Below are positions 1-64,000 of a DNA stretch of 64,000 nt, one piece after another (within the stretch, counting starts at the first letter, position 1; each line of letters begins with the position of its first letter). Source of the DNA: Candidatus Saccharimonadales bacterium (GTDB taxonomy: Bacteria > Patescibacteriota > Saccharimonadia > Saccharimonadales > DASZAF01); assembly GCA_035480055.1 (NCBI GenBank), contig DATIIB010000001.1:19849-83848 (forward strand), written 5' to 3'. The translations under genes and the position numbers were made by a program. The notes under the pieces are model-generated. The model worked only from the letters and a program-made list of their open reading frames with translations, ran no database searches and was not told where the DNA came from.

Positions 1-468
1 ACCATTTGTCGAGCCTTTCATTGGATGGACCAAGCGGCAGTGCTCCAAAAACTTAATCAGATCGTGGCGCCCTCGGGCGTTATTGCCGTGCTGAACGATA
101 AGAGCATTTGGAATCTGCAAGAGCCATGGTGCATTATCGTCAAAGGAGTGGTGCAAGAAATCTTGGGTCAAGAGCGACGAGCTGGCGACGATCTCTTTAA
201 CCCGCCAAAAGAACCCTTCAGCCAGATCTTTGCAGCCTCAGCTTTTTCTAAAGTCGAAGAGTTCAGCGTTCATGTTGAGCGCACCTGGACGGTGGATCAA
301 ATTATTGGCTATCTTTACTCCAATTCGTTTGCGGCCAAACCGCTCTTTGGCGATTACGTGGAACAATTTGAATCTGCAGTGCACCAGCGCCTTGAGCCGC
401 TTGCCGAAGACGACGGTACTTTTAAAGAGCATAACGAATTTAGCGTCTTGCTTGCCACGCGACCCTAA
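1..468 (+). CDS. class I SAM-dependent methyltransferase, C-terminal part (5' end outside window)
   Basis: Frame 1 is open from nt 1 (TICRAFHWMD...). The 'AFHW.D ... APSGVIAVL' segment resembles the post-SAM-binding part of Methyltransf_11-type enzymes. Stop codon at 466-468. Confidence 0.6.
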   Translation, partial: TICRAFHWMDQAAVLQKLNQIVAPSGVIAVLNDKSIWNLQEPWCIIVKGVVQEILGQERRAGDDLFNPPKEPFSQIFAASAFSKVEEFSVHVERTWTVDQIIGYLYSNSFAAKPLFGDYVEQFESAVHQRLEPLAEDDGTFKEHNEFSVLLATRP

Positions 469-471
469 AAC

Positions 472-945
472 TTACAGCGTAAATGCTTGACTATGCGTCA
501 AAGCTGCGGCCAAAGCATCCGCCGCGTCGTCAGGCTTGGGAATCTCTTTGAGTCGCAGCAACATGCGAACCATTTCTTGCACCTGTTTCTTATCGGCCTT
601 GCCTTGACCGGTCACCGACTGTTTAATTTGCTGCGGAGTGTATTCAAAAATCGGAATCGCCCGTTGCTGTCCCAACAAAAGGACAACTCCGCGCGCATGA
701 CTCACCGACATAGCCGTGGTGACATTACGCGCAAAAAAGAGTCGCTCCACCGAAAGCGCCTGCGGTTTGTGGGTATCAAAGATTTCGGTGAGCTCATTAA
801 AGATGGTTACCAGCCGCTCAGGCAGCGGTTGGTGCGGCGGCGTGCGAATCACACCTGCATCCACCATCTTGCTAGTGCGGCCATTGCAGTCGATCACGCC
901 AAAACCGAGGATGCCCGTGCCCGGGTCAATGCCAAGGATTCTCAT
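472..945 (-). CDS. ruvC: crossover junction endodeoxyribonuclease RuvC
   Basis: 157 aa. N-terminal MRILGIDPG is typical of the family. The C-terminal GKADKKQV...PKPDDAADALAAAL motif is characteristic of RuvC. Confidence 0.93.
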   Translation of the reverse strand: MRILGIDPGTGILGFGVIDCNGRTSKMVDAGVIRTPPHQPLPERLVTIFNELTEIFDTHKPQALSVERLFFARNVTTAMSVSHARGVVLLLGQQRAIPIFEYTPQQIKQSVTGQGKADKKQVQEMVRMLLRLKEIPKPDDAADALAAALTHSQAFTL

Positions 946-1568
946 ACAGTAATCCCAAGCTTAACGGCAATATGTTCAGCCATCCGTTGATGATAGTTAT
1001 CAATATTAAAGGGGAATGAACTCTGCGAAACATCATATGTCAGCACTTTGCCAGCTGCGTCCATACCTTGCGCAGTAAACACCGGGAGTTTTCCTTGATG
1101 CACTTCAAGTAACGGGCGAAGCGGCACCCAAAAGACAGCGGTCACTTCCACTGGGTCAAGCACGAGGTCGGTCAGTTCGCCATTACATTCAGCGGTGTAG
1201 ATCGAAAGAACCGTCCGCTCTTCATCCCCGTCGGCATTGAGGCTGGCATTGAGCTTGCGGCCCCAAAACGAGATAGCCTGATGAGGTATTTTCACTCCAA
1301 GTTCTTCTTCGGCCTCTCGCAAACCATCGAGATCTTTTTCGCCGGCAGCATAGTGGCCGCCAGCCGAGACATCCAACTTGCCCGGTTCCCACTTTTTAGT
1401 CAGTGACCGCTGTTGATACAGCATGGCCGGCTCGCCTTCCGACCGATACAGCCAGATATTAAACGTGCCGATCCATTTTCCAGTTTGAATCGCCTGACTG
1501 CGCGGCAGCGTTTGGCCAGTGGGTTCAAACTTTGGCGGTGCGAGGATGTCAACGATTTCTTCGATCAT
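942..1568 (-). CDS. NUDIX hydrolase
   Basis: Nudix box GGHYAAGEKDLDGLREAEEELGV (GX5EX7REUXEEXGU pattern). Its stop overlaps the ruvC start by 4 nt. Confidence 0.8.
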   Translation of the reverse strand: MIEEIVDILAPPKFEPTGQTLPRSQAIQTGKWIGTFNIWLYRSEGEPAMLYQQRSLTKKWEPGKLDVSAGGHYAAGEKDLDGLREAEEELGVKIPHQAISFWGRKLNASLNADGDEERTVLSIYTAECNGELTDLVLDPVEVTAVFWVPLRPLLEVHQGKLPVFTAQGMDAAGKVLTYDVSQSSFPFNIDNYHQRMAEHIAVKLGITV

Positions 1569-1584
1569 AGTCTTATTATACAGA

Positions 1585-2391
1585 CTAAAACTTGCTCTTT
1601 TGCAACTCCGCCACTATCCCCTGCAGTTTGTCGTGAATTACGCCATTGCTGATGATGGCGCCATTAATCGGCTGATCATAGCGTTGGGATTTTCCATCAA
1701 CATCTGTCACCCTGCCGCCGGCCTCTGTAACAATCAGCTGCAGAGCGGCAATGTCATGCGCTCCGGTGTAGGTATACACGGCGCCATCAAGCGCACCTTC
1801 GGCCACCAAACAGCCTTTGTAGGCAATACCGAGACAATGCACAATGTGCCATTTGTGTATTTGCAGTAATTCTTGAGCTCGAGGAGTGGCAAATAGTCCT
1901 TTGTAGGCATCGTAGCCTTTGGCGGTAATAATCGGCTTAGGTATGGCGGTGGGATCTTGGCCGCGCGTCGAAACTCGCATCGGTATGCCATTGCGCCAAG
2001 CGCCCTGATCTTGCACCGCGCTGTACAACGTGTCGGTCCAAGGGTTATAAATTACCGCAACCACCGGCTCGCCATTGTGTACCAGCGCGAGCGAGAAAGC
2101 ACTGACTGGCAAATGCGCAATGAACGCCACGGTGCCATCAATGGGATCGCACACCCACAGCCAGTCGGCGGTGTGATTGTGCGAGGCTTCTTCGCCGGCA
2201 ATGCCATGCTCGGGAAAAGCTTTTTTAACCTTTTGGATCACCAGGTCGTTAATCGCCAGGTCGATCGCTGTCACCGGTGTACCATCGGACTTCTCTTCAA
2301 CCAGCATGGTCGCCTGACCGGCGCGCATCATTTCTCCCGCTTGGTGGGCAAGATCGGTGGCAAAAGCAAGATAGGTCTGGGGGTTAGACAT
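1585..2391 (-). CDS. inositol monophosphatase family protein (SuhB/CysQ-like)
   Basis: The WVCDPIDGT metal-binding motif and IAGEE motif are present. I prefer the ATG at 2391 (MSNPQTY...), which overlaps the yebC stop by 8 nt. The ORF track's longer start at 2421 is also an ATG and remains possible. Confidence 0.85.
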   Translation of the reverse strand: MSNPQTYLAFATDLAHQAGEMMRAGQATMLVEEKSDGTPVTAIDLAINDLVIQKVKKAFPEHGIAGEEASHNHTADWLWVCDPIDGTVAFIAHLPVSAFSLALVHNGEPVVAVIYNPWTDTLYSAVQDQGAWRNGIPMRVSTRGQDPTAIPKPIITAKGYDAYKGLFATPRAQELLQIHKWHIVHCLGIAYKGCLVAEGALDGAVYTYTGAHDIAALQLIVTEAGGRVTDVDGKSQRYDQPINGAIISNGVIHDKLQGIVAELQKSKF

Positions 2392-3118
2392 CAAGACCGT
2401 CTGCCATCGTAAAGTTGGCATGGACGTTAGTCACATCGTCTAGGTCGTCGAGCGCGTTCATTAAGTTCATTACTTTACGAGCCGTGTCGGCATCGGTAAT
2501 CTCCACCGTATTGTTGGGGATATAGGTCAGCTCGGCTTCTTTCACTTCGAAGTTTGCTGCCTGCAAAGCGTCGCGAACCGCAGCCAGCTGCTTGGGGTCG
2601 GTTGTCACCACCAGCTCGTCATCGTCTTGTTCGGCGTCTTCGGCGCCAGCGTCAATTGCTGCCAGCATTGCTTCATCAACATCACCGCTAAAGCTGACGC
2701 GGATCATGCCTTTGCGGCTGAATTGAAACGCCACAGCACCAGTTTCGGCCATATTACCGCCGGTTTTGCTAAAGGCCAGGCGAACTTCAGGATAGGTGCG
2801 ATTTTTGTTATCCGTCGCACACTCCACAATCACCGCAATGCCGCCCGGGCCATAGCCTTCGTACGTTACTTCTTCGATAACTGCGCCGCCCAGTTTGCCC
2901 GAACCACGATCGATGGAACGTTGAATGTTGGCATTCGGCATGTTGGCCGCGCGTGCTTTGTCCATCGCCAGGCGCAAGGCAAAGTTCGTATCCGGATCTG
3001 CCCCACTACGGGCTGCGATGGCGATATTATTGCCGAGTTTGGTAAACACCGCACCGCGAGCCGCATCCTTGGCGCCCTTTTGCCGTTTAATAGTTGACCA
3101 TTTGGAGTGTCCTGACAT
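2384..3118 (-). CDS. yebC: YebC/PmpR family DNA-binding transcriptional regulator
   Basis: The N-terminus MSGHSKWSTIKRQKGAKDAARGAVFTKL is the hallmark of this family. Length is 244 aa. Confidence 0.93.
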   Translation of the reverse strand: MSGHSKWSTIKRQKGAKDAARGAVFTKLGNNIAIAARSGADPDTNFALRLAMDKARAANMPNANIQRSIDRGSGKLGGAVIEEVTYEGYGPGGIAVIVECATDNKNRTYPEVRLAFSKTGGNMAETGAVAFQFSRKGMIRVSFSGDVDEAMLAAIDAGAEDAEQDDDELVVTTDPKQLAAVRDALQAANFEVKEAELTYIPNNTVEITDADTARKVMNLMNALDDLDDVTNVHANFTMADGLDV

Positions 3119-3191
3119 AACTCACCTCTTTTTTGTTGCAATATACTTGATACTATTGTAGCATTTTTGTCGATGTATCTCTAGAGCTAGC

Positions 3192-4634
3192 TCACTCCAC
3201 CACGCTCTCTCCCCGACGGTAGCGATACCCGGTACGTATATAAAGTATGTAGCCCAACCCTACTACACAGCTATATAAAAGGCCAAGTTCAATCCCGCTA
3301 AGGAGCAGCTTTTGCGAAGCCCACGGCACTTTGGCGAGCAGTTGTACCACTTCCACAATGTAGCCCAGAATCCACCGCGCAGGCAGCGCGAACCATCCGG
3401 CTATCGGCGACACGATAATTCCGGCCACACCAGCCACAAAAGTAAAAAGCATAGCAAGAGGAATAAACGGCGCCACTACGGCGTTGGCGATCAACCCCAG
3501 GGTTGAGAATTGCCCAAACACCAGCATCACCAAAGGTTCAACCAGCACCTCGGCCGCGATGGTTTCGACCAGTATCTGCCCAACGAGTGTTGGTTCTGGC
3601 CGCTGGCTGAATCGTGTATGCAGCAACGGCGCGAGCAACAAGACGCCTGCGAATGCCACAAACGACAGCCACCATCCCAAATCATGCCAGATGTACAGCG
3701 GGCTCCACCACGCGGTCAGGGCCGCACTCAACAATATCAGCAGCACGGGGTGTACCGTCCGGCCAAAGTACCAGGTGGCGAGGGATAAAAAGGTCACCAC
3801 TCCCGCTCGTGCCATCGAAGGACTTAAGCCGGTGACCGCAAGCATCACCAACATGAGCGCCACCGAACCGGCGAACGCCTGAAACTTGGAATAGCGCGCC
3901 AACATTCGCCGCGAAAGGCGAATCAAAATGGTCAGATTATACCCCGATGCCACCACAATGTGCGTTAACGCCAGGACTCTGAGCTGGTTTTGCAAATCAC
4001 TCGGCAGCTGCGATTTTAAGCCAACCAAAAAGCCGAGCCCCAAACTGGCCTGTGGATCTGGCAAAGCGTTATAGACTCCAATAAAAAAGCGGCGGCGTAG
4101 CGATTCAATCGGATTGGTGCCTTTGGCTACCACCTTTACCGGCGTGAACGATATTACCCCTTGGTAATTCCCAAACCCAGGATAGAGCTTGCCAGACACC
4201 ATGACCGTATCGCCGCGGACCGCCCCGCTTGCTCCAAGGGCATGCACGCGAATCTGGCCAGGCAGCTTTTGCCCGTGCACCCTTACCGATTCCATATAAA
4301 AACTGAGCCGCCGTTTATCATCATAAGTTGGATCGTCATGTATGCGGCCGACCACTTGAACCTGACGGCCATACAGCTCGCGATATGCTTGCAGTTGGCG
4401 GGCCAACACACTGCCCTTTTGCCAGCCAATCATGCAGCCGCAGGCACACAACATCAGCAAGGCACCGAGCGTTCGGCAACGGCTCCACCACAGTAGTGGC
4501 ACAATTCCCAGCAACCATGCTTCGGAAAAAACAAATGGATGCCACTTGGCTACTAGCATACCGCTAAGGATTGCCGCACACAGCCAGCTCAAAAGCGTTA
4601 CCTGGTTGTATTGACGGGTGATAATTCTTGACAC
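3192..4634 (-). CDS. comEC: ComEC/Rec2 family competence protein (no metallo-beta-lactamase domain)
   Basis: Polytopic membrane protein with the ComEC 'competence' core motif LALTHIVVASGYNLTIL. An OB-like segment (DUF4131-like) follows the first TM helices. The start is uncertain. The ORF runs to a TTG at 4712, which would overlap the divergent gene. I chose the GTG at 4634, just before the first TM helix. Confidence 0.8.
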   Translation of the reverse strand: MSRIITRQYNQVTLLSWLCAAILSGMLVAKWHPFVFSEAWLLGIVPLLWWSRCRTLGALLMLCACGCMIGWQKGSVLARQLQAYRELYGRQVQVVGRIHDDPTYDDKRRLSFYMESVRVHGQKLPGQIRVHALGASGAVRGDTVMVSGKLYPGFGNYQGVISFTPVKVVAKGTNPIESLRRRFFIGVYNALPDPQASLGLGFLVGLKSQLPSDLQNQLRVLALTHIVVASGYNLTILIRLSRRMLARYSKFQAFAGSVALMLVMLAVTGLSPSMARAGVVTFLSLATWYFGRTVHPVLLILLSAALTAWWSPLYIWHDLGWWLSFVAFAGVLLLAPLLHTRFSQRPEPTLVGQILVETIAAEVLVEPLVMLVFGQFSTLGLIANAVVAPFIPLAMLFTFVAGVAGIIVSPIAGWFALPARWILGYIVEVVQLLAKVPWASQKLLLSGIELGLLYSCVVGLGYILYIRTGYRYRRGESVVE

Positions 4635-4694
4635 GGCCGCATAGTAGCAGGCGGTAAGCGATGGTACAATATAATTACTAATAAAGGGTGGGGC

Positions 4695-5753
4695 ATGAAA
4701 AAAATTACACAACTTTTACGCAATCGCATAAGACCGACCAAAAAGCTACTGCTTGTGGCAGCGAGCAGCCTGGTGGTAGTGGGCGCCGGTTCGGTGGCCG
4801 TGATGGCGGCAATCCCCGACAGCAGTGGCGTAATCCATGGGTGTCGCGCCAATGCACAAGGAAGCCTACGAGTAATTGACACTGACGCTGGACAGACCTG
4901 TCGCGGCAGCGAGACAGCACTCAACTGGAACCAAAGTGGCAGCACAGGTTCGGGTTCGGGCCATGGCGAGTTTGTCACTAACCTGTTTGGGCAAGATTTT
5001 AGCAGCGCCAGTTTGCAGGCACGAAACTTCGCGGGTGCTGATATGCACGGGAGCAACTTCACTAGTGCCAACCTGACCGGAAGTGACTTCCATGGAGCAA
5101 ATCTCTCGGGAGGCGCATTCACTGGTGTGACAGCAAATAGCGTTAACTTTCACGGTGCTGATTTTTCAAACGCAAATTTTGATAGGCAAAACAGAGCACA
5201 TCTCAACAACTCTGACTTTAGTGCTGCCAACTTTACAGGTGCCATGTTTAATACCAACATCAATACAAGCAATGTCAACTTTCAAGGGGCCAACTTCACC
5301 AATTTTACCCTTGCGAGCCTAGGGGGTCTGGGCGGCGACTTCCGTACTGCTACATTTACCAATGCAACTCTTGCAGGCGGTTTCGGAAATGCCGACCTTC
5401 AGAATGTTGTCTTTACCTCTGCCAACTTTCCAGGAGGATTACAAATTGGAGGTAGCAACCTTACTGGGGCCGATTTTAGCGGACGAAGCATGCTAAACAC
5501 CTTCTTTGTTGCCGCAACTGATCTTACAAACACCCATTTTAATAATGCACAACTTACCGGCGGGCAATTCGCCTCGGTGACAATGACGAACACAGACTTC
5601 ACCAACGCCCACCTCACCAATGTGGGGTTTGCTGAAAATACAAATCTGAGCACTGCCATCCTTACCGGCGTGACCTGGACCAATGTCACCTGCCCCGACA
5701 GCACCAACAGTGACAGCAACGGCAACACTTGCGTGGGGCACTTAGTACCGTAA
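4695..5753 (+). CDS. secreted pentapeptide-repeat protein
   Basis: N-terminal signal/anchor (KKLLLVAASSLVVVGAGSVAVMAA). About 250 aa follow of A(D/N)LxG-type pentapeptide repeats (ANLTGSDFHGANLSGGAFTG...). Cys pairs lie before and after the repeat solenoid. An extended -10-like TGgTACAATATAAT sits at 4662-4675 and an SD-like AAAGGGTGGGG precedes the ATG. Confidence 0.85.
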   Translation: MKKITQLLRNRIRPTKKLLLVAASSLVVVGAGSVAVMAAIPDSSGVIHGCRANAQGSLRVIDTDAGQTCRGSETALNWNQSGSTGSGSGHGEFVTNLFGQDFSSASLQARNFAGADMHGSNFTSANLTGSDFHGANLSGGAFTGVTANSVNFHGADFSNANFDRQNRAHLNNSDFSAANFTGAMFNTNINTSNVNFQGANFTNFTLASLGGLGGDFRTATFTNATLAGGFGNADLQNVVFTSANFPGGLQIGGSNLTGADFSGRSMLNTFFVAATDLTNTHFNNAQLTGGQFASVTMTNTDFTNAHLTNVGFAENTNLSTAILTGVTWTNVTCPDSTNSDSNGNTCVGHLVP

Positions 5754-5764
5754 TCCTTGAAGTA

Positions 5765-6316
5765 TCAGGTGAGCGTTGGCTTGCTCTTCCAACCTTTATA
5801 CACCATCCACGAAGCCAACGCATAAGCCTGCTTCATCGCACCAGTAGCAATCATGGCATCGATTTGCGCTTCACTATACCAATCATATTCGATAAACTCT
5901 TCGGCATCGCCTGGCAGGTGCGCTTCCTGCAGGTTGGTTGCCACGAAAACATATGTTTTGGAATCGCTGCGGCGGTTGTCGCTGTAGTAAGCGCCGATAA
6001 GCTCCATGTCTCCACATAGCTTGCATTCTTCCATCAGCTCGCGGTTTGCGCCCTCGGCAACATCTTCATCATTAGGGACACCACCCCCTGGAAGCTGGTA
6101 CAAAACCTCGGCCGGTGGGTGGCTGTATTCACGCTGCAGCAGGATAAGTCCATCATCACGCTGAGCGATAATCGTCGCAACGTTGCCGGTGCGCTTGTAC
6201 CGAAGGTATTTTGTCTCCGTGCCATCAGGAAGCAGAACTATATCTTCAATAAGTGTGAGTCGTGGATGCTCAAAAATCGTTTCTTCACTTAGCTTCTTCC
6301 ATTTTTTGATGGGCAT
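5765..6316 (-). CDS. NUDIX hydrolase (ADP-ribose pyrophosphatase-like)
   Basis: Nudix box GGGVPNDEDVAEGANRELMEECKL. Length is 183 aa. Confidence 0.8.
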   Translation of the reverse strand: MPIKKWKKLSEETIFEHPRLTLIEDIVLLPDGTETKYLRYKRTGNVATIIAQRDDGLILLQREYSHPPAEVLYQLPGGGVPNDEDVAEGANRELMEECKLCGDMELIGAYYSDNRRSDSKTYVFVATNLQEAHLPGDAEEFIEYDWYSEAQIDAMIATGAMKQAYALASWMVYKGWKSKPTLT

Positions 6317-6361
6317 AGTGAATAGTGTAGCAGAGTTTTATTTCGAACTCCCCGCGATTCG

Positions 6362-8164
6362 TTACCGCAATTGAGATTCAAACATATGGTAGAACTTGCC
6401 CTTTAAGGCAATCAGCTCGTCATGAGTCCCTGATTCAACAATTGCTCCATCTTCAAGCATGTAAATCTTGTCAGCTTTTTTAATAGTTGATAAACGATGG
6501 CTTATGGTAATGACCGTCCGTTTACGGTTGTCGAATAACCGCTTAAAGATACGCGATTCTGCCAGCGCATCGATTGCCGAGGTGGGCTCATCAAGGATTA
6601 TAACTGGGGCATTCCGATAAAAGTTCCTGGCAAGAGCGAGTCGCTGCCATTGCCCGCCAGATAATTCCACTCCCTTAGTTCTTTCTTCATCTTCCATCCA
6701 ATTGTTGACAAACGAATCGAGGCCTTTTGGAAGTTTACGAATGAAATCACTCGCCTCAGCTTCCTGCAAGGCTGCATCGATTCGCTGTTCATCCGACTTG
6801 GATTCGATATCTCCAAACCGGACGTTGTCACGAGCGGTGGCGAATCCGTACGCAATAAAATCTTGCTGCAGCACGCCCAACTGCCGATGCCAGGTGCTCA
6901 GGTCAATTTCTTGTAACGGTACATTGTCCAGCAAAATCTCGCCACTCGTGGGCGAATACAAACCGGTCAACAATTTCACCAGAGTAGATTTGCCGGCACC
7001 GTTTTCTCCTACAAAGGCCACATGCTGGTTGCGCTTGATGTCTAAGCTAATCTCACGAAGCACCTCGGGAGAGTCCTTGCCAGGATATCGAAAACTCACA
7101 TCCTTTACCACTATTTCTTCCGGTATGCTTGCGAGTTTATGGCTGCCGTTATGGTGCAAAGGTAGTTTCATAAACTGCTCGTAATCAAAGAGATTGGCGA
7201 TATCTTCGTCAATACTGCTGATGGTAGCAACCAAACCTGCAGCGCTCGTCATTGCCCGGTTCGTTATCTGTTGGATAAAAAGAAATTGTCCAAGCGGCTG
7301 GTGATGATTAATAATCTTCAAGCTTACCCATATGAGTGCAACCACCTCCGCGCCAGTTTCAATTAAATTTGAGAGTAAGGTCAATGGGAGAACCTGACGC
7401 TCAACGTCAATTCGCTGTTTTTCGTCTTTATCATGCAGATCGGTGCGAAGCCGCAGCAAATGTTTGACCATGCCGTAGAGTCGTAGCTCGCCAATTAAGC
7501 GGGGTTGTAGCAAATCCCATTCGATAAGGTTTAGCGACCGGCGCACCTCCACGTTTTCATTCCAGATCTTTGCTTGTCGGCGCGATAACTTAAACTGGAC
7601 ATATATACCTGGAATAACAGAGATCAACACAAACAGCGCAAGCATCCAATTAACGGATAGCAGCGCTGCCACTGCGCTGACGATGGCAATAACTTGCGAG
7701 ACAATCATGGCGATGCGGTCAAATACCCAGGCGTAGAAGGCAGAGAACTTTTTGGCTCTGTCGTAAAGGTCAGCGGTTTGCTTATCATCATAGCGCCAAA
7801 AATCGAGTGACAAAAAGTGCTCAAACATTCGATTGCTGATTCGCGCGCCCACGATGTACCGCATCTTGGCCTGAATGTACGTGTCAAAGCTGCTCCAAAT
7901 GATCATCACCAAACCCAGAGCAGCGGTGAGCAACACATACGTGATTACTTGAGATTTTGCGCCAGGATTATTGCCGTAGGCACTGGCAAGCGCAGTGGTA
8001 GTGCGCGCCGCAAAGTAAGTGGTAGCGATTGGCAGAAGAGCGGTCACAACCGAGCCAAGCAATTTGAAGGCCACCGCACTTGGCGCAATTCTAAAGCTCA
8101 TTACGGCAACAGCGGCAATCGCGCGGAGTTGTTGCTTGGTGGTTAGCGTTTTATTGTTTGACAC
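6362..8164 (-). CDS. ABC transporter, fused permease/ATP-binding protein (type I exporter, MsbA/multidrug-like)
   Basis: N-terminal six-TM exporter domain. Walker A GENGAGKST, signature LSGGQWQRLALAR and Walker B VIILDEPTSAID are all present. Confidence 0.9.
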   Translation of the reverse strand: MSNNKTLTTKQQLRAIAAVAVMSFRIAPSAVAFKLLGSVVTALLPIATTYFAARTTTALASAYGNNPGAKSQVITYVLLTAALGLVMIIWSSFDTYIQAKMRYIVGARISNRMFEHFLSLDFWRYDDKQTADLYDRAKKFSAFYAWVFDRIAMIVSQVIAIVSAVAALLSVNWMLALFVLISVIPGIYVQFKLSRRQAKIWNENVEVRRSLNLIEWDLLQPRLIGELRLYGMVKHLLRLRTDLHDKDEKQRIDVERQVLPLTLLSNLIETGAEVVALIWVSLKIINHHQPLGQFLFIQQITNRAMTSAAGLVATISSIDEDIANLFDYEQFMKLPLHHNGSHKLASIPEEIVVKDVSFRYPGKDSPEVLREISLDIKRNQHVAFVGENGAGKSTLVKLLTGLYSPTSGEILLDNVPLQEIDLSTWHRQLGVLQQDFIAYGFATARDNVRFGDIESKSDEQRIDAALQEAEASDFIRKLPKGLDSFVNNWMEDEERTKGVELSGGQWQRLALARNFYRNAPVIILDEPTSAIDALAESRIFKRLFDNRKRTVITISHRLSTIKKADKIYMLEDGAIVESGTHDELIALKGKFYHMFESQLR

Positions 8165-8209
8165 GCACCAATCATACCAATGAATAGCTCTTTATAACAA
8201 AAGCAAATA

Positions 8210-8236
8210 CAAAAACTCCTCATAAATGAGGAGTTT
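8210..8236 (-). terminator. intrinsic terminator hairpin downstream of tRNA-Lys
   Basis: Perfect palindrome AAACTCCTCAT-AA-ATGAGGAGTTT. On the minus strand it is followed by a T5 run. Confidence 0.6.
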
Positions 8237-8248
8237 AGCGTAACAATA

Positions 8249-8325
8249 TGGAGGGCCCACTGGGACTCGAACCCAGGACACCCTGCTTAAAAGGCAGGTG
8301 CTCTAACCGGCTGAGCTATGGGCCC
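8249..8325 (-). tRNA. tRNA-Lys (anticodon UUU), CCA encoded
   Basis: The reverse complement folds as a cloverleaf: GGGCCCA/TGGGCCC acceptor, anticodon arm CCTGC-CTTTTAA-GCAGG, T-arm CTGGG-TTCGAGT-CCCAG. Confidence 0.93.
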
Positions 8326-8386
8326 ATATGTACTAAAGTACCTGTAAAGTAAAGCACAATTACAGAGAAAAATCAATCGGTCGCGG

Positions 8387-8872
8387 CTATTTTCTGCGAC
8401 CGCGTTCTCGGCCTTTGATGGCCTTGGATAGGTACAGATCAATCAAGGCAAAGGCAAGCCCAACTGCCAAAATGGACATTTTGTACCTTACCACTTGGCT
8501 GACATGCGCTTGGGTCACCAGACTCTCAGCAAAGATGCCCTTCATGTATCCTGCAATCAGCGCCACAACAACGCTCGCAAAAACCACTGCGCCAATGAGC
8601 CGTCGAATCCTGGCGTGGCTTTTTGGCCCAGCAAACCACACCAGAAGCGCAGGCAAAAGAGTAATGGCGATTCCCACTGCGGCCTCTGGCTGGACTCGCT
8701 GAATATGCACGCCGTGCGCGTCCAGTTGTTGCGCGGCAGTCGCAGCGGCCAAGCTTGCCATCAAACCGCCGGCCATTGCAGCCAAGATCAGCGTTCCGGC
8801 CGAACGTTTAAACAAATATGATCCAGCCACCAACACCGCGGCGGTTGCAAGAAGGACGATGTCCACAAACAT
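8387..8872 (-). CDS. hypothetical 4-TM membrane protein (last gene of the ATP-grasp operon)
   Basis: 161 aa with four hydrophobic helices and a basic C-terminal tail (KGRERGRRK). It lies 12 nt downstream of the DUF192 gene. Confidence 0.55.
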   Translation of the reverse strand: MFVDIVLLATAAVLVAGSYLFKRSAGTLILAAMAGGLMASLAAATAAQQLDAHGVHIQRVQPEAAVGIAITLLPALLVWFAGPKSHARIRRLIGAVVFASVVVALIAGYMKGIFAESLVTQAHVSQVVRYKMSILAVGLAFALIDLYLSKAIKGRERGRRK

Positions 8873-8884
8873 AAGCTTAGTATA

Positions 8885-9358
8885 TCACTGTTGAAAGGAG
8901 AACTGCGCGGAACTCCCTTCGCGGAGCTGATGGGCGTCCGCAAACCCGCTTGGCACCTCAAGCACATACAGCGCGGGCATGGGGGAAGAAAAATTCTCCG
9001 GATAAGTTTGCGGCGACAGATTGCGCTCAATATGCACCACTTTCCTATCATGATCCAGCCACAGTATATCCAGCGGATATTTCATATCCTTCATCCACAT
9101 CGGTAGCGAGCCCGGCTGATCAAAAATAAATAACATGCCGGTTTGCGGTTTGAGCGAGGTTGTCCCAGACAGGCCGTGTTCGCGCGTATCCGGCGTATCG
9201 ACAATCTGGGCCGCTATATGGGTCTCGCCAAAGTTGATATCGGCGGTGCGCTGGTGGTGAAATACTCGCCAGCAGACAAACATGCCGCTCAGCAACACCC
9301 CAACCACAACGCCACCCGCAACTCCTGCCATAATCTTGGTATCCAGAAGTTGCCGCAC
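8885..9358 (-). CDS. DUF192 domain protein, N-terminally membrane-anchored
   Basis: The C-terminal segment MLFIFD...MWMKDMKYPLDILWLD...YVLEVPSGFA matches my memory of the DUF192 (COG1430) pattern. I place the start at the GTG at 9358, preceded by AAGGAG with 6-nt spacing. The ATG at 9331 is an alternative. The 319-aa ORF in the track overlaps rimK and is rejected. Confidence 0.7.
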   Translation of the reverse strand: MRQLLDTKIMAGVAGGVVVGVLLSGMFVCWRVFHHQRTADINFGETHIAAQIVDTPDTREHGLSGTTSLKPQTGMLFIFDQPGSLPMWMKDMKYPLDILWLDHDRKVVHIERNLSPQTYPENFSSPMPALYVLEVPSGFADAHQLREGSSAQFSFQQ

Positions 9359-9368
9359 CCATTTCTCC

Positions 9369-10271
9369 TTATGCGCCGATGCGATCTTTACGTTGTTTGC
9401 GTTTGGCGTTGAGTTCAATGTATTCGATAATTTTTTCGCTGACATTGCGGTTGGTGATTTTTTCAATCTCCAAACCTGGCGCCGAGTTGACCTCAAGCAC
9501 AAGCGGCCCTCGGTCTGATCGCAGAATATCCACACCACACACCGGCAGGCCTGTCGCCTTGGCTGCCCGGACCGCAATCTTGCGTTCTTCTTCGGTGAGT
9601 TTGACCGAGACCGCGCTCCCACCAAGGTGAATGTTTGAACGGAATTCACTCTCGAGTCCTTGCCGCTGCATTGAAGCAACAACCTTACTGCCAACCACAA
9701 ATGCCCGAATGTCTGAGCCATTCGATTCCTTGATATATTCTTGCAGAATAAAATTGGCCCGAAGCGCCGCAAAGGCTTGAATGACCGACTGCGCCGCCTT
9801 TTCGGTTTCGGCCAAGACCACCCCTGAACCTTGGCTCCCTTCAACCAGCTTAATGATCAACGGCACGCCGCCCACCAGCTGGATGAGGTCTTTGCTTGCC
9901 TTGGGCTGCCAAGCAAAAACTGTTTTGGGAGTCTCAATTCCTTTGCGCGCCATCAGCTGCATGGTCCGTAGCTTGTCGCTTACGCGGTTAATCGCCAGAG
10001 AGGAAGTCACCGTGTAAACGCCAGCCACCTCGAATTGGCGGACTACTGCCGCTCCGTATGAGGTTGCCGACTGCGTAAAGCGCGGAATGATGGCATCGAA
10101 GCCTTTCAGAATCTCGCCGTTATAATGCACCTTGTGGCCAGAGCCAGCCACTTCGACATAGCATCGCCGGGCTTCGAGCGCGTAGGCCTCATGCCCACGG
10201 GCTTTTGCCACTGCAACCAGGCGCTGGGAAGCGTCGCTATTCGGCCAGTTTGTTAAGACACCTATCTTCAT
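9369..10271 (-). CDS. rimK: RimK family alpha-L-glutamate ligase (ATP-grasp)
   Basis: 300 aa and colinear with RimK: MKIGVL..., DKLRTMQLMARKGI.TP.T, PLIIKL.EGSQG.GV.L, ILQEYI.E..G.DIRAFVVG, SN.H.GG, CGVDILRS..GPLVLEVNS.PGL. Confidence 0.9.
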   Translation of the reverse strand: MKIGVLTNWPNSDASQRLVAVAKARGHEAYALEARRCYVEVAGSGHKVHYNGEILKGFDAIIPRFTQSATSYGAAVVRQFEVAGVYTVTSSLAINRVSDKLRTMQLMARKGIETPKTVFAWQPKASKDLIQLVGGVPLIIKLVEGSQGSGVVLAETEKAAQSVIQAFAALRANFILQEYIKESNGSDIRAFVVGSKVVASMQRQGLESEFRSNIHLGGSAVSVKLTEEERKIAVRAAKATGLPVCGVDILRSDRGPLVLEVNSAPGLEIEKITNRNVSEKIIEYIELNAKRKQRKDRIGA

Positions 10272-10279
10272 ATCTACTC

Positions 10280-11584
10280 CTATTCTAACAGATGTGCCTG
10301 GGCATACGCCACGGCTTCCTGATGCAAGGTTCTATTCGGATCAAAATGGCCGTACAGCAAAGCTGGCCAGGTCATCTCTTTGCGCGATAATGTGGCCATG
10401 ACGCTGATCATACTGGGAAGATAGACTGCGGGTCTTCCAAAGTATATCCCTTGGGTGTTATGGCCCATTCCTCTCAGTAACGACGCCATCATGACTGCGG
10501 TTTGTTGACGGGCAATCAAGGCGTTTTGGTCAGCGTCGGAGCGCTTCGGACTCATACTGAGCCATGCCAAAAAAAGCGACTCCAGATGCGCAGTGGTTAC
10601 TTGCGTATCTTTATAAGCCGCTCCGCCTTGCCCCGCGATGAGCCCAGAAATGTAATATCGGAGCACCAACGCAAACACCCGCCGACTGGCCAACGCTGAG
10701 TTTAAATGAGAGTGTACCATTAGCTCGGCAGTCACCCCCAGCCCTTCTTCGCCTCGCTCAAAAAGATCGAGTCCACTCTGCAAAAGAAGAATCGGGCTCT
10801 TTTCGGCTGTCACTCGCCGAAGGACATGGATGCCAATTTCGTGATGGCACAGCAAGCCTTTCACCCGCAGAGATTTCAGCTTGGCAGAAGCTGGGCCAAG
10901 AATTATCACCAGGCGGCGGTTGTGAGCCACCCGCATCCGAAAGACAGCCGCATCGCGCCACACCACCTTGTACCCAAGCGGTGCGACCAGCTCTCGGCAC
11001 ATCACCACAATCTCCGCCACCGTATGGAGTCCGTGAGGTATAGCACCGTCAAGTCGCGCAACTTCTGGCAGTCGCAGATACTCTTGGCGTAGCTCCTTAA
11101 AAACTTCTTGCGAAGGAAGCCTTTCAACGAGCGGCACAGGATGTGCTAAGCCTACCAAATTAGTAAAATGCTGATGCAGCTCATCGCTCTGCGACGTTTC
11201 TTTTTGCAAACTGTCGGAGCACAGGCGGTCATCAAGATAGCTCACGCAGGTACGCCACAGATCCGCATTGATCGTGCCGTAGAGCTTCTGATTCGCCTGC
11301 CGAAACCGTTCGCCCTCACCCTGTAATGCGGCCTGCAACAGCTCTGTCTTGATGAGCTGCTCGCGAATAACCGCCGCATAAATCTGTTGGAGCAAGCGGT
11401 TATTTTCTTCAGCTGCCAGGCGTTCCTCTAAGGCGTGGAGTTGCGTGGCGACTGTCTCAAGACGCTCCAGAGACCACGAGGTCTGCCGATACCTATCAAC
11501 GCGAGGGAGCAACGCTTGCACAGGCCGCGGACCGTGAATCTGCCGTAGTGCCTCGAACCACTTAGTGTCCAGCGCTGCCATCAT
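10280..11584 (-). CDS. DUF1704 / MATCAP-like ('QEGLA-motif') putative metallocarboxypeptidase, paralog A
   Basis: 434 aa. The segment CHHEIGIHVLR...(27 aa)...EEGLGVTAE matches the HEIGxH...QEGLA signature I recall for the DUF1704 family. Its start overlaps the stop of the upstream ATP-grasp gene by 23 nt. Confidence 0.6.
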   Translation of the reverse strand: MMAALDTKWFEALRQIHGPRPVQALLPRVDRYRQTSWSLERLETVATQLHALEERLAAEENNRLLQQIYAAVIREQLIKTELLQAALQGEGERFRQANQKLYGTINADLWRTCVSYLDDRLCSDSLQKETSQSDELHQHFTNLVGLAHPVPLVERLPSQEVFKELRQEYLRLPEVARLDGAIPHGLHTVAEIVVMCRELVAPLGYKVVWRDAAVFRMRVAHNRRLVIILGPASAKLKSLRVKGLLCHHEIGIHVLRRVTAEKSPILLLQSGLDLFERGEEGLGVTAELMVHSHLNSALASRRVFALVLRYYISGLIAGQGGAAYKDTQVTTAHLESLFLAWLSMSPKRSDADQNALIARQQTAVMMASLLRGMGHNTQGIYFGRPAVYLPSMISVMATLSRKEMTWPALLYGHFDPNRTLHQEAVAYAQAHLLE

Positions 11585-12473
11585 CCACCTTTTGAAGCGA
11601 TTTTAGGTATGCAGCTAGTGCCGCAATCTTTTGGTCCACCTGTGCGCCATTGCTAAGCTGCGGTGTCCGATTTACTTCCAAAATCGCATATGCCCCAGTT
11701 TCTTGGTGAAAGAGCACGTCAACTCCTGCAATATCTCGGCCAAGCAGCTTTGCCGCACGCTCAAGGTCTGGACGTACCGTCGCCAAAGGAGAATCATCCA
11801 GCGAGACCACTGTGCCCATTGCACCCTGGCTGGTGTTATTCAGGTGCGTCTCGTTGTTCATCCGCTGACGATACATCGCCCATCGCGCTTCCCCGCCGAG
11901 CACCAACACCCGGTAATCGCCCTGGTTGGGAATGGCCTCTTGGACGATAAAAAAGCCAGAGGGTTTCTTTTGCAACACTTCCTGCAGCTCAGCTTCGCTC
12001 TGTACCAGATAATTATCGCGCCCTCGGCTGGCTACGTTCCCTTTAACGATAAGTGGAAACTGCAGCGTGCGGTCGGCCAACAAGCGGTCCAGGTGTTGCT
12101 TCTTGCCGTGGAATGTTGCGGGTATGGCAATAGCGTGTTGTGCAAGCAGATACATCTGCTGTAATTTACTAAAGCTCTGCGAAGCAGCAGCCTCGCTATC
12201 GACAAAAGGAACGTCATGCTCCTTGAGATAGAGCGCACAAAGCGCTGCTACACTCCGAGCGCTGCCCGAGAGACTTCGAAAATAGACCGCTTGATATTCT
12301 CGCAAGTCTTTTGTCCCTATCCAGATGCGCCGTTCCTTCATGCTCACAAATGCACTTATATCGTCATAGCAACCGATCTCAATCTCTACTCCCTCGGCAG
12401 CTAGCAAAGAAATAAAGACCGTACTTTCGTCGGGTGTCGCCAGTTGCTTGCGGGTCATAAGAAAAAGAATCAT
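11562..12473 (-). CDS. ATP-grasp ligase, RimK-related, paralog B
   Basis: FPLIVKGNVASRGRDNYLV, FIVQEAIPNQGDYRVLVLGGE, THLNNTSQGAMG and IAGVDVLF....AYAILEVNRTPQL form an ATP-grasp core colinear with RimK. The start codon shares one base with the upstream stop (TAATG) and GGAAGGTGG acts as the SD. Confidence 0.8.
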   Translation of the reverse strand: MILFLMTRKQLATPDESTVFISLLAAEGVEIEIGCYDDISAFVSMKERRIWIGTKDLREYQAVYFRSLSGSARSVAALCALYLKEHDVPFVDSEAAASQSFSKLQQMYLLAQHAIAIPATFHGKKQHLDRLLADRTLQFPLIVKGNVASRGRDNYLVQSEAELQEVLQKKPSGFFIVQEAIPNQGDYRVLVLGGEARWAMYRQRMNNETHLNNTSQGAMGTVVSLDDSPLATVRPDLERAAKLLGRDIAGVDVLFHQETGAYAILEVNRTPQLSNGAQVDQKIAALAAYLKSLQKVDDGSAGH

Positions 12474-13873
12474 TACTTACCACCTTCCATGGAGAATGCT
12501 CCTAAGGCACTTAGGATTGCGAGGTGCCGTGGGTTAGCAATATTGTACTTGGTCTCGTCCATATGATCGAGTAGCCGCGGATCACGTCGCACCGCAGCCC
12601 ACCAAGCAATCTCCCCTTCGGCATATACCATATCTTTACGATAACAGGTGGCGCCCTGGCTGGCCATATCGGCATCCGTTCCCTTCAGGAGACGACGCAA
12701 TAATGCTCGGGTTCTTTTGCGAGCTTGCGTCTCCAATATGGAAAAATCTTTACTGCGCGTGGTATCAGCACTGCGCTGTTGCAGGATTTCGATGTGGTGT
12801 ATCGTGTGATAGATATCATCAAAAGAAGCTTTGCTGCCGTAGGCACCAGTGGCCAGCGACACTACAAAATGACGCTTCAAAATATCCATCTGGCGTCGTA
12901 ACTGAGTAAAGGCTTCGGGCTGATCATAGGGCAACCGCTCGATCGCCACTCCTTTGCCTTCGGTGCCTGGTTCGTAACGATCCAATCCCAGCACAAAAAG
13001 TCCATAGCGGCTGGACTGCGCATTAATGTACTCCAGCATGTGCTTAGCCTCGTGGCCCGTCAGACCTTTAAAGCGCTCCACGCTGTAGGTTGGTTTCGCA
13101 GGTACCTCAAATTCGGCACGAGCATTCACCACCCCCATCGCTGCTGTGTCTGAAGGCACTAGTCGATGTGGGGCATTGATATTTTGGAGCACCTGCCGTA
13201 AAGCTTGCCAGACAAAGTCGCCTGCAACCTTGCCCTCACTCGGCAAATCCACTCCGGCAAAAAGTTGCTCAAAGTAAGGCGCCTGGTGAGCTTGGACCGT
13301 TTGGAAAGTGTCGGCATCGGGAGTAAGTTCCGCAGCAACGTGCGAGGTCTGCAGCTGGTCTAATCGTGAACCCAAGTGTTCAGCCACCGCACGGACTTTC
13401 GGTTCATGATCATCCAGAAACTTCTCCGCAAAGTCAGATATAAAGGCCACGTCGAGCGCAGCAATAGCAGGGTCAACATCGCCATACACAAAATAGTTAT
13501 ATCGCTCAAATCGAACGGCGTCACCAACCAGCGCAGCATTGGCAATCGCCGCATTGCCAAGAAGCTCGTTAATGCGCCATCGCCACGCCCAGGCTAGTAC
13601 TTCATCTGATTCACCTTGAATAATCGCTTCCTTGGCTTGCTGCAAAGAAGCAACCTGATCTGGAAGAGTGTCAGGCAGGCTGGTTGGCCGCAGATTAGGT
13701 CGGTCGATCTCCCCTGCTTCAAACTGGTCAAACGCTTCGTCACTCTCTTCTTTTGGTGGGGTGAGCAATTTATAGCCATTGTCCAGACCTGCCGCAGGAC
13801 GGGCGAGGTCGTACCATGTTTGATCAACAAATGGCTCTCGAAGAATGGCAGCTGTCTCTCCCATAGTAGACAT
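12473..13873 (-). CDS. divergent DUF1704 / MATCAP-like putative metallopeptidase, paralog B
   Basis: 466 aa. LTGHEAKHMLEYIN...(26 aa)...TEGKGVAIE aligns with paralog A's HEIGIH...EEGLGVTAE with a single one-residue gap. Confidence 0.5.
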   Translation of the reverse strand: MSTMGETAAILREPFVDQTWYDLARPAAGLDNGYKLLTPPKEESDEAFDQFEAGEIDRPNLRPTSLPDTLPDQVASLQQAKEAIIQGESDEVLAWAWRWRINELLGNAAIANAALVGDAVRFERYNYFVYGDVDPAIAALDVAFISDFAEKFLDDHEPKVRAVAEHLGSRLDQLQTSHVAAELTPDADTFQTVQAHQAPYFEQLFAGVDLPSEGKVAGDFVWQALRQVLQNINAPHRLVPSDTAAMGVVNARAEFEVPAKPTYSVERFKGLTGHEAKHMLEYINAQSSRYGLFVLGLDRYEPGTEGKGVAIERLPYDQPEAFTQLRRQMDILKRHFVVSLATGAYGSKASFDDIYHTIHHIEILQQRSADTTRSKDFSILETQARKRTRALLRRLLKGTDADMASQGATCYRKDMVYAEGEIAWWAAVRRDPRLLDHMDETKYNIANPRHLAILSALGAFSMEGGK

Positions 13874-13890
13874 ATTTTACAATAATACGG

Positions 13891-14820
13891 TTAACTGGTC
13901 AATTTCAATCTTTCCCTGAGGTATTTCTGTAGCGCTGCTGCTTTTTCGGGCACAGCCGCACCAGAGAGAAGTTGCGGGCTGCTATTTACCTCCAAGATGT
14001 AGTGCTGGCCGGTTGCTCGATCTATTATGACGTCCACCCCTGCAGTATCTCGCTGCAACAAAGTGACCGCCTTTTGCACATCTGCCAAGCAAGCTGCGCT
14101 GAACCTGGTCTGCCAATCAGTAATGAGGGTCCCGGTTGCACCTTGGCTGGTGTTATTCAGGTGCGAATCGTTGCTACCCAAGCGGTGAATCACCACCGCG
14201 ATCTCCCCGCCGAGCACCACAAAGCGATAGTCACCTTCGGCGGGAATATACTGCTGCAGCACAAATTCTTGTCCAGAATCGGTCTCGACGAGATGCCGAG
14301 CGTCGGCCCAAGTTGACACGAGATGATTGTCCCGACCTTTATTCCCGCGCGTATCTTTGACAATGCAAGGAAGCGAGAACTGCCCTTCAGTAGCAGCGTT
14401 GACAAACTCCGCCTGGCCACGCGGCAAAAAAATCGTCAATGGGACAGGAATTTCAGCCAAAGCGAGGTAGGCAGTCTCGGTAAATTTGGACGAGACCACT
14501 TGCTGCTCGCTCGCATCTACCCTGGCAATGTGCGGATACATCGTCTTCAGCAGTACGCTGAGCACCCGCACAATCTCAATCTGCGCAGCGCGATTTTTAA
14601 AATAGACCATTGCAAACCGACCGACATCGAATGGTTGCCCCTGATAGAGCACTTCTATCTTGCCCGGGCGCATCCGAAAGCCCATCTTCTCCATCGCAAA
14701 GCCTTCCACTATACAGTGGTCGTCTACCAAGAGATCGGTCGCCTTGGCAATAAATCGCCCGTAACCTTTCTCAGTCACATCTGATTCCTGACAATAAAAA
14801 ATAGCTACGGTGCGTTCCAT
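13891..14820 (-). CDS. ATP-grasp ligase, RimK-related, paralog C
   Basis: LPCIVKDTRGNKGRDNHLV, FVLQQYIPAEGDYRFVVLGGE, SHLNNTSQGATG and TAGVDVII....QHYILEVNSSPQL. It is the closest paralog of 11562..12473 and shares a near-identical nucleotide stretch (gcacc[ct]tggctggtgttattcaggtgcg). Confidence 0.8.
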   Translation of the reverse strand: MERTVAIFYCQESDVTEKGYGRFIAKATDLLVDDHCIVEGFAMEKMGFRMRPGKIEVLYQGQPFDVGRFAMVYFKNRAAQIEIVRVLSVLLKTMYPHIARVDASEQQVVSSKFTETAYLALAEIPVPLTIFLPRGQAEFVNAATEGQFSLPCIVKDTRGNKGRDNHLVSTWADARHLVETDSGQEFVLQQYIPAEGDYRFVVLGGEIAVVIHRLGSNDSHLNNTSQGATGTLITDWQTRFSAACLADVQKAVTLLQRDTAGVDVIIDRATGQHYILEVNSSPQLLSGAAVPEKAAALQKYLRERLKLTS

Positions 14821-14860
14821 GAATTCCTATTATACCCCCGAGCGAGGTATACTATAAAGA

Positions 14861-16168
14861 ATGAACCATCTGGAGCTCGTTGAGATCCTGCCCACTGGGC
14901 AGAAAGTACTTTTTAGGTATCGTTTTAAAGACGAGATTTTTATCGCGGCTTTAACCTTCTCGAGTGCTGTCTCCCAAACAGACCCTCGGGTTGCCAAACT
15001 GCTACAGTACGCCGGCTTGGTCTCCTGTTATCATCTTTTTGATTTGGCTTACTTTGACGAAATACGCGTGCCTTTTTCGCTGACCGAAGCTGAAGTTCAC
15101 TTCTTTGAAAAACTGTACTTCAATGGTCTGGCCGAGTTCCGTCTGCGAAACAAGGTGGATATCGTCCGGGCAACACACGTTGTTCCGTCGGCGATAGCTC
15201 CCGCGCCAATTGCCACGCCGCTCGTTCCACCTCAGAATATTAGGCCTCTCTTGCTCAACGGTGGTGGCAAGGATGGTGCCGTAGGAGCCGAGATGTTGAC
15301 CAGTTTGGGAATCGACTTTGAATGGTTTACCTATCAGCCGCTCCCCGCCCGCCAGCGCATCATTCAAGCATCGGGAAATTCCGCAGCGACGTGGGTCAAA
15401 AAAACTAATAACCCTGAGGCCAAAAGCTTTCACACCTATCATGGCCACAAACCGCTCAGCGGACAGTTGGCGATCTACGCCATGCTGGCCGCCGTGCTTG
15501 AAGGGCGCAACAGTGTGATTGCGGCCAATGAATTCTCTGCCAACTTTGACAATTTGATCCATGATGGCGTGGTGGTAAATCACCAGTACACCAAATCTTT
15601 TGCATTCGAGCAGGACGTGCATGCGCTCTTTCGGCAGCATGTTGATCCAGAGTTGTACTACTTTAGCATTGGGCGGCCGTTTTATGACCTGCAAATTATC
15701 GATATGTTTACCGAATTTCCCAAATATCATGCTGCGTTCCTGAGTTGCAACCGGAGTATTCGCGATGACGCATGGTGTCTTGACTGTCCAAAGTGTGCGT
15801 TCGTTATTTTGGGAGTCAGCGCCACTGCGCCAGAGGTTGCGAAAACAATTTGGGGAACCCAGAATCCACTTAGTTCGCCCAAGCTCTTCACCCAACTTCT
15901 TGATCTCATCAACGAGACCCCCAAACCGTTCGACTGCGTGGGCACCAAAGACGAGGCAAAGTTAGCACTGTTACAACTCAGCCGTGGAGTGCTCAACGAC
16001 ATCTTTAGCACTGCCCAAAAAACAGCGCTAGCTCCATACCTGACGGATTTGGATTACACCGCACTTCGCAACGAAATATATACGTTAGAAGGCAGAGCGC
16101 ACCTTATCTCGCCCGAATTATGGGAGACGCTCAGCGCGCTCCCATGGGTTCAGAAGGTCGCTCGCTAG
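14861..16168 (+). CDS. hypothetical protein with PP-loop-like NGGGKDG and CxxCPKC motifs (possible adenine-nucleotide alpha-hydrolase-like enzyme)
   Basis: The 435-aa ORF exactly fills the space between the ATP-grasp operon and dnaJ. Motifs are RPLLLNGGGKDGAVGAEML (resembles SGGxDS), AWCLDCPKCAFVILG and PFDCVGTKDE. It is transcribed divergently across a 40-bp spacer. Confidence 0.55.
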   Translation: MNHLELVEILPTGQKVLFRYRFKDEIFIAALTFSSAVSQTDPRVAKLLQYAGLVSCYHLFDLAYFDEIRVPFSLTEAEVHFFEKLYFNGLAEFRLRNKVDIVRATHVVPSAIAPAPIATPLVPPQNIRPLLLNGGGKDGAVGAEMLTSLGIDFEWFTYQPLPARQRIIQASGNSAATWVKKTNNPEAKSFHTYHGHKPLSGQLAIYAMLAAVLEGRNSVIAANEFSANFDNLIHDGVVVNHQYTKSFAFEQDVHALFRQHVDPELYYFSIGRPFYDLQIIDMFTEFPKYHAAFLSCNRSIRDDAWCLDCPKCAFVILGVSATAPEVAKTIWGTQNPLSSPKLFTQLLDLINETPKPFDCVGTKDEAKLALLQLSRGVLNDIFSTAQKTALAPYLTDLDYTALRNEIYTLEGRAHLISPELWETLSALPWVQKVAR

Positions 16169-17284
16169 TTATTCCCAAAAACGCTTCTTGCCACCATCGC
16201 TGGCAAACTCTTGCAGCAGTTCTTTCTGCTTCTTGCTCAGTTTGGTAGGAATGTCCACATGCACAGTTACAATCTGGGCACCGCGACTTTTGCTGTTGAG
16301 ATGTGGTACGCCGTGGCCGCTGAGCTTAAAGTCGGTGCCGCTTTGGGTGCCAGCTGGAATTTTCATGGTGATCGGGCCATCAAGCGTTTCAACCTCGATG
16401 TCTGCCCCGAGCGTCGCTTCTACCATGGCAATGTGCTCGTCACTTAAGATGAGGTCGCCTTCGCGAGTGAACTTTTTGTGTGGCTTTACCCGAATGCCTA
16501 CGTACAGATCACCTTTTTCACCGTGGGCAATGGCTTCGCCTTTGCCGCGCAGGCGAATCACTGCGCCATCATCAATGCCAGCCGGTATTTTGAGGGTTAT
16601 CGTCTGCTCGCGACGTTCCACGCCCTTGCCTTTACACACCGTGCAGGCTTTTTCGGGGACTTTGCCTAATCCTTCGCAAGTCGGACAAATAACCGCTTGC
16701 TGAATCTGACCCAGAATGGTGTTGATTACCCGATTGGTTTGGCCTGAACCTTGGCAGGTTTCGCATGTTTTGAGCTCATAGCCTGGTTCGGCAGTGGTGC
16801 CTTTACAGTGCGAACAAGTATCGTTAATAGTCAGGCTAATTTCTTTCTCTACCCCAAAGACCGATTCCTCAAAGGTCAAGGTAATCCGCGCTTCAACGTC
16901 ATTACCACGAGCTTGCTGGCTACGTCGCCCATCACCGCCCATATTGCCGCCAAAGAAGCTACTAAAGATATCACCCAGCCCCAGGTCGCCAAAGTCAAAA
17001 TGAACGTTTTGGCCTTGTCCGCCAAACCCACCGCCAAATGGATTGCCACCATCACTGGCCGCGCTACTGCCCACGCCGGCGTGACCAAATTGGTCGTACC
17101 GTTGGCGCTTGGAAGGATCTTTGAGCACTTCGTACGCTTCGTTAATCTCTTTGAACTTAGCCTCGTCACCCCCAGCTTTGTCAGGGTGATGTTGCACGGC
17201 CAGCTTTCGAAAAGCTTTTTTAATCTCGTCGGCTGAGGCTGATTTGGAGATTCCTAGTACTTCGTAATAATCGCGTTTAGACAT
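16169..17284 (-). CDS. dnaJ: molecular chaperone DnaJ
   Basis: J domain with DYYEVLGISKSAS...HPDK, a G/F-rich linker and four CxxCxGxG zinc-finger repeats. Confidence 0.96.
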   Translation of the reverse strand: MSKRDYYEVLGISKSASADEIKKAFRKLAVQHHPDKAGGDEAKFKEINEAYEVLKDPSKRQRYDQFGHAGVGSSAASDGGNPFGGGFGGQGQNVHFDFGDLGLGDIFSSFFGGNMGGDGRRSQQARGNDVEARITLTFEESVFGVEKEISLTINDTCSHCKGTTAEPGYELKTCETCQGSGQTNRVINTILGQIQQAVICPTCEGLGKVPEKACTVCKGKGVERREQTITLKIPAGIDDGAVIRLRGKGEAIAHGEKGDLYVGIRVKPHKKFTREGDLILSDEHIAMVEATLGADIEVETLDGPITMKIPAGTQSGTDFKLSGHGVPHLNSKSRGAQIVTVHVDIPTKLSKKQKELLQEFASDGGKKRFWE

Positions 17285-17303
17285 AGTGCTCTTTTATTGT
17301 AAC

Positions 17304-17714
17304 TTATAATTCATCTGACGATTCAGGTGGCGGTGCAGGTGCGCCAGCCATTTGGGCAAGCGCATAAGTAAGCTGGGTCACACGGCCTGTATACGCAATG
17401 TTCGCTTCAAGCGCTGCACTGCGCTGTGGCGATGTATCACGATGGAATGGAGGCACCTCCACAGGTGCGAATGTCACTTCCCCGTCATCATCAGAGTACG
17501 TAAGCTTTCCGCTCACAAGATCAAGACTACGAACTACATCGCCAATTTCCACCTCAACCCGGCAAAGCTCTTTACCAAGATAATGCGCTCGCAAACCATG
17601 CTCCATTGTCCCTAGTGAAGTTTGTACCTCAACCGTACGTTCCACTACATGACCGCCCTTTTGTCGGGGCCAGACCATCATGCCAACGAAGGTACCTACT
17701 TCGGGAAATGCCAC
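17304..17714 (-). CDS. hypothetical protein inserted between dnaK and dnaJ
   Basis: The 136-aa ORF fills the whole 430-nt dnaK-dnaJ gap. Its GTG start sits immediately after the dnaK TAA (TAAGTG). I recognise no motif, and the C-terminus is proline-rich and acidic (APAPPPESSDEL). Confidence 0.45.
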   Translation of the reverse strand: MAFPEVGTFVGMMVWPRQKGGHVVERTVEVQTSLGTMEHGLRAHYLGKELCRVEVEIGDVVRSLDLVSGKLTYSDDDGEVTFAPVEVPPFHRDTSPQRSAALEANIAYTGRVTQLTYALAQMAGAPAPPPESSDEL

Positions 17715-19634
17715 TTATTTTTTCTCGTCGTCAACGACTTCGCCTTCAATTGGCTCGTCTTTAGCTTTGCTGTCGCTTGCAGTATCGTCGGATTTTTTGT
17801 CGTCATCAGTTTTGGCTGCGTCGGCTTTGGCAGCCTCTTCATACATCTTGGTGCTGATTGGTTGGAGTTTATCCAACAAGGCATCGCCAGCTTTTTGCAA
17901 TTCTTCTTTGTCGTCGCTGGATTCTTTTTCTTTGGCAGCTTTTACGGCTTCTTCAATGGTTTTCTTGTCCTCGTCAGAAAGTTTTTCTGCGCTGTCGCGA
18001 ACCATTTTTTCAGCTCCGTAGATCGCTTGCGAAAGCAGGTTTTTAGCTTCGGCGATTTCGCGCTTCTTCTTGTCTTCTTCGGCGTGAGCTTCAGCTTCCT
18101 TAGCAGCCTTTTCGACCTCTTCTTTGTCGAGGTTGCCGCTGCCTTGAATAGTAATGCTTTGCTCTTTGCCGCTGGCTTTGTCTTTGGCGCTCACGTTCAA
18201 AATACCGTTGGCATCGATATTAAAGGTCACTTCAATCTGAGGGACACCGCGCGGTGCAGGAGGAATGCCGTCGAGGACAAAGCTGCCCAGCACCTTATTG
18301 TCGCCCATCATTTCGCGTTCACCCTGACCAACTTTGATTTCCACCTGAGGTTGATTATCAGCAGCGGTACTAAAAGTTTCGCTCTTGCTGGTAGGAACGG
18401 TGGTGTTGCGGTCAATGAGCTTGGTCATCACGCCACCAAGCGTTTCGATACCCAGGCTCAACGGAGTAACATCCAGCAGCAGCACGTCTTTGACATCACC
18501 AGCCAACACGCCACCTTGAATCGCAGCACCAATAGCAACAACTTCGTCTGGGTTGACGCCCTTCAGCGGATCTTTGCCAAAAATCTTTTTGACCTTTTCG
18601 ACAACTGCCGGCATGCGGGTCATACCACCGACCAACACGATTTCGTCAATGTCTTTGGCCTCAAGCTTGGCGTCTTTGAGCGCTTTGCGGCATGGCGCTT
18701 CGGTTTTGTCGATCAGCTCAGCCACCAACTCTTCAAGTTTGGCACGAGTCAACTTGTACTCAAAGTGCTTTGGCCCATCTGCGTCAGCAGTTAAGAAAGG
18801 CAGGTTCACATCTGTTTCAGTGGTGGTCGAAAGTTCCTTCTTGGCTTTTTCGGCTTCATCCTTTAAGCGCTGCATCGCAGCATTGTCGCCTTTAAGGCTA
18901 ATGCCATGCTCTTTCTTAAATTCGTCTAAGAAGAAGTTGACCAAGCGATTATCAAAATCTTCACCACCAAGGTGCGTATCGCCGTTGGTACTCTTCACTT
19001 CAAAGACGCCGTCACCGAGTTCCAAAACAGACACGTCAAAGGTACCACCGCCAAGGTCAAAGACAATAATCTTTTCATCAGTGGCTTTTTTGTCCAAACC
19101 ATACGCCAAGGCGGCTGCAGTTGGCTCGTTGATAATACGCTTCACTTCCAGACCGGCAATTTTGCCCGCATCTTTGGTGGCTTGGCGCTGTGAATCGTCA
19201 AAGTAAGCTGGCACGGTGATGACCGCTTCGCTAATTGATTCGCCTAGGAAAGCTTCAGCATCAGCCTTTAACTTACCGAGAATCATGGCGCTTACTTCTT
19301 CGGAGCTGTACTCTTTGTCGCCCATTTTGACCTTAACGCCGCCGTTAGCCTTGACGATCTGATACGGCATGATGTCGAGGTCTTTTTGAACCTCTTTGTC
19401 TTCAAACTTACGACCGATCAGCCGCTTCACGCCGTAAATAGTGTTGCTGGCGTTGGTGACTCGTTGGCGCTGCGCCACTTGGCCTACCAAACGTTCGCCA
19501 TTTTTGCTAATGGCCACCACGCTTGGGGTGGTGCGATTACCTTCAGCATTGGCGATTACTTCCGGTTTGCCTGCAACCATGTAGGCCATGGCGCTGTTGG
19601 TTGTTCCTAAATCGATTCCAATTATCTTTCCCAT
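17715..19634 (-). CDS. dnaK: molecular chaperone DnaK (Hsp70)
   Basis: [17 protein letters not shown] and the rest of the Hsp70 core are present. I chose the ATG at 19634 ([10 protein letters not shown]), preceded by AAAGGAG. The track's start at 19652 is a TTG inside the grpE stop region. Confidence 0.97.
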
Positions 19635-19648
19635 ACTTACTCCTTTAC

Positions 19649-20200
19649 TCAATCTTCTGGTATTTCTTTATCGTCTGGTTCGCCTTTTTTCTGCTCGTGG
19701 AGGACATGCTCAACTTGTTCAGGTGGCGCAGCTTCTTCTTTGCGGCCCACTTTGACCATACTTGGGCGGAGGATATTAGTGCCCATGTGGTAACCTTTTT
19801 GGAGTTCTTCCACCACCACTTCTTCGCCCGCGCCATCTTCTTCGTAGCTAATGGCCTGATGTAGCTTTGGATCAAACGGCTTGCCAAGCGCCTCGATTGG
19901 TTCAACCTTTAGACTCTTCAGAGCGGTATCGCACTGCTTGGCGAGTTGAGCAACCCCTTTCGCCCATTGATTGTTGGCAAGGTCGGCAGGCATATGACCA
20001 AGCGCTCGCTCAATGTTGTCAATCAGTGGTAGCAGCTGCGTCACTGCGGTAGCTTTGGCGACATCCATGAGCTGCGTTCGTTCGTCATCGTTACGACGAC
20101 GGTAGTTGACGAAATCAGCATGGACTCGCTGTAAGTCGGCAGTCAATTCGTCGATCTGACTTCGAAGTTCGTCAGTCTGCGTGTCGTCTTTCTTGGCCAC
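19649..20200 (-). CDS. grpE: nucleotide exchange factor GrpE
   Basis: 183 aa. Coiled-coil N-terminus followed by [20 protein letters not shown] and a beta-domain ending in RPSMVKV. Confidence 0.93.
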
Positions 20201-20249
20201 GAGTTTCCTCCTCTTGGGTATTTAGGCGATAGGCTTGATGTCTTTTATT

Positions 20250-20276
20250 CTAGCACTCAACTTACGCGAATGCTGA
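20250..20276 (-). promoter_or_regulatory. degenerate CIRCE-like inverted repeat
   Basis: CTAGCACTC-N9-GAATGCTGA matches 15 of the 18 arm positions of TTAGCACTC-N9-GAGTGCTAA. It lies between the perfect CIRCE and grpE. Confidence 0.4.
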
Positions 20277-20294
20277 TATTTCTAGCATAAAAAA

Positions 20295-20321
20295 TTAGCA
20301 CTCGTACGTCAAGAGTGCTAA
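20295..20321 (-). promoter_or_regulatory. CIRCE operator (HrcA binding site) upstream of grpE-dnaK
   Basis: Perfect consensus TTAGCACTC-GTACGTCAA-GAGTGCTAA. Confidence 0.92.
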
Positions 20322-20325
20322 TTTT

Positions 20326-21027
20326 TTATAAAGCCGCCTCTAGCGACTGGGCAGCATGCTGTACCACATTCATGGTGTGACGATAACTTTGGCGGGTAGG
20401 CCCAAGAATGCCAATATAGCTACGGTCCGAATACGGCGATCGGAAACGACTAATAATAAGGGTGCATCCGCTACTGCGTCCGATCGGATTTTCTTCACCA
20501 ATGTAGACGTTCAGCGGAGCGAGAGGGGCGGCTTCGCGCAGCCATGGTTCGAGGTTGTCCAAAAGAGTCGCAACTTCGTAGACAGCTTGCGCTTGCACAA
20601 ATTCCGGCTGGCGAAAAAGATGCGACAGGCCACTCATATAGAGCTGCCCGCCAATGGTTGCAATGCCCAGGTTGTGAGTGATCTCCACCAAAGAATCCAC
20701 GGCTGACCGAATCGCTTGCGCAGGTTCACCCGCCCCGGCCACTCGAGTGTCAATCGCTCTCGCACTGCGATCGACAAGTCGTGGTACTTCGGTCTGGCTG
20801 GTCAGCCGATTCACGTAAAAGCGGTAGCCTTTATCGGTAGGGATCCGGCCAGCACTGGTGTGCGGCTGGGTGATGTAACCCTTTTCTTCCAAGCGCGCCA
20901 TTTCGGCTCGAATAGTCGCCGGCGACACCGCAAACAACTTGGCCAAGGTTACAGAACCAACAGGTGCGGCAACTTCGGCATATTGTTCAACAATAGAGGC
21001 AAGGATGAGGGCTTGGCGGTCAGTCAT
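20326..21027 (-). CDS. hrcA: heat-inducible transcription repressor HrcA (compact, 233 aa)
   Basis: N-terminal wHTH (RQALILASIVEQY...PVGS..LAK.....SPATIR.EMA.LEE.GY..QPHTSAGR.PT..GYR.YV) and a C-terminal GILGPTRQSY motif. CIRCE elements flank the gene. Confidence 0.9.
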   Translation of the reverse strand: MTDRQALILASIVEQYAEVAAPVGSVTLAKLFAVSPATIRAEMARLEEKGYITQPHTSAGRIPTDKGYRFYVNRLTSQTEVPRLVDRSARAIDTRVAGAGEPAQAIRSAVDSLVEITHNLGIATIGGQLYMSGLSHLFRQPEFVQAQAVYEVATLLDNLEPWLREAAPLAPLNVYIGEENPIGRSSGCTLIISRFRSPYSDRSYIGILGPTRQSYRHTMNVVQHAAQSLEAAL

Positions 21028-21048
21028 GACATCTTTATGGTAGCGTTT

Positions 21049-21075
21049 TTAGCACTCAGACGTCAAGAGTGCTAG
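21049..21075 (-). promoter_or_regulatory. CIRCE operator upstream of hrcA
   Basis: TTAGCACTC-AGACGTCAA-GAGTGCTAG has one mismatch to consensus. It overlaps the stop codon of the upstream gene. Confidence 0.85.
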
Positions 21076-21812
21076 AGGGTTTCTAGATACGCCTTGGTCT
21101 CTTCACGAAGACGCGCTGCTAGTTCCCGACCGAACCGTTCATGCTGCGGCTGATGCGTCCCATGCGCCAACGCGTCCGCTTCTTTGACCGCCTCGGCAAG
21201 CTCATCGTTAATCATAAAAACAAAGCAATCATGCTCTAAAGCCAGCGTAAATTCTTTGATAGCCCCGGTGAGCCGGCGCTGCAGTTCCTGTTTGGAAGGT
21301 GCGCCTCGGTTACTAATTCGGTCGATCCAGGCCGTAAAACTCGGCGGTAAAACAAAAATCGCCAAAGCATCTGGCTTAAGCTGCGTAATATCGATCGCTC
21401 CCACCGGATCTGTATCGGTAATAGCGATTTTTTTGAGCGCGAGGGCTTTTTGAAATTCCTGAATGCTGATTCCCGACACCTGTTGTTCATGAATAATCGC
21501 CGGCCCAACCAAACGACCCGCGCGCGTTTCCTCCAACATATGTGCTTCGGTTTGAAAATGATATTCCACGCCGTCTTGTTCCAGAAGTCCGTTGTTAACT
21601 CGTGGTGGGCGCGTGGTACTGGTGACAATATCGTAATAAGCGCCCGTCTTGACCAGCTCGCTAATGATCGTGTCTCGACCAACCGAAGTTGGACCGACCA
21701 TGAGTGTCAGCGGAGTTTGCGCAAGAATCTGCAAGGCCTCTGAACTCAGTTGGTAGTTTTGGAGTGCACGAGCAAAATCGTCGTAATGATCAAGGTGTGG
21801 AATTGCTGGCAT
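21072..21812 (-). CDS. guanylate kinase-like domain protein with atypical P-loop
   Basis: MVGPTSVGRDT...TSTTRPPR.....DGVEYHF is colinear with the Gmk pattern GPSGxGKST...TTR.PR..E..G.dY.F. The Walker-A Lys-Ser/Thr is replaced by Arg-Asp. At 246 aa it is longer than a typical Gmk. Confidence 0.6.
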   Translation of the reverse strand: MPAIPHLDHYDDFARALQNYQLSSEALQILAQTPLTLMVGPTSVGRDTIISELVKTGAYYDIVTSTTRPPRVNNGLLEQDGVEYHFQTEAHMLEETRAGRLVGPAIIHEQQVSGISIQEFQKALALKKIAITDTDPVGAIDITQLKPDALAIFVLPPSFTAWIDRISNRGAPSKQELQRRLTGAIKEFTLALEHDCFVFMINDELAEAVKEADALAHGTHQPQHERFGRELAARLREETKAYLETL

Positions 21813-21843
21813 AACTTAGCCAAGAGTGTACTATACTATTCGC

Positions 21844-22068
21844 CTATCGAATAGAGCGGGTTTTGGCGGCACCACCATAAGCCATACTGCCATAGGCGCC
21901 ATTGGCCATACTGTGCGATGAGCCGTGTTTTTGGTGGCTGCCGGTCTGATTAAAGGTTTTGATCAACGAGGCCGCACCGGTCATCATGACCACGCTCAAC
22001 GCCACATTTTTTAAGAAGTTTTTGCGATCCATCTTCTGCTGCAAAAGTTCATCTATTTGCTTATTCAT
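21844..22068 (-). CDS. small Tat-signal-like protein (74 aa)
   Basis: DRKNFLKNVALSVVMMTGAASLI resembles a twin-arginine signal (S/T-R-R-x-F-L-K) with RK instead of RR. The predicted mature part of about 35 aa is Gly/His/Ser-rich. The gene lies directly downstream of tatA-tatC. Confidence 0.5.
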   Translation of the reverse strand: MNKQIDELLQQKMDRKNFLKNVALSVVMMTGAASLIKTFNQTGSHQKHGSSHSMANGAYGSMAYGGAAKTRSIR

Positions 22069-22140
22069 TGTGTCACCCTTTTTATTTTGAGTTTTTCTCT
22101 AATACAATAATGCCGCTTACGTTTACTCGTGTCAAGCTAT

Positions 22141-23229
22141 TTAGGAGCGGGCAATGATGCCGTCAATCGATGGGAAAGGTCGAGGGCGTTCCAAGCGGAC
22201 TTGGCGTTCTGGAATCAAGGCTCGTGACAGAGGCTGCGGCGCTCGTGTTGTAGGCTTGGGCTGACTCGGCGATACGCGCGGTCCAAAGTCGCTGATAAGT
22301 CGCTTCTGGGGACGAACTGCTGGTGGCGCAATTGGCAATGCCTGAGCAGCAGCACGTTGGGGAGCCGGAACAGGATGTACAACAGGGGTTTCCATAGGCT
22401 TGGTAAGCGGTTGAGTTTCAGCGGCGACTTCGACTGCTGCCAGTGCTTGGCGCTTGCGTCGTCCGCGTCCCTGCAACCATACCGCGATCAGACCGATTTG
22501 ATACATGGCGATAATCGGCACTGCGAATAAGAACTGATTAAACATATCAGGCGTGGGGGAGATCACTGCCGCAATAATAAAGCTTGCCAAGATAACGTGT
22601 CGCTGATATTTCATCATGCCACTCGGCTTTAGCGGCTTAATGTTGTCGATTATCAGCATCACCAAAGGAATCTGAAACAACAAAGCCGACCCAAGTAAAT
22701 AGGTCGTCACAAATGTCAGATAGGCGTCCACCGTCAGCATGGCCGAAATATGGTTAATATTAAAGCCCGTTAAAAAGTGCAGGGCTTCAGGCAGACTCAG
22801 AAAGTACGAAAAAGTCACCCCGCCCACCGCAAGGACAAATGAAAAGACAATGTAGCGCGCAATAGGCTGACGTCGTCCACCCATGATTGGTTGTATGTAG
22901 CGGTACAAATGATAAATAATCAATGGTACCGACACCAAAATCCCAAAATAAAGGCACAACTTAATAATAAAGCTGAGACCTCCGATTGGCGTCAGGTAAT
23001 ACAACTGTTGATTGCCCAGTGGGCGCATCAGCACTTTAAGAATTTGATCCTTAATGCTGTAGCCCAATGTCGAGGTAATCAAAAGGCTGCCGACAACCCA
23101 GAACAAGCGAGCACGAAATTCCTGAATGTGCTCCAAAACGGTCAGTTCGGCAGGGGCGCTCACTGTCTCTTTAGCTGGTTGTAGTTTTGGCGTCTGACGA
23201 CTTTGCCTTTTGAACGGCATCAGCGTCAT
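22141..23229 (-). CDS. tatC: twin-arginine translocase subunit TatC with a Pro-rich C-terminal extension
   Basis: LEHIQEFRARLFW at the N-terminus and a six-TM TatC core. About 110 extra Pro/Ala/Arg-rich residues follow the last TM. The start is uncertain. The ORF-track start overlaps tatA by 59 nt, and a GTG at 23163, 8 nt after the tatA stop, is an alternative. Confidence 0.88.
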   Translation of the reverse strand: MTLMPFKRQSRQTPKLQPAKETVSAPAELTVLEHIQEFRARLFWVVGSLLITSTLGYSIKDQILKVLMRPLGNQQLYYLTPIGGLSFIIKLCLYFGILVSVPLIIYHLYRYIQPIMGGRRQPIARYIVFSFVLAVGGVTFSYFLSLPEALHFLTGFNINHISAMLTVDAYLTFVTTYLLGSALLFQIPLVMLIIDNIKPLKPSGMMKYQRHVILASFIIAAVISPTPDMFNQFLFAVPIIAMYQIGLIAVWLQGRGRRKRQALAAVEVAAETQPLTKPMETPVVHPVPAPQRAAAQALPIAPPAVRPQKRLISDFGPRVSPSQPKPTTRAPQPLSRALIPERQVRLERPRPFPSIDGIIARS

Positions 23230-23383
23230 CCTCGTTTAGCCCTTTGCGTAACTCTCTGGCTGAGGTACCGAGGCTTTTTGCCAACTCTGGTAGCTTCTTG
23301 CTTCCAAACAGCAAGAGTACGATCGCCAGGACTACAATGAGTTCGGGCGCGCCGATCCCCAAAAGTTCTGCGAATTCTTTCAT
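23171..23383 (-). CDS. tatA: twin-arginine translocase TatA/TatE family subunit
   Basis: 70 aa. One TM (ELIVVLAIVLLLFGSKKLPEL) plus an amphipathic helix, including the conserved FG..KLP motif. Confidence 0.9.
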   Translation of the reverse strand: MKEFAELLGIGAPELIVVLAIVLLLFGSKKLPELAKSLGTSARELRKGLNEDDADAVQKAKSSDAKTTTS

Positions 23384-23468
23384 TCTCTCCCCCTAGTTTT
23401 ATATGTAACTTAAGCTTATACTTTGGACAGCGAAATAGCAAGTAAAAGCTTATGGTATACTGCATACA

Positions 23469-23918
23469 ATGAATCTGTTAAGTGACATCAGCGAGCTTCC
23501 CCTCACCTACGTGGCTCAGGCTTATGGCTGTAGCACGTATGGCGCAAGTTCGTACGATCAATGTCCTAGCGAGAATACTTCAAACAGCAGCTCGTCCTCC
23601 TCATCGTCCTCCACAAAACACAGTAGCAGTGGAACAACCACCCCTTCTGGAGATTCCAGTGCCGATACGACCGCTCCATCAACCACTTCGCCTAGTTCTA
23701 GTTCAGCCGATCAAAGCACTACGCAACCAACCAACCCTGTTGCTGCAGCTGCCAAACATGTTGCCACAACTCATTGGAATGTCTTGCTGCCAATTATTTT
23801 CGGCCTCGCCATCTTGTTTGCGTTCCTGATACTCCTTTGGAAGCGGCGGCATCGTAAAGATGAACCATCGCCACCAAGCGACTTCTCTGGCGGCGGATTC
23901 ACTCCACCAGCTGTTTAA
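23469..23918 (+). CDS. Ser/Thr-rich protein with a single C-terminal TM helix
   Basis: 149 aa. About 80 low-complexity S/T/P residues, then WNVLLPIIFGLAILFAFLILLW and a basic stop-transfer KRRHRK. No obvious N-terminal signal peptide. Confidence 0.5.
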   Translation: MNLLSDISELPLTYVAQAYGCSTYGASSYDQCPSENTSNSSSSSSSSSTKHSSSGTTTPSGDSSADTTAPSTTSPSSSSADQSTTQPTNPVAAAAKHVATTHWNVLLPIIFGLAILFAFLILLWKRRHRKDEPSPPSDFSGGGFTPPAV

Positions 23919-25096
23919 CGAGTTCCCCACGCGGTGCGCCGTGCAAAAAGCGTAATCAACGAGTAAATACGCAGTGGTATCAAGACCGTGACATGCAGCA
24001 GACCATACACCGTAAAGAATAAAAAGTTCCGGTCTTTGGTGCGCCACACCCCATATATCGAGCGCAGCAAACCCATTCCCAAAGCCGTCAGCCCATACCA
24101 AAACGCCACACCTTCGTGACCGTGCAAGGCTGCAATCGCAGTAATGCACAGTCCTGCCAGCAGCATAAATGGCAGAAGTGCCTGCATGGCCAAATCATAG
24201 GCCATGTAAGGATGATGGTTTCGCAAATAGGTCACATTCCAGAGCATCTCTCGGTAAAATGACATGTTCCAGCGCCACTGCTGTTTCACATAGTCGGGGA
24301 AAAGCCGCTCGGGCACATGCGTTCGGGCAGAAGCCATCGGCTCGAAGATGGCCTGAAAGCCTTCTCGCAAAATCAGGTTGGTAAGGTGCCGATCATCACC
24401 AAAGGTGCACGGCCGACCCAAAAAAGTTTGCCCAATATATTTGTCCCAAACCTTTTGCAGCGCGGCGCCTCGATACATGCTTAGCGGACCAGAGCAACAC
24501 GTGACCGAGTTAAAGTAACTCTGCGCTGCCCGCTCGACATGAAATGCCGACCAGTAGCGAACCTTAATAAGACGCGTCAGCCAACTGTGCCGCCAATTAT
24601 CCGCTGTGACATCAGCAGTTACCGCGCCGATGCGGGAGTCGGCAAAGCGTGCCGCCATCACCGCCACCGCGTCCGAGGCCAGCACTGTGTCCGAATCCAC
24701 CGTGAGATACAACGTCGCATCTGGATGATTTAAGTAGCCACGATGTTGCGCCTCACGTTTGCCTGCGTTTTTGGCAAGCAGCTCAATACTCACATTGCTG
24801 AACTTGCCAAATTCCTCATACACCCATTGCAGTTGCTTACGGTTTTTGGAGCCATCATCAATCGCCACAATATGCAGATTACGATGGGTTTGGCGGCGCA
24901 GCGAGGTTAAGCACCGGCGCAGTCGCCACGGCGATTCATTATAAATTGGCACCAGCACCACCACTCGAGTAGTGAAGTCATAGCTTTTGGCCTTATGACG
25001 TTCGGCATGCCGATGCGCAAAAAAATACTGCACGCAGAGATGGCTCATACTCAGTACGCCGTAAATGATCAGAAACAATTGCAGTTCAAATGACAT
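23915..25096 (-). CDS. processive family-2 glycosyltransferase, hyaluronan synthase (HasA)/NodC/chitin-synthase-like
   Basis: VLVPIYNES, IVAIDDGS, TVDSDT, TFGDDRHLTNLIL and KQQWRWNMSFYRE (QxxRW) are present, with flanking TM helices. I chose the ATG at 25096 (MSFELQ...), preceded by GGAAGGA. The track start at 25144 overlaps the upstream gene. Confidence 0.8.
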   Translation of the reverse strand: MSFELQLFLIIYGVLSMSHLCVQYFFAHRHAERHKAKSYDFTTRVVVLVPIYNESPWRLRRCLTSLRRQTHRNLHIVAIDDGSKNRKQLQWVYEEFGKFSNVSIELLAKNAGKREAQHRGYLNHPDATLYLTVDSDTVLASDAVAVMAARFADSRIGAVTADVTADNWRHSWLTRLIKVRYWSAFHVERAAQSYFNSVTCCSGPLSMYRGAALQKVWDKYIGQTFLGRPCTFGDDRHLTNLILREGFQAIFEPMASARTHVPERLFPDYVKQQWRWNMSFYREMLWNVTYLRNHHPYMAYDLAMQALLPFMLLAGLCITAIAALHGHEGVAFWYGLTALGMGLLRSIYGVWRTKDRNFLFFTVYGLLHVTVLIPLRIYSLITLFARRTAWGTR

Positions 25097-25125
25097 AAAA
25101 TTCCTTCCGCTTGCGGTTATTACAT

Positions 25126-27045
25126 TTAGGAAAGTGCTGCCCAATAGGAGGTCGAGAGCGCCGCGCTACTTGCGAGTGTCAGCGAAGCGGGCGGACTACT
25201 CACGCCGCTCCCAAGAGTGGCAAAACGATAGGTGCCAGGGTTGGTATTTTGGTTAATAGCTCCCAGATTTCCGGCACGGTTCAAAGCTGGCATGGTGGTT
25301 GCGGTGCTGACAAAATAGACATAGTAAAAAGTACCAGCCGTCACTGCCACCCCTGCTGTCAGGGCCAGCGCTTTGGCGCCAGTACTTGCAAGCGACGCGG
25401 CAATGTCAGCAGTCAGACCGAGGCGATTACCGTTCATGTCATACAGCGCCGCATAAGACGCATTGGCAGTGAATCCAGCGCCAAGAGTGTTGACGTTCAG
25501 GTTGATAGCCGTAACCGTTCCACTCTGAGCTGCTTTTACCTTAATGAGCACCGGCGTGCCAGAAGTTGGCTGCGTGCTGTTGGCTGCGGCGATCGGATCG
25601 TAATTCCAGCCGAGATAGCTTTGCTCCCCTGGGGTAGCATCGGGGCTGAGCGAGGCACTCACCGTGCCATTACCCAGGTCATGCACATTGCCGCTTGGGT
25701 CGCGCCACTTCAGCGAGCCTTGGTCGGCATAGACAATCACTCCACCGGCTGCTGGATTAGTGGTAGGCACCGTAATCGCTTGCTTAAGGCCTAGCACTCC
25801 TGATCCGCCGCCAACATCAGAGGTAGTGGAGCCAACTTGAATATTATTGGCGCTATACAAACTGCCATTTGGTCCCATAATGAACTTGTCTATGCCAGCA
25901 TTGCGCATTTTCATCAAGTTGCCGGTTGTGCCACCATCTTCAGCATCAAAAAAGATACCTTGCGCGGCTGTGCCTGCCCCATTCGCGCGCAGCGAAAGTG
26001 CCGAAGCATTTGCGTCGCTACTTCCCGGATAAGTGTGAACAATCTTCACCGTCCCTTTGCTGCTCTCTGAGCCGTTCACGCCCATCGCGGTGCTATTTGG
26101 GTTGGTTGAGGTCACGCTGACTGCATTGCTGGTACTGCTGGTGCTGGTGCTCACTACCTCAAAACCATTAACCGTCCCTGCGTAGTCCACGTGCAAACCA
26201 GCTTGGTCAAAGGCACTGTTGAGCACAGCCACATTCATCAATCGGCCCAAAGCGCCACTTCCTGCATTGGTAAAAGTATTGAACGCCGAACCAGGATTTG
26301 TCCCTTGGTTAATAAAAAGCGTCCCGCCAGTGGAAGGCGATCCAGAGGTCACGCCAGTGGGCGCCAAAGTCAGGGTTGGCGTAGCCGGACTTGCCGTCGT
26401 GCCTGCACTTGAGCCAATCTTCAACCCGCCGCCTGTCTCGCGGACCACTGTGGTGTCCTGCGCTCCCGAACCGGCTGACCATAACAATTTGCCATCGGTA
26501 TTAATCTGAAACCGACGTGTTGTGTCGCCCGAAACCGTCACTCCAAGCGCCGCAATACCGAGCGTGGCACGCACCACAAAAAAAGCGCTCGAGGTTTGCA
26601 GCTGCCCAGAACCTGAGCGAAAGAGATTGGTGTCGCCGCCGATTGTCATTCCCGTAGAGCCGGTAGTGCTCGGGAGTAACAGCGTACTGGTACCGGCCCC
26701 AGATTCATCAATGGTAAGGCGTTGCGTAAAGGTGGGCGCGCCCAAATCACTGGCCGTCACCGTAACATTGGCGCCAGCTTTGCCATTCACCGTTTGCACT
26801 GCACTATCAGCACTGCCCAGTGAGGTTTGTACCGACTGGCCTAAGTCGCTTTTTGGAATCCCGGTGCTGGGCTTGCTATATTTGGCAGCCACCGCAGTAG
26901 CCGCGTCGGTCGCTGTCTGAGCTGCCGCGGTCATTGCGTCTTTGCACTTTAGAGTGCCGTCGTCATTATGTTCTTCCAGCAAAAACTCATTGAGGATTGC
27001 TCCCCAATTCCCTACATCACTTCCAGGGCGAGGCAAACGAGCCAT
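25126..27045 (-). CDS. large Gly/Thr/Ser/Ala-rich surface protein with a phage tail-fibre-like N-terminus
   Basis: MARLPRPGSDVGNWGAILNEFLLEEHNDDGTLK resembles the N-terminal motif of actinophage minor-tail or tail-fibre proteins, as I recall it. The rest has beta-rich T/S/G/A/N composition. The start is set at the ATG at 27045, preceded by AAGGAGG. Confidence 0.6.
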   Translation of the reverse strand: MARLPRPGSDVGNWGAILNEFLLEEHNDDGTLKCKDAMTAAAQTATDAATAVAAKYSKPSTGIPKSDLGQSVQTSLGSADSAVQTVNGKAGANVTVTASDLGAPTFTQRLTIDESGAGTSTLLLPSTTGSTGMTIGGDTNLFRSGSGQLQTSSAFFVVRATLGIAALGVTVSGDTTRRFQINTDGKLLWSAGSGAQDTTVVRETGGGLKIGSSAGTTASPATPTLTLAPTGVTSGSPSTGGTLFINQGTNPGSAFNTFTNAGSGALGRLMNVAVLNSAFDQAGLHVDYAGTVNGFEVVSTSTSSTSNAVSVTSTNPNSTAMGVNGSESSKGTVKIVHTYPGSSDANASALSLRANGAGTAAQGIFFDAEDGGTTGNLMKMRNAGIDKFIMGPNGSLYSANNIQVGSTTSDVGGGSGVLGLKQAITVPTTNPAAGGVIVYADQGSLKWRDPSGNVHDLGNGTVSASLSPDATPGEQSYLGWNYDPIAAANSTQPTSGTPVLIKVKAAQSGTVTAINLNVNTLGAGFTANASYAALYDMNGNRLGLTADIAASLASTGAKALALTAGVAVTAGTFYYVYFVSTATTMPALNRAGNLGAINQNTNPGTYRFATLGSGVSSPPASLTLASSAALSTSYWAALS

Positions 27046-27075
27046 AGACCCTCCTTTTTCTTCTTTTGGGTACAC

Positions 27076-27102
27076 AAAAAAATCCTCTGCAAAGCAGGAG
27101 AT
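27076..27102 (-). terminator. terminator/attenuator-like hairpin with a U7 tract, 30 nt upstream of the fibre-like gene
   Basis: The minus strand reads AUCUCCUGC-UUU-GCAGAGGAU followed by UUUUUUU. The 9-bp stem has one C.A mismatch and one G.U pair. Confidence 0.45.
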
Positions 27103-27168
27103 TTCTCATACCTACATACCAATGGTGTATGTTACCGTATCGTTACCATAAGCACAAGCACTTTATGA

Positions 27169-27309
27169 CGCTGGCTGGCGAGTTATTGCCTCTGAAGGAG
27201 ACTGTGGAATCGGTTTCCAAAACGATTCCAGCCGAACGCTGAGCTAGCCTTCTGGGAGAAGGTTAGCTCAAGAGTGTGCTCCAAAGAGGCGATAACTCGC
27301 CAGCCAGCG
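27169..27309. other. 141-nt near-perfect three-way-junction inverted-repeat element (unclassified structured RNA or MITE-like repeat)
   Basis: The 25-nt outer arms at 27169-27193 and 27285-27309 are complementary at 24 of 25 positions. They enclose a GGAG/CTCC extension and two hairpins (27206-27229 with a 7-bp stem, 27241-27269 with a 12-bp stem). Confidence 0.5.
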
Positions 27310-27315
27310 CTATCT

Positions 27316-29091
27316 CTAGTCTCGCTTAATTAGCACCGTAAAAGCCTCAGCCGGAATATCCACCTTGCCGAACTTCTTCATGCGCGCCTTACCCGCTTTT
27401 TGCTTTGCCCACAACTTCTTTTTGCGCGAGACATCACCGCCATACAAATGGCCGGTCACGTTTTTCTTCATGGCTTGCACATCCTCACGAGCAATAATTT
27501 TGCCACCAATCGCTGCTTGCAAACTAACTTTAAAAAGTTGCTTGGGAATGATTTCCTTGAGTCGCCCGACAATCTCTCGGCCCAACCGAGTTGCTTCGGT
27601 GCGGTGCACGATCAAACTCAAACTATCAACCCGCTCGCTGGCCACCAAAAAGTCGAGGCGCACCAGATCTTCAGCTCGATAGCCGGTGATGTCGTAATTG
27701 AATGACCCATAGCCACTGGTGAGGCTTTTGAGCTGGTCATAAAAATCGGTCAACATATTAGCCAGCGGTGCTTCAAAAGTAATCAGCGCCAGATGGTCGT
27801 CAATGTAGTCGATGTGTTTTTGCAACCCGCGCTGCGTCACAATTAACTGGATAACACCGCCCACATACGCACGCGGGCAGGCGATCTCACCCTTAATCCA
27901 AGGTTCGCGAATCTCGGCCACCTGCATCACATCTGGCAAGTCAGCGGCGTTTTTAATCACAATCGTTTCGCCAGTTTCCATCTGTACTTCATAGTCGGTC
28001 GAGGGGTTGGTGATGATCAGTTCCAGATTATATTCGCGTTCAAGCCGTTCGCGCACAATGTCCATGTGCAGTAACCCCAAAAATCCAACACGCATGCCAT
28101 GGCCCAGCACCTGACTGCTTTCGGGCGAGTACTGCAAGGCTGCATCATTGAGGGCAAGTTTTTCCAATGCGTCTTTTAGCGCCGGGTATTCATCGTTGCT
28201 GCTCGGGAAGATGCCGGCATACACAAAAGGCTTGGCCACCTGGTAACCGGGCAGGGCTTGGTGTGCGGGCTGCGAGACCAAGGTGACGGTGTCGCCCACG
28301 CGAGCCTGGGCCACGGTTTTGAAGTTGGTGACAATATAGCCAATTTGCCCCGTGCTCAGCAAAGCATCTGGTTGCATATTCGGCGTAAGGTGGCCCACTT
28401 CAAGCGCCAGCCCATCGGCTTGCGCGGCCATCATATGAATTGGCGCGTTTTTCGGCAGCGCTCCGTCCATAATGCGCACATAGAGCACCACTCCGCGATA
28501 ATCATCATAGATTGAATCAAACACCAAGGCTCGCAGTGGCGCAGCACTTTCTCCTTTTGGTGAGCGGCCAACTTCGATAATTCGCTGCAGTACTTGGTCG
28601 ACGTTCTTGCCTGTTTTGGCTGACACTTCCAGGATCTCTTCGCGCTTTACACCCAGCAAAGTGATGATTTCGTTTGCCACGCGCTCAGTGTCGGCCGCTG
28701 GCAGATCTATTTTGTTGAGCACCGGAATGATGGTCAGATCAGCCCCTAGCGCCAGGTAGACATTGGCGAGCGTCTGCGCCTGAATCCCCTGCGTGGCATC
28801 CACCACCAACAGCGCGGTTTCGCAGGCTTCCAAGCTACGCGACACTTCGTAACTAAAGTCGACATGGCCTGGCGTATCAATCAAGTTCAGCTCATAGCCT
28901 TGATAGTTCATGCGCACCGGCTGCAGCTTGATGGTAATCCCCTTTTCGCGCTCCAAATCCATGCGGTCCAGCAATTGCTCTTTCATTTCGCGCGCCGCAA
29001 CAGTGCCGGTTACTTCAAGCAACCGATCAGCCAGCGTGGACTTGCCATGATCGATATGAGCGATAATACAGAAGTTACGTGTTTTCTCCAT
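27316..29091 (-). CDS. lepA: translation elongation factor 4 (LepA)
   Basis: NFCIIAHIDHGKSTLADR, DTPGHVDF and NKIDL GTPase motifs, plus the LepA-specific C-terminal domain ending in ...KKFGKVDIPAEAF. Confidence 0.96.
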   Translation of the reverse strand: MEKTRNFCIIAHIDHGKSTLADRLLEVTGTVAAREMKEQLLDRMDLEREKGITIKLQPVRMNYQGYELNLIDTPGHVDFSYEVSRSLEACETALLVVDATQGIQAQTLANVYLALGADLTIIPVLNKIDLPAADTERVANEIITLLGVKREEILEVSAKTGKNVDQVLQRIIEVGRSPKGESAAPLRALVFDSIYDDYRGVVLYVRIMDGALPKNAPIHMMAAQADGLALEVGHLTPNMQPDALLSTGQIGYIVTNFKTVAQARVGDTVTLVSQPAHQALPGYQVAKPFVYAGIFPSSNDEYPALKDALEKLALNDAALQYSPESSQVLGHGMRVGFLGLLHMDIVRERLEREYNLELIITNPSTDYEVQMETGETIVIKNAADLPDVMQVAEIREPWIKGEIACPRAYVGGVIQLIVTQRGLQKHIDYIDDHLALITFEAPLANMLTDFYDQLKSLTSGYGSFNYDITGYRAEDLVRLDFLVASERVDSLSLIVHRTEATRLGREIVGRLKEIIPKQLFKVSLQAAIGGKIIAREDVQAMKKNVTGHLYGGDVSRKKKLWAKQKAGKARMKKFGKVDIPAEAFTVLIKRD

Positions 29092-29146
29092 TGGCGCTAT
29101 TATACTGTATTTACAGAGGTAGCGCTAGCAAGGACCAAGGCTCAAG

Positions 29147-29533
29147 CTACTCTTGATTATCATTCTTGGGTGATTTAGGCATATCTTTGTTGCGCCATAG
29201 CTTTATTAAATACCGTAAAACAATGTAGGTGCCCCAGCCGAGAGGGATGCAAGCAAGCGCAGCTAGTTGGATACCAAACTTAGTCGGACTAAAGTATCTA
29301 AGAGTATAAAAGTGTCCAATATCATACAAACGATAAGTAAGCCATGAAGCTGGGCTATAATTAAAATTATAGCCGTACCAGTATGGTTCAAGTCCCTCTC
29401 CCTGGCTACAAGTTCGGCGCAAATCTGCCGGGGAACAGAGTAACGCTCCCAAAATGTAAGGCGCGAGCCAGAAAAACATCCAAGCGATACTAAAAACTGC
29501 GACAAGGATATATTTTTTAGAATTTACCTTCAC
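29147..29533 (-). CDS. hypothetical small membrane protein (candidate partner or immunity protein of the upstream amidase)
   Basis: 128 aa with two to three TM helices and an aromatic-rich loop. Its start overlaps the stop of 29530..30534 by 4 nt. Confidence 0.5.
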   Translation of the reverse strand: MKVNSKKYILVAVFSIAWMFFWLAPYILGALLCSPADLRRTCSQGEGLEPYWYGYNFNYSPASWLTYRLYDIGHFYTLRYFSPTKFGIQLAALACIPLGWGTYIVLRYLIKLWRNKDMPKSPKNDNQE

Positions 29534-30534
29534 GAAGTACTCCCTATAGCTATCTTTACAATTTGACTAGTATCCACACGAAGCAACTCTGCACGAATAT
29601 GAGGATACTTCTGCTGCAACCATTCGCCTTTGCCCTGCGACCACGTCCATCCTCTTTCGATATAAGGCGTTGGCTCTGTACCACCAGCCGTGCTCCACTC
29701 TGTTACCTCTGGATAATCTCCGGACACTTTATCGACTATCATACTCAAATGGTCAATCTCGCCGTCTCCATTCCAATCATACGCGATTACATCGCCATCT
29801 TTCGCATCTGGCACCGCATTCTGCGAAAAATCCAGCTCTCGCTCGGTGGTCTTAGGATATTCGGTCAACAAAAATTGCACAAGCGCCGTAGTTCGCCACG
29901 CCGGCGCAGTCCCAGGACGGCCAGCAAAGGTAATAGTTTGGTCATTAAATTCTCCATCATTCCAATCTAGCGTCTGACGGACACCGGCCGCCCACATTGC
30001 ACGACTCACCAGCTGCGTGCACGAGGCTGGGTAGGGCGGCGTATCTTCGGCATGCGTTTTTGCATAGCTCGCTGCCGCCTCACCGTCATATATGTTTACG
30101 GTTCGCTCTTCGGTTTGAGGGATGCCTCCAGAATTACATTGCGGAATGCCACGCGCCGTTAAATCCGCGCCGCTTGGATAGTCGCCAGTATCAAGAAAGA
30201 GGTCACTCACAAAACCTTCCACACCATTTTGGGTGGTTTTCTCCCACAGCGTATTACCTTCAATTGGCTCACCTTCAACCCAGCATTCAGCGTCAAGTTC
30301 GCTACCTTCGGGAATTGTACCAAGCTGGGCGCTTTGCGTGGTAGGCTCTTGACGAACGGTCACACCCAATCCAGAGGTACCTTCAACATGCTGCATACTG
30401 TCTGCCCTTGCTGGGCTACCCACGCCCATAACTATGCCAGTGACGCACGTCGCGGCGAGCGTTATTCTAGCTGCAAACCGTGTCAGTGGCGAATGACGCT
30501 CTGTAAATCTTGGCCGAGTCACTACTTCGCTCAT
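29530..30534 (-). CDS. secreted SH3b-domain / putative cell-wall amidase-domain protein
   Basis: Signal-like N-terminus (RITLAATCVTGIVMGVGSPARA). An SH3b-like segment follows (GVTVRQEPTTQSAQLGTIPEGSELDAECWVEG...GFVSDLFL). The C-terminal Cys...His papain-like/'putative amidase' pattern is CTQLVSRAMWAAG ... GDVIAYDWNGDGEIDHLSMIV. Confidence 0.6.
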   Translation of the reverse strand: MSEVVTRPRFTERHSPLTRFAARITLAATCVTGIVMGVGSPARADSMQHVEGTSGLGVTVRQEPTTQSAQLGTIPEGSELDAECWVEGEPIEGNTLWEKTTQNGVEGFVSDLFLDTGDYPSGADLTARGIPQCNSGGIPQTEERTVNIYDGEAAASYAKTHAEDTPPYPASCTQLVSRAMWAAGVRQTLDWNDGEFNDQTITFAGRPGTAPAWRTTALVQFLLTEYPKTTERELDFSQNAVPDAKDGDVIAYDWNGDGEIDHLSMIVDKVSGDYPEVTEWSTAGGTEPTPYIERGWTWSQGKGEWLQQKYPHIRAELLRVDTSQIVKIAIGSTS

Positions 30535-30576
30535 GCACCAAGCCTACCCGCCAGCAACCAGGCCGTCAATAAACAG

Positions 30577-32169
30577 CTAGGCGCGGAATTGTCTAAACAA
30601 CATTTTGAGCACCCGCTCGATCACCGGCTGCACCTCGGTCAGGCGAAAGATCGCGCTAAATCCAAAGTAGCTCAGCATGCTAATGCCCGCGATCAATCCG
30701 AATTTTGGCACCAAAACCATGAATCCCGAATCTGCCGCTCGTAGTGGGAAGATGAACGATACTAATACATAGGTCACGATACCCGTAAGCCCCGAGGCCG
30801 AGATCATCCGGATCACAATGTTCATAAAGAAAAGATCCAGCACCCCTGGGAACCGACGGACCAAAATAATAAACAGCACGGTCACCTCAAAGACAGCCAC
30901 CAGCGACTGGGCAATAGCGAGTCCATAAATGCCAAAGTTTTCTGGCTGCGCAAGCAGCACCGCAAGCAACACGTTCAAGCCAATCGCGGCAATCGAAATA
31001 TATAGCGGCGTTCGCGTATCTTGTTGCGCATAAAAAGCACGCGAGGCAATGTGATAAATAGAGCGGAACAAAATCGCCACCACCAAGAATCCCAGCAATG
31101 CCGCAATGGTACTGTTCCCGTTGGCTACCAATAGTCGCACTAAATATCCTCGACAAAAAAAGGTAATCACCGCTGTAGGCAAAGCCAGCCAAATGATCAC
31201 TCTCAGCACTCCTTGAAGTTCTTTGCGGAAAAGATCGGGCCGTCCTTGCGCCAGACGCTCGGTCATTCTGGGAAAGGCAGCTGTGGAAATGGCCACCCCA
31301 ATTAAGGTAATTGGCACCAAGTGCAGCGTGGTTGCATACTGATACGAAGCGATTGCGCCAGCCCGCAATCGCGATGCCAGGTTGGTTTCGACCAATGTGT
31401 TAAAGTAATCGATTCCTTGGTCAAGCGAGCGCGGTGGCAGTAAACTGAGTACCTTCCGAAAGCCCAAGTTTCGCCAAAAAATCTTCGAGCGATAATCAAA
31501 TCCCATCCCCCACATTCCTAAACTGGCGGCGAGCAGCTGCAGCACCGATCCAATCACCACTCCGTACGCAACGCCCATAATTCCAACATGCGGCGCAATA
31601 TATTGCACGCCAATAATAATTCCCAAGCTATACAGCGACGGCGCCAGCGCAAAAAAGAAGAACCGCCCAAAGGCCTGCTGCATACTGGTCAGCACGCTCG
31701 AAATCGCAAACAAAAATGGGTTTACCGCAATCACGCGCATCATCGAAACAGCCAAGAAAGTAGTTTGCTCGTCCAAGCCTGGCGCAACAACATACTTCAC
31801 CAGTGGCTCAGCAAAAATGATGATCAGGATGCTGGCAATCATAGTCAGCATGGCCATAAAGTTAATTAAGCTCGACGATAATTCCCAAGCAGATTTTTTG
31901 TTGCCTTTACTAAGACGCTCGTTAAAGACAGGAATAAAGGTGACACTCAGCGCACCAGAAACAAGAATAAAAAACATGAAGTCTGGAATGGTAAATGCGA
32001 CTCGATACGCGTCAACCGCTGAGCCAATATCGAAGTTGGCGATAATCAACCGTTCGCGCAAAAGTCCCAGTAATTGCGCGATCAAAGATGAGCCTGCCAA
32101 GAGACTGGCGGCCAAGACAACAGATACGCTGCGATTTGCCCGAGCTAACAAACGATTCATCTGTCTCAA
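30577..32169 (-). CDS. murJ: lipid II flippase MurJ (MviN)
   Basis: 530 aa with about 14 TM helices. The N-terminal SS.L..SR.LGL.RE......FG......DAY..AF.IP motif is typical of MurJ. Confidence 0.88.
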   Translation of the reverse strand: MRQMNRLLARANRSVSVVLAASLLAGSSLIAQLLGLLRERLIIANFDIGSAVDAYRVAFTIPDFMFFILVSGALSVTFIPVFNERLSKGNKKSAWELSSSLINFMAMLTMIASILIIIFAEPLVKYVVAPGLDEQTTFLAVSMMRVIAVNPFLFAISSVLTSMQQAFGRFFFFALAPSLYSLGIIIGVQYIAPHVGIMGVAYGVVIGSVLQLLAASLGMWGMGFDYRSKIFWRNLGFRKVLSLLPPRSLDQGIDYFNTLVETNLASRLRAGAIASYQYATTLHLVPITLIGVAISTAAFPRMTERLAQGRPDLFRKELQGVLRVIIWLALPTAVITFFCRGYLVRLLVANGNSTIAALLGFLVVAILFRSIYHIASRAFYAQQDTRTPLYISIAAIGLNVLLAVLLAQPENFGIYGLAIAQSLVAVFEVTVLFIILVRRFPGVLDLFFMNIVIRMISASGLTGIVTYVLVSFIFPLRAADSGFMVLVPKFGLIAGISMLSYFGFSAIFRLTEVQPVIERVLKMLFRQFRA

Positions 32170-32175
32170 TTATAA

Positions 32176-32209
32176 ACAACCACGGGTCAAAAGCGAAACC
32201 CGTGGTTGT
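32176..32209 (-). terminator. hairpin downstream of ftsH (12-bp perfect stem)
   Basis: ACAACCACGGGT-N10-ACCCGTGGTTGT. On the minus strand only a T-rich TTATAAT follows, so it is a weak U tract. Confidence 0.45.
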
Positions 32210-32233
32210 TGTAATGCAGCTGATTTTTAAACT

Positions 32234-34153
32234 TTAGGCTGCTTTGGCAGTATTCTCGCTGGTTGCAACTGGCGAGATATGCTCGGGGTGCCTCTTTTCG
32301 TCGTACAGCGTAGCTTCTTTTGGTAACTTGGCGTGAGCCATTACCTTTTTGGCTTCATCAGCGTCAATGGTTTCTTTCTTCAGAAGATCATCCTTGAGCG
32401 CTTCCAAAGTATCGAGGTTGGCACGAATCACTACTTCTGCACGATGCGTTGCTTCTTTGATGAGCGTCTCAACTTCTTGGTCAATCTCTTGAGCCGTTTC
32501 TTCAGAATATGGTCGAGCGTGCGTCACGCGGTCGAAGATCATATTGCCGCCGTCGTCGTGGAAGACTTGGTCGCGCAACTTCTTGCCCATACCTTGTTCC
32601 AGCACCATCTCGCGAGCCAAGTCGGTTGCTTTGCGAAGGTCATCGCCTGCACCAGTGGTCACGAACTCAGCACCGTACTTCACTTTTTCGGCCACACGAC
32701 CACCAACCATTCGGGCTAGCACGTCTTTGTATTCAACAATGCTGTGGTAGCTCTTGTCTTCTGGCGGAATGAACCAGGTAACGCCGCCTGCACCACCACG
32801 TGGAATGATGCTGATCTTGTGCACCACATCGCTGTCTGGCAATACATGACCGACAATGGCGTGACCGGCTTCGTGATAGGCGGTCAATTCTTTTTCTTTG
32901 TCGTTCATCACCTTGGTCTTGCGCTGCGGGCCAATGGCGACACGCTCAAAGGCTTCGGTGACATCGTTATTGGTAATGAACTTGCGATTGTGCCGAGCCG
33001 CGATGATCGCCGATTCGTTGGCAATGTTTTCAAGGTCAGCACCTGAGCTACCAGCTGTTTTGGCGGCAAGTGAGTCCAGGTCAACCGAACCATCAATTGG
33101 CTTGTTCTTAAAGTGCACCTTCAGAATTGCTTCGCGATCTTTACGATCAGGCAGTGGAATATTCACGCGGCGATCAAAACGACCAGGGCGCAGCAGCGCT
33201 GGGTCAAGCACATCGGCGCGGTTGGTGGCGGCCAAGACAATGACATTGTCGCCTTTTTCGAAGCCATCCATCTCAACCAAAATCTGGTTTAGGGTCTGCT
33301 CACGCTCATCGTGACCACCGCCCATGCCAGAACCACGACGTCGGCCCACGGCATCAATTTCGTCAACAAAGATAATACATGGTGCGTTCTTTTTGGCTTT
33401 GGCGAATAAATCTCGCACGCGGCTGGCACCCACACCTACAAACATTTCCACAAACTCTGAACCCGAAATACTAAAGAATGGCACATTGGCTTCGCCCGCA
33501 ACTGCCCGAGCAAGCAAGGTTTTACCTGTACCGGGTGAGCCAACCAGAAGCACGCCTTTTGGAATCTTGGCGCCTACAGCCTGGAACTTCTTGGGGTATT
33601 TCAAAAATTCAACTACTTCTTCCAGATCTTCTTTGGCCTCGTTATTTCCAGCAACTTGATCAAAGTTTACTTTTTCTTTTTCATTGCCATACAGGCGAGC
33701 ACGAGATTTCCCAAACCCTAACGCTTGGTTGCTCTGACCCTGGGCTTGGCGCATAAGGAAGTAAAAGATCAGGAAGATAAAGACTCCTGGAATCAAGATC
33801 TGCAAAACCAGTACAGTATAGTCGCCGGTTTTGGAGGGTTCCTTGACCGTTAATTTGGTCTTGGAAAGGTCGAGACCTTGCTCTTTCAAACTGCTCTCTG
33901 GGCTCTTCTCAGATTTGAGCGTCTCCCCATCCTTCAGTTTTACATCAAGGTTGTTTCCTTTTTGAACAATCTCTTCGACATCACCATTATTTGCGCGCTG
34001 AATCACAGTCGAAACAGGAGTATCCTTACCTCGGTCGACAGGTTTGTACACGGCGAACATCACCAGTGCAGAGACAATAATAAGCGCCCAAAAAATGACA
34101 GTTCGATTGCGATTGCCATTCGTCGGTTTTAAAGATTTTTTAGGCATTGGCAT
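32234..34153 (-). CDS. ftsH: ATP-dependent zinc metalloprotease FtsH
   Basis: Walker [12 protein letters not shown], Walker [13 protein letters not shown] motif, and the zinc site HEAGHAIV. I chose the ATG at 34153 (MPMPKK...). The track's TTG start at 34210 overlaps tilS by 23 nt. Confidence 0.95.
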
Positions 34154-34187
34154 AATAACAAATAGACTCTCCTTCTCTAATAGATTA

Positions 34188-35093
34188 TCAGAAGCGACGT
34201 CCCCGGACAACTACTGTTCTCTTTTCGATATAGAGCTCGATATTATTAGTAACTTGCAGCGTCTTATAGAGTCTGGCGGTGCGAGCAAACCAAAGCATTC
34301 GAGCCAGCATTTTTTGCTCTACTCGTCGGCCGGTCAGTTGTTGAGCTGCGGTAAGCAGCAGCTCTTTAGCAACGTGATTTGGCAAGGAGGTAAAACGAAG
34401 ACGGTCGAGGGAGATGAAAGAATCTGATGTTGCGAGCGATAGTTGGTTCAACAATATATGATTCAGCTGCTCAATCTCTTGGCGCATCTCGGTTTGCCGC
34501 GCGATCAAAGCCAGCAACTCCTGGCGAAAAGATTCATCAGTTTTGGGTAACAGTTCGTGACGCACGCGGTTACGAAGAAAACGCCTGTCACCATTGGTAC
34601 TATCCTCGTGCCAAAGCAAATGGTGACGCTCGGCATAGGCAATGAGCTCGCGTTTGGAAACTGCCAGCAATGGCCGGCGCACCTCGGCGGTGTCACGCAG
34701 ACTGCATAGTCCGCGCCACCCGGTGCCTCGCAACATATTAATGAGCGCCGTCTCCAGTACGTCGTCTTGGTGGTGGGCGGTAATGATCGCATGAGCACGC
34801 TCGTCCCGTTGGACTTTACGTAAAAAGGTGTAGCGAGCTTTGCGCGCAGACTCCTCGCTTGCCTGGGGGCCCAGCTCGGCCCGCTCGGTCACCACTTGCA
34901 GGCCGTATCGCTGGGCCAGTTGCGACACTAACGCAGCATCGGCCGAAGAATCTTCGCGAATGCCGTGGTCAAAGTGCGCCACAATCAGTTCCAGGTGCGG
35001 TTGGCCAGCAAGCAGGTCAAGCAAGACGACCGAATCGACGCCACCTGATACTGCCACAACATAGCGGCCTTGAGGAAGACTTGCAATATTCAC
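34188..35093 (-). CDS. tilS: tRNA(Ile)-lysidine synthase TilS
   Basis: PP-loop VAVSGGVDSVVLLDLL followed by VAHFDHGIR..S and a TilS-like substrate domain. Length is 301 aa. Confidence 0.9.
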   Translation of the reverse strand: MNIASLPQGRYVVAVSGGVDSVVLLDLLAGQPHLELIVAHFDHGIREDSSADAALVSQLAQRYGLQVVTERAELGPQASEESARKARYTFLRKVQRDERAHAIITAHHQDDVLETALINMLRGTGWRGLCSLRDTAEVRRPLLAVSKRELIAYAERHHLLWHEDSTNGDRRFLRNRVRHELLPKTDESFRQELLALIARQTEMRQEIEQLNHILLNQLSLATSDSFISLDRLRFTSLPNHVAKELLLTAAQQLTGRRVEQKMLARMLWFARTARLYKTLQVTNNIELYIEKRTVVVRGRRF

Positions 35094-35131
35094 TTTGTTA
35101 TTGTACAGCTATAGTAACTCAGTGCAAAGCG

Positions 35132-36271
35132 CTAGCGGGTGCGGCTGCTTTTGGCAAGTTGTTCCCACGGAAATTCTGCACGGCCAAAGTGCCCATAGGC
35201 TGCAGTTTGTTTGTAGATTGGGCGCCGTAGGTCAAGGCCTTTAATGATGCCTCGGACAGAGGTATCGAGTAACCCATCCATAAAGTCTTTGATTACTTTG
35301 TGGCTCGATTTTTCAGTGCCAAAGGTGTCGACCTCTTGCATGACCGGTTTTTTGGCACCAATGTAATAGGCCAGCTGCACTTCAACTTTGTCGGCCAGCC
35401 CTGCGGCCACAATATTTTTGGCCAAGTAACGGGCAGCGTATGCTGCCGAGCGATCAACCTTGGTGCAGTCTTTACCGCTAAACGCCCCACCACCCACTCG
35501 CGCGTAGCCGCCGTAACCATCAACGACGATCTTGCGCCCTGTCAGCCCGGCATCCGCCGCTGGCCCTGAAAAGTGCCACACGCCGGTGCCGTTAACCACC
35601 AAGTCTTTTTTGGGATCAATCTTATAGCCGTAGTCATACAGCAAAGGTTCGATTGCGCCGATATAAATGTCATCTCGGACCTGCTGCAAATCAACCGTTC
35701 GGTTGTGCGGCACGGCCACAGTGACATGGCGTACCGCGAGCGGCTTGCCATCTTTGTATTCCACACTCACCTGCGCTTTGCCATCAGGCCGAAGGTAGCT
35801 CAAAACGCCAGTTTCGCGCAGCTCATCAATTCGCTTGGTCAGACGATGGGCAAGCTCAATCGGCAACGGCATCAACTCCGGCGTTTCATTACAGGCAAAG
35901 CCAAACATCATGCCTTGGTCGCCAGCGCCCTCTCCTTCGCTACTGGCGTCGACTCCCACCGCAATCTCCGATGACTGCTCACGAATATAGTCATCAATGT
36001 GCGACTGCGGGGTAAACTGCAAGGCTGGATTCACATATCCCAGGCGTTCGATCTCTTGGCGCGCAATTGCGGTAACATCGAGTTTGGCAGTGGTATTGAT
36101 TTCACCAAATAGAATCACCCGATTTGCAGTCACCGCAGTTTCGACCGCGGCGCGACCATGAGGATCCTGTCGCATGATTTCATCAAGAACTGCATCGCTG
36201 ATTTGGTCGGCTATTTTATCTGGATGGCCTGCGCAAACAGACTCAGAGGTAAAGACACGGTAGTTGGACAT
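35132..36271 (-). CDS. metK: S-adenosylmethionine synthase (methionine adenosyltransferase)
   Basis: SESV..GHPDK.ADQISDA.LD, GAGDQG.MFG, GGGAFSGKD.TKVDRSAAY and the rest of the MetK core. Confidence 0.97.
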   Translation of the reverse strand: MSNYRVFTSESVCAGHPDKIADQISDAVLDEIMRQDPHGRAAVETAVTANRVILFGEINTTAKLDVTAIARQEIERLGYVNPALQFTPQSHIDDYIREQSSEIAVGVDASSEGEGAGDQGMMFGFACNETPELMPLPIELAHRLTKRIDELRETGVLSYLRPDGKAQVSVEYKDGKPLAVRHVTVAVPHNRTVDLQQVRDDIYIGAIEPLLYDYGYKIDPKKDLVVNGTGVWHFSGPAADAGLTGRKIVVDGYGGYARVGGGAFSGKDCTKVDRSAAYAARYLAKNIVAAGLADKVEVQLAYYIGAKKPVMQEVDTFGTEKSSHKVIKDFMDGLLDTSVRGIIKGLDLRRPIYKQTAAYGHFGRAEFPWEQLAKSSRTR

Positions 36272-36446
36272 ATAAAAACCCTTTCTATGTGCCAGGGGCG
36301 AGAAAGGGTTCGGGATTCAAGAATGATTCCGCAATATCTTCCCCGCACATGGCGGGCTCGATGAAGCACCTTCTTTGTCTCTGTAAAGAGCAAAGGGTTG
36401 CTGGCAGGTTAACGGGCGAGGTCCCTGACTGCACTCTGTATATTGG
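36272..36446 (-). promoter_or_regulatory. SAM-I-type riboswitch with terminator/SD-sequestering hairpin in the metK leader
   Basis: The minus strand reads CAAUAU-ACAGAGUGCAG-UCAGGGACCUCGCCCGUUAACCUGCCAGCAACC...GGUGCUUCAUCGAG-CCCGC-CAUGU-GCGGG-GAAG-AUAUUG. P1 pairs CAAUAU (36440-36445) with AUAUUG (36332-36337). The GAG.GC, GCAACC and GGUGC core strings of the SAM-I/IV clan are present, and P4 is a hairpin. It is followed by AACCCUUUCU-N14-AGAAAGGGUU-UUUUAU-AUG (36277-36310). Confidence 0.7.
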
Positions 36447-36542
36447 TTAATTTGTAAGGTACACGGTAAGTATACCACTACTTGCGAGAGCTGGTATAAT
36501 AAAAATATATGGACCATCATAGACGGTGGCCGAGTTAGCACC

Positions 36543-37457
36543 ATGAGCTGGCTCGGCCTAGCACTATTCGCAGCATTCCTCCTCGCGACTACCAACTTCA
36601 TTGAGACACTCCTGCTTACCAAGCTCACGCACGACCAAAGTGCCGTGACGCTCACTATTTTGGGAGGAATTGCCAGTATTCCTTTTGTGTTGGTGTTTGC
36701 TTTGATCGCCAGGGACCAGCTGTGGCATTTTGGGCTGTGCCATGCCGCGGCGGCGCTTTTTGCCGGACTTTTGCTGATCATGGCCTATTATCTTTATTTT
36801 CGCTCGCTTGCGCTTGCCGATATGTCGCTGGTGAGTGCGCTTTTTCAGCTGGTGATTGTGTTTAACTTTGCGTTTGGGCTGCTGTGGTTGCACGAACATT
36901 TGAACTGGCAACAACTCGCTGGCGTGGGCATTATTATCGTTGGCGCGGTCACGCTGAACCTCGAAATGGAAGGTGCGCGTATTACCTTTAAACGTCAGGT
37001 ATTCTTCTTGATGTGCGCAGCCTCAATCTTGATCGCCCTCAGCAATGTCATTTTTAAAACTGTCGCCAAAGAGACCAGTTACCTGCCGACACAATTTTTT
37101 GAATACGCAGCTGCAGCACTCGCCAGTCTTTTTTTGTTGGCCGTACATCGGCGCGGCCGGGCCGGTTTTATGAGTATTCTGCGCGGCCGTGGCCATCTCG
37201 CTTTTGGCCTGAGTGCCTTCAACGAGGTGGTCACGCTCGGCGCGGTGATGGCCATGAGTTATGCCTTTTTGCTCGCGCCAATCGCCATTGTGCAAGCAGC
37301 GATGAGTACGCAGGCGGTGTACCTGGTGGTGTTTGGATTCATCTGTACACGGTGGTTTCCGCAGCTGCTGCAAGAGAACATCAGCCGAAATCATTTGCTC
37401 TACAAATTCGCCTCAATTGCGATTATTGTGGCGGGCACCATAGTGCTGGCGATATAA
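36543..37457 (+). CDS. EamA/DMT family transporter
   Basis: 304 aa with ten predicted TM helices arranged as two EamA-like halves. Confidence 0.7.
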   Translation: MSWLGLALFAAFLLATTNFIETLLLTKLTHDQSAVTLTILGGIASIPFVLVFALIARDQLWHFGLCHAAAALFAGLLLIMAYYLYFRSLALADMSLVSALFQLVIVFNFAFGLLWLHEHLNWQQLAGVGIIIVGAVTLNLEMEGARITFKRQVFFLMCAASILIALSNVIFKTVAKETSYLPTQFFEYAAAALASLFLLAVHRRGRAGFMSILRGRGHLAFGLSAFNEVVTLGAVMAMSYAFLLAPIAIVQAAMSTQAVYLVVFGFICTRWFPQLLQENISRNHLLYKFASIAIIVAGTIVLAI

Positions 37458-37460
37458 AAC

Positions 37461-39041
37461 CTACAGCGTAAAGCTGAGTAATGCCACGCCTATCAGGAGG
37501 ATGATGACAATCGCCACCATCAACCATCCGCGACGCGACTGCTGTGGGTGTAGCGAAGCTGGATCGCGCCAGGCATTTGGCAATTGTGCATACGGTGTCG
37601 AGGGGAGGTGCGACTGCGTAGGTGTGGTCGGTGCCACAACCTCTTGCTGTTGCTCATCCTGAGATCCGGCGGGAGTAACCAAACCGCGACGACCAGGGTC
37701 GCGCTCCACTCGGTCGGTGAGTTCTTGCTCGGTGGGACCTTCTTTGGAAAATCGTTGACTATCCGGCGTAAGCTCTGCGGTAGGCTGGCGCAAAGGCGCG
37801 CGTTCACTGCGCAGCTGCGACAAGTTATATTGCTCAGCTGTACTAAGTGGGGCTGGCGCGTGGACTTCGGGATTTGTAGCTACAGGACGTTCGCCAGTGC
37901 TAATACTCACCGGGAGCGGGACATGTTCAATCCGTGGCGGTGCAGGTTGTCGCTCTCTTGTCGCTAGTGTTGGTCGGCGAAGGGCATTTGCGGTTTGGTA
38001 GGTAAGCTCCGTTTGGGCTGCCGCAACTTCGACCACTTCTTTGACCCGTTGGCTTCGCTCCGTGACGCTATGCATATTTACACGCTCGCGTTCCAACCGG
38101 GCAATTTCATCGGCATTGCGACGAAGCTGTTCCTGGCGAGCAGCCGCCAATGTGGCCAGTTCTTGACTCTTCTTTTGCTGAGACTGCGCTTCGTGCTTCC
38201 AACGACGACGACTGCGCAGTGCAAGGCCTGTGGTAATAGCCAGCACGGTCACCGCTGTACCGAGTCGTGCTCCGCGTCGACGCTCTAATCGTTCTTTGTA
38301 ACTCATCGTCTCTGCACCGCGGCGAGCCACGGCCGTCGCCACAGTTTCGGCGAGCGGCGTCATGACCAAACGAGCGGTTGGATTTTCAACGTAATCAGCG
38401 TCTTGCTGCTCCGGCTCTGCCGTTGGCGGTTGCGCCTCGTTTCGCGCAGGAAACGGGAGTATCTTGGCTTCTTGCGCCGGGCTATGCTGAGTCGACGTAA
38501 TTTCGGTATGTAGGCGATCGGCCGCGTTTGCCAGGCGCGCACGGGCGGCAGAAAGTTCTATCACATTTCCGTCAGGCGCTTTAGTCTGCGGCGCCTGCAA
38601 TTGATCGGCAGTTGCGGCGCGCACGCGTCCTTCTTCGCGACCCATAAACGACAGAAGGTGCCGCGAAGCACGGAGCACCAGGCTTGGCTGCTCGATCTTC
38701 TTGGCAATTTCGGGATGCAGTGTGGTAACCTCAGCCGAAGAAGCTGGCTGAGCCCGCGGCCGGGGTTCGCTAATCCCCATAAATTTCAGCGCGGCGCGGC
38801 GCAAACGTTTCTTGCGGCGTTCGGGTGGTGGCGTACTTTCAGGAGATGCAGAGGTGGTCGTCGCGTTTTCTGCAGACACACCACTACGCGAAGCTTTACG
38901 CTCCTCACGCCAACGTCGCAATTTGCCCAAAAAACGCTCGCGTTCTTGGCGACGGCGGCGACGGCGTTCTTCGCTATCGCCAAATTGGAATGATTCGTGC
39001 GATTGTGGTTCCATTTTTGCGCCCGCATTCAATAAAGGCAC
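37461..39041 (-). CDS. hypothetical Arg/Glu/Pro-rich protein with a C-terminal TM anchor
   Basis: 526 aa of low-complexity charged sequence. There are an ERRRRRRQERERF stretch, a central TM-like segment (GTAVTVLAITTGLAL) and a coiled-coil-like region. It ends with the TM helix GWLMVAIVIILLIGVALLSF. Confidence 0.45.
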   Translation of the reverse strand: MPLLNAGAKMEPQSHESFQFGDSEERRRRRRQERERFLGKLRRWREERKASRSGVSAENATTTSASPESTPPPERRKKRLRRAALKFMGISEPRPRAQPASSAEVTTLHPEIAKKIEQPSLVLRASRHLLSFMGREEGRVRAATADQLQAPQTKAPDGNVIELSAARARLANAADRLHTEITSTQHSPAQEAKILPFPARNEAQPPTAEPEQQDADYVENPTARLVMTPLAETVATAVARRGAETMSYKERLERRRGARLGTAVTVLAITTGLALRSRRRWKHEAQSQQKKSQELATLAAARQEQLRRNADEIARLERERVNMHSVTERSQRVKEVVEVAAAQTELTYQTANALRRPTLATRERQPAPPRIEHVPLPVSISTGERPVATNPEVHAPAPLSTAEQYNLSQLRSERAPLRQPTAELTPDSQRFSKEGPTEQELTDRVERDPGRRGLVTPAGSQDEQQQEVVAPTTPTQSHLPSTPYAQLPNAWRDPASLHPQQSRRGWLMVAIVIILLIGVALLSFTL

Positions 39042-39097
39042 TGTTAAGTATCCTCTATGGGGAGCGTTTTTACAAGAGGTGGAAGGCGGTCGGGAAC

Positions 39098-39937
39098 CTA
39101 CTCTCGCCCGATCAACTCCCCAAAGGCCTCTACTAATCTGCGGGTCACCGGCCCAACTTTGCCATCGCCAATTGTTGTTTCGTCAAATTGCACAATCGGC
39201 ATTACTTCTTTGGTGGTGCCGGTAATAAACATTTCTTGAAAATGTTGCAGCTCTTTGGCATAGAGATTTTCTTCGCGCGAAGGAATATCTAGCTTTTTAC
39301 ACAAATCCAGCACGACATTACGTGTCATACCAATCAACACGTCATCGCGCGGAGTGATGACTACGCCATCTTGGACCACGAATAAGTTAGCAATCGTCCC
39401 TTCATATATCCGTCCCGAGTGTGCGTCCATGTACACTGCTTCAACTGCCCCAACCTTTTTGGCTTCGCGATGCGCGAGCACTGCCACCAAATAATTAAGC
39501 GACTTAGCCTGGGGTATATGACGAACATGCGGAGTGGTAATTACTTTGCCGCCGGTTTTGTACAGCCGAGGTTCAGGCGAGACGATTGGGCCAAAGCTCA
39601 CAATCAATGATGGCTTACCGGGTGTGATAGCGTACGCGTCAGAGGCGACACCGCCAGTAAGCGTCAGTCGAACGCCAGTTTCAGGGAGACTGTTCCGCGT
39701 AATCCCCTCGTTCACAATGGTAGTGAGCTCGTGCTTATCCAGCGGAATCGGCAATTCCAAGTACCCAGCTGACCGATAAAAGCGGTCAATATGCGCCTCG
39801 AGTTCGAAAGGCTTTCCCTGATACGTACGCAAGAAATCAAACACTCCAAAGCCTCGAACGACGCTCAAGTCGCGTGCTGAGATAAGAAGTTTTTCCTCTG
39901 GAACCCATTCCCCATTAAAATAATGTTGCAACGCCAT
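39098..39937 (-). CDS. class IV (fold type IV) PLP aminotransferase: branched-chain or D-amino-acid aminotransferase
   Basis: 279 aa. SARD..V.RGFGVFDF.RTY.GKPF.L..H.DRF..SA is the typical N-terminus. EGT..N.F.V.DG...TP and GITR are also present. Confidence 0.8.
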   Translation of the reverse strand: MALQHYFNGEWVPEEKLLISARDLSVVRGFGVFDFLRTYQGKPFELEAHIDRFYRSAGYLELPIPLDKHELTTIVNEGITRNSLPETGVRLTLTGGVASDAYAITPGKPSLIVSFGPIVSPEPRLYKTGGKVITTPHVRHIPQAKSLNYLVAVLAHREAKKVGAVEAVYMDAHSGRIYEGTIANLFVVQDGVVITPRDDVLIGMTRNVVLDLCKKLDIPSREENLYAKELQHFQEMFITGTTKEVMPIVQFDETTIGDGKVGPVTRRLVEAFGELIGRE

Positions 39938-39998
39938 TATGAGTCCCTCGATTAAAGATATATGTATAAGGTTCCATCATAGCACGTGGCAACAAAGT

Positions 39999-40619
39999 CT
40001 AAATCTTACGGAAAACCTGCGTCAAATACTCATGATGCTTGGGATTATTCGGCGGGTCGTAGGTTTCGCTGTATTCCAGAGTAAAGCCCTCGCTTGTCAC
40101 TAACTTTTCAAGCTCATCAGCGCTGTAGTATTTAAAGTAGCGCTTGGCGCCAGGCATACTCTTGCGTTCGTTTATCGCCTCGCCGTCGCCAATAATTACG
40201 CCGATTGCCAAGACACCTTGGGGTTGCAGATAGCGATGCACTTTCTTTAGCGCGGCGGTCACTTGCTCTGAGGCCACATGGATCAGCGAGGTGTACGCCC
40301 ATACGCCATCAAAGGCACCATCGGTAAAATCCATGGTTTCAAAGTCAGCATGGATTGACTCGAAGCCTAGCTTGTGAGTCATCTTGACCATTTCGATCGA
40401 AGCATCCACGCAAGTCGCCTCAAGGCCAAGATCACGCAGCAGCAACGCATCACGACCACTGCCGCTACCCAGGTCCAATACCTTAGGGCCTGCCAACCTG
40501 GAACGAAATGCCTCTAGTGTAGTTTTGGGAAACATTTCCCAAAATTCGATAACCTCTTGATCATACAGCTGAGCATAGTGGTCGTAGGCATCGATAGTAG
40601 CGCTGGTCATAAAAATCAT
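39999..40619 (-). CDS. class I SAM-dependent methyltransferase
   Basis: Motif I VLDLGSGSGRDALLL and motif post-II FDGVWA. I prefer the ATG at 40619, preceded by AGGTG. The track start at 40667 overlaps the divergent gene's start. Confidence 0.8.
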   Translation of the reverse strand: MIFMTSATIDAYDHYAQLYDQEVIEFWEMFPKTTLEAFRSRLAGPKVLDLGSGSGRDALLLRDLGLEATCVDASIEMVKMTHKLGFESIHADFETMDFTDGAFDGVWAYTSLIHVASEQVTAALKKVHRYLQPQGVLAIGVIIGDGEAINERKSMPGAKRYFKYYSADELEKLVTSEGFTLEYSETYDPPNNPKHHEYLTQVFRKI

Positions 40620-40665
40620 TCTACACCTACTTGCCGCCAAGCAAAACGTATGCAATTGTAAAAGC

Positions 40666-41397
40666 ATGACACAGGCTCCTTACCCATCCATCCAGAGGTT
40701 GGGAACAATTTTAAGTATATGGGCGCACCCTGATGACGAGAGCTGGGCAGCGGCCGCGATTATGATGGCAGCTCGCGCTAACGGCCAACAGGTCGCTTGC
40801 GTTACCGCCACGCGAGGCGAACAAGGCAGCCAAGACGAAACTCGGTGGCCGTTGGAACACTTGGGTTTAATTCGCCAAAAAGAGCTCGAAGCCAGCCTAA
40901 AGATCATGGACATTACCGAGCACTCCTGGCTCGATTATTCTGACGGCCAGTGCGCCCGGGTCCACGCCGATGCCGCTGCGGCCAAGCTGGTAAGCCTCAT
41001 CCGGCGCGTACAGCCAGACACCATCCTTACTTTTGGTCCAGATGGCATGACCGGGCACGCCGATCATCGCACCGTTTCGCACTGGACCGACATCGCCCTG
41101 CAGCAACTAGACACCGCCACTCCCCCGCAGGTGTATCACGTTGTTGAATCAAAGGAATGGTACGAGGAACTTGGCAAAAAATGGGATGAGCAGTTTGACG
41201 TCTTCTTTAATATCGATCAACCGCGACTAGTGCCAGAAGCCGAAATCGATCTGTGCTTTAAAGTCCCGCCAGCACTTCTGGACCGCAAACTGGAAGCTTT
41301 GCGCGCCCAAACCAGCCAAACCGAAAGCATGTTTACCTCCATGCCGCTCGAAGAACTTCGCGAGATCGCCAGCTGCGAATGCTTCATGCGCGCGTAA
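40666..41397 (+). CDS. PIG-L family deacetylase (LmbE-like)
   Basis: The AHPDDES motif and the GHADH zinc/active-site motif are present. Length is 243 aa. Confidence 0.85.
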   Translation: MTQAPYPSIQRLGTILSIWAHPDDESWAAAAIMMAARANGQQVACVTATRGEQGSQDETRWPLEHLGLIRQKELEASLKIMDITEHSWLDYSDGQCARVHADAAAAKLVSLIRRVQPDTILTFGPDGMTGHADHRTVSHWTDIALQQLDTATPPQVYHVVESKEWYEELGKKWDEQFDVFFNIDQPRLVPEAEIDLCFKVPPALLDRKLEALRAQTSQTESMFTSMPLEELREIASCECFMRA

Positions 41398-41427
41398 CCA
41401 ATCGCCCCATGCTACACTTGTGATGCT

Positions 41428-42951
41428 ATGAAACAGAGTCTGGCCCTCGAAATTATGCTTAGCGGCGAAAGCGTCCTGCTTACCGGCCAAGCCGGCGCGG
41501 GCAAAACATATGTGCTGAACGAATTTATTCGCGCTGCCAAACGCGAAGGTAAAGTGGTGGCCGTGACTGCCACTACCGGGCTGGCAGCCACGCACCTCAG
41601 CGGCAATACCATTCACGCCTGGAGCGGGATTGGCGTGCACGACGAACTGCCTCGCAACTTCTTTAGGCAGCTGTCGCAAGGTCGCCAAGACACAATCCGC
41701 AAGACCGACATTTTGGTGATTGATGAGATTTCGATGCTTCATGATTATCGACTGGATATGGTGGATGATATTGCCCGCAAGGTTCGCGAAAGCGACCAAC
41801 CTTTTGGCGGGATTCAGGTGATTTTGTGTGGTGATTTTTTTCAGCTGCCGCCAGTGAATCGTGATGGCACGCGGAGTGGACGGTTTGTGGTGCATTCACG
41901 GGCCTGGCAGGAGCTCGACCCAGTAATCTGCTATCTCAGCGAGCAGCACCGCCAAGATGATGATAATTTTTTGGATATTCTGACCGCCATTCGTGCTGGT
42001 GATGTGCGCCGCCGGCATGCCGAGGCGCTTTTGGCGCGCATCGATGCCGCAGTGCCTGGTGATCAAGAGGTCACCCAATTGCACACCACCAATATCGATG
42101 TGGATAGCATCAATGCCCATGCCCTCGACGAACTTCCGGGTGATGAGTTTAGCTACACCATGATCACCACTGGCTCGGATAATTACGTCCAGACGCTCAA
42201 GCGTTCGTGCTTGGCGCTCGAAGAACTGGTGCTCAAACAAGGGGCCTTAGTAATGTGCATCAAAAACTCGCCTGACAAAAAGTTCGTGAACGGCAGCCTG
42301 GGCGTGGTGCTCGATTTTGAAGACGACACCTATTATCCAATCGTCCAGCTGCGCAATGGACACAAGCTGACTATCCGCCCTGACACCTGGGAACTACGCG
42401 ATGGCACCAAAAAACGAGCCAGCCTGACGCAGATTCCGCTGCGCCTTGCGTGGGCCATTACGATTCACAAAAGTCAGGGCATGACTCTCGACGCAGCGCG
42501 CATTGACCTCCGCCGCGCTTTTGTGGAAGGCATGGGCTATGTGGCACTTTCTCGAGTCAAGCGGCTCGACGCGCTCAGCCTGGCAGGCATCAACAAGATG
42601 GCAATTCAGGTCAGTCCCGACGCGCTGGCCATCGATGCACACTTGCAAGAAAAATCAGCCGAGGATCATCAAAAGTTCGCACACCTTGAGGCTCAAGCCG
42701 CAAAGCGCAAAAAAGAAAAGCCAGCCAAAAAAACGACTGGCAAAACCCCGTGGTCGGAGCGCATTGCCACTATGCGCGAGACATATCCCAAAGCTTTTAC
42801 GCCGTGGGCGAAAGCCGATAACGAACAATTGCTGGCGCTGTTTAAAGATGGGGCGGACGTGAAAACAATCTCCGCAACCTTGGGACGACAACCTGGCGGG
42901 ATTCGGGCCCGGCTCAAAAAACATCTCGGCGAGGATGCACTGGGCAGTTAA
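41428..42951 (+). CDS. PIF1/RecD-like SF1 DNA helicase with a C-terminal HTH-like tail
   Basis: Walker A LTGQAGAGKTYV, Walker B LVIDEISML, VILCGDFFQLPPV and AWAITIHKSQGMTLD. The basic tail has a LGRQPGGIRARL helix-turn-helix-like repeat. Confidence 0.85.
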   Translation: MKQSLALEIMLSGESVLLTGQAGAGKTYVLNEFIRAAKREGKVVAVTATTGLAATHLSGNTIHAWSGIGVHDELPRNFFRQLSQGRQDTIRKTDILVIDEISMLHDYRLDMVDDIARKVRESDQPFGGIQVILCGDFFQLPPVNRDGTRSGRFVVHSRAWQELDPVICYLSEQHRQDDDNFLDILTAIRAGDVRRRHAEALLARIDAAVPGDQEVTQLHTTNIDVDSINAHALDELPGDEFSYTMITTGSDNYVQTLKRSCLALEELVLKQGALVMCIKNSPDKKFVNGSLGVVLDFEDDTYYPIVQLRNGHKLTIRPDTWELRDGTKKRASLTQIPLRLAWAITIHKSQGMTLDAARIDLRRAFVEGMGYVALSRVKRLDALSLAGINKMAIQVSPDALAIDAHLQEKSAEDHQKFAHLEAQAAKRKKEKPAKKTTGKTPWSERIATMRETYPKAFTPWAKADNEQLLALFKDGADVKTISATLGRQPGGIRARLKKHLGEDALGS

Positions 42952-42969
42952 TGCTACACTAGAAAGTAC

Positions 42970-43950
42970 GTGGCGCACATCTATGATCACTACCGGCATC
43001 CTCTTTCCCGGCGAGCCAGGCGACGCCGTATGCGATTCGCACTAGCTGCCATAGCCGTTTTTTCTATCGGCATTTTTACCTTGATTTCACACCGTTCGCG
43101 TCCAGCTGGACCAATTCTTTCGCAGCCCGCTGTCGCGTTGGCGCCCGTTCAAGCGCCGGCGCCTTTTCGTGTCTCGCCGACATGGCCGGGACATGTGGCG
43201 AGTGCGGCCGTCGGGGCCTCGGGTTACGGTGTGCTAGCCACCACTGGTCAAACAAGTCCCCGACCAACCGCCAGCCTTGCTAAGGTCATTACGTGCCTGG
43301 CGATTCTCCAAAAACGCCCGCTCAAATTGGGCGAGCAAGGCCCTTCCATCCCCATCACCGCCAAAGACGAAGAACGCTATCATTACTACGTTGACCAAAA
43401 TGGTTCGGTTGCCAATGTCCAAGCTGGCACCTCAATCACCGAGCGCCAAGCACTCGAAGCTATGCTACTTCCTTCGGCCAATAACATCGCGGATACTTCG
43501 GCCGTGTGGGCGTTTGGTTCACTGGATAATTATCGCACCTACGCGAGCACCATGCTGCAGCAGATGAAACTCACCGACACCAAGGTCGGCAAAGACGCCA
43601 GTGGCTTGGACCCGAGTACCACCAGCACGGCGCACGATTTGGTGCTGCTTGGTGAAATTGCCCTCAAAAACCCGGTCATTGCCGAGATTGCGGCCAGCAA
43701 AGAAACTTCCGACATCCCAGTCGCAGGCGTAATGCCCAACTATAATCGGCTGGTCACCCAACATGGGTATACTGGGCTCAAACTTGGCGATAGCGATGAA
43801 GCCGGCATCACTCTGATGATTTCAACAGACTACACCTTCAAAGGCAAACCCGTCACCTTGGTGGGCGCGGTAATGGGCGCCGATCGCGCCTTCGGGCCGC
43901 AAGACAGCACGTATGATTTTATGGAATCGGTAAAAACGAGTATGCGCTAG
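42970..43950 (+). CDS. D-alanyl-D-alanine carboxypeptidase (serine peptidase S11-like)
   Basis: N-terminal TM anchor. SxxK (ASLAKVIT), SxN (LPSANN) and a K(T/L)G-like LKLGDS motif are present. The start codon is GTG. Confidence 0.75.
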   Translation: MAHIYDHYRHPLSRRARRRRMRFALAAIAVFSIGIFTLISHRSRPAGPILSQPAVALAPVQAPAPFRVSPTWPGHVASAAVGASGYGVLATTGQTSPRPTASLAKVITCLAILQKRPLKLGEQGPSIPITAKDEERYHYYVDQNGSVANVQAGTSITERQALEAMLLPSANNIADTSAVWAFGSLDNYRTYASTMLQQMKLTDTKVGKDASGLDPSTTSTAHDLVLLGEIALKNPVIAEIAASKETSDIPVAGVMPNYNRLVTQHGYTGLKLGDSDEAGITLMISTDYTFKGKPVTLVGAVMGADRAFGPQDSTYDFMESVKTSMR

Positions 43951-44759
43951 CTTGCCCGGCTGTAGGCAAGCGCGCCTGCGTACATCTGTTGCGATATGGC
44001 GCACATTTCATCTCTGGAAGTCCGAGTAGTATCAAGAACAATTTGCACCCCGTGCGCAGCAGCTGCCACACCGATGGTAAAGTTGTTGAATCCTTCTTCT
44101 TCAACCTTTTGATGGAACCGCCATGCGTCATCTTCAGGGGCAACCGTATTTATCTCGCGTCCATGGTCTTCAGCGTACCGCTTTTGAAGCGCGGTGAAAA
44201 TATCATCCCACTGCGGCGTGTCGGGCTGTACTTTTTTACGCAATCGTTCGCGTCTTGCAGCTTCCTCGACAGTACATTCAAAATACGCGTTTAGCGCTAC
44301 TTCCGCCCCGGCGGCAATGGCAACATGAGCAAGCTGCCGGCCAACCGCAATAATATGCGGCTCGCCGCGTTCAATCAACCGCCGAATAGTGTTCCCCACC
44401 TCTTGGTCAGTGACCTTTTGAGCTACCTCGGTATTGGCAACATAGCCAACCATGCTGTTGATGTCAGATTCATACAATCGTCCCAATCCATGCTGAGCGA
44501 TAAAGGCGTCTATCCCTCCCAATACCTCAAAGAGTTCTTCAGACTCAATCTCTCCCGCATGCGATGAAATCTCTTCCTTAGGAAGTTCTAGGCTGATTGT
44601 TCTCGCTTGGTACAACTGGTGAAATGTATTCAGCCGGTACAAACGCCCCGCTTCCACCAAGGGATGGCCGAATCGATCAACCAGAGCATCAGCGGCCGTG
44701 TCTTTGCCGCCACGGGCGTCGCCAGTAATAATGCCTGCTGTGGTTGCGCGTTCACTCAT
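43947..44759 (-). CDS. cytidylate-kinase-like P-loop protein with a degenerate Walker A
   Basis: IITGDARGGKDTAADAL...GRLYR and IIAVGRQL......AEVALNAYFECTVEEAARRE are colinear with Cmk (GPAGSGKST...G..YR; vvdGRD...v.P.A..K.fL.As.e.RA.RR). The start is set at the ATG at 44759 (MSERATT). Confidence 0.45.
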   Translation of the reverse strand: MSERATTAGIITGDARGGKDTAADALVDRFGHPLVEAGRLYRLNTFHQLYQARTISLELPKEEISSHAGEIESEELFEVLGGIDAFIAQHGLGRLYESDINSMVGYVANTEVAQKVTDQEVGNTIRRLIERGEPHIIAVGRQLAHVAIAAGAEVALNAYFECTVEEAARRERLRKKVQPDTPQWDDIFTALQKRYAEDHGREINTVAPEDDAWRFHQKVEEEGFNNFTIGVAAAAHGVQIVLDTTRTSRDEMCAISQQMYAGALAYSRAS

Positions 44760-44858
44760 AAACTTCTGTAAAGCATAGAATAAAAGATTAGATAGCGCAA
44801 GTCGATGAAATAAAAGGGCTTTACCGCAGAACACACAACAGCATAAAGGCTAACGCGC

Positions 44859-46568
44859 TTATACAGTTTGAATCAGCGGCCCCAGGGTAGTACGCACTCT
44901 TGCAGCACGCTGATCTATTTGAGAGGCAAGATCCAGCTCGAGTTGTGCCATATACCGCTTAACCTGCGTATCATCGAGCTGCCTGACAGCATCTTGAATG
45001 CGCAGGGTCGTTTGGCGTTGTTCCACGCATTGCCGAATTTTCGTTGCTGCTACGTTAATGGGGTGAGGAGGCTTGGCTGCTCGACGAGCAATCCGTCCAA
45101 TAAGACGCTGGGGATGCAAAGTACCTCTATGTTGTTCTGCAGATTGTCTATCCGCTTCGGCTTCCTCTTTTTCAACAGAAGCAAGGTGCGTTACATAACG
45201 GATTATTAAATCACGATCAAGATGCACTTTCACCTCCTGTTCATTACTCTCACGTATGGCGTCGCGCGCCCTGCGAGCAGGGGATTTGGCAGCTGTAATT
45301 TTATCTGCATTTGCCAGGGATACTATGGGGTCAACAGGTGTAAAATAAGCTTCAGTCACGAGCGCAGCCTGGTCAGGACTCAGGACAAATGCCACTTTGT
45401 CCGTACCATGATGAAGATCTCTCTGGACAGTAGCATTTACAAGGAGCTTAAATAATTGCTCTTCCAACAAAACTTCAGTCGCCCGATCACGTTCAGCTCG
45501 CTGCGTAAGACTCCGCCTATTCGCCTCGCGTGCCTCATCAAGCGGCGCGAAGCTCGTTACAGCCTCTTGAACGGCTGAGTCAGCCTCTCGTTCCGCAGCT
45601 ACATCATAATCTCGCAGGTCTTCTTTCATCTTCTGGAGGTGTTCCCATCCCTCAGCTATGACGTGGGGTTTAAAATCTTCCTGAGTTGGACCAATAAATT
45701 CAACTAATGTATTGGTTTGCCTCAAGCAGTATGTAATTGCTGCGACTGGATTATCATCCTCAATAGCTGCCTCAGCAAGTATGGGGCGTAGCTGAGATTG
45801 AGAAGGGTGAGGACCTTGCCAGGCATAACCCGGACCTTGGGTTGCGGTTGAGTACGCAAGATAGCACTTCTTCCTCTCGGCTGCGTCTGTAAACGAATCC
45901 TCCACCAAGACTACATGCCCACAACCTTCTAACGCATCGGCAATCTTGACAGCGCTTTCTACGCTTGGATCACATACCACCGCTCGTACTTCAATTTTTC
46001 TCCATTCAGGTCCGTCGTATCTTGTGTCGACAATCACCTCCTGTACTGGATTGATATCGTTTTCAGCCCATGTTATGCGCAGCGCCATTTCTGCACTTGT
46101 TGGCTTTCCGTCGTCCACTGGTCCCTTTGGCGAATTTTCTGCCCAAATTAAACGGTCACAATCATCAATCTTATCTGCAAGACCGCTATGCTTGCTTGGC
46201 ACCTCTTCAGGTTCTTCCTCCCCATCCTCACGCGCAGTAGGTGGCTCGCCTGATCCTTCCCCTCCGCCGCTACCTACCCGTGGCTCTGGAGAAGTTCTTG
46301 GGGTAGAAGCCACACGCTCTACGGCCACTTGAGTAATAGGTTGAAGCTGAGGTTCAGCCTTACTAGCCTTATGAGGATCGGCCTCAAGTGCTGGTGGGGC
46401 TTCAGCTCCGAGAATTGCCTCGGGAGGAACTCCTTGACCAAGAATTTCTTCGATACTGAGTCCTGGGGGCTGGACAACATGAGTATCCGACTTTTCTACA
46501 GGCTGTACAGGTTTTGCAGTTTCTAGATTAGCAGTATCGGTAGGATTGAGATATTCATAAGTGGACAT
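44859..46568 (-). CDS. hypothetical acidic protein (569 aa), no recognisable domain
   Basis: Long uninterrupted ORF. The start is set at the ATG at 46568 (MSTYEYL). The N-terminal third is Pro/Glu-rich and disordered and the C-terminal part is helical and charged. Confidence 0.5.
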   Translation of the reverse strand: MSTYEYLNPTDTANLETAKPVQPVEKSDTHVVQPPGLSIEEILGQGVPPEAILGAEAPPALEADPHKASKAEPQLQPITQVAVERVASTPRTSPEPRVGSGGGEGSGEPPTAREDGEEEPEEVPSKHSGLADKIDDCDRLIWAENSPKGPVDDGKPTSAEMALRITWAENDINPVQEVIVDTRYDGPEWRKIEVRAVVCDPSVESAVKIADALEGCGHVVLVEDSFTDAAERKKCYLAYSTATQGPGYAWQGPHPSQSQLRPILAEAAIEDDNPVAAITYCLRQTNTLVEFIGPTQEDFKPHVIAEGWEHLQKMKEDLRDYDVAAEREADSAVQEAVTSFAPLDEAREANRRSLTQRAERDRATEVLLEEQLFKLLVNATVQRDLHHGTDKVAFVLSPDQAALVTEAYFTPVDPIVSLANADKITAAKSPARRARDAIRESNEQEVKVHLDRDLIIRYVTHLASVEKEEAEADRQSAEQHRGTLHPQRLIGRIARRAAKPPHPINVAATKIRQCVEQRQTTLRIQDAVRQLDDTQVKRYMAQLELDLASQIDQRAARVRTTLGPLIQTV

Positions 46569-46645
46569 GGTATGTAGAATCTGTCTTATCATCACACAGT
46601 TTACCATACAAAAAAGATGGCTCTTCACCATCCTAAATTGACTAT

Positions 46646-46722
46646 TGGTAGCGGCGAGAGGGCTTGAACCTCTGACCTCGGGCTTATGAGTCCCGCGCTC
46701 TAACCAGCTGAGCTACGCCGCC
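46646..46722 (-). tRNA. tRNA-Met (anticodon CAU), elongator-type, CCA encoded
   Basis: Reverse complement is GGCGGCG-TA-GCTC...GAGC-G-CGGGA-CTCATAA-GCCCG-AGGTC-AGAGG-TTCAAGC-CCTCT-CGCCGCT-ACCA. Positions 1:72 are paired as G:U, so it is not initiator-like. Confidence 0.85.
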
Positions 46723-46766
46723 ATGCTTTTTAACAGGGCTATTGTACCAGATTACAGAGGGTATGA

Positions 46767-49472
46767 CTAGGTTTCGGTATCTTTGGTGAAACGATCGAGC
46801 GCCGGGTTGATGGCCTTCATTATCACCACCAGGCCAACAGATAAAATAGCGATTGTCACCCAGCTTTCCCAATCGACGCGCACGAGTTTAAAGACATCGG
46901 CAAGCCGCTGGACGTAGAGCACTAGCAGCGTGGCACCCAGCGAGCCAATCACGCTCAGCGTTAACCAAAGATTCGAGAACCACGGCAGCCGATACTCCAT
47001 GCGAATATCCACAAGCCTGGCAAACGTGTAGACAATGATCGCCGTAAAGGCCACCGCGCTGCCACGCATCAGGCTGTGCTGGCTGATAACATGGCTGTAC
47101 TGCAACAGAATCACGCCACTCATCAATAGGCCAAAAGCCACAATTTCGATCCACACTCGCCGGGTGATAATTGCGCGCTGAAATTCTGCTGGCTGACGGC
47201 GCATGACATTTTTAGCAATACTGTCCGAGCCAAGGGCAATCGCCGGCAGCCCATCGGTGACAATGTTCACAAACAGCATCTGTGAGGCGGTCAACACCAA
47301 ATTACCATGCAGCAAGATACCGCCCAAAACCACACCGACCTCCGCAATGTTGGTACTCAGCAGAAAGTTCACAAACTTGCGCATGTTATCAAAAATGCCG
47401 CGGCCTTCTTCAATCGCCGCAATGATCGTTTTGAATTGATCGTCCAGCAGGATAAGATCGCTCGCCTCTTTGGCCGCATCGGTGCCGGTAATGCCCATCG
47501 CAATGCCGATGTTCGCGGCCTTCAGCGCCGGGGCATCATTCACACCATCGCCAGTCATTGCCACTTGATGGCCGCCAAGTTGCAGCGCTTTGACAATGCG
47601 CAGTTTGTGCTCGGGATTAACCCGCGCGTACACGCCGATGCGTTCGGCTCGCTGGCCCAAAGCGCCATCGCTCATTGTATCGATATCCACGCCGTGGATC
47701 GCCTCGCCAGTAATGCCCAGCTCTTTGGCGATGGCTTGAGCGGTCTCCAGGTTGTCACCGGTGATCATCACCACCCGCATGCCAGCCTCTTGTTGCACGC
47801 GTTGAATCACCTCTTTTACTTCCATTCGCGGCGGATCCATAATGCCGATCAACCCTACAAATACCAGGTGCTCCTCTAGTTTTTCGTGATGCGGCTTGGC
47901 CATTTCCTGGCGCGAAGCCACGGCCAGAACCCGCAGCGCTTGGCTGGTCATGGTGCTGGTTGCGGCTAAGATTTCGTGATGCATGTCTTCGGTCAGAGGC
48001 TGCACTTTGCCATGCACCAAAATTCGATCACAGTGCGCCAGTAACGTTTCCGGCGCACCTTTTGAGGCAATCAAAAAGCCTTTTTCGTGGCTATGCAAGG
48101 TACTCATCATCTTGCGTTCCGAACTAAATGGCATTTCGTGCAGGCGCGGACGACTTTCGGCAAGAGCCGCACGGTCAATGCCCAGTTTTTCGGCAGCCAC
48201 CAGTAAGCTGAGTTCGGTTGGGTCGCCGAGCAATTCATCCCTCGCCGTAAATGTAGCGTTGTTACTCAGGACACCCAACTGCAACAGGTGTTGCATGTCT
48301 TCAGTAGCCGAAGTTACCTGGCCTTTTACTCGCAATTCACCTTGCGGTTCGTAACCTTCACCGGTGACTTCGTGCAGTTGGCCACCCTGCCACAAGGCAC
48401 GGACGGTCATTTCTCCGCGGGTTAATGTGCCTGTTTTGTCAGTGCAAATAACATCGGTCGAGCCAAGCGATTCCACTGCCGCCAAGCGCCGCACCAAAGC
48501 GTGCCGGCTGGCCATTCGCCGCGCGCCCATAGCTAAAGAAATACGCACCACAAAAGCCAGACCTTCGGGAATGGCCGCCACTGCCAGCGCCACGGCCGCG
48601 GTGAAGGCAAAAATAATCCGATGCACTGTGTCGCCTTCAATAGTCCGGTCGTGCAGCAAAATGGCAATAAAGGCCACGGCACAAATCGCCACCACCACCT
48701 GACCAATGCGTTTGCCCAGTTCATCCAACTTTTCTTGCATGGGGGTTTGTTGATCCCCAATTTCGCTCACCAAGGTAGCGATGCGGCCAATCTCAGCCTG
48801 AGCGCCAGTCGCCACCACAATCGCCCGGCCGGTACCACTTGCCACCACAGTGCCAGAAAAAATCATGTTCCGTTGATCGCCGAGTGCTTGATCGCTGCCA
48901 GCCAGCGTAGTAATGGTTTTGGGCTGCGGCGCTGATTCGCCGGTCAGACTCGCTTCGTTGAGGCGCAGCATATTGGCATTTATGAGGCGAGCATCAGCCG
49001 GTACTTTTTGACCTTCCTCCAGCAAGAGCACATCGCCAGGAACGAGCTCGCGCGTTGCCACCTTCACTTCCCGGCCACCACGAAGCACGCGGGCGTCATA
49101 ACTGACCAACTTTCGCAGCGCTTGCACAGTGCGTTCAGCTTTGAACTCGTTCAAAAAACCGATCAGTGCAATCGCGATCACAATCGCATAAATCAGCAGC
49201 GCTTCCACCGGCGTTTGATGCGTTTGGGTCACTGCAATCCCAAGCGAAACCGTGGCCGCCAGTAGCAACACAATAATAAGCACGTCGCTGAACTGATTAA
49301 GGAGCAGACGGAGAGGATTGTTCCGAGAAGCGGTGTGCAGTTCGTTTGGACCATATGCCGCCTGACGCTCACGCACCTGTCCAGGCTGCAGGCCAATATG
49401 CAGGTCAACTTCTTGCACCCGCGCGACCTCTTTAGCTGAGAGACTATACCACTTTTTGTGCATCTGTTTCAT
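46767..49472 (-). CDS. cation-transporting P-type ATPase (P2-type, Ca2+/Mg2+-ATPase-like)
   Basis: 901 aa. TGES actuator motif, phosphorylation site ICTDKTGTLT, MITGDN and hinge MTGDGVNDAPALK. The N-terminal cation-ATPase-N motif L...EV......GL....V..R...YGPNEL is also present. Confidence 0.92.
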   Translation of the reverse strand: MKQMHKKWYSLSAKEVARVQEVDLHIGLQPGQVRERQAAYGPNELHTASRNNPLRLLLNQFSDVLIIVLLLAATVSLGIAVTQTHQTPVEALLIYAIVIAIALIGFLNEFKAERTVQALRKLVSYDARVLRGGREVKVATRELVPGDVLLLEEGQKVPADARLINANMLRLNEASLTGESAPQPKTITTLAGSDQALGDQRNMIFSGTVVASGTGRAIVVATGAQAEIGRIATLVSEIGDQQTPMQEKLDELGKRIGQVVVAICAVAFIAILLHDRTIEGDTVHRIIFAFTAAVALAVAAIPEGLAFVVRISLAMGARRMASRHALVRRLAAVESLGSTDVICTDKTGTLTRGEMTVRALWQGGQLHEVTGEGYEPQGELRVKGQVTSATEDMQHLLQLGVLSNNATFTARDELLGDPTELSLLVAAEKLGIDRAALAESRPRLHEMPFSSERKMMSTLHSHEKGFLIASKGAPETLLAHCDRILVHGKVQPLTEDMHHEILAATSTMTSQALRVLAVASRQEMAKPHHEKLEEHLVFVGLIGIMDPPRMEVKEVIQRVQQEAGMRVVMITGDNLETAQAIAKELGITGEAIHGVDIDTMSDGALGQRAERIGVYARVNPEHKLRIVKALQLGGHQVAMTGDGVNDAPALKAANIGIAMGITGTDAAKEASDLILLDDQFKTIIAAIEEGRGIFDNMRKFVNFLLSTNIAEVGVVLGGILLHGNLVLTASQMLFVNIVTDGLPAIALGSDSIAKNVMRRQPAEFQRAIITRRVWIEIVAFGLLMSGVILLQYSHVISQHSLMRGSAVAFTAIIVYTFARLVDIRMEYRLPWFSNLWLTLSVIGSLGATLLVLYVQRLADVFKLVRVDWESWVTIAILSVGLVVIMKAINPALDRFTKDTET

Positions 49473-49538
49473 AAGTGCTATATTTATGGTAAGCGTTTAA
49501 GCTTAAAACACAAAATAATACGACAAAAAACCACCACA

Positions 49539-50255
49539 ATGACTTTCAGTTCAGAAGCTGGTATGACTTTGCCCGTCATCACGCTGGTGCTTAGCGCTGC
49601 GCTGGTGAATGGACTGCATCCCGTGCTGACATCGACCCTGCCGTTGGTATATGGGTCACTGCTTGGCAATGAAGTACGCCCAGCCCGAGCCAGGCGTGCC
49701 CTGGTTTTGTATGGTTGTTGTCTGGGTATGGCTTGGGCGATATGTGGGCTTGGGCTGAATGCCTTGATCGCTTATGGCTTGCTGCGTTTTAATGCTTTAC
49801 CTTTAATGATTGGAGGTCTTTTGGCGCTGGTTGGGTTGCTAGAGCTCAAGACCGCACGCGCACCACGCGGGCTAGCCATGTCAGTCTCGCCCTCTACGTG
49901 GCGGCGACTTCGTAAACATGCGTACCGACTGGCGCATCCCAGCCAGGTGGTGAGTTTTTTGGCATATGCGCTCCCTTATTTACTCATCTTTACCGCAGCT
50001 CCGTATCTGGGGGCGATTACTCTCACCAATGCTCATCTGGATTCCGGAAGCGCTTTGCTTGCGGTTGTGTACGGGTTACTTGTGATGATTCCCTTTGCGC
50101 TTCTTGCTGTATTGTCTTTCAAAAAGGTCAAGCTAAGCGTGCTGCACCATTGGCTGAGCACCCACCAGGCATTGTTCCATGTGCTACAGGGCATAATGCT
50201 TTTAGCGCTAGGCCTCGTGCTGGGTGCTGGCAATTACGGGAGCATAAAATGGTAG
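49539..50255 (+). CDS. hypothetical polytopic membrane protein (distantly CcdA/DsbD-like topology, no conserved Cys pair)
   Basis: About 238 aa with six hydrophobic helices. The start is set at the ATG at 49539, because the track start at 49458 overlaps the divergent ATPase gene. The end overlaps the next gene by 7 nt. Confidence 0.5.
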   Translation: MTFSSEAGMTLPVITLVLSAALVNGLHPVLTSTLPLVYGSLLGNEVRPARARRALVLYGCCLGMAWAICGLGLNALIAYGLLRFNALPLMIGGLLALVGLLELKTARAPRGLAMSVSPSTWRRLRKHAYRLAHPSQVVSFLAYALPYLLIFTAAPYLGAITLTNAHLDSGSALLAVVYGLLVMIPFALLAVLSFKKVKLSVLHHWLSTHQALFHVLQGIMLLALGLVLGAGNYGSIKW

Positions 50256-50626
50256 ATGTGGTCAAACGCGCCAATGGCCAAAGCCAACCCTTTGACCCCG
50301 AAAAGCTGTACCGGAGCGTCTATGCCGCCTGCCTCAGCGTTCAAACGCCTTCGGGCGAAGCCCAACTCACCGCTCGCCGCGTGTTTCACGATATGCAACC
50401 CTGGCTCGAATCCAAAGAAGAGATAACCACAGCCGATGTCCGTCGCTTGGCCGCGCATCACCTGAGCACCTACAATCCACACGCCGCGCATTTATTCGCC
50501 AGCCAGCCACACCTTTTGCAGCACGATCCGCACTTTATGACCGACACGCCGCAGCGCAGCACCTTCCCTAATTACTCTCACCCGACCTGGCTGGATATTG
50601 GCAAAAAAGGACACTGGGACAGTTAA
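50249..50626 (+). CDS. stand-alone ATP-cone domain protein
   Basis: MVDVVKRANGQSQPFDPEKLYRSVYAAC...ITTADVRRLAAHHL fits the ATP-cone pattern (V.KR.G....F...K......A). There is no NrdR zinc ribbon. The start is set at the ATG at 50249. Confidence 0.65.
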   Translation: MVDVVKRANGQSQPFDPEKLYRSVYAACLSVQTPSGEAQLTARRVFHDMQPWLESKEEITTADVRRLAAHHLSTYNPHAAHLFASQPHLLQHDPHFMTDTPQRSTFPNYSHPTWLDIGKKGHWDS

Positions 50627-50657
50627 CTCACTCGGAAGTGATAAAATAGGAGCAGAC

Positions 50658-52019
50658 ATGAGCAGATACGACTATGACTTGATTGTAATTGGCACCGGTG
50701 CGGGCGGGAGCGTGGCTGCGCATATTGCTGCTGACAGTGGTAAAAAAGTAGCGATTGTTGAAGCTGGCGAATTTGGTGGCGAATGCCCCAACTGGGGCGA
50801 TGTACCCACCAAAGCACTCCTGCACGCCGCCAAGCTATACAATGACGCCAAGCAAGCGGGTCGCTTTGGCATCCGCACCACCACCATTGGCTACAACTAT
50901 CCCACCATTCGCGCTTGGAAAGATTTGGCGGTCAAACGAACAGGTACCGCTCGAGGTAAAACCGCCTTTGAAAGCGAAGGGATCAATGTTATTCGCGGCG
51001 AAGGCCGATTTATCTCCAGTAACGAAATCACTGTGGGTCGCCGCCACTACAGCGCAGCACAATTCTTGATTGCCACTGGCTCCGCCGAAGCCGTTCCCTC
51101 GATCGAAGGCCTGGACAAAACGCCCTACCTCACCCGTCACCAAGCCACCACTCTGACTCGTCCGCCCAAATCACTGTTTATCATTGGTGGTGGGGCGACG
51201 GGAATTGAATTTGCCCAACTTTTTAGCGTCTTTGGAAGCAAGATAACCATTGCCGACCTCGCGCCGCGCCTGCTACCGCGCGAAGATCAAGAGCTTGGCG
51301 TACTGCTTAAAGAGCAATTTATAGAACGTGGCGTTACAGTTCTGACCAGCACCAAAGTGCTCAAGATCGAAAAAGACGGCATTATGAAGCGCGTCCATTT
51401 TCAGCAAGGCGCCGACACGCTGTCGGTGAAAGTCGATGAAGTGCTGCTGGCAACCGGCAAAGTGCCAGCGATCGATATCGGACTCGAAAACGCAGCCGTT
51501 AACTACACTCCGCAAGGCATTACCGTTGATGAGTTTATGCAAACCTCGGCCAAGCACATCTTTGCCGCCGGCGATGTGGTGGGCAAATACATGTTTACGC
51601 ACACTGCAATTTATCAAAGCCGCGTGGCCGCGCATAACATGCTCTACCGCCAAAAAGTCGCTGTCGATTACAAAGCTATTCCGCGCGTTATCTTTGCTGA
51701 TCCAGAGCTCGCTGCGGTTGGTATTACCGAAGACGAAGCAATTAAATTCGCCATGAAGTACCGCACAGCCATGGCACCGCTCTCTATTGTGGGCCGGGCG
51801 AACGTGAACGACTTGCACGACGGTTTTGTGAAAGTAATCGTCGATCCAGCTGGCAAATTATTAGGCGCTGCCATCGCTTCCCCGCACGCCGGCGAGATGA
51901 TTCACGAGCTTACCCTGGCGATCCAAATGGGCCTCCGCGCCACCGATGTCGCCAACACCGTACATGCCTTCCCGACCTGGAGTGAAGCGGTGCGGATTGC
52001 GTGCAGTAAAGTAACCTGA
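50658..52019 (+). CDS. FAD/NAD(P)-dependent pyridine nucleotide-disulfide oxidoreductase family flavoprotein, SthA-like (lacks the redox disulfide)
   Basis: The FAD site DLIVIGTGAGG is present. The active-site region GGECPNWGDVPTKALLHAA has Asp where the second Cys of CxxxxC sits (compare my recollection of SthA, GGGCTHWGTIPSKAL). C-terminal HAFPTWSEA replaces HAHPT.SE. The start at 50658 is preceded by AGGAG. Confidence 0.75.
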   Translation: MSRYDYDLIVIGTGAGGSVAAHIAADSGKKVAIVEAGEFGGECPNWGDVPTKALLHAAKLYNDAKQAGRFGIRTTTIGYNYPTIRAWKDLAVKRTGTARGKTAFESEGINVIRGEGRFISSNEITVGRRHYSAAQFLIATGSAEAVPSIEGLDKTPYLTRHQATTLTRPPKSLFIIGGGATGIEFAQLFSVFGSKITIADLAPRLLPREDQELGVLLKEQFIERGVTVLTSTKVLKIEKDGIMKRVHFQQGADTLSVKVDEVLLATGKVPAIDIGLENAAVNYTPQGITVDEFMQTSAKHIFAAGDVVGKYMFTHTAIYQSRVAAHNMLYRQKVAVDYKAIPRVIFADPELAAVGITEDEAIKFAMKYRTAMAPLSIVGRANVNDLHDGFVKVIVDPAGKLLGAAIASPHAGEMIHELTLAIQMGLRATDVANTVHAFPTWSEAVRIACSKVT

Positions 52020-52029
52020 GGAGATGTTT

Positions 52030-52638
52030 ATGAAGGCATATTTTACCAAAGCCACATGTATTACGGCCGGAGTTGGACTCTTGGTTGGCGCACTGCTGAT
52101 TCTTGGCATTCGGTTTGCCACCTACCATCCGGAGAAAATCCACTACCACGCCAACTTTGGCGTGTACATTAATGGTCAGCGCGAAGGGTTCAAGAGTCCG
52201 TTGTATTATCAAGAGGAAGCCACCTGCGACGCAGAGCATATCATGACCCCTAAAGAACGGGTACATATGCACGACAACGTGTACGACGCCATTCACATTC
52301 ATGATCACGCCGTGACTTGGGGAAACTTTTTTCAGAATATTGGGTGGGACATCGGTCCAAACTTTGTCAAAACCAGCGACAAGCTGCTACCCGCTGCCGA
52401 TAGCAATTCGGTCACCTTCATTTTGAATGGCAAAACAGTCTACGACGTGACCAATCGAGTAATTGGCGACAAAGATCGCTTGCTGGTCAGCTACGGCAAT
52501 ACCACGCAAGATGATTTGCAAAAACAGTACAACTCCATCTCCACCAGCGCAGCCAAATATGATACAGACAAAGACCCCGCGAGCTGTGGCGGCAGCGCCG
52601 GTCCCACCGCCAAGGACAGATTTAAACATCTCTTTTAG
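52030..52638 (+). CDS. hypothetical membrane-anchored His-rich protein
   Basis: N-terminal TM (ITAGVGLLVGALLILGI) followed by a domain with HYHANFGVYING and VHMHDNVYDAIHIHDH clusters. GAGGAG precedes the start region, so the ATG at 52030 has better spacing than the one at 52024. Confidence 0.5.
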   Translation: MKAYFTKATCITAGVGLLVGALLILGIRFATYHPEKIHYHANFGVYINGQREGFKSPLYYQEEATCDAEHIMTPKERVHMHDNVYDAIHIHDHAVTWGNFFQNIGWDIGPNFVKTSDKLLPAADSNSVTFILNGKTVYDVTNRVIGDKDRLLVSYGNTTQDDLQKQYNSISTSAAKYDTDKDPASCGGSAGPTAKDRFKHLF

Positions 52639-52686
52639 TTTCCGAAACGTTGTCAAGAACGCTACTCGCGAGTATAGTTACCCGAT

Positions 52687-53658
52687 ATGACTGAATTTTC
52701 TTCTGATAGACGAGCTGTTCTCGCTGGTGGTGTCTCCGCTGCCGGTCTTGTGCTGCTGAGTGGCTGCAGCGAAAGTGGTGGCTCTCCAGGTGGCCACCCA
52801 CGAAACGCCTCAGAAGCAGCAGTACCAGACGATCAAATTGCCGCTTATGTGCAATCATGGGACAGCGCCAAAGAATTACGCCAACAACATGCCGACCTTG
52901 TACAGGCCCACCCTGGACTTGCCAAGTTGTATTTTGCTTTTGGCGAGCCAGACCAGCAGGGCAATATTCACATGCCAGAGATGGACCCAGACGCCGCGGC
53001 TGCCTTTACGGATTTGGTAAAAGATCTCGGTAATCTGCCAGTTGCTCTCAGCGTCGGCGGCTATGGTGACGAAACGAGCCACCAGAAATTACTCGGCGGC
53101 TGGGCGGTTGCTTTGGATCACCCCGAGGCTTTTGCTCAAGAAACCACCAAAGCACGCGCCAAGTTGGCAGGTATGTTAGGCCGGAGTGTGACTGAAATTG
53201 GCTTGGACATCGACTTTGAATATCCAACTGTTGCCCAAAGAGAAAAATTCACCAGCCTGATGAATCGCCTGCGTGGCACATTGGGCACCACGGCGCTCAC
53301 TTTGGCCATGCCAGCGCATGACAATCAAGAAGGCTACGACATCTCTCAGTTAGAAAAGATCGTCGACGGGATCAACCTGATGACCTACGCCTACGATAAC
53401 GGCAGTGGCACACCAAAAATGGTTGTCGACGATGTCGCAGCGTTTGCCGCCAAACTCAAAGATCCAAGTAAGCTAATCGTGGGCTATTCCACAGACGCTC
53501 AAAATGATCCGCTTATTTCGAGCCCGGCTGCAATGGGGAAGATCCATCAGGCTATTGGCGGTCGGGGCATTCGGACCGGCGGCTCATTTGTTTGGCGCAG
53601 CAATGGGCTGAGTTCGGAGGCGCTGCGACAGCTGCACTTGGGGGTTGCGGCGGGATAA
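52687..53658 (+). CDS. glycoside hydrolase family 18 (chitinase-like), Tat-signal lipoprotein
   Basis: GH18 catalytic motif IGLDIDFEYP (DxxDxDxE). The N-terminus SDRRAVLAGGVSAAGLVLLSGC combines a twin-arginine motif with a lipobox Cys. Confidence 0.8.
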   Translation: MTEFSSDRRAVLAGGVSAAGLVLLSGCSESGGSPGGHPRNASEAAVPDDQIAAYVQSWDSAKELRQQHADLVQAHPGLAKLYFAFGEPDQQGNIHMPEMDPDAAAAFTDLVKDLGNLPVALSVGGYGDETSHQKLLGGWAVALDHPEAFAQETTKARAKLAGMLGRSVTEIGLDIDFEYPTVAQREKFTSLMNRLRGTLGTTALTLAMPAHDNQEGYDISQLEKIVDGINLMTYAYDNGSGTPKMVVDDVAAFAAKLKDPSKLIVGYSTDAQNDPLISSPAAMGKIHQAIGGRGIRTGGSFVWRSNGLSSEALRQLHLGVAAG

Positions 53659-53680
53659 GGACCAAACCACCTCTCTATTA

Positions 53681-53720
53681 CCAAAGAAAAAGACCCACCT
53701 GAGTGAGTCTTTTTCTTTGG
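53681..53720. terminator. 14-bp perfect hairpin between the GH18 gene and tRNA-fMet (bidirectional terminator candidate)
   Basis: CCAAAGAAAAAGAC-N12-GTCTTTTTCTTTGG. The right arm overlaps the encoded CCA end of the minus-strand tRNA. Confidence 0.5.
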
Positions 53721-53792
53721 TAGCGGGAGTAGGATTCGAACCTACGACCTCGTGGTTATGAGCCACGCGAGCTGCCGCTGCTCCATCCCGCG
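53718..53792 (-). tRNA. initiator tRNA-fMet (anticodon CAU), CCA encoded
   Basis: Reverse complement is CGCGGGA-TG-GAGC-AGCGGCA-GCTC-G-CGTGG-CTCATAA-CCACG-AGGTC-GTAGG-TTCGAAT-CCTAC-TCCCGCT-ACCA. Position 1 (C) is unpaired with 72 (U), the bacterial initiator hallmark. G:C pairs lie at the base of the anticodon loop. Confidence 0.85.
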
Positions 53793-53845
53793 ATAACACA
53801 TTACAGGAAATGCTTTACCAAGTATAGCAACTGCCTGCAGGCTCG

Positions 53846-54256
53846 TCAACTCTGTGCCGGATGCTTGCCAAAGAGGAAAAACAGCCATTGCTGGAAGTTG
53901 CTGCGAGCTGGCGCTGCCGAGGGCGGAATCGTGGCCAGCGTTGAAGTACTGTCTTGCTCATACGGACTTGGCGGCACCACCAACACTTTCTCGTCCGGAG
54001 CTGCAAGGTTGAGGTTAGCACGCGCAGCCAGCTCAGCAAATTCTTGGGTTTTGTAATACGCGATGCGATACTCCTGGGTTTTGTTCTCCAGATCGGTTAA
54101 AGCATTCTGTTGGCGCAGTTCATCAACCTGTTGTTGAAACTGGAAGTTCGTCTGCATCACCCCTACCGTGCTCCATGCCCACGACAGCGCAATCACTACC
54201 GCGAGCAACGGCAGCGCAGTATCAAGCGTGAGGTAAGAACGAATTTTGCGGTACAT
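53846..54256 (-). CDS. septum formation initiator family protein (FtsB/DivIC-like)
   Basis: 136 aa. One N-terminal TM followed by a coiled coil (QQQVDELRQQNALTDLENKTQEYRIAYYKTQEF.E..AR..L.L..P.E.V). Confidence 0.6.
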   Translation of the reverse strand: MYRKIRSYLTLDTALPLLAVVIALSWAWSTVGVMQTNFQFQQQVDELRQQNALTDLENKTQEYRIAYYKTQEFAELAARANLNLAAPDEKVLVVPPSPYEQDSTSTLATIPPSAAPARSNFQQWLFFLFGKHPAQS

Positions 54257-54351
54257 GTGTGTGTTTTAGTGGTTTATGGTTTTATTATACACCACCAGTG
54301 GTCAACAGAGCAGCTTTCGGCTATACTTGCACTATTCCATCCAGGAAATTT

Positions 54352-54427
54352 GGGGCCATAGCTCAGTGGTCAGAGCAGGCGGCTCATAACCGCTTGGTCG
54401 CTGGTTCAAATCCAGCTGGCCCCACCA
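54352..54427 (+). tRNA. tRNA-Ile2 candidate (anticodon CAU, lysidine-modified), CCA encoded
   Basis: GGGGCCA-TA-GCTC-AGTGGTCA-GAGC-A-GGCGG-CTCATAA-CCGCT-TGGTC-GCTGG-TTCAAAT-CCAGC-TGGCCCC-ACCA. The anticodon, variable and T-arm regions are almost identical to E. coli ileX as I remember it. tilS is present in the window. Confidence 0.7.
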
Positions 54428-54476
54428 AAATTATTTGTGGTACCATTAGATACATAAGCGTGAAAGAGAATTCTGT

Positions 54477-54743
54477 ATGATGCAAATCACAGACGTCCAT
54501 TTTGAAGGCGGTAATCAGCATCAAAATATTACCGAACTCAAGTGGCTCAACACCGACACTGGAGTAACTGGCACGTCGCCAATTGAAGAAATGATCGCCT
54601 ATGTGCGGCAATATCCAGGCTCAGTATTTGTGGAAGGGCCAATGCGGTCATGGCTCGGAGTTGTCACTGCACAACCTGAGTATCTGCAAACATACACCGA
54701 TGGCGCCTGGACGAATGACCTTTTGACGCTGCCCCAATACTAG
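54477..54743 (+). CDS. DUF3892 domain protein
   Basis: 88 aa. ITDVHFEGG..H..ITELKW.....G.....S...MI.YV......VFV.......L.VV......YLQTYTDG.WTNDLL.LP fits the DUF3892 pattern as I recall it. Confidence 0.6.
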   Translation: MMQITDVHFEGGNQHQNITELKWLNTDTGVTGTSPIEEMIAYVRQYPGSVFVEGPMRSWLGVVTAQPEYLQTYTDGAWTNDLLTLPQY

Positions 54744-54761
54744 TCGTCTATAACTTTTGAA

Positions 54762-56330
54762 CTAGCCTTCCGACTCCTTATCTTCGCTGAGCAAAGCCAT
54801 CAAAACCCCGTTGGTCCACCCGAATCCGTCCTGCAGTTCGTACTCACCGCCACCGCCATATTCGTTCGGGGCGACCACGTTATATTTTTCAACCAGCTTA
54901 CCTTCTTTTTTAAAGACCTCAACGTTGGTGGTGATCCACCGCTTTTTGATTTCATCAGCGAGCTCAGCATGACCGTAATTGCGTAACCCTTTAATAACTA
55001 CCCAATGCAACGGCGCCCAACCATTTGGCGAATCCCACTGCTCACCAGTAGCGGCAAGAGTCGCCACCAAGCCGCCGGGCTTAAGGAACTTTTCTTTGAT
55101 CATCTTGGCCACCGCATCGGCCTGCGCTTGCGTGGCAATGCCCACGTACAAGGGGAATGCAGCGGCCAGCGAATAACACGCCGTGTGCTCGCCCGCAATA
55201 AAGTCATAGTCAAAAAAGAACTGCTTTTCTTCGCTCCAAAAATACTTTTGGATGGCTTCAATTCGTCGTTGGGCACGTTTTTGCCAGATCTTGGCCAGCT
55301 TGCCTTGCTTTAACATGGTACAAATTTCGGCAATGGTTTGGGCTTCATGCACCAACAGGCAGTTGAGGTCGACCTGCAGAATGTCGGTAGTGTGAATGGT
55401 CTTCAGATTTTTGCCATCTTTGAACCAGCGAGAGCTAAAGTCCCAGCCTGATTCTGCAGCAGCCCGCAGATCCACATACACTTTACTCGGAACTCGGTCG
55501 CTGGCTTTGAGCGCGGTATCAACATCTTCTTTGTACGATTCTGGACGCGGCGTCCGCTTGTTGTCGTAATACCGACTGAGAATCGTTCCATCGGACAGCC
55601 GCACCGTGCGACGATACGCAGGCTTGTCTTCAGAAAGCTCTGAAGCTTTTCTGGTCCAAAAACGATACTCGCTGATCAGATATGGCAAGTACCGTACATA
55701 CACCGCCTTGCCTTCTTTGCGAGCCAACAATTTGAGCATGTGCGAAAAAAACGGTGGCTGCGAACGACCCACATAGTATGTACGGTTGGCTTGGATAATA
55801 TAGCCATACTTGCGAATCATAAAGGCGTAATTCTTGAGCATCCCCTCAATCAAATCGTAGCGATTAGAGGCCGCCAGCCCCAGCATGGTAAAGTAACTAT
55901 CCCAATACCACTGAGCACCAAAGCGTCCCCCGGGCACAACATAGGGGTACGGTAAGGCTGTGAGCGAACCCTTGTTGGTGTACGCTTGGCGAGTAAGCAC
56001 GTTCCATAGCTCATTAATGTGCTGCTCCACGGTGTGCTTTGGGTTAGTTTTGTACACTCCCGAGGTATGCTCAAGGTAGTCTTTAAAATATTGACTGACG
56101 AATTTATGCAGGTCAAAATCGGGCCGCTGTCGCTGTTGCTCATAGGCCAAAAGAACTTTACGCAAGCGATTCGCTGGCACCATGTCGACAAAAGTCATGC
56201 CGTCTGGAAAGACACGGCGTAATTGGACGTCCTGAAAAAGCTCGCCCAACAGTTCGTCGGGAGAAGACTTAGGCGGTGGAACTACTCCTGTTCCAATAAA
56301 AGCGGAGCGGATTCTGCTGAATATCGACAT
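54762..56330 (-). CDS. alpha,alpha-trehalase (GH37)
   Basis: Trehalase signature 1 PGGRFGAQWYWDSYF and signature 2 QWDSPNGWAPL are present. The start is set at the ATG at 56330 (MSIFSRI). The track start at 56384 is a GTG. Confidence 0.9.
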   Translation of the reverse strand: MSIFSRIRSAFIGTGVVPPPKSSPDELLGELFQDVQLRRVFPDGMTFVDMVPANRLRKVLLAYEQQRQRPDFDLHKFVSQYFKDYLEHTSGVYKTNPKHTVEQHINELWNVLTRQAYTNKGSLTALPYPYVVPGGRFGAQWYWDSYFTMLGLAASNRYDLIEGMLKNYAFMIRKYGYIIQANRTYYVGRSQPPFFSHMLKLLARKEGKAVYVRYLPYLISEYRFWTRKASELSEDKPAYRRTVRLSDGTILSRYYDNKRTPRPESYKEDVDTALKASDRVPSKVYVDLRAAAESGWDFSSRWFKDGKNLKTIHTTDILQVDLNCLLVHEAQTIAEICTMLKQGKLAKIWQKRAQRRIEAIQKYFWSEEKQFFFDYDFIAGEHTACYSLAAAFPLYVGIATQAQADAVAKMIKEKFLKPGGLVATLAATGEQWDSPNGWAPLHWVVIKGLRNYGHAELADEIKKRWITTNVEVFKKEGKLVEKYNVVAPNEYGGGGEYELQDGFGWTNGVLMALLSEDKESEG

Positions 56331-56446
56331 ATGACCTTTTCTTATTTTTTGCGCACGGCGACTATCATTGCTTATACAATACACTAGCCATCAGGCAGTT
56401 GACAACAGATACCAGCTGTGACATAAATACGGGGTACCTATTGCAT

Positions 56447-56523
56447 GGATCCGTAGCTCAGTTGGCTAGAGCGCCGCCTTCACACGGCGGAGGTCACAGG
56501 TTCGAGTCCTGTCGGATCCACCA
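56447..56523 (+). tRNA. tRNA-Val (anticodon CAC), CCA encoded
   Basis: GGATCCG-TA-GCTC-AGTTGGCTA-GAGC-G-CCGCC-TTCACAC-GGCGG-AGGTC-ACAGG-TTCGAGT-CCTGT-CGGATCC-ACCA. Confidence 0.93.
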
Positions 56524-56577
56524 ACGTAACATTCGTTTTTTCAGACCTCAAGGACACTTAAATTCGCCGGCATCCGC

Positions 56578-57195
56578 TTATTTCCGATTGGCTCTCGATT
56601 GAGCAAGGGTGGGCGCTACCAACTCCAGAGGGTAGATACGCTCTCCATCAATGGTGGCAAAGGTCTGGCTTAAAGCAAAGCGCAGGTCAGGTCCGCCGAT
56701 TCGTGGATGAGGAGTCTCCTGATTTTCGTAATCGTTCCAGTTTCCATAGTTGTGTTCGTATTTTACTTCGCCATAGGCCGTCTGAAAGATGGTTGGTGAT
56801 CGACGATCTTCCTGAGGTGTCATTTGGGCCTCGGTTACTGAAAAAACTTCAGCATCTGCGCCCTCTTCCAGTCCAACCACTCTTCCTAGGAACATCATCG
56901 AATCTGGAGCTCCCTCATCTTCGGGCATTGTGCCATCGATAGTTACCAAGTGGCCGTCTTCGGTTACTCCTTCAATTGCCGACGCATACAGCCAAGGTAA
57001 ATGACTGCCATCTGCAACTTTTTCCCGATACACCTCGTCAATCGCTTCACGCGACTGCGTCACCACTTCTTCAAGATGAGCAAATTCTGGACCCTCTGGT
57101 GAAAATCTTTCTTTCAAGGCCTCTACTTGTTGAGTGATGAGTGCTGCCTCAGCATTTCGTTGTTCTTCAGGATTTGTTGGTTCATTTGGATTCAT
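56578..57195 (-). CDS. hypothetical protein
   Basis: 205-aa acidic ORF filling the gap between tRNA-Val and the next gene. No motif recognised. Confidence 0.45.
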   Translation of the reverse strand: MNPNEPTNPEEQRNAEAALITQQVEALKERFSPEGPEFAHLEEVVTQSREAIDEVYREKVADGSHLPWLYASAIEGVTEDGHLVTIDGTMPEDEGAPDSMMFLGRVVGLEEGADAEVFSVTEAQMTPQEDRRSPTIFQTAYGEVKYEHNYGNWNDYENQETPHPRIGGPDLRFALSQTFATIDGERIYPLELVAPTLAQSRANRK

Positions 57196-57220
57196 GGCTC
57201 AACTATACAAGTAAGCATCT

Positions 57221-57535
57221 ATGCTCGCAATCTCGACAGTGTATACTACGAATATGATAGGGAATGCCGAAGCTAGAGATCCACTCCTTCACATTCCTGG
57301 TATCGGCAAAAGCCTTGCGGCCGATTTGCAATTGCTTGGTGTGGACACTGTGGAGGATCTAAAAGATAAAAACCCTCAAGAATTGTATCAGCGCCTCTGC
57401 GAGCTTACCCACAGTCAGCAAGATCCTTGTGTATTGTACGCATTCCGCTGTGCAGTTTATTTTGCGTCAGGTGCACGGGACCCACAAAAATTACAGTGGT
57501 GGTATTGGAAGCACGATCGCATTAACGAAGGTTAA
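57221..57535 (+). CDS. helix-hairpin-helix domain protein (Cdd1/'pathogenicity locus'-like)
   Basis: LLHIPGIGKSLAADLQLLGV.TVEDL....P.ELY.RLC is an HhH motif. The ATG at 57254 is an alternative start. Confidence 0.6.
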   Translation: MLAISTVYTTNMIGNAEARDPLLHIPGIGKSLAADLQLLGVDTVEDLKDKNPQELYQRLCELTHSQQDPCVLYAFRCAVYFASGARDPQKLQWWYWKHDRINEG

Positions 57536-59340
57536 AACAAGCTGGTCTGAGCGCGCTTGGCGCGTCGCTTCCCAAGCTGACGTGCCTGCTGCGTCATTTC
57601 TGGGTCGCTGTATCGCGGCAAAATTGTCTCAGGAATCGCAGCTGCGAATTGCAAAAGAGCGCTCGGCCTTCCAGCGCGAGTTTTGGTGTGCATAATATCT
57701 AGCTTCTCCTTTGCACGAGTGACCGCCACATAGAAGAGTCGTTTTTCTTCGTTAAGAGACGAGCGTGAGGGCAACTGGGTTTCTTCGGCCCCGATTATAA
57801 AGACGTGCCGGAATTCCAAACCTTTGGCAGCATGAATGGTCAGCAACGTGACTGCATTGGCCTGGGGATCATAAAAGCCTTGTTCGGCAATCGCTTCGAC
57901 ATGTTCCAAAAATGCGGCAGCACCTAATGCATCAAAACGAAGTAAACTGTTCATGAATTGGCGCAGGTCTTGGGTGATTGGCAATCCAGCAGCCGTGGCA
58001 ATAGCTGCCGCGAGCTTACTTAACGGAAGAGTTGCGCTGGATTGTAACACTTCGAGCTGCGTTTGCCACTGGGCCTGCGAAAACCCTTTAGGCGGTTCAG
58101 GTGGCGCGTCTTGTAGCAGCGAGCGCAGAGCGGCGACAATCGCTGCTACCTCTGGTTGGTCATAGGGCGACCCCTCGCCTACCACCTGATACGGCAGCCC
58201 GCTTTGGGCAAAGGCTCGCTGCACTGTTTTTGCTCCATAATGCGTCCGGTAGAGCACGGCAAAATCTTGGAATTGACAATGCAGGTCACTCTGCCCTACA
58301 TTATGGCTGCGCAAGAAGTCGGTACCTCCCAGTTGCTGTTCGATCTGAGTGATGATCCACTGGGCTTCACTATATTCGTTCAGCACCTGAACCGTTCGGA
58401 CGGTACCGGCTTGGCGCGCAGCAGCCTGCAGGTTTGGCTCATTGGTAAAAAGTGCGTTCGACAAAGCCACCACTTCTGGTACCGAACGGTAGTTTGTGGT
58501 GAGTGCAATCTGTTGATGCGCCGGAAAGTCAGTTTTAAAGCGCTCAAAAATATCACTACTCGCGCCCCGAAAGCCGTAGATTGATTGCAGCGGATCGCCA
58601 ATCACGCATACGTTATCGTTGGTTCTGAGCAGTTGCAACAGTTGATACTGCAATACGTTAGTATCTTGAAACTCATCGACCAAAATATAACGATACGGTA
58701 AAGCATGACCTTTACTAAGTTTGGCGTGTGCGTGACGAAGCAAGTCGTCAAAATCCGATACTCCTTGTTCATTAAGGGCATGGTTGTAAGTTGTTACCAA
58801 CTTAGCAATCGCCTCGTCGGCAATCATCTCCCCGATCGGCAAGTTCTTGGCACGCGAGATGTGCAGGCCAAGCTCGCGAGTGGTGAGCGCTTTGAGATCT
58901 GCCGTTTTGCGGAGACGAGCAATAAGTGCAATGCGCTGCGGCTCTGTAATGAAGGTCACAGAGTGCGACGCCTGCCTGTTCTGCCCCTCAGTCCTATGGT
59001 TACTCCCGCCCTTGACCATATGGAGGGTAGAGTTCAGAGGGGCAGAATCGGCAGGCCCGTAAAGTAGTTCATAGCAGAGCGCATGAAAAGTAGTAATATG
59101 GGGAGTCCTGCGCATCTCTTTCTTCACTCGGATCCGCATTTCTTCGGCTGTTTTCTTGGTAAATGTGAGCGCTAAAATTGCTTCAGGAGGGATCCCTTTT
59201 TCGCAGAGATATGTCATTCTGGCGATGAGCGTTTTGGTTTTGCCCGTGCCTGGGCCAGCCACAATTAGCAGCGGCCCTGTTATTGTTTGTGCCGCACGCC
59301 GTTGGTCGGCATTAAGAGAATCCAAACTCATACTCTTCAC
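57532..59340 (-). CDS. UvrD/PcrA/Rep-family SF1 DNA helicase (compact, 602 aa)
   Basis: LN..Q..A......GPLLIVAGPGTGKTKTL, ILVDEFQDTN, GDPLQSIYGFRGA, TIHAAKGLEF and LFYVAVTRAK. Confidence 0.9.
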   Translation of the reverse strand: MKSMSLDSLNADQRRAAQTITGPLLIVAGPGTGKTKTLIARMTYLCEKGIPPEAILALTFTKKTAEEMRIRVKKEMRRTPHITTFHALCYELLYGPADSAPLNSTLHMVKGGSNHRTEGQNRQASHSVTFITEPQRIALIARLRKTADLKALTTRELGLHISRAKNLPIGEMIADEAIAKLVTTYNHALNEQGVSDFDDLLRHAHAKLSKGHALPYRYILVDEFQDTNVLQYQLLQLLRTNDNVCVIGDPLQSIYGFRGASSDIFERFKTDFPAHQQIALTTNYRSVPEVVALSNALFTNEPNLQAAARQAGTVRTVQVLNEYSEAQWIITQIEQQLGGTDFLRSHNVGQSDLHCQFQDFAVLYRTHYGAKTVQRAFAQSGLPYQVVGEGSPYDQPEVAAIVAALRSLLQDAPPEPPKGFSQAQWQTQLEVLQSSATLPLSKLAAAIATAAGLPITQDLRQFMNSLLRFDALGAAAFLEHVEAIAEQGFYDPQANAVTLLTIHAAKGLEFRHVFIIGAEETQLPSRSSLNEEKRLFYVAVTRAKEKLDIMHTKTRAGRPSALLQFAAAIPETILPRYSDPEMTQQARQLGKRRAKRAQTSLF

Positions 59341-59371
59341 TATAGCAAGGCTGCAGAGTATAGTAGTGACG

Positions 59372-60001
59372 ATGAACTCTTCAAAACCAATGATTTTATT
59401 TGTTGCAGGCTATGCAGGCTCTGGGAAAACCATGGTGGGCAAGATCATTGCCAGCAAATTGCACGCCTCTTACATCGACAAAGATACTTTATACCGACGC
59501 ATCATCGAAAAATCGCTCGAACTGACTACTGGAAATCCTTACAACTACACGAGTGATTTCTATAACCAAAACTTTAAGCGTCTTGAGTATGAAGGAATGC
59601 TTGATACTGCTATCGAAAATGCCAAGCTCAATCCACGAGTGGTAGTTACTGGCCCGTTTACTCATTCGCCAGGATCAGCCTCTTTTAGAGATTCCGAATG
59701 GACGAACGAGATAAGTCAAAAATGTAAAAAGATTGGTGCCGACTGGCATGCGGTCTGGGTATTTTCATCTAACGATGCGATCAGAAAGATGTTGGAGCTA
59801 CGCAAAGCGCCGCGCGATGATTGGAAACTCGCTCATTGGGAAGAATACACAACTAAGTACCGTATGAACAAGGACGACCTGACACTACCTTTCCCCAACC
59901 ATACCATCATCCGCAATGATGGTCGTAACCTTCGGGAGATTGAAGCCGACGTCAACGCCATGCTTGCCAAGTTAGGACTTACAATAGCGCAAGCTGATTA
60001 A
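59372..60001 (+). CDS. P-loop NTPase / small-molecule-kinase-like (AAA_33/zeta-toxin-like) protein
   Basis: Walker A ILFVAGYAGSGKTMVGK followed by YIDKD. The start is set at the ATG at 59372, because the track start lies inside the helicase gene. The 3' end overlaps the convergent EndoQ-like gene by 23 nt. Confidence 0.6.
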   Translation: MNSSKPMILFVAGYAGSGKTMVGKIIASKLHASYIDKDTLYRRIIEKSLELTTGNPYNYTSDFYNQNFKRLEYEGMLDTAIENAKLNPRVVVTGPFTHSPGSASFRDSEWTNEISQKCKKIGADWHAVWVFSSNDAIRKMLELRKAPRDDWKLAHWEEYTTKYRMNKDDLTLPFPNHTIIRNDGRNLREIEADVNAMLAKLGLTIAQAD

Positions 60002-61265
60002 GTGTCTGCAGACGTTCGTCGCCATCTTTAAAGACTTTGATCGTTCCAAAAACACCATCAAAACCCGGATCACGGTAGACTTCGCCGGCTCGCATTCGCT
60101 CAATAGCTAGCGCGGTTGATTGAGAATGTGTCCGGATCTGCTCAATAGGCAGTTTTCGTAAAAGATCAAACTCGCTTCCCAGCGCCGCAATCAACCGTTC
60201 GTACTCGGCAAGCACTGCTTTACCCGTGGTCGATTTTACCCCGCGCAGTTCAGCAAGTATTTCAATCAGCGGCACGATGTACTCAACCTGCTTGGAGGGT
60301 TGCTGTCCAGGAGGAAGATCAGCCAATTCATCAACCCGATAGTTAACGCCAACCACTAATGGCTTGCCACATTTAGGACATATACCCGCATATGCTTTGG
60401 TTTCTTCCGGCGTACAGCGAACATCGCAGGTGCGGTGACCGTCAGCATGGTACTTCCCTTCTTCAGGAAAAAATTCGATCGTGCCCACCAAACGCTCATC
60501 GTTTGTTTTAATTGCCCCAATAATACTCTCGTAACTAAGGTCTGCCTGCACCACTGTCGCTTCGCGGCCAAGTTTTTGAGGCGAATGGGCATCGGAATGA
60601 CTGGTGATAGTGATATTCTGCAATTGTGTGAGTCGTCGATTCATCTGCGGATCGCTCGAAAGGCCGGTCTCGATCGCGTAAATGTGTGGGGCGAGCTCTT
60701 CAAAAGCCTCGGCAATCGAATCGAAACCAGACTTGCTGCCAAACATCCCAAACCACGGCGTCCAAATATGCGCCAGAATAAACAGCGCTCGCGACTCAAC
60801 CTCCAATGCAATGCGCAGCAATTCTTTACTGTCGATGCCCAAAATTGGTCGGCCGTCTGCCTTTAGGTTGCCGATTCGCTCTAAACGAGCGTTCATTTCA
60901 CTGACCGCCGCAAAGCTTGGCATGATAATCAGTTGGTGGAGCTTTCGAACCCTGCCACCTTTGCTATAAATGGCGCTAATCTCCACGCTGGGTATAAACC
61001 GCAATAAGTTCTGGCTGACGGCGCCAGGCAATGTGGCATCAATCGAGGCAGCAATTGCGTCCTTTAGCTTAAAGAGGCCTTCTTCGGCAGGTTCTAATTT
61101 TTCTTGCAACTCTGCGAACCACTCAGGGTGAGTAAAATCGCCAGTGCCAATAATATTGATACCTTTTATTTTTCCCCATCGGTATAAGCCTTCGATATCG
61201 CTATTCTTACTTGTCGCCCGCGAGTAGTGAGAGTGGATGTGAAGATCAACAATCAGCTCCATCAA
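59979..61265 (-). CDS. Endonuclease Q family protein (PHP domain with zinc ribbon)
   Basis: VDLHIHSHYSRATS, GTGDFTHPEW, AHIWTPWFG, ETGLSSDP, SHSDAHSPQKLGRE, GKYH.DGH, CPKCGKPL and PGFDGVFG are colinear with archaeal EndoQ as I recall it. Confidence 0.75.
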   Translation of the reverse strand: MMELIVDLHIHSHYSRATSKNSDIEGLYRWGKIKGINIIGTGDFTHPEWFAELQEKLEPAEEGLFKLKDAIAASIDATLPGAVSQNLLRFIPSVEISAIYSKGGRVRKLHQLIIMPSFAAVSEMNARLERIGNLKADGRPILGIDSKELLRIALEVESRALFILAHIWTPWFGMFGSKSGFDSIAEAFEELAPHIYAIETGLSSDPQMNRRLTQLQNITITSHSDAHSPQKLGREATVVQADLSYESIIGAIKTNDERLVGTIEFFPEEGKYHADGHRTCDVRCTPEETKAYAGICPKCGKPLVVGVNYRVDELADLPPGQQPSKQVEYIVPLIEILAELRGVKSTTGKAVLAEYERLIAALGSEFDLLRKLPIEQIRTHSQSTALAIERMRAGEVYRDPGFDGVFGTIKVFKDGDERLQTLNQLALL

Positions 61266-61270
61266 GACTA

Positions 61271-62509
61271 CTACTCCCAGCGGAAGACGCGGAAGGCGAT
61301 GATGTAAATGATAATCATCCAGACGCCCATGACCGCCAGTTGCGAGCCAATGTCGAACAGGCCTTTACCCTCGGTGGCGATCAATCGGGCGCCATCAATC
61401 ACCGGCGTAAGCGGCATGAATGAAGTAATACTCTGCAACCAATGCGGCATGGCGTAGCGTGGGAAGAAAGTTCCAGAGAGAAACATCATCGGAAACACAA
61501 TAATGTTCGCAAGCGGTGCCACTTGCCGCTCGTTCTTTGCCCAGCCGCCAAGCGCGAGCCCAATACCTAAGATCATCACAATGCCAAACACCAGAAAAGC
61601 CGCAAGCTCAAAGTAATTTCCCACCACTTTGAGATGAAAAACTTCAATGGCCACAATAAACATCACGCCAAGCGACATCAACCCAACAACGGCATTGCCC
61701 AGCATGGTTGAAAGGAAGTACTGCCACACACGCAGTGGCGTGGTGTGCAATCGTCGCAAAATACCCATCTTTTTGAGCTCGGGAAAGACGTTCATTGGAC
61801 CAAAAATGCCCGCGCCCAAGATTGCAAAGCCCAGCAATCCCGTAAAAGTGTAGTCAAATTGCGAAAGGCTACGAGTATTGGTCTGTGCTGTGGTAATTGT
61901 AAAAGGCGTGTCAGTCTTTACCAGCTTGGTGTTGATCTCGCTAAATTCGGCCTGCAGCACCGAGGCTAATGTTTGCGCAGCTTGCTGATTGTTCTGAGTG
62001 TAGTGCACAATCGCTTGGCCAGATGGATACATCTTGTCTTTTTGAACCTGACCAAAATCTTGCGGTAACTCAATCGTGGCATCTAGCTCACCTCGCCCCA
62101 TTTTTTCGTCAGCCTGAGAAAAGGTGGTGATCTCTTTATTGACCTTAAAAGCTTTTTGATCGTCCATCTGCTTTACAAAATCTTGCGAAAATTGCGAATG
62201 TGACTCATTAATCACGGCCACATGAAACGACACGCCGCTGTTTTTGCCAAAGATTCCGCCAAAAACAAACAAGAAGATCAGCGGGAACATAAAGGTAAAA
62301 AAGAGCGCGGTACGATCTCGGAAGAGGCGCCGCATGTTAATCGTAAAGAACGCCCAAATGGTATAGAATTTGCGCTGCCATGGTTTTAGTGGCTTCCTAT
62401 GCTGCGCTGACGACTCTGCAGGCTTGTGTGTCTGGCGATATTTTCGCCAACCAATCCGCGCGAGTACAATTACCACTAGCAGAATAATCAGCACGATATT
62501 CTGTCTCAT
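61271..62509 (-). CDS. ABC-2 type transporter permease
   Basis: 412 aa. One N-terminal TM, a large extracytoplasmic loop and five C-terminal TMs, the typical ABC-2/YhaP-like layout. It overlaps the upstream ATPase gene by 4 nt. Confidence 0.75.
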   Translation of the reverse strand: MRQNIVLIILLVVIVLARIGWRKYRQTHKPAESSAQHRKPLKPWQRKFYTIWAFFTINMRRLFRDRTALFFTFMFPLIFLFVFGGIFGKNSGVSFHVAVINESHSQFSQDFVKQMDDQKAFKVNKEITTFSQADEKMGRGELDATIELPQDFGQVQKDKMYPSGQAIVHYTQNNQQAAQTLASVLQAEFSEINTKLVKTDTPFTITTAQTNTRSLSQFDYTFTGLLGFAILGAGIFGPMNVFPELKKMGILRRLHTTPLRVWQYFLSTMLGNAVVGLMSLGVMFIVAIEVFHLKVVGNYFELAAFLVFGIVMILGIGLALGGWAKNERQVAPLANIIVFPMMFLSGTFFPRYAMPHWLQSITSFMPLTPVIDGARLIATEGKGLFDIGSQLAVMGVWMIIIYIIAFRVFRWE

Positions 62510-63267
62510 TTTCGGAGCTCCTTGCCGGTTAGATCGATGAAGACATCTTCGAGGTTGGCTTGCTGAACGTGCTGCTTCTTTTTGAAGCCGCGGCCAAGCA
62601 GGTCCTTGATTAATTTCTTCGGGGTGTCTAAGGAAATAATTTTGCCATTGTCCATAATGGCGATACGATCACACAGAATTTCGGCCTCGTCCATGTAGTG
62701 GGTGGTAAGGATCACGCTGATGCCACGGTCCCGCACTTCTTCGATAAGTTCCCACAAATTACGGCGAGCTTGCGGATCAAGCCCAGTGGTTGGTTCATCC
62801 AAAAAGAATACTTTGGGGTTATGGACCAGCGCTGCCACAATGCTAAACCGCTGCTTTTGGCCACCAGAAAGATTCTCCACAAAGCTGTTGGCTTTGTCAC
62901 CAAGATTCACTTCTTCGAGGAACTTTTTGGGGTTTACTCGTTCGCCGTAGGCCGCGGCAAACAGAGTGATGAGCTCTGTCAGTTTGGTCTTGTCCTGAAA
63001 GCCAGGCGATTGCGGCTGAACGCCGATCATGGCCCGAATGTCATAAGGGTGCTTGGCCACGTCCACGCCATCGATGGTTGCCGTTCCACCATCAATTGGC
63101 CGCAATGCCTCAATCATTTCGAGCGTCGTGGTCTTGCCGGCGCCGTTCGGGCCGAGGATGCCAAAGATTTCGCCCTTCTTTACTTTAAAAGAAATGCCAT
63201 CAACTACGTTTTTGTTATCGTAAGTCTTCGTCAGTCCTTGGACCTCGAGAATATATTTTTCTAACAT
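62506..63267 (-). CDS. ABC transporter ATP-binding protein
   Basis: Walker A GPNGAGKTT, signature LSGGQKQR, Walker B VFFLDEPTTGLD and the H-loop TTHYM. Confidence 0.93.
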   Translation of the reverse strand: MLEKYILEVQGLTKTYDNKNVVDGISFKVKKGEIFGILGPNGAGKTTTLEMIEALRPIDGGTATIDGVDVAKHPYDIRAMIGVQPQSPGFQDKTKLTELITLFAAAYGERVNPKKFLEEVNLGDKANSFVENLSGGQKQRFSIVAALVHNPKVFFLDEPTTGLDPQARRNLWELIEEVRDRGISVILTTHYMDEAEILCDRIAIMDNGKIISLDTPKKLIKDLLGRGFKKKQHVQQANLEDVFIDLTGKELRK

Positions 63268-63305
63268 ACCATATACACTATACCAAAGTATCTTAGCAAG
63301 TAAAC

Positions 63306-63332
63306 AAAAAGCTCGGACAATCCGAGCTTTTT
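63306..63332 (-). terminator. intrinsic terminator hairpin
   Basis: AAAAAGCTCGGA-CAA-TCCGAGCTTTTT. The 12-bp stem has A/T runs on both sides. On the minus strand it follows the small gene 63350..63550. Confidence 0.65.
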
Positions 63333-63349
63333 GCGAAATCTAGCCGAAA

Positions 63350-63550
63350 CTATTTTTTCTTGAGGGTCAAGAAACCATTGCGTGGGTTCTCTTGTACCAT
63401 GCGGTCGTCTGGAAGTTCGTCAACTGCTTCGTTAGGACGAACGTCTTTCGCAAAGTAGTAAATGCGCTGTACTTTACCGCCGCGCAAAGTGACTTCTTTT
63501 GAGTGCAGGTAGTAGGTGACACCTTTAGAGTTTGTGTGAGAGTAAGCCAT
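63350..63550 (-). CDS. hypothetical small basic protein (66 aa)
   Basis: MAYSHTNSKGVTYYLHSKEVTLRGGKVQRIYYFAK.... An AGGAGG-containing SD (aaaaggaggagtatcacgataATG) lies upstream. No function recognised. Confidence 0.5.
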   Translation of the reverse strand: MAYSHTNSKGVTYYLHSKEVTLRGGKVQRIYYFAKDVRPNEAVDELPDDRMVQENPRNGFLTLKKK

Positions 63551-63628
63551 TATCGTGATACTCCTCCTTTTAATTGCCTTACGTGATTTTACCTTACGCC
63601 GGGCGGTAAACTGTTGTCAACTATTTCG

Positions 63629-64000
63629 TTACTGATGACGACGCAAGATAAGCCTGACAATTTGGGCGGCAATTATCCGGACGATCAAGAGTAACAGAGT
63701 AAGAAACAATGCCAAGACCGCAAAGCCAGCCAGGTCAGGCGACCATGTTGGAGAATAAAACTGATAGCTAAAAAGTTCAGTGGGCGGCGGCTTGATCTGG
63801 GTAATAGGGTCGCTACCTGGTGCTACCTGAGAGGTCTTGTCGATGACACACTGTGCATACGTGACCGTGTTGCTGGCACGGCACTCATCCTGAGCTCGCT
63901 GGTAGGCCGAAGCGTCTGTGGTGCTACCGCTTTTGGCGGCATCGGCAACCTGCTTTTGCACGGCGCGTTCGTAGCTGTACTTAAGCTGGATTGGCTGGCT
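63629..64000 (-). CDS. hypothetical protein with a C-terminal TM anchor (5' end may lie outside the window)
   Basis: The frame stays open to nt 64000, and the track's start at 63961 is a GTG. The C-terminal TM is LAGFAVLALFLTLLLLIVRIIAAQIV. Confidence 0.4.
   Translation of the reverse strand, partial: SQPIQLKYSYERAVQKQVADAAKSGSTTDASAYQRAQDECRASNTVTYAQCVIDKTSQVAPGSDPITQIKPPPTELFSYQFYSPTWSPDLAGFAVLALFLTLLLLIVRIIAAQIVRLILRRHQ

Follow-up and report, generated by a model that had tools for sequence, protein, structure and literature searches.

Short palindromic repeats located between genes are the closest described counterparts of the structure considered here. The Correia elements (NEMIS) of Neisseria are non-coding sequences of ~100–160 bp with terminal inverted repeats of ~25 bp, and they occupy intergenic sites near gene ends. 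Each of them is one long imperfect palindrome; tens to hundreds of copies occur, with a TA target duplication, and their presence differs among genomes. Being co-transcribed, they form long hairpins that are possible substrates of RNase III, and they can alter neighbouring promoters. The REP/BIME and ERIC (IRU) elements of enterobacteria are transcribed palindromes located just past stop codons, where they can stabilise the upstream mRNA, and they are defined by many copies per genome. REP elements have no target-site duplication and are associated with the RAYT transposase. A different way of sharing intergenic DNA has been described for promoter-coupled terminators, in which a -10 hexamer follows the T-tract of the terminator and transcription starts ~10 bp past the termination site (bioRxiv 10.64898/2026.08.19.745784). 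A literature search on MITE-like repeats, mapped promoters or start sites and terminators in Saccharibacteria/Patescibacteria returned nothing relevant, and little or nothing seems to have been published on these subjects for Saccharibacteria.

The window analysed in this work is a stretch of 64,000 nt from a contig of a Candidatus Saccharimonadales bacterium (DATIIB010000001.1). It contains the gene lepA, whose protein homologues are annotated as translation elongation factor 4 of Candidatus Saccharimonadales (TM7/Saccharibacteria), and a fibre-like gene that follows it on the same strand (Table 1). Next to the fibre-like gene are a gene encoding a GT2 glycosyltransferase and then tatA/tatC, gmk and hrcA-grpE-dnaK. 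The first-pass annotation of this DNA had noted a highly structured region between lepA and the fibre-like gene and had offered three explanations for it, namely an attenuator, a plus-sense non-coding RNA antisense to the flanking genes and a MITE-like repeat. Its structural description was reproduced in full, including the arms complementary at 24 of 25 positions, the GGAG/CTCC extension, the two hairpins inside the arms, the small ACATAC/GTATGT hairpin, the U7 hairpin and the stretch of 30 nt that holds only a Shine–Dalgarno sequence. On balance, it is probable that the 141-nt element of this spacer is a palindrome inserted recently, and in this lineage only, into the 3' tail of the lepA transcript, and that the conserved functional parts of the spacer are the promoter and the leader hairpin of the fibre-like gene.

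Table 1. Features of the lepA–fibre spacer, its flanking genes and the only riboswitch matched in the window.
Feature	Position (nt)	Strand	Basis and details
lepA (elongation factor 4), 591 aa	27316–29091	minus	ORF, translation; Pfam GTP_EFTU, EFG_C, LepA_C
141-nt nested palindrome, Y-shaped three-way junction	27169–27309	unassigned (.)	inverted repeats, fold, relatives
Closing stem of the 141-nt element, 25-nt arms	27169–27193 / 27285–27309		complementary at 24/25 positions (96%)
GGAG/CTCC extension inside the arms	27197–27200 / 27279–27282		
First hairpin inside the arms	27205–27216 / 27219–27230		near-perfect
Second hairpin inside the arms	27240–27253 / 27257–27270		13/14 paired
Sigma-70-like promoter motif TTGTGC-17-TAACAT	27129–27157	minus	conservation in 7 leaders; -35 TTGTGC 27157–27152, 17-nt spacer, -10 TAACAT 27134–27129
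6-bp palindrome ACATAC-N7-GTATGT	27114–27132 (27114–27119 / 27127–27132)	(.)	sequence
Terminator-like hairpin with U7	27076–27108	minus	stem ~27083–27104, U-run 27082–27076, -11.2 kcal/mol
Shine–Dalgarno GGAGGG, 3 nt from the ATG at 27045	27049–27054	minus	sequence; purine-rich block conserved in alignment A2
Fibre-like gene, 639 aa, conserved N-terminus MARLPRPGSDVGNWG	25126–27045	minus	Pfam PF07212 Hyaluronidase_1/HylP, translation, homologues
SAM riboswitch before metK	36331–36446	minus	above the Rfam threshold

The 141-nt element begins 6 nt past the lepA stop codon. Its stems total 51 bp with only two transitions, which fits a recent origin, although the near-perfect helices could be kept by selection instead. 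Folded alone as plus-sense RNA, the element reached -91.6 kcal/mol, as compared with -44.2 ± 3.9 kcal/mol for dinucleotide shuffles (z = -12.1), and the minus-sense RNA reached -81.5 kcal/mol (z = -10.7); folding of a 280-nt spacer sequence gave z values of -9.3 and -5.9. The GC content of the element is 55% versus 38% for the remaining spacer. No coding capacity was found in it, the sole overlap being with a spurious 58-aa ORF starting with TTG. The whole spacer was identical to that of the window in two Logan assemblies of the same strain obtained from other runs (L093 and L094; SRR9179560 and SRR9179562), and thus the structure is not an assembly artefact. Read in the lepA sense, the flanking sequence is ...AGATAG before the element and TCATAAAG... 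after it (TCATA...); neither a target-site duplication nor any direct repeat of at least 2 nt was found at these flanks. The termini of the element are CGCTGG...CCAGCG. An integron attC site was considered and rejected: these termini carry no R''/R' core motifs (RYYYAAC ... GTTRRRY) and no integrase was found among the called neighbours. A retron, DGR or integron context is likewise not indicated, since the called neighbours contain no integrase or reverse-transcriptase domain.

To place the spacer among related sequences, it was compared with the loci of the closest relatives (LepA 82–87% identical) and with the loci that encode homologues of the fibre-like protein; the loci are designated below by numbers with the letter L. 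The spacer downstream of lepA is 270 nt long in the window, 139 nt in L002/L003 (LepA identity of 87%), 168 nt in L004 (86%) and 144 nt in L095 (fibre protein identity of 77%). In these relatives lepA is followed, as in the window, by a gene whose product starts with the motif 'MxRLPxPG', and the 141-nt element is missing at the orthologous site, so that the filled site of the window can be set against empty ones. In alignment A1, the gaps of L002/L003 and L004 coincide exactly with the element. In L095 only 24 nt separate the lepA stop codon and the -35 hexamer, and no obvious hairpin was found in this short spacer; L004 is likewise without a comparable insert, and L002 has a small hairpin there. 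Relatives at 86–87% LepA identity are too distant for the exact junction of the empty site to be read. A LepA-seeded metagenome scan, in which the peptide seeds were poorly conserved, added only two close relatives. As judged from these comparisons, the 141-nt junction is specific to the lineage of the window.

The loci L005/L006/L032 (LepA identity of 87%, spacer of 328 nt) also lack the element, and they contain a different insert of ~190 nt in the same place. The insert of L005/L006 is a nested palindrome as well. It contains a separate inverted repeat of 23 nt, complementary at 96%, together with a hairpin further in and direct repeats of GTCATCCTG with 21-nt spacing. It is unrelated to the element of the window, apart from a weak likeness at the termini: CGC(T/A)GGCTG opens, and CAGCG closes, each of the two inserts. 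This likeness was noticed only after alignment, and the shared termini, too short to carry weight, give a weak hint at most. The presence of large, unrelated structured inserts at one spot in two sister lineages is a mild anomaly, which a hot spot or selection for structure could explain.

In contrast to the element, the part of the spacer adjoining the fibre-like gene is conserved. Seven leaders of 'MxRLPxPG' genes from six lineages (the window, L002, L095, L005, L004 and two leaders of L096) were analysed using alignments A1 and A2 and a motif scan. They have in common the block TTG(T/A)(G/A)(C/T)TT(A/T)TG(G/C)..., followed by TAnnAT at a spacing of 17–18 nt, and the invariant columns are TTG of the -35 hexamer and T, A and the final T of the -10 hexamer. 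The motif of the window matches the full consensus at only 7 of 12 positions, and the consensus scan did not list it as a promoter. Among the 96 loci scanned, the motif is confined to sequences upstream of 'MxRLPxPG' genes, with a single occurrence in the window, and a search of IMG/VR gave 0 matches. Two CIRCE operators in the genome of the window contain embedded TTGACG-17/18-TAnnnT promoters, which indicates that a promoter type of the sigma-70 kind is in use in this genome. The lepA gene of L096 ends in a hairpin-U5 terminator of its own, after which comes the motif, and the motif occurs again before a second 'MxRLP' gene; this arrangement indicates that the motif starts a separate transcription unit. 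We take the motif for the promoter of the fibre-like gene and predict a start near 27122. The ACATAC/GTATGT palindrome overlaps the -10 hexamer and the predicted start, and at the equivalent position L002, L005 and L095 have the palindrome TATACAC-N-GTGTATA over the -10 hexamer. It is possible that the palindrome of the window is an operator, or that it forms a hairpin only in RNA reading through from lepA.

The U7 hairpin downstream of this motif has one internal mismatch in its stem, owing to which it was missed by a simple terminator scan. A hairpin followed by U5–U7 was found in all but one of the leaders (the window, L002, L095, L005, L004 and the first leader of L096), at the same position but with different stems and with stabilities from -7.7 to -17 kcal/mol. 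Since the position is kept while the stem sequence varies, the hairpin resembles a real intrinsic terminator. It is the sole terminator-like signal after lepA and thus most likely ends the lepA transcripts. Between the hairpin and the ATG there are ~30 nt with nothing but GGAGGG; the U7 is followed by GTGTAC and no -10-like hexamer was found in this stretch, in agreement with the earlier statement that no promoter lies between 27076 and 27045, as far as this can be judged in silico. Because the only conserved promoter-like motif is upstream of the hairpin, transcription of the fibre/GT2 genes must pass it. The U7 hairpin therefore probably serves lepA as its terminator and, at the same time, opens the 5' leader of the fibre-like gene. 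The short leader hairpin, without the junction, is a possible attenuator, and to this extent the attenuation proposed in the first-pass annotation stood; the part that did not stand was the role of the junction as the sensor.

Further copies of the element were sought at several levels. No second copy was found in the 64-kb window, and partial matches to the arm at 48897–48925 and 50488–50507 turned out to be chance GCCAGCCAGC strings within coding sequence. Searches by blastn, by nhmmer and with a covariance model (R1, a single-sequence model of 51 bp built from the element) also detected no further copy in the 82 kb covered of the 491-kb source contig (the window plus 20 kb past its ends), nor in 544 kb comprising the window, the loci of relatives and more distant lepA loci, so that the extra copies expected of a dispersed repeat did not appear in either set. 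Among 185,579 species-representative genomes, which do not include the source genome, none contained both arms as exact 18-mers; there were 25 single matches in unrelated taxa and phyla, against ~17 expected by chance according to our estimate. The exact 18-mer arm gave 0 matches in IMG/VR, and blastn of the element against phage and plasmid sets gave none. The arm, which a parent insertion sequence would share, does not occur elsewhere within the 82 kb of the source contig, and no nearby donor sequence was found for the arms or the inner hairpins. Scanning of the whole window with Rfam 15 at gathering thresholds, and of the spacer at E ≤ 10, revealed no family matching the spacer, in accordance with the earlier impression that no known RNA motif is recognisable there; the matches in the window were five tRNAs and one SAM riboswitch, all of them outside the spacer. 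The hammerhead core motif CUGAUGA, checked by eye, was absent.

Comparison with the Correia/MITE and the REP/BIME and ERIC families concerns their general properties. The 141-nt element is like the Correia elements in its size, its 25-nt terminal repeats, its non-coding intergenic site and its lineage-dependent presence; co-transcribed with lepA as proposed, it would also form a long hairpin open to RNase III and could alter the neighbouring promoter. Unlike them, it was seen only once within the 82 kb covered and without a duplication, and its interior consists of two hairpins forming a three-way junction. Its sequence resembled nothing in the sets that were searched. As in REP/BIME and ERIC elements, the palindrome is located directly past a stop codon and, as in REP elements, it has no target-site duplication, but no second copy is present within the 82 kb of the source contig. 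With regard to the properties by which MITEs are recognised, terminal inverted repeats, a small non-coding body and presence or absence between related genomes were all found, and a target-site duplication was not. Among the three explanations offered in the first-pass annotation, the MITE-like one is the best available fit. It is favoured by the filled and empty sites, the near-perfect 25-nt terminal repeats, the lack of coding capacity and the GC content of 55% versus 38%, while the missing target-site duplication counts against it, and no second copy was found in the DNA searched. Seen once within 82 kb of a 491-kb contig, the element is at most a putative mobile one, and a low-copy family in the source genome is possible.

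The resemblance to other regulatory arrangements is more limited. As in promoter-coupled terminators, termination of one unit and initiation of the next take place within the same short intergenic DNA, where their signals are tightly packed, but the order is reversed here, the promoter being followed by the hairpin and the U-run. The promoter-coupled-terminator model was rejected for this spacer, since the hexamer after U7 is GTGTAC and not TAnnnT. As in leader attenuators such as the SAM riboswitch of the window, a hairpin with a U-run is located in a 5' leader shortly before the Shine–Dalgarno sequence. Unlike the SAM riboswitch, the junction has no Rfam family, is upstream of the promoter motif and is not conserved. 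A location in the 5' leader (with the start being predicted), covariation across species and a match to a curated family, by which riboswitches and leader RNAs are recognised, are all lacking in the junction.

According to the preferred reading of a young insertion, the spacer would be composite. Its old conserved part (27045–27168) would be the control region of the fibre-like gene, comprising the promoter TTGTGC-17-TAACAT, the palindrome over the -10 hexamer, the hairpin with U7, the Shine–Dalgarno sequence and the ATG. The young part (27169–27309) would have been inserted downstream of the lepA stop codon and ahead of the -35 hexamer, either as a MITE-like element or by being made in place through template switching. 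Transcription of lepA would continue across the element and the embedded promoter as far as the U7 hairpin, so that the lepA mRNA would have a 3' UTR of ~240 nt carrying a very stable Y-shaped fold. Transcripts of the fibre-like gene would read through the U7 hairpin, which would act as a promoter-proximal leader element and possibly as an attenuator. Side effects of the insertion may exist at most: the Y-fold could protect lepA mRNA against 3' exonucleases or could present a 25-bp duplex to RNase III, and the insert, which replaces the A/T-rich DNA adjoining the -35 hexamer in relatives, may shift the promoter strength. The structure, its absence in relatives and the conserved promoter and hairpin motifs are observed, and it is the extent of the transcripts, the way the insert arose and any effect on expression that we infer. 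The sequence comparisons indicate that the element is neither a ligand sensor nor a conserved RNA gene.

The alternative that survives best, although we consider it rather unlikely, treats the element as a functional RNA of this one lineage, maintained by selection in the lepA 3' UTR, whether as an mRNA stabiliser, an RNase III site, an insulator of the promoter against lepA read-through or a small RNA derived from the 3' UTR. The exceptional stability of the fold and the location of the element exactly between the stop codon and the next promoter are consistent with it, and the large structure of L005/L006 and the small hairpin of L002 at the same site could reflect convergent selection. However, no homologue of the element was found in any relative compared, hence there is no covariation to support a functional RNA, which was the check proposed for this possibility in the earlier work. 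In addition, 25-bp perfect helices are rare in functional RNAs, and L095 and L004 keep the gene arrangement without a comparable insert.

It is unlikely, to a somewhat greater degree, that the palindrome is a non-mobile, single-copy accident which grew in place at an ancestral 3' hairpin of lepA by hairpin-templated DNA synthesis (quasi-palindrome correction or template switching). It is an explanation of the origin alone, and it overlaps the preferred one. It agrees with the single copy wherever searched, the missing target-site duplication and the near-perfect pairing of all three helices, and the small hairpin of L002 and the different nested palindrome of L005 with its 21-nt-spaced direct repeats, both located at this site, look like local growth. 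Against it are the failure to find a nearby donor for the arms and inner hairpins and the GC content of the element, which exceeds that of the surrounding spacer by 17 points and suggests a foreign origin.

A broader and more speculative proposal, to which we assign a low probability, is that the 141-nt element and the insert of L005/L006 are the first-seen members of a class of nested palindromes of Saccharibacteria. Such palindromes would target, or be selected in, the interval between the lepA stop codon and the 'MxRLPxPG' promoter, and they would act as RNA or DNA insulators or as modulators of the expression of a host-interaction locus.

A plus-strand non-coding RNA, antisense to the transcription of lepA and the fibre-like gene, is very improbable. 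It had been proposed from the two imperfect stem positions, T27187:G27291 and G27247:T27263, which were indeed found to form G.U pairs only in the plus sense and A.C oppositions in the minus-sense RNA, and folding favours the plus sense by 10 kcal/mol (-91.6 versus -81.5 kcal/mol). However, a stem pair altered by a transition always reads as G.U in the RNA of one strand and as A.C in that of the other, and under neutrality two of two fall on one given strand by chance with p = 0.25. A weak plus-strand promoter-like match is present at 26853–26882, ~290 nt upstream, but it reaches only 9 of 12 positions, lies inside the fibre-like gene and is at the level of shuffled sequence (1 found, 0.5 expected), and no promoter match adjoins the element on the plus strand. 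Moreover, no plus-strand terminator was found past 27309, and the homologue of the element is absent in the relatives.

Least credible of all is an attenuator formed by the whole 240-nt region, riboswitch-like or protein-dependent, in which the junction would sense a signal and control the U7 terminator before the fibre/GT2 operon: the location of the terminator-like hairpin 30 nt before the ATG with no promoter between them, and the conserved position of the hairpin and U-run in relatives, are compatible with it, but the comparison with relatives appears to have largely refuted it, because the junction is upstream of the conserved promoter motif and L002, L004 and L095 retain the promoter, the hairpin with its U-run and the 'MxRLPxPG' gene without the junction, and in addition no Rfam riboswitch was matched and no alternative pairing of the junction with the terminator stem was seen.

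If the reading of the element as a young insertion is true, the event itself is an ordinary one, a palindromic insertion in a 3' UTR, and a spectacular fold alone is no evidence of a riboswitch. The more useful by-product of the comparison is the conserved leader, composed of a promoter, a palindrome and a terminator-like hairpin, that appears to be dedicated to the 'MxRLPxPG' genes. Very few regulators are known in this organism, for which a promoter placed directly before such a hairpin offers a testable case of possible attenuation.

The comparison of loci also indicates that the DNA between lepA and tatA forms a variable locus. The 3' end of lepA and the tatA side have no att-site-like direct repeats of at least 20 nt in common. 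The entire fibre locus is missing from L088 and L089, where tatA is located close behind lepA. It is plausible that the 'MxRLPxPG' genes, which are HylP-like or tail-fibre-like, are host-attachment genes of these epibionts.

The stretch between lepA and tatA varies in content from lineage to lineage. Depending on the lineage, the cargo is a HylP-like fibre gene with a GT2 glycosyltransferase gene, a cellulase, a GH26-like protein or a pectate-lyase-like beta-helix protein, or there is none. The proteins of this locus share the N-terminus MxRLPxPGxDxGxWGxILN, and the same promoter motif is found at the locus in most lineages. The interval has the look of a surface or host-attachment locus in which cassettes are swapped. 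The coordinates in the window and in the related lepA or fibre-gene loci (L numbers) are listed in the table.

Positions of the features in the window and in related loci
Feature	Position	Strand	Remarks
lepA-tatA variable interval	window about 23400-27045; L004 5945-9504; L086 11999-14059; L096 680-4911; L088 and L089 after lepA		
Palindrome overlapping the conserved promoter's -10 hexamer	window 27114-27132; L002 about 5830-5850; L005 about 5786-5808; L095 about 136-158		
Insert of ~190 nt	L005 5553-5743; identical in L006 and L032		same position after lepA as the 141-nt element, unrelated to it
CIRCE operator, two copies	window 20295-20320 and 21049-21074		before hrcA and grpE
hrcA	window about 20326-21027	minus	grpE downstream, also minus strand
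SAM riboswitch (RF00162)	window 36331-36446	minus	48.2 bits, threshold 44.4
Hairpin	window 53679-53722		20-nt arms, 95% complementary, 4-nt loop
tRNA gene	window 53721-53792	minus	

The conserved promoter has a palindrome overlapping its -10 hexamer; this palindrome reads ACATAC-N7-GTATGT in the window and TATACAC-N-GTGTATA in the relatives. Its sequence shifts between lineages while its palindromic character is retained, and this suggests that it is an operator at which a dimeric repressor would control the fibre-gene family.

The L005 insert contains three GTCATCCTG direct repeats spaced by 21 nt, an inverted repeat of 23 nt (96% complementary) and an inner hairpin, ATTCCGAA/TTCGGAAT. The regular spacing of the GTCATCCTG repeats resembles that of protein-binding iterons.

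In one relative (L089, 3893-5446), the tilS-ftsH-murJ-lepA block is preceded, at a distance of a few kb, by a large serine recombinase, which has Resolvase and Recombinase domains, and by a series of small genes that carry no annotation. These genes suggest that a mobile element has integrated close to this conserved region.

Elsewhere in the window, both CIRCE copies read TAGCACTC-N9-GAGTGCTA, and each has a -35 hexamer TTGACG within the loop, followed by a -10 TAnnnT beyond it. The hrcA/grpE layout is the classic HrcA-controlled heat-shock arrangement, here in a Saccharimonadales genome. The SAM riboswitch is immediately followed by an S-adenosylmethionine synthetase gene. The hairpin adjoins the tRNA gene at its end and probably serves both this gene and its neighbour as a strong terminator.
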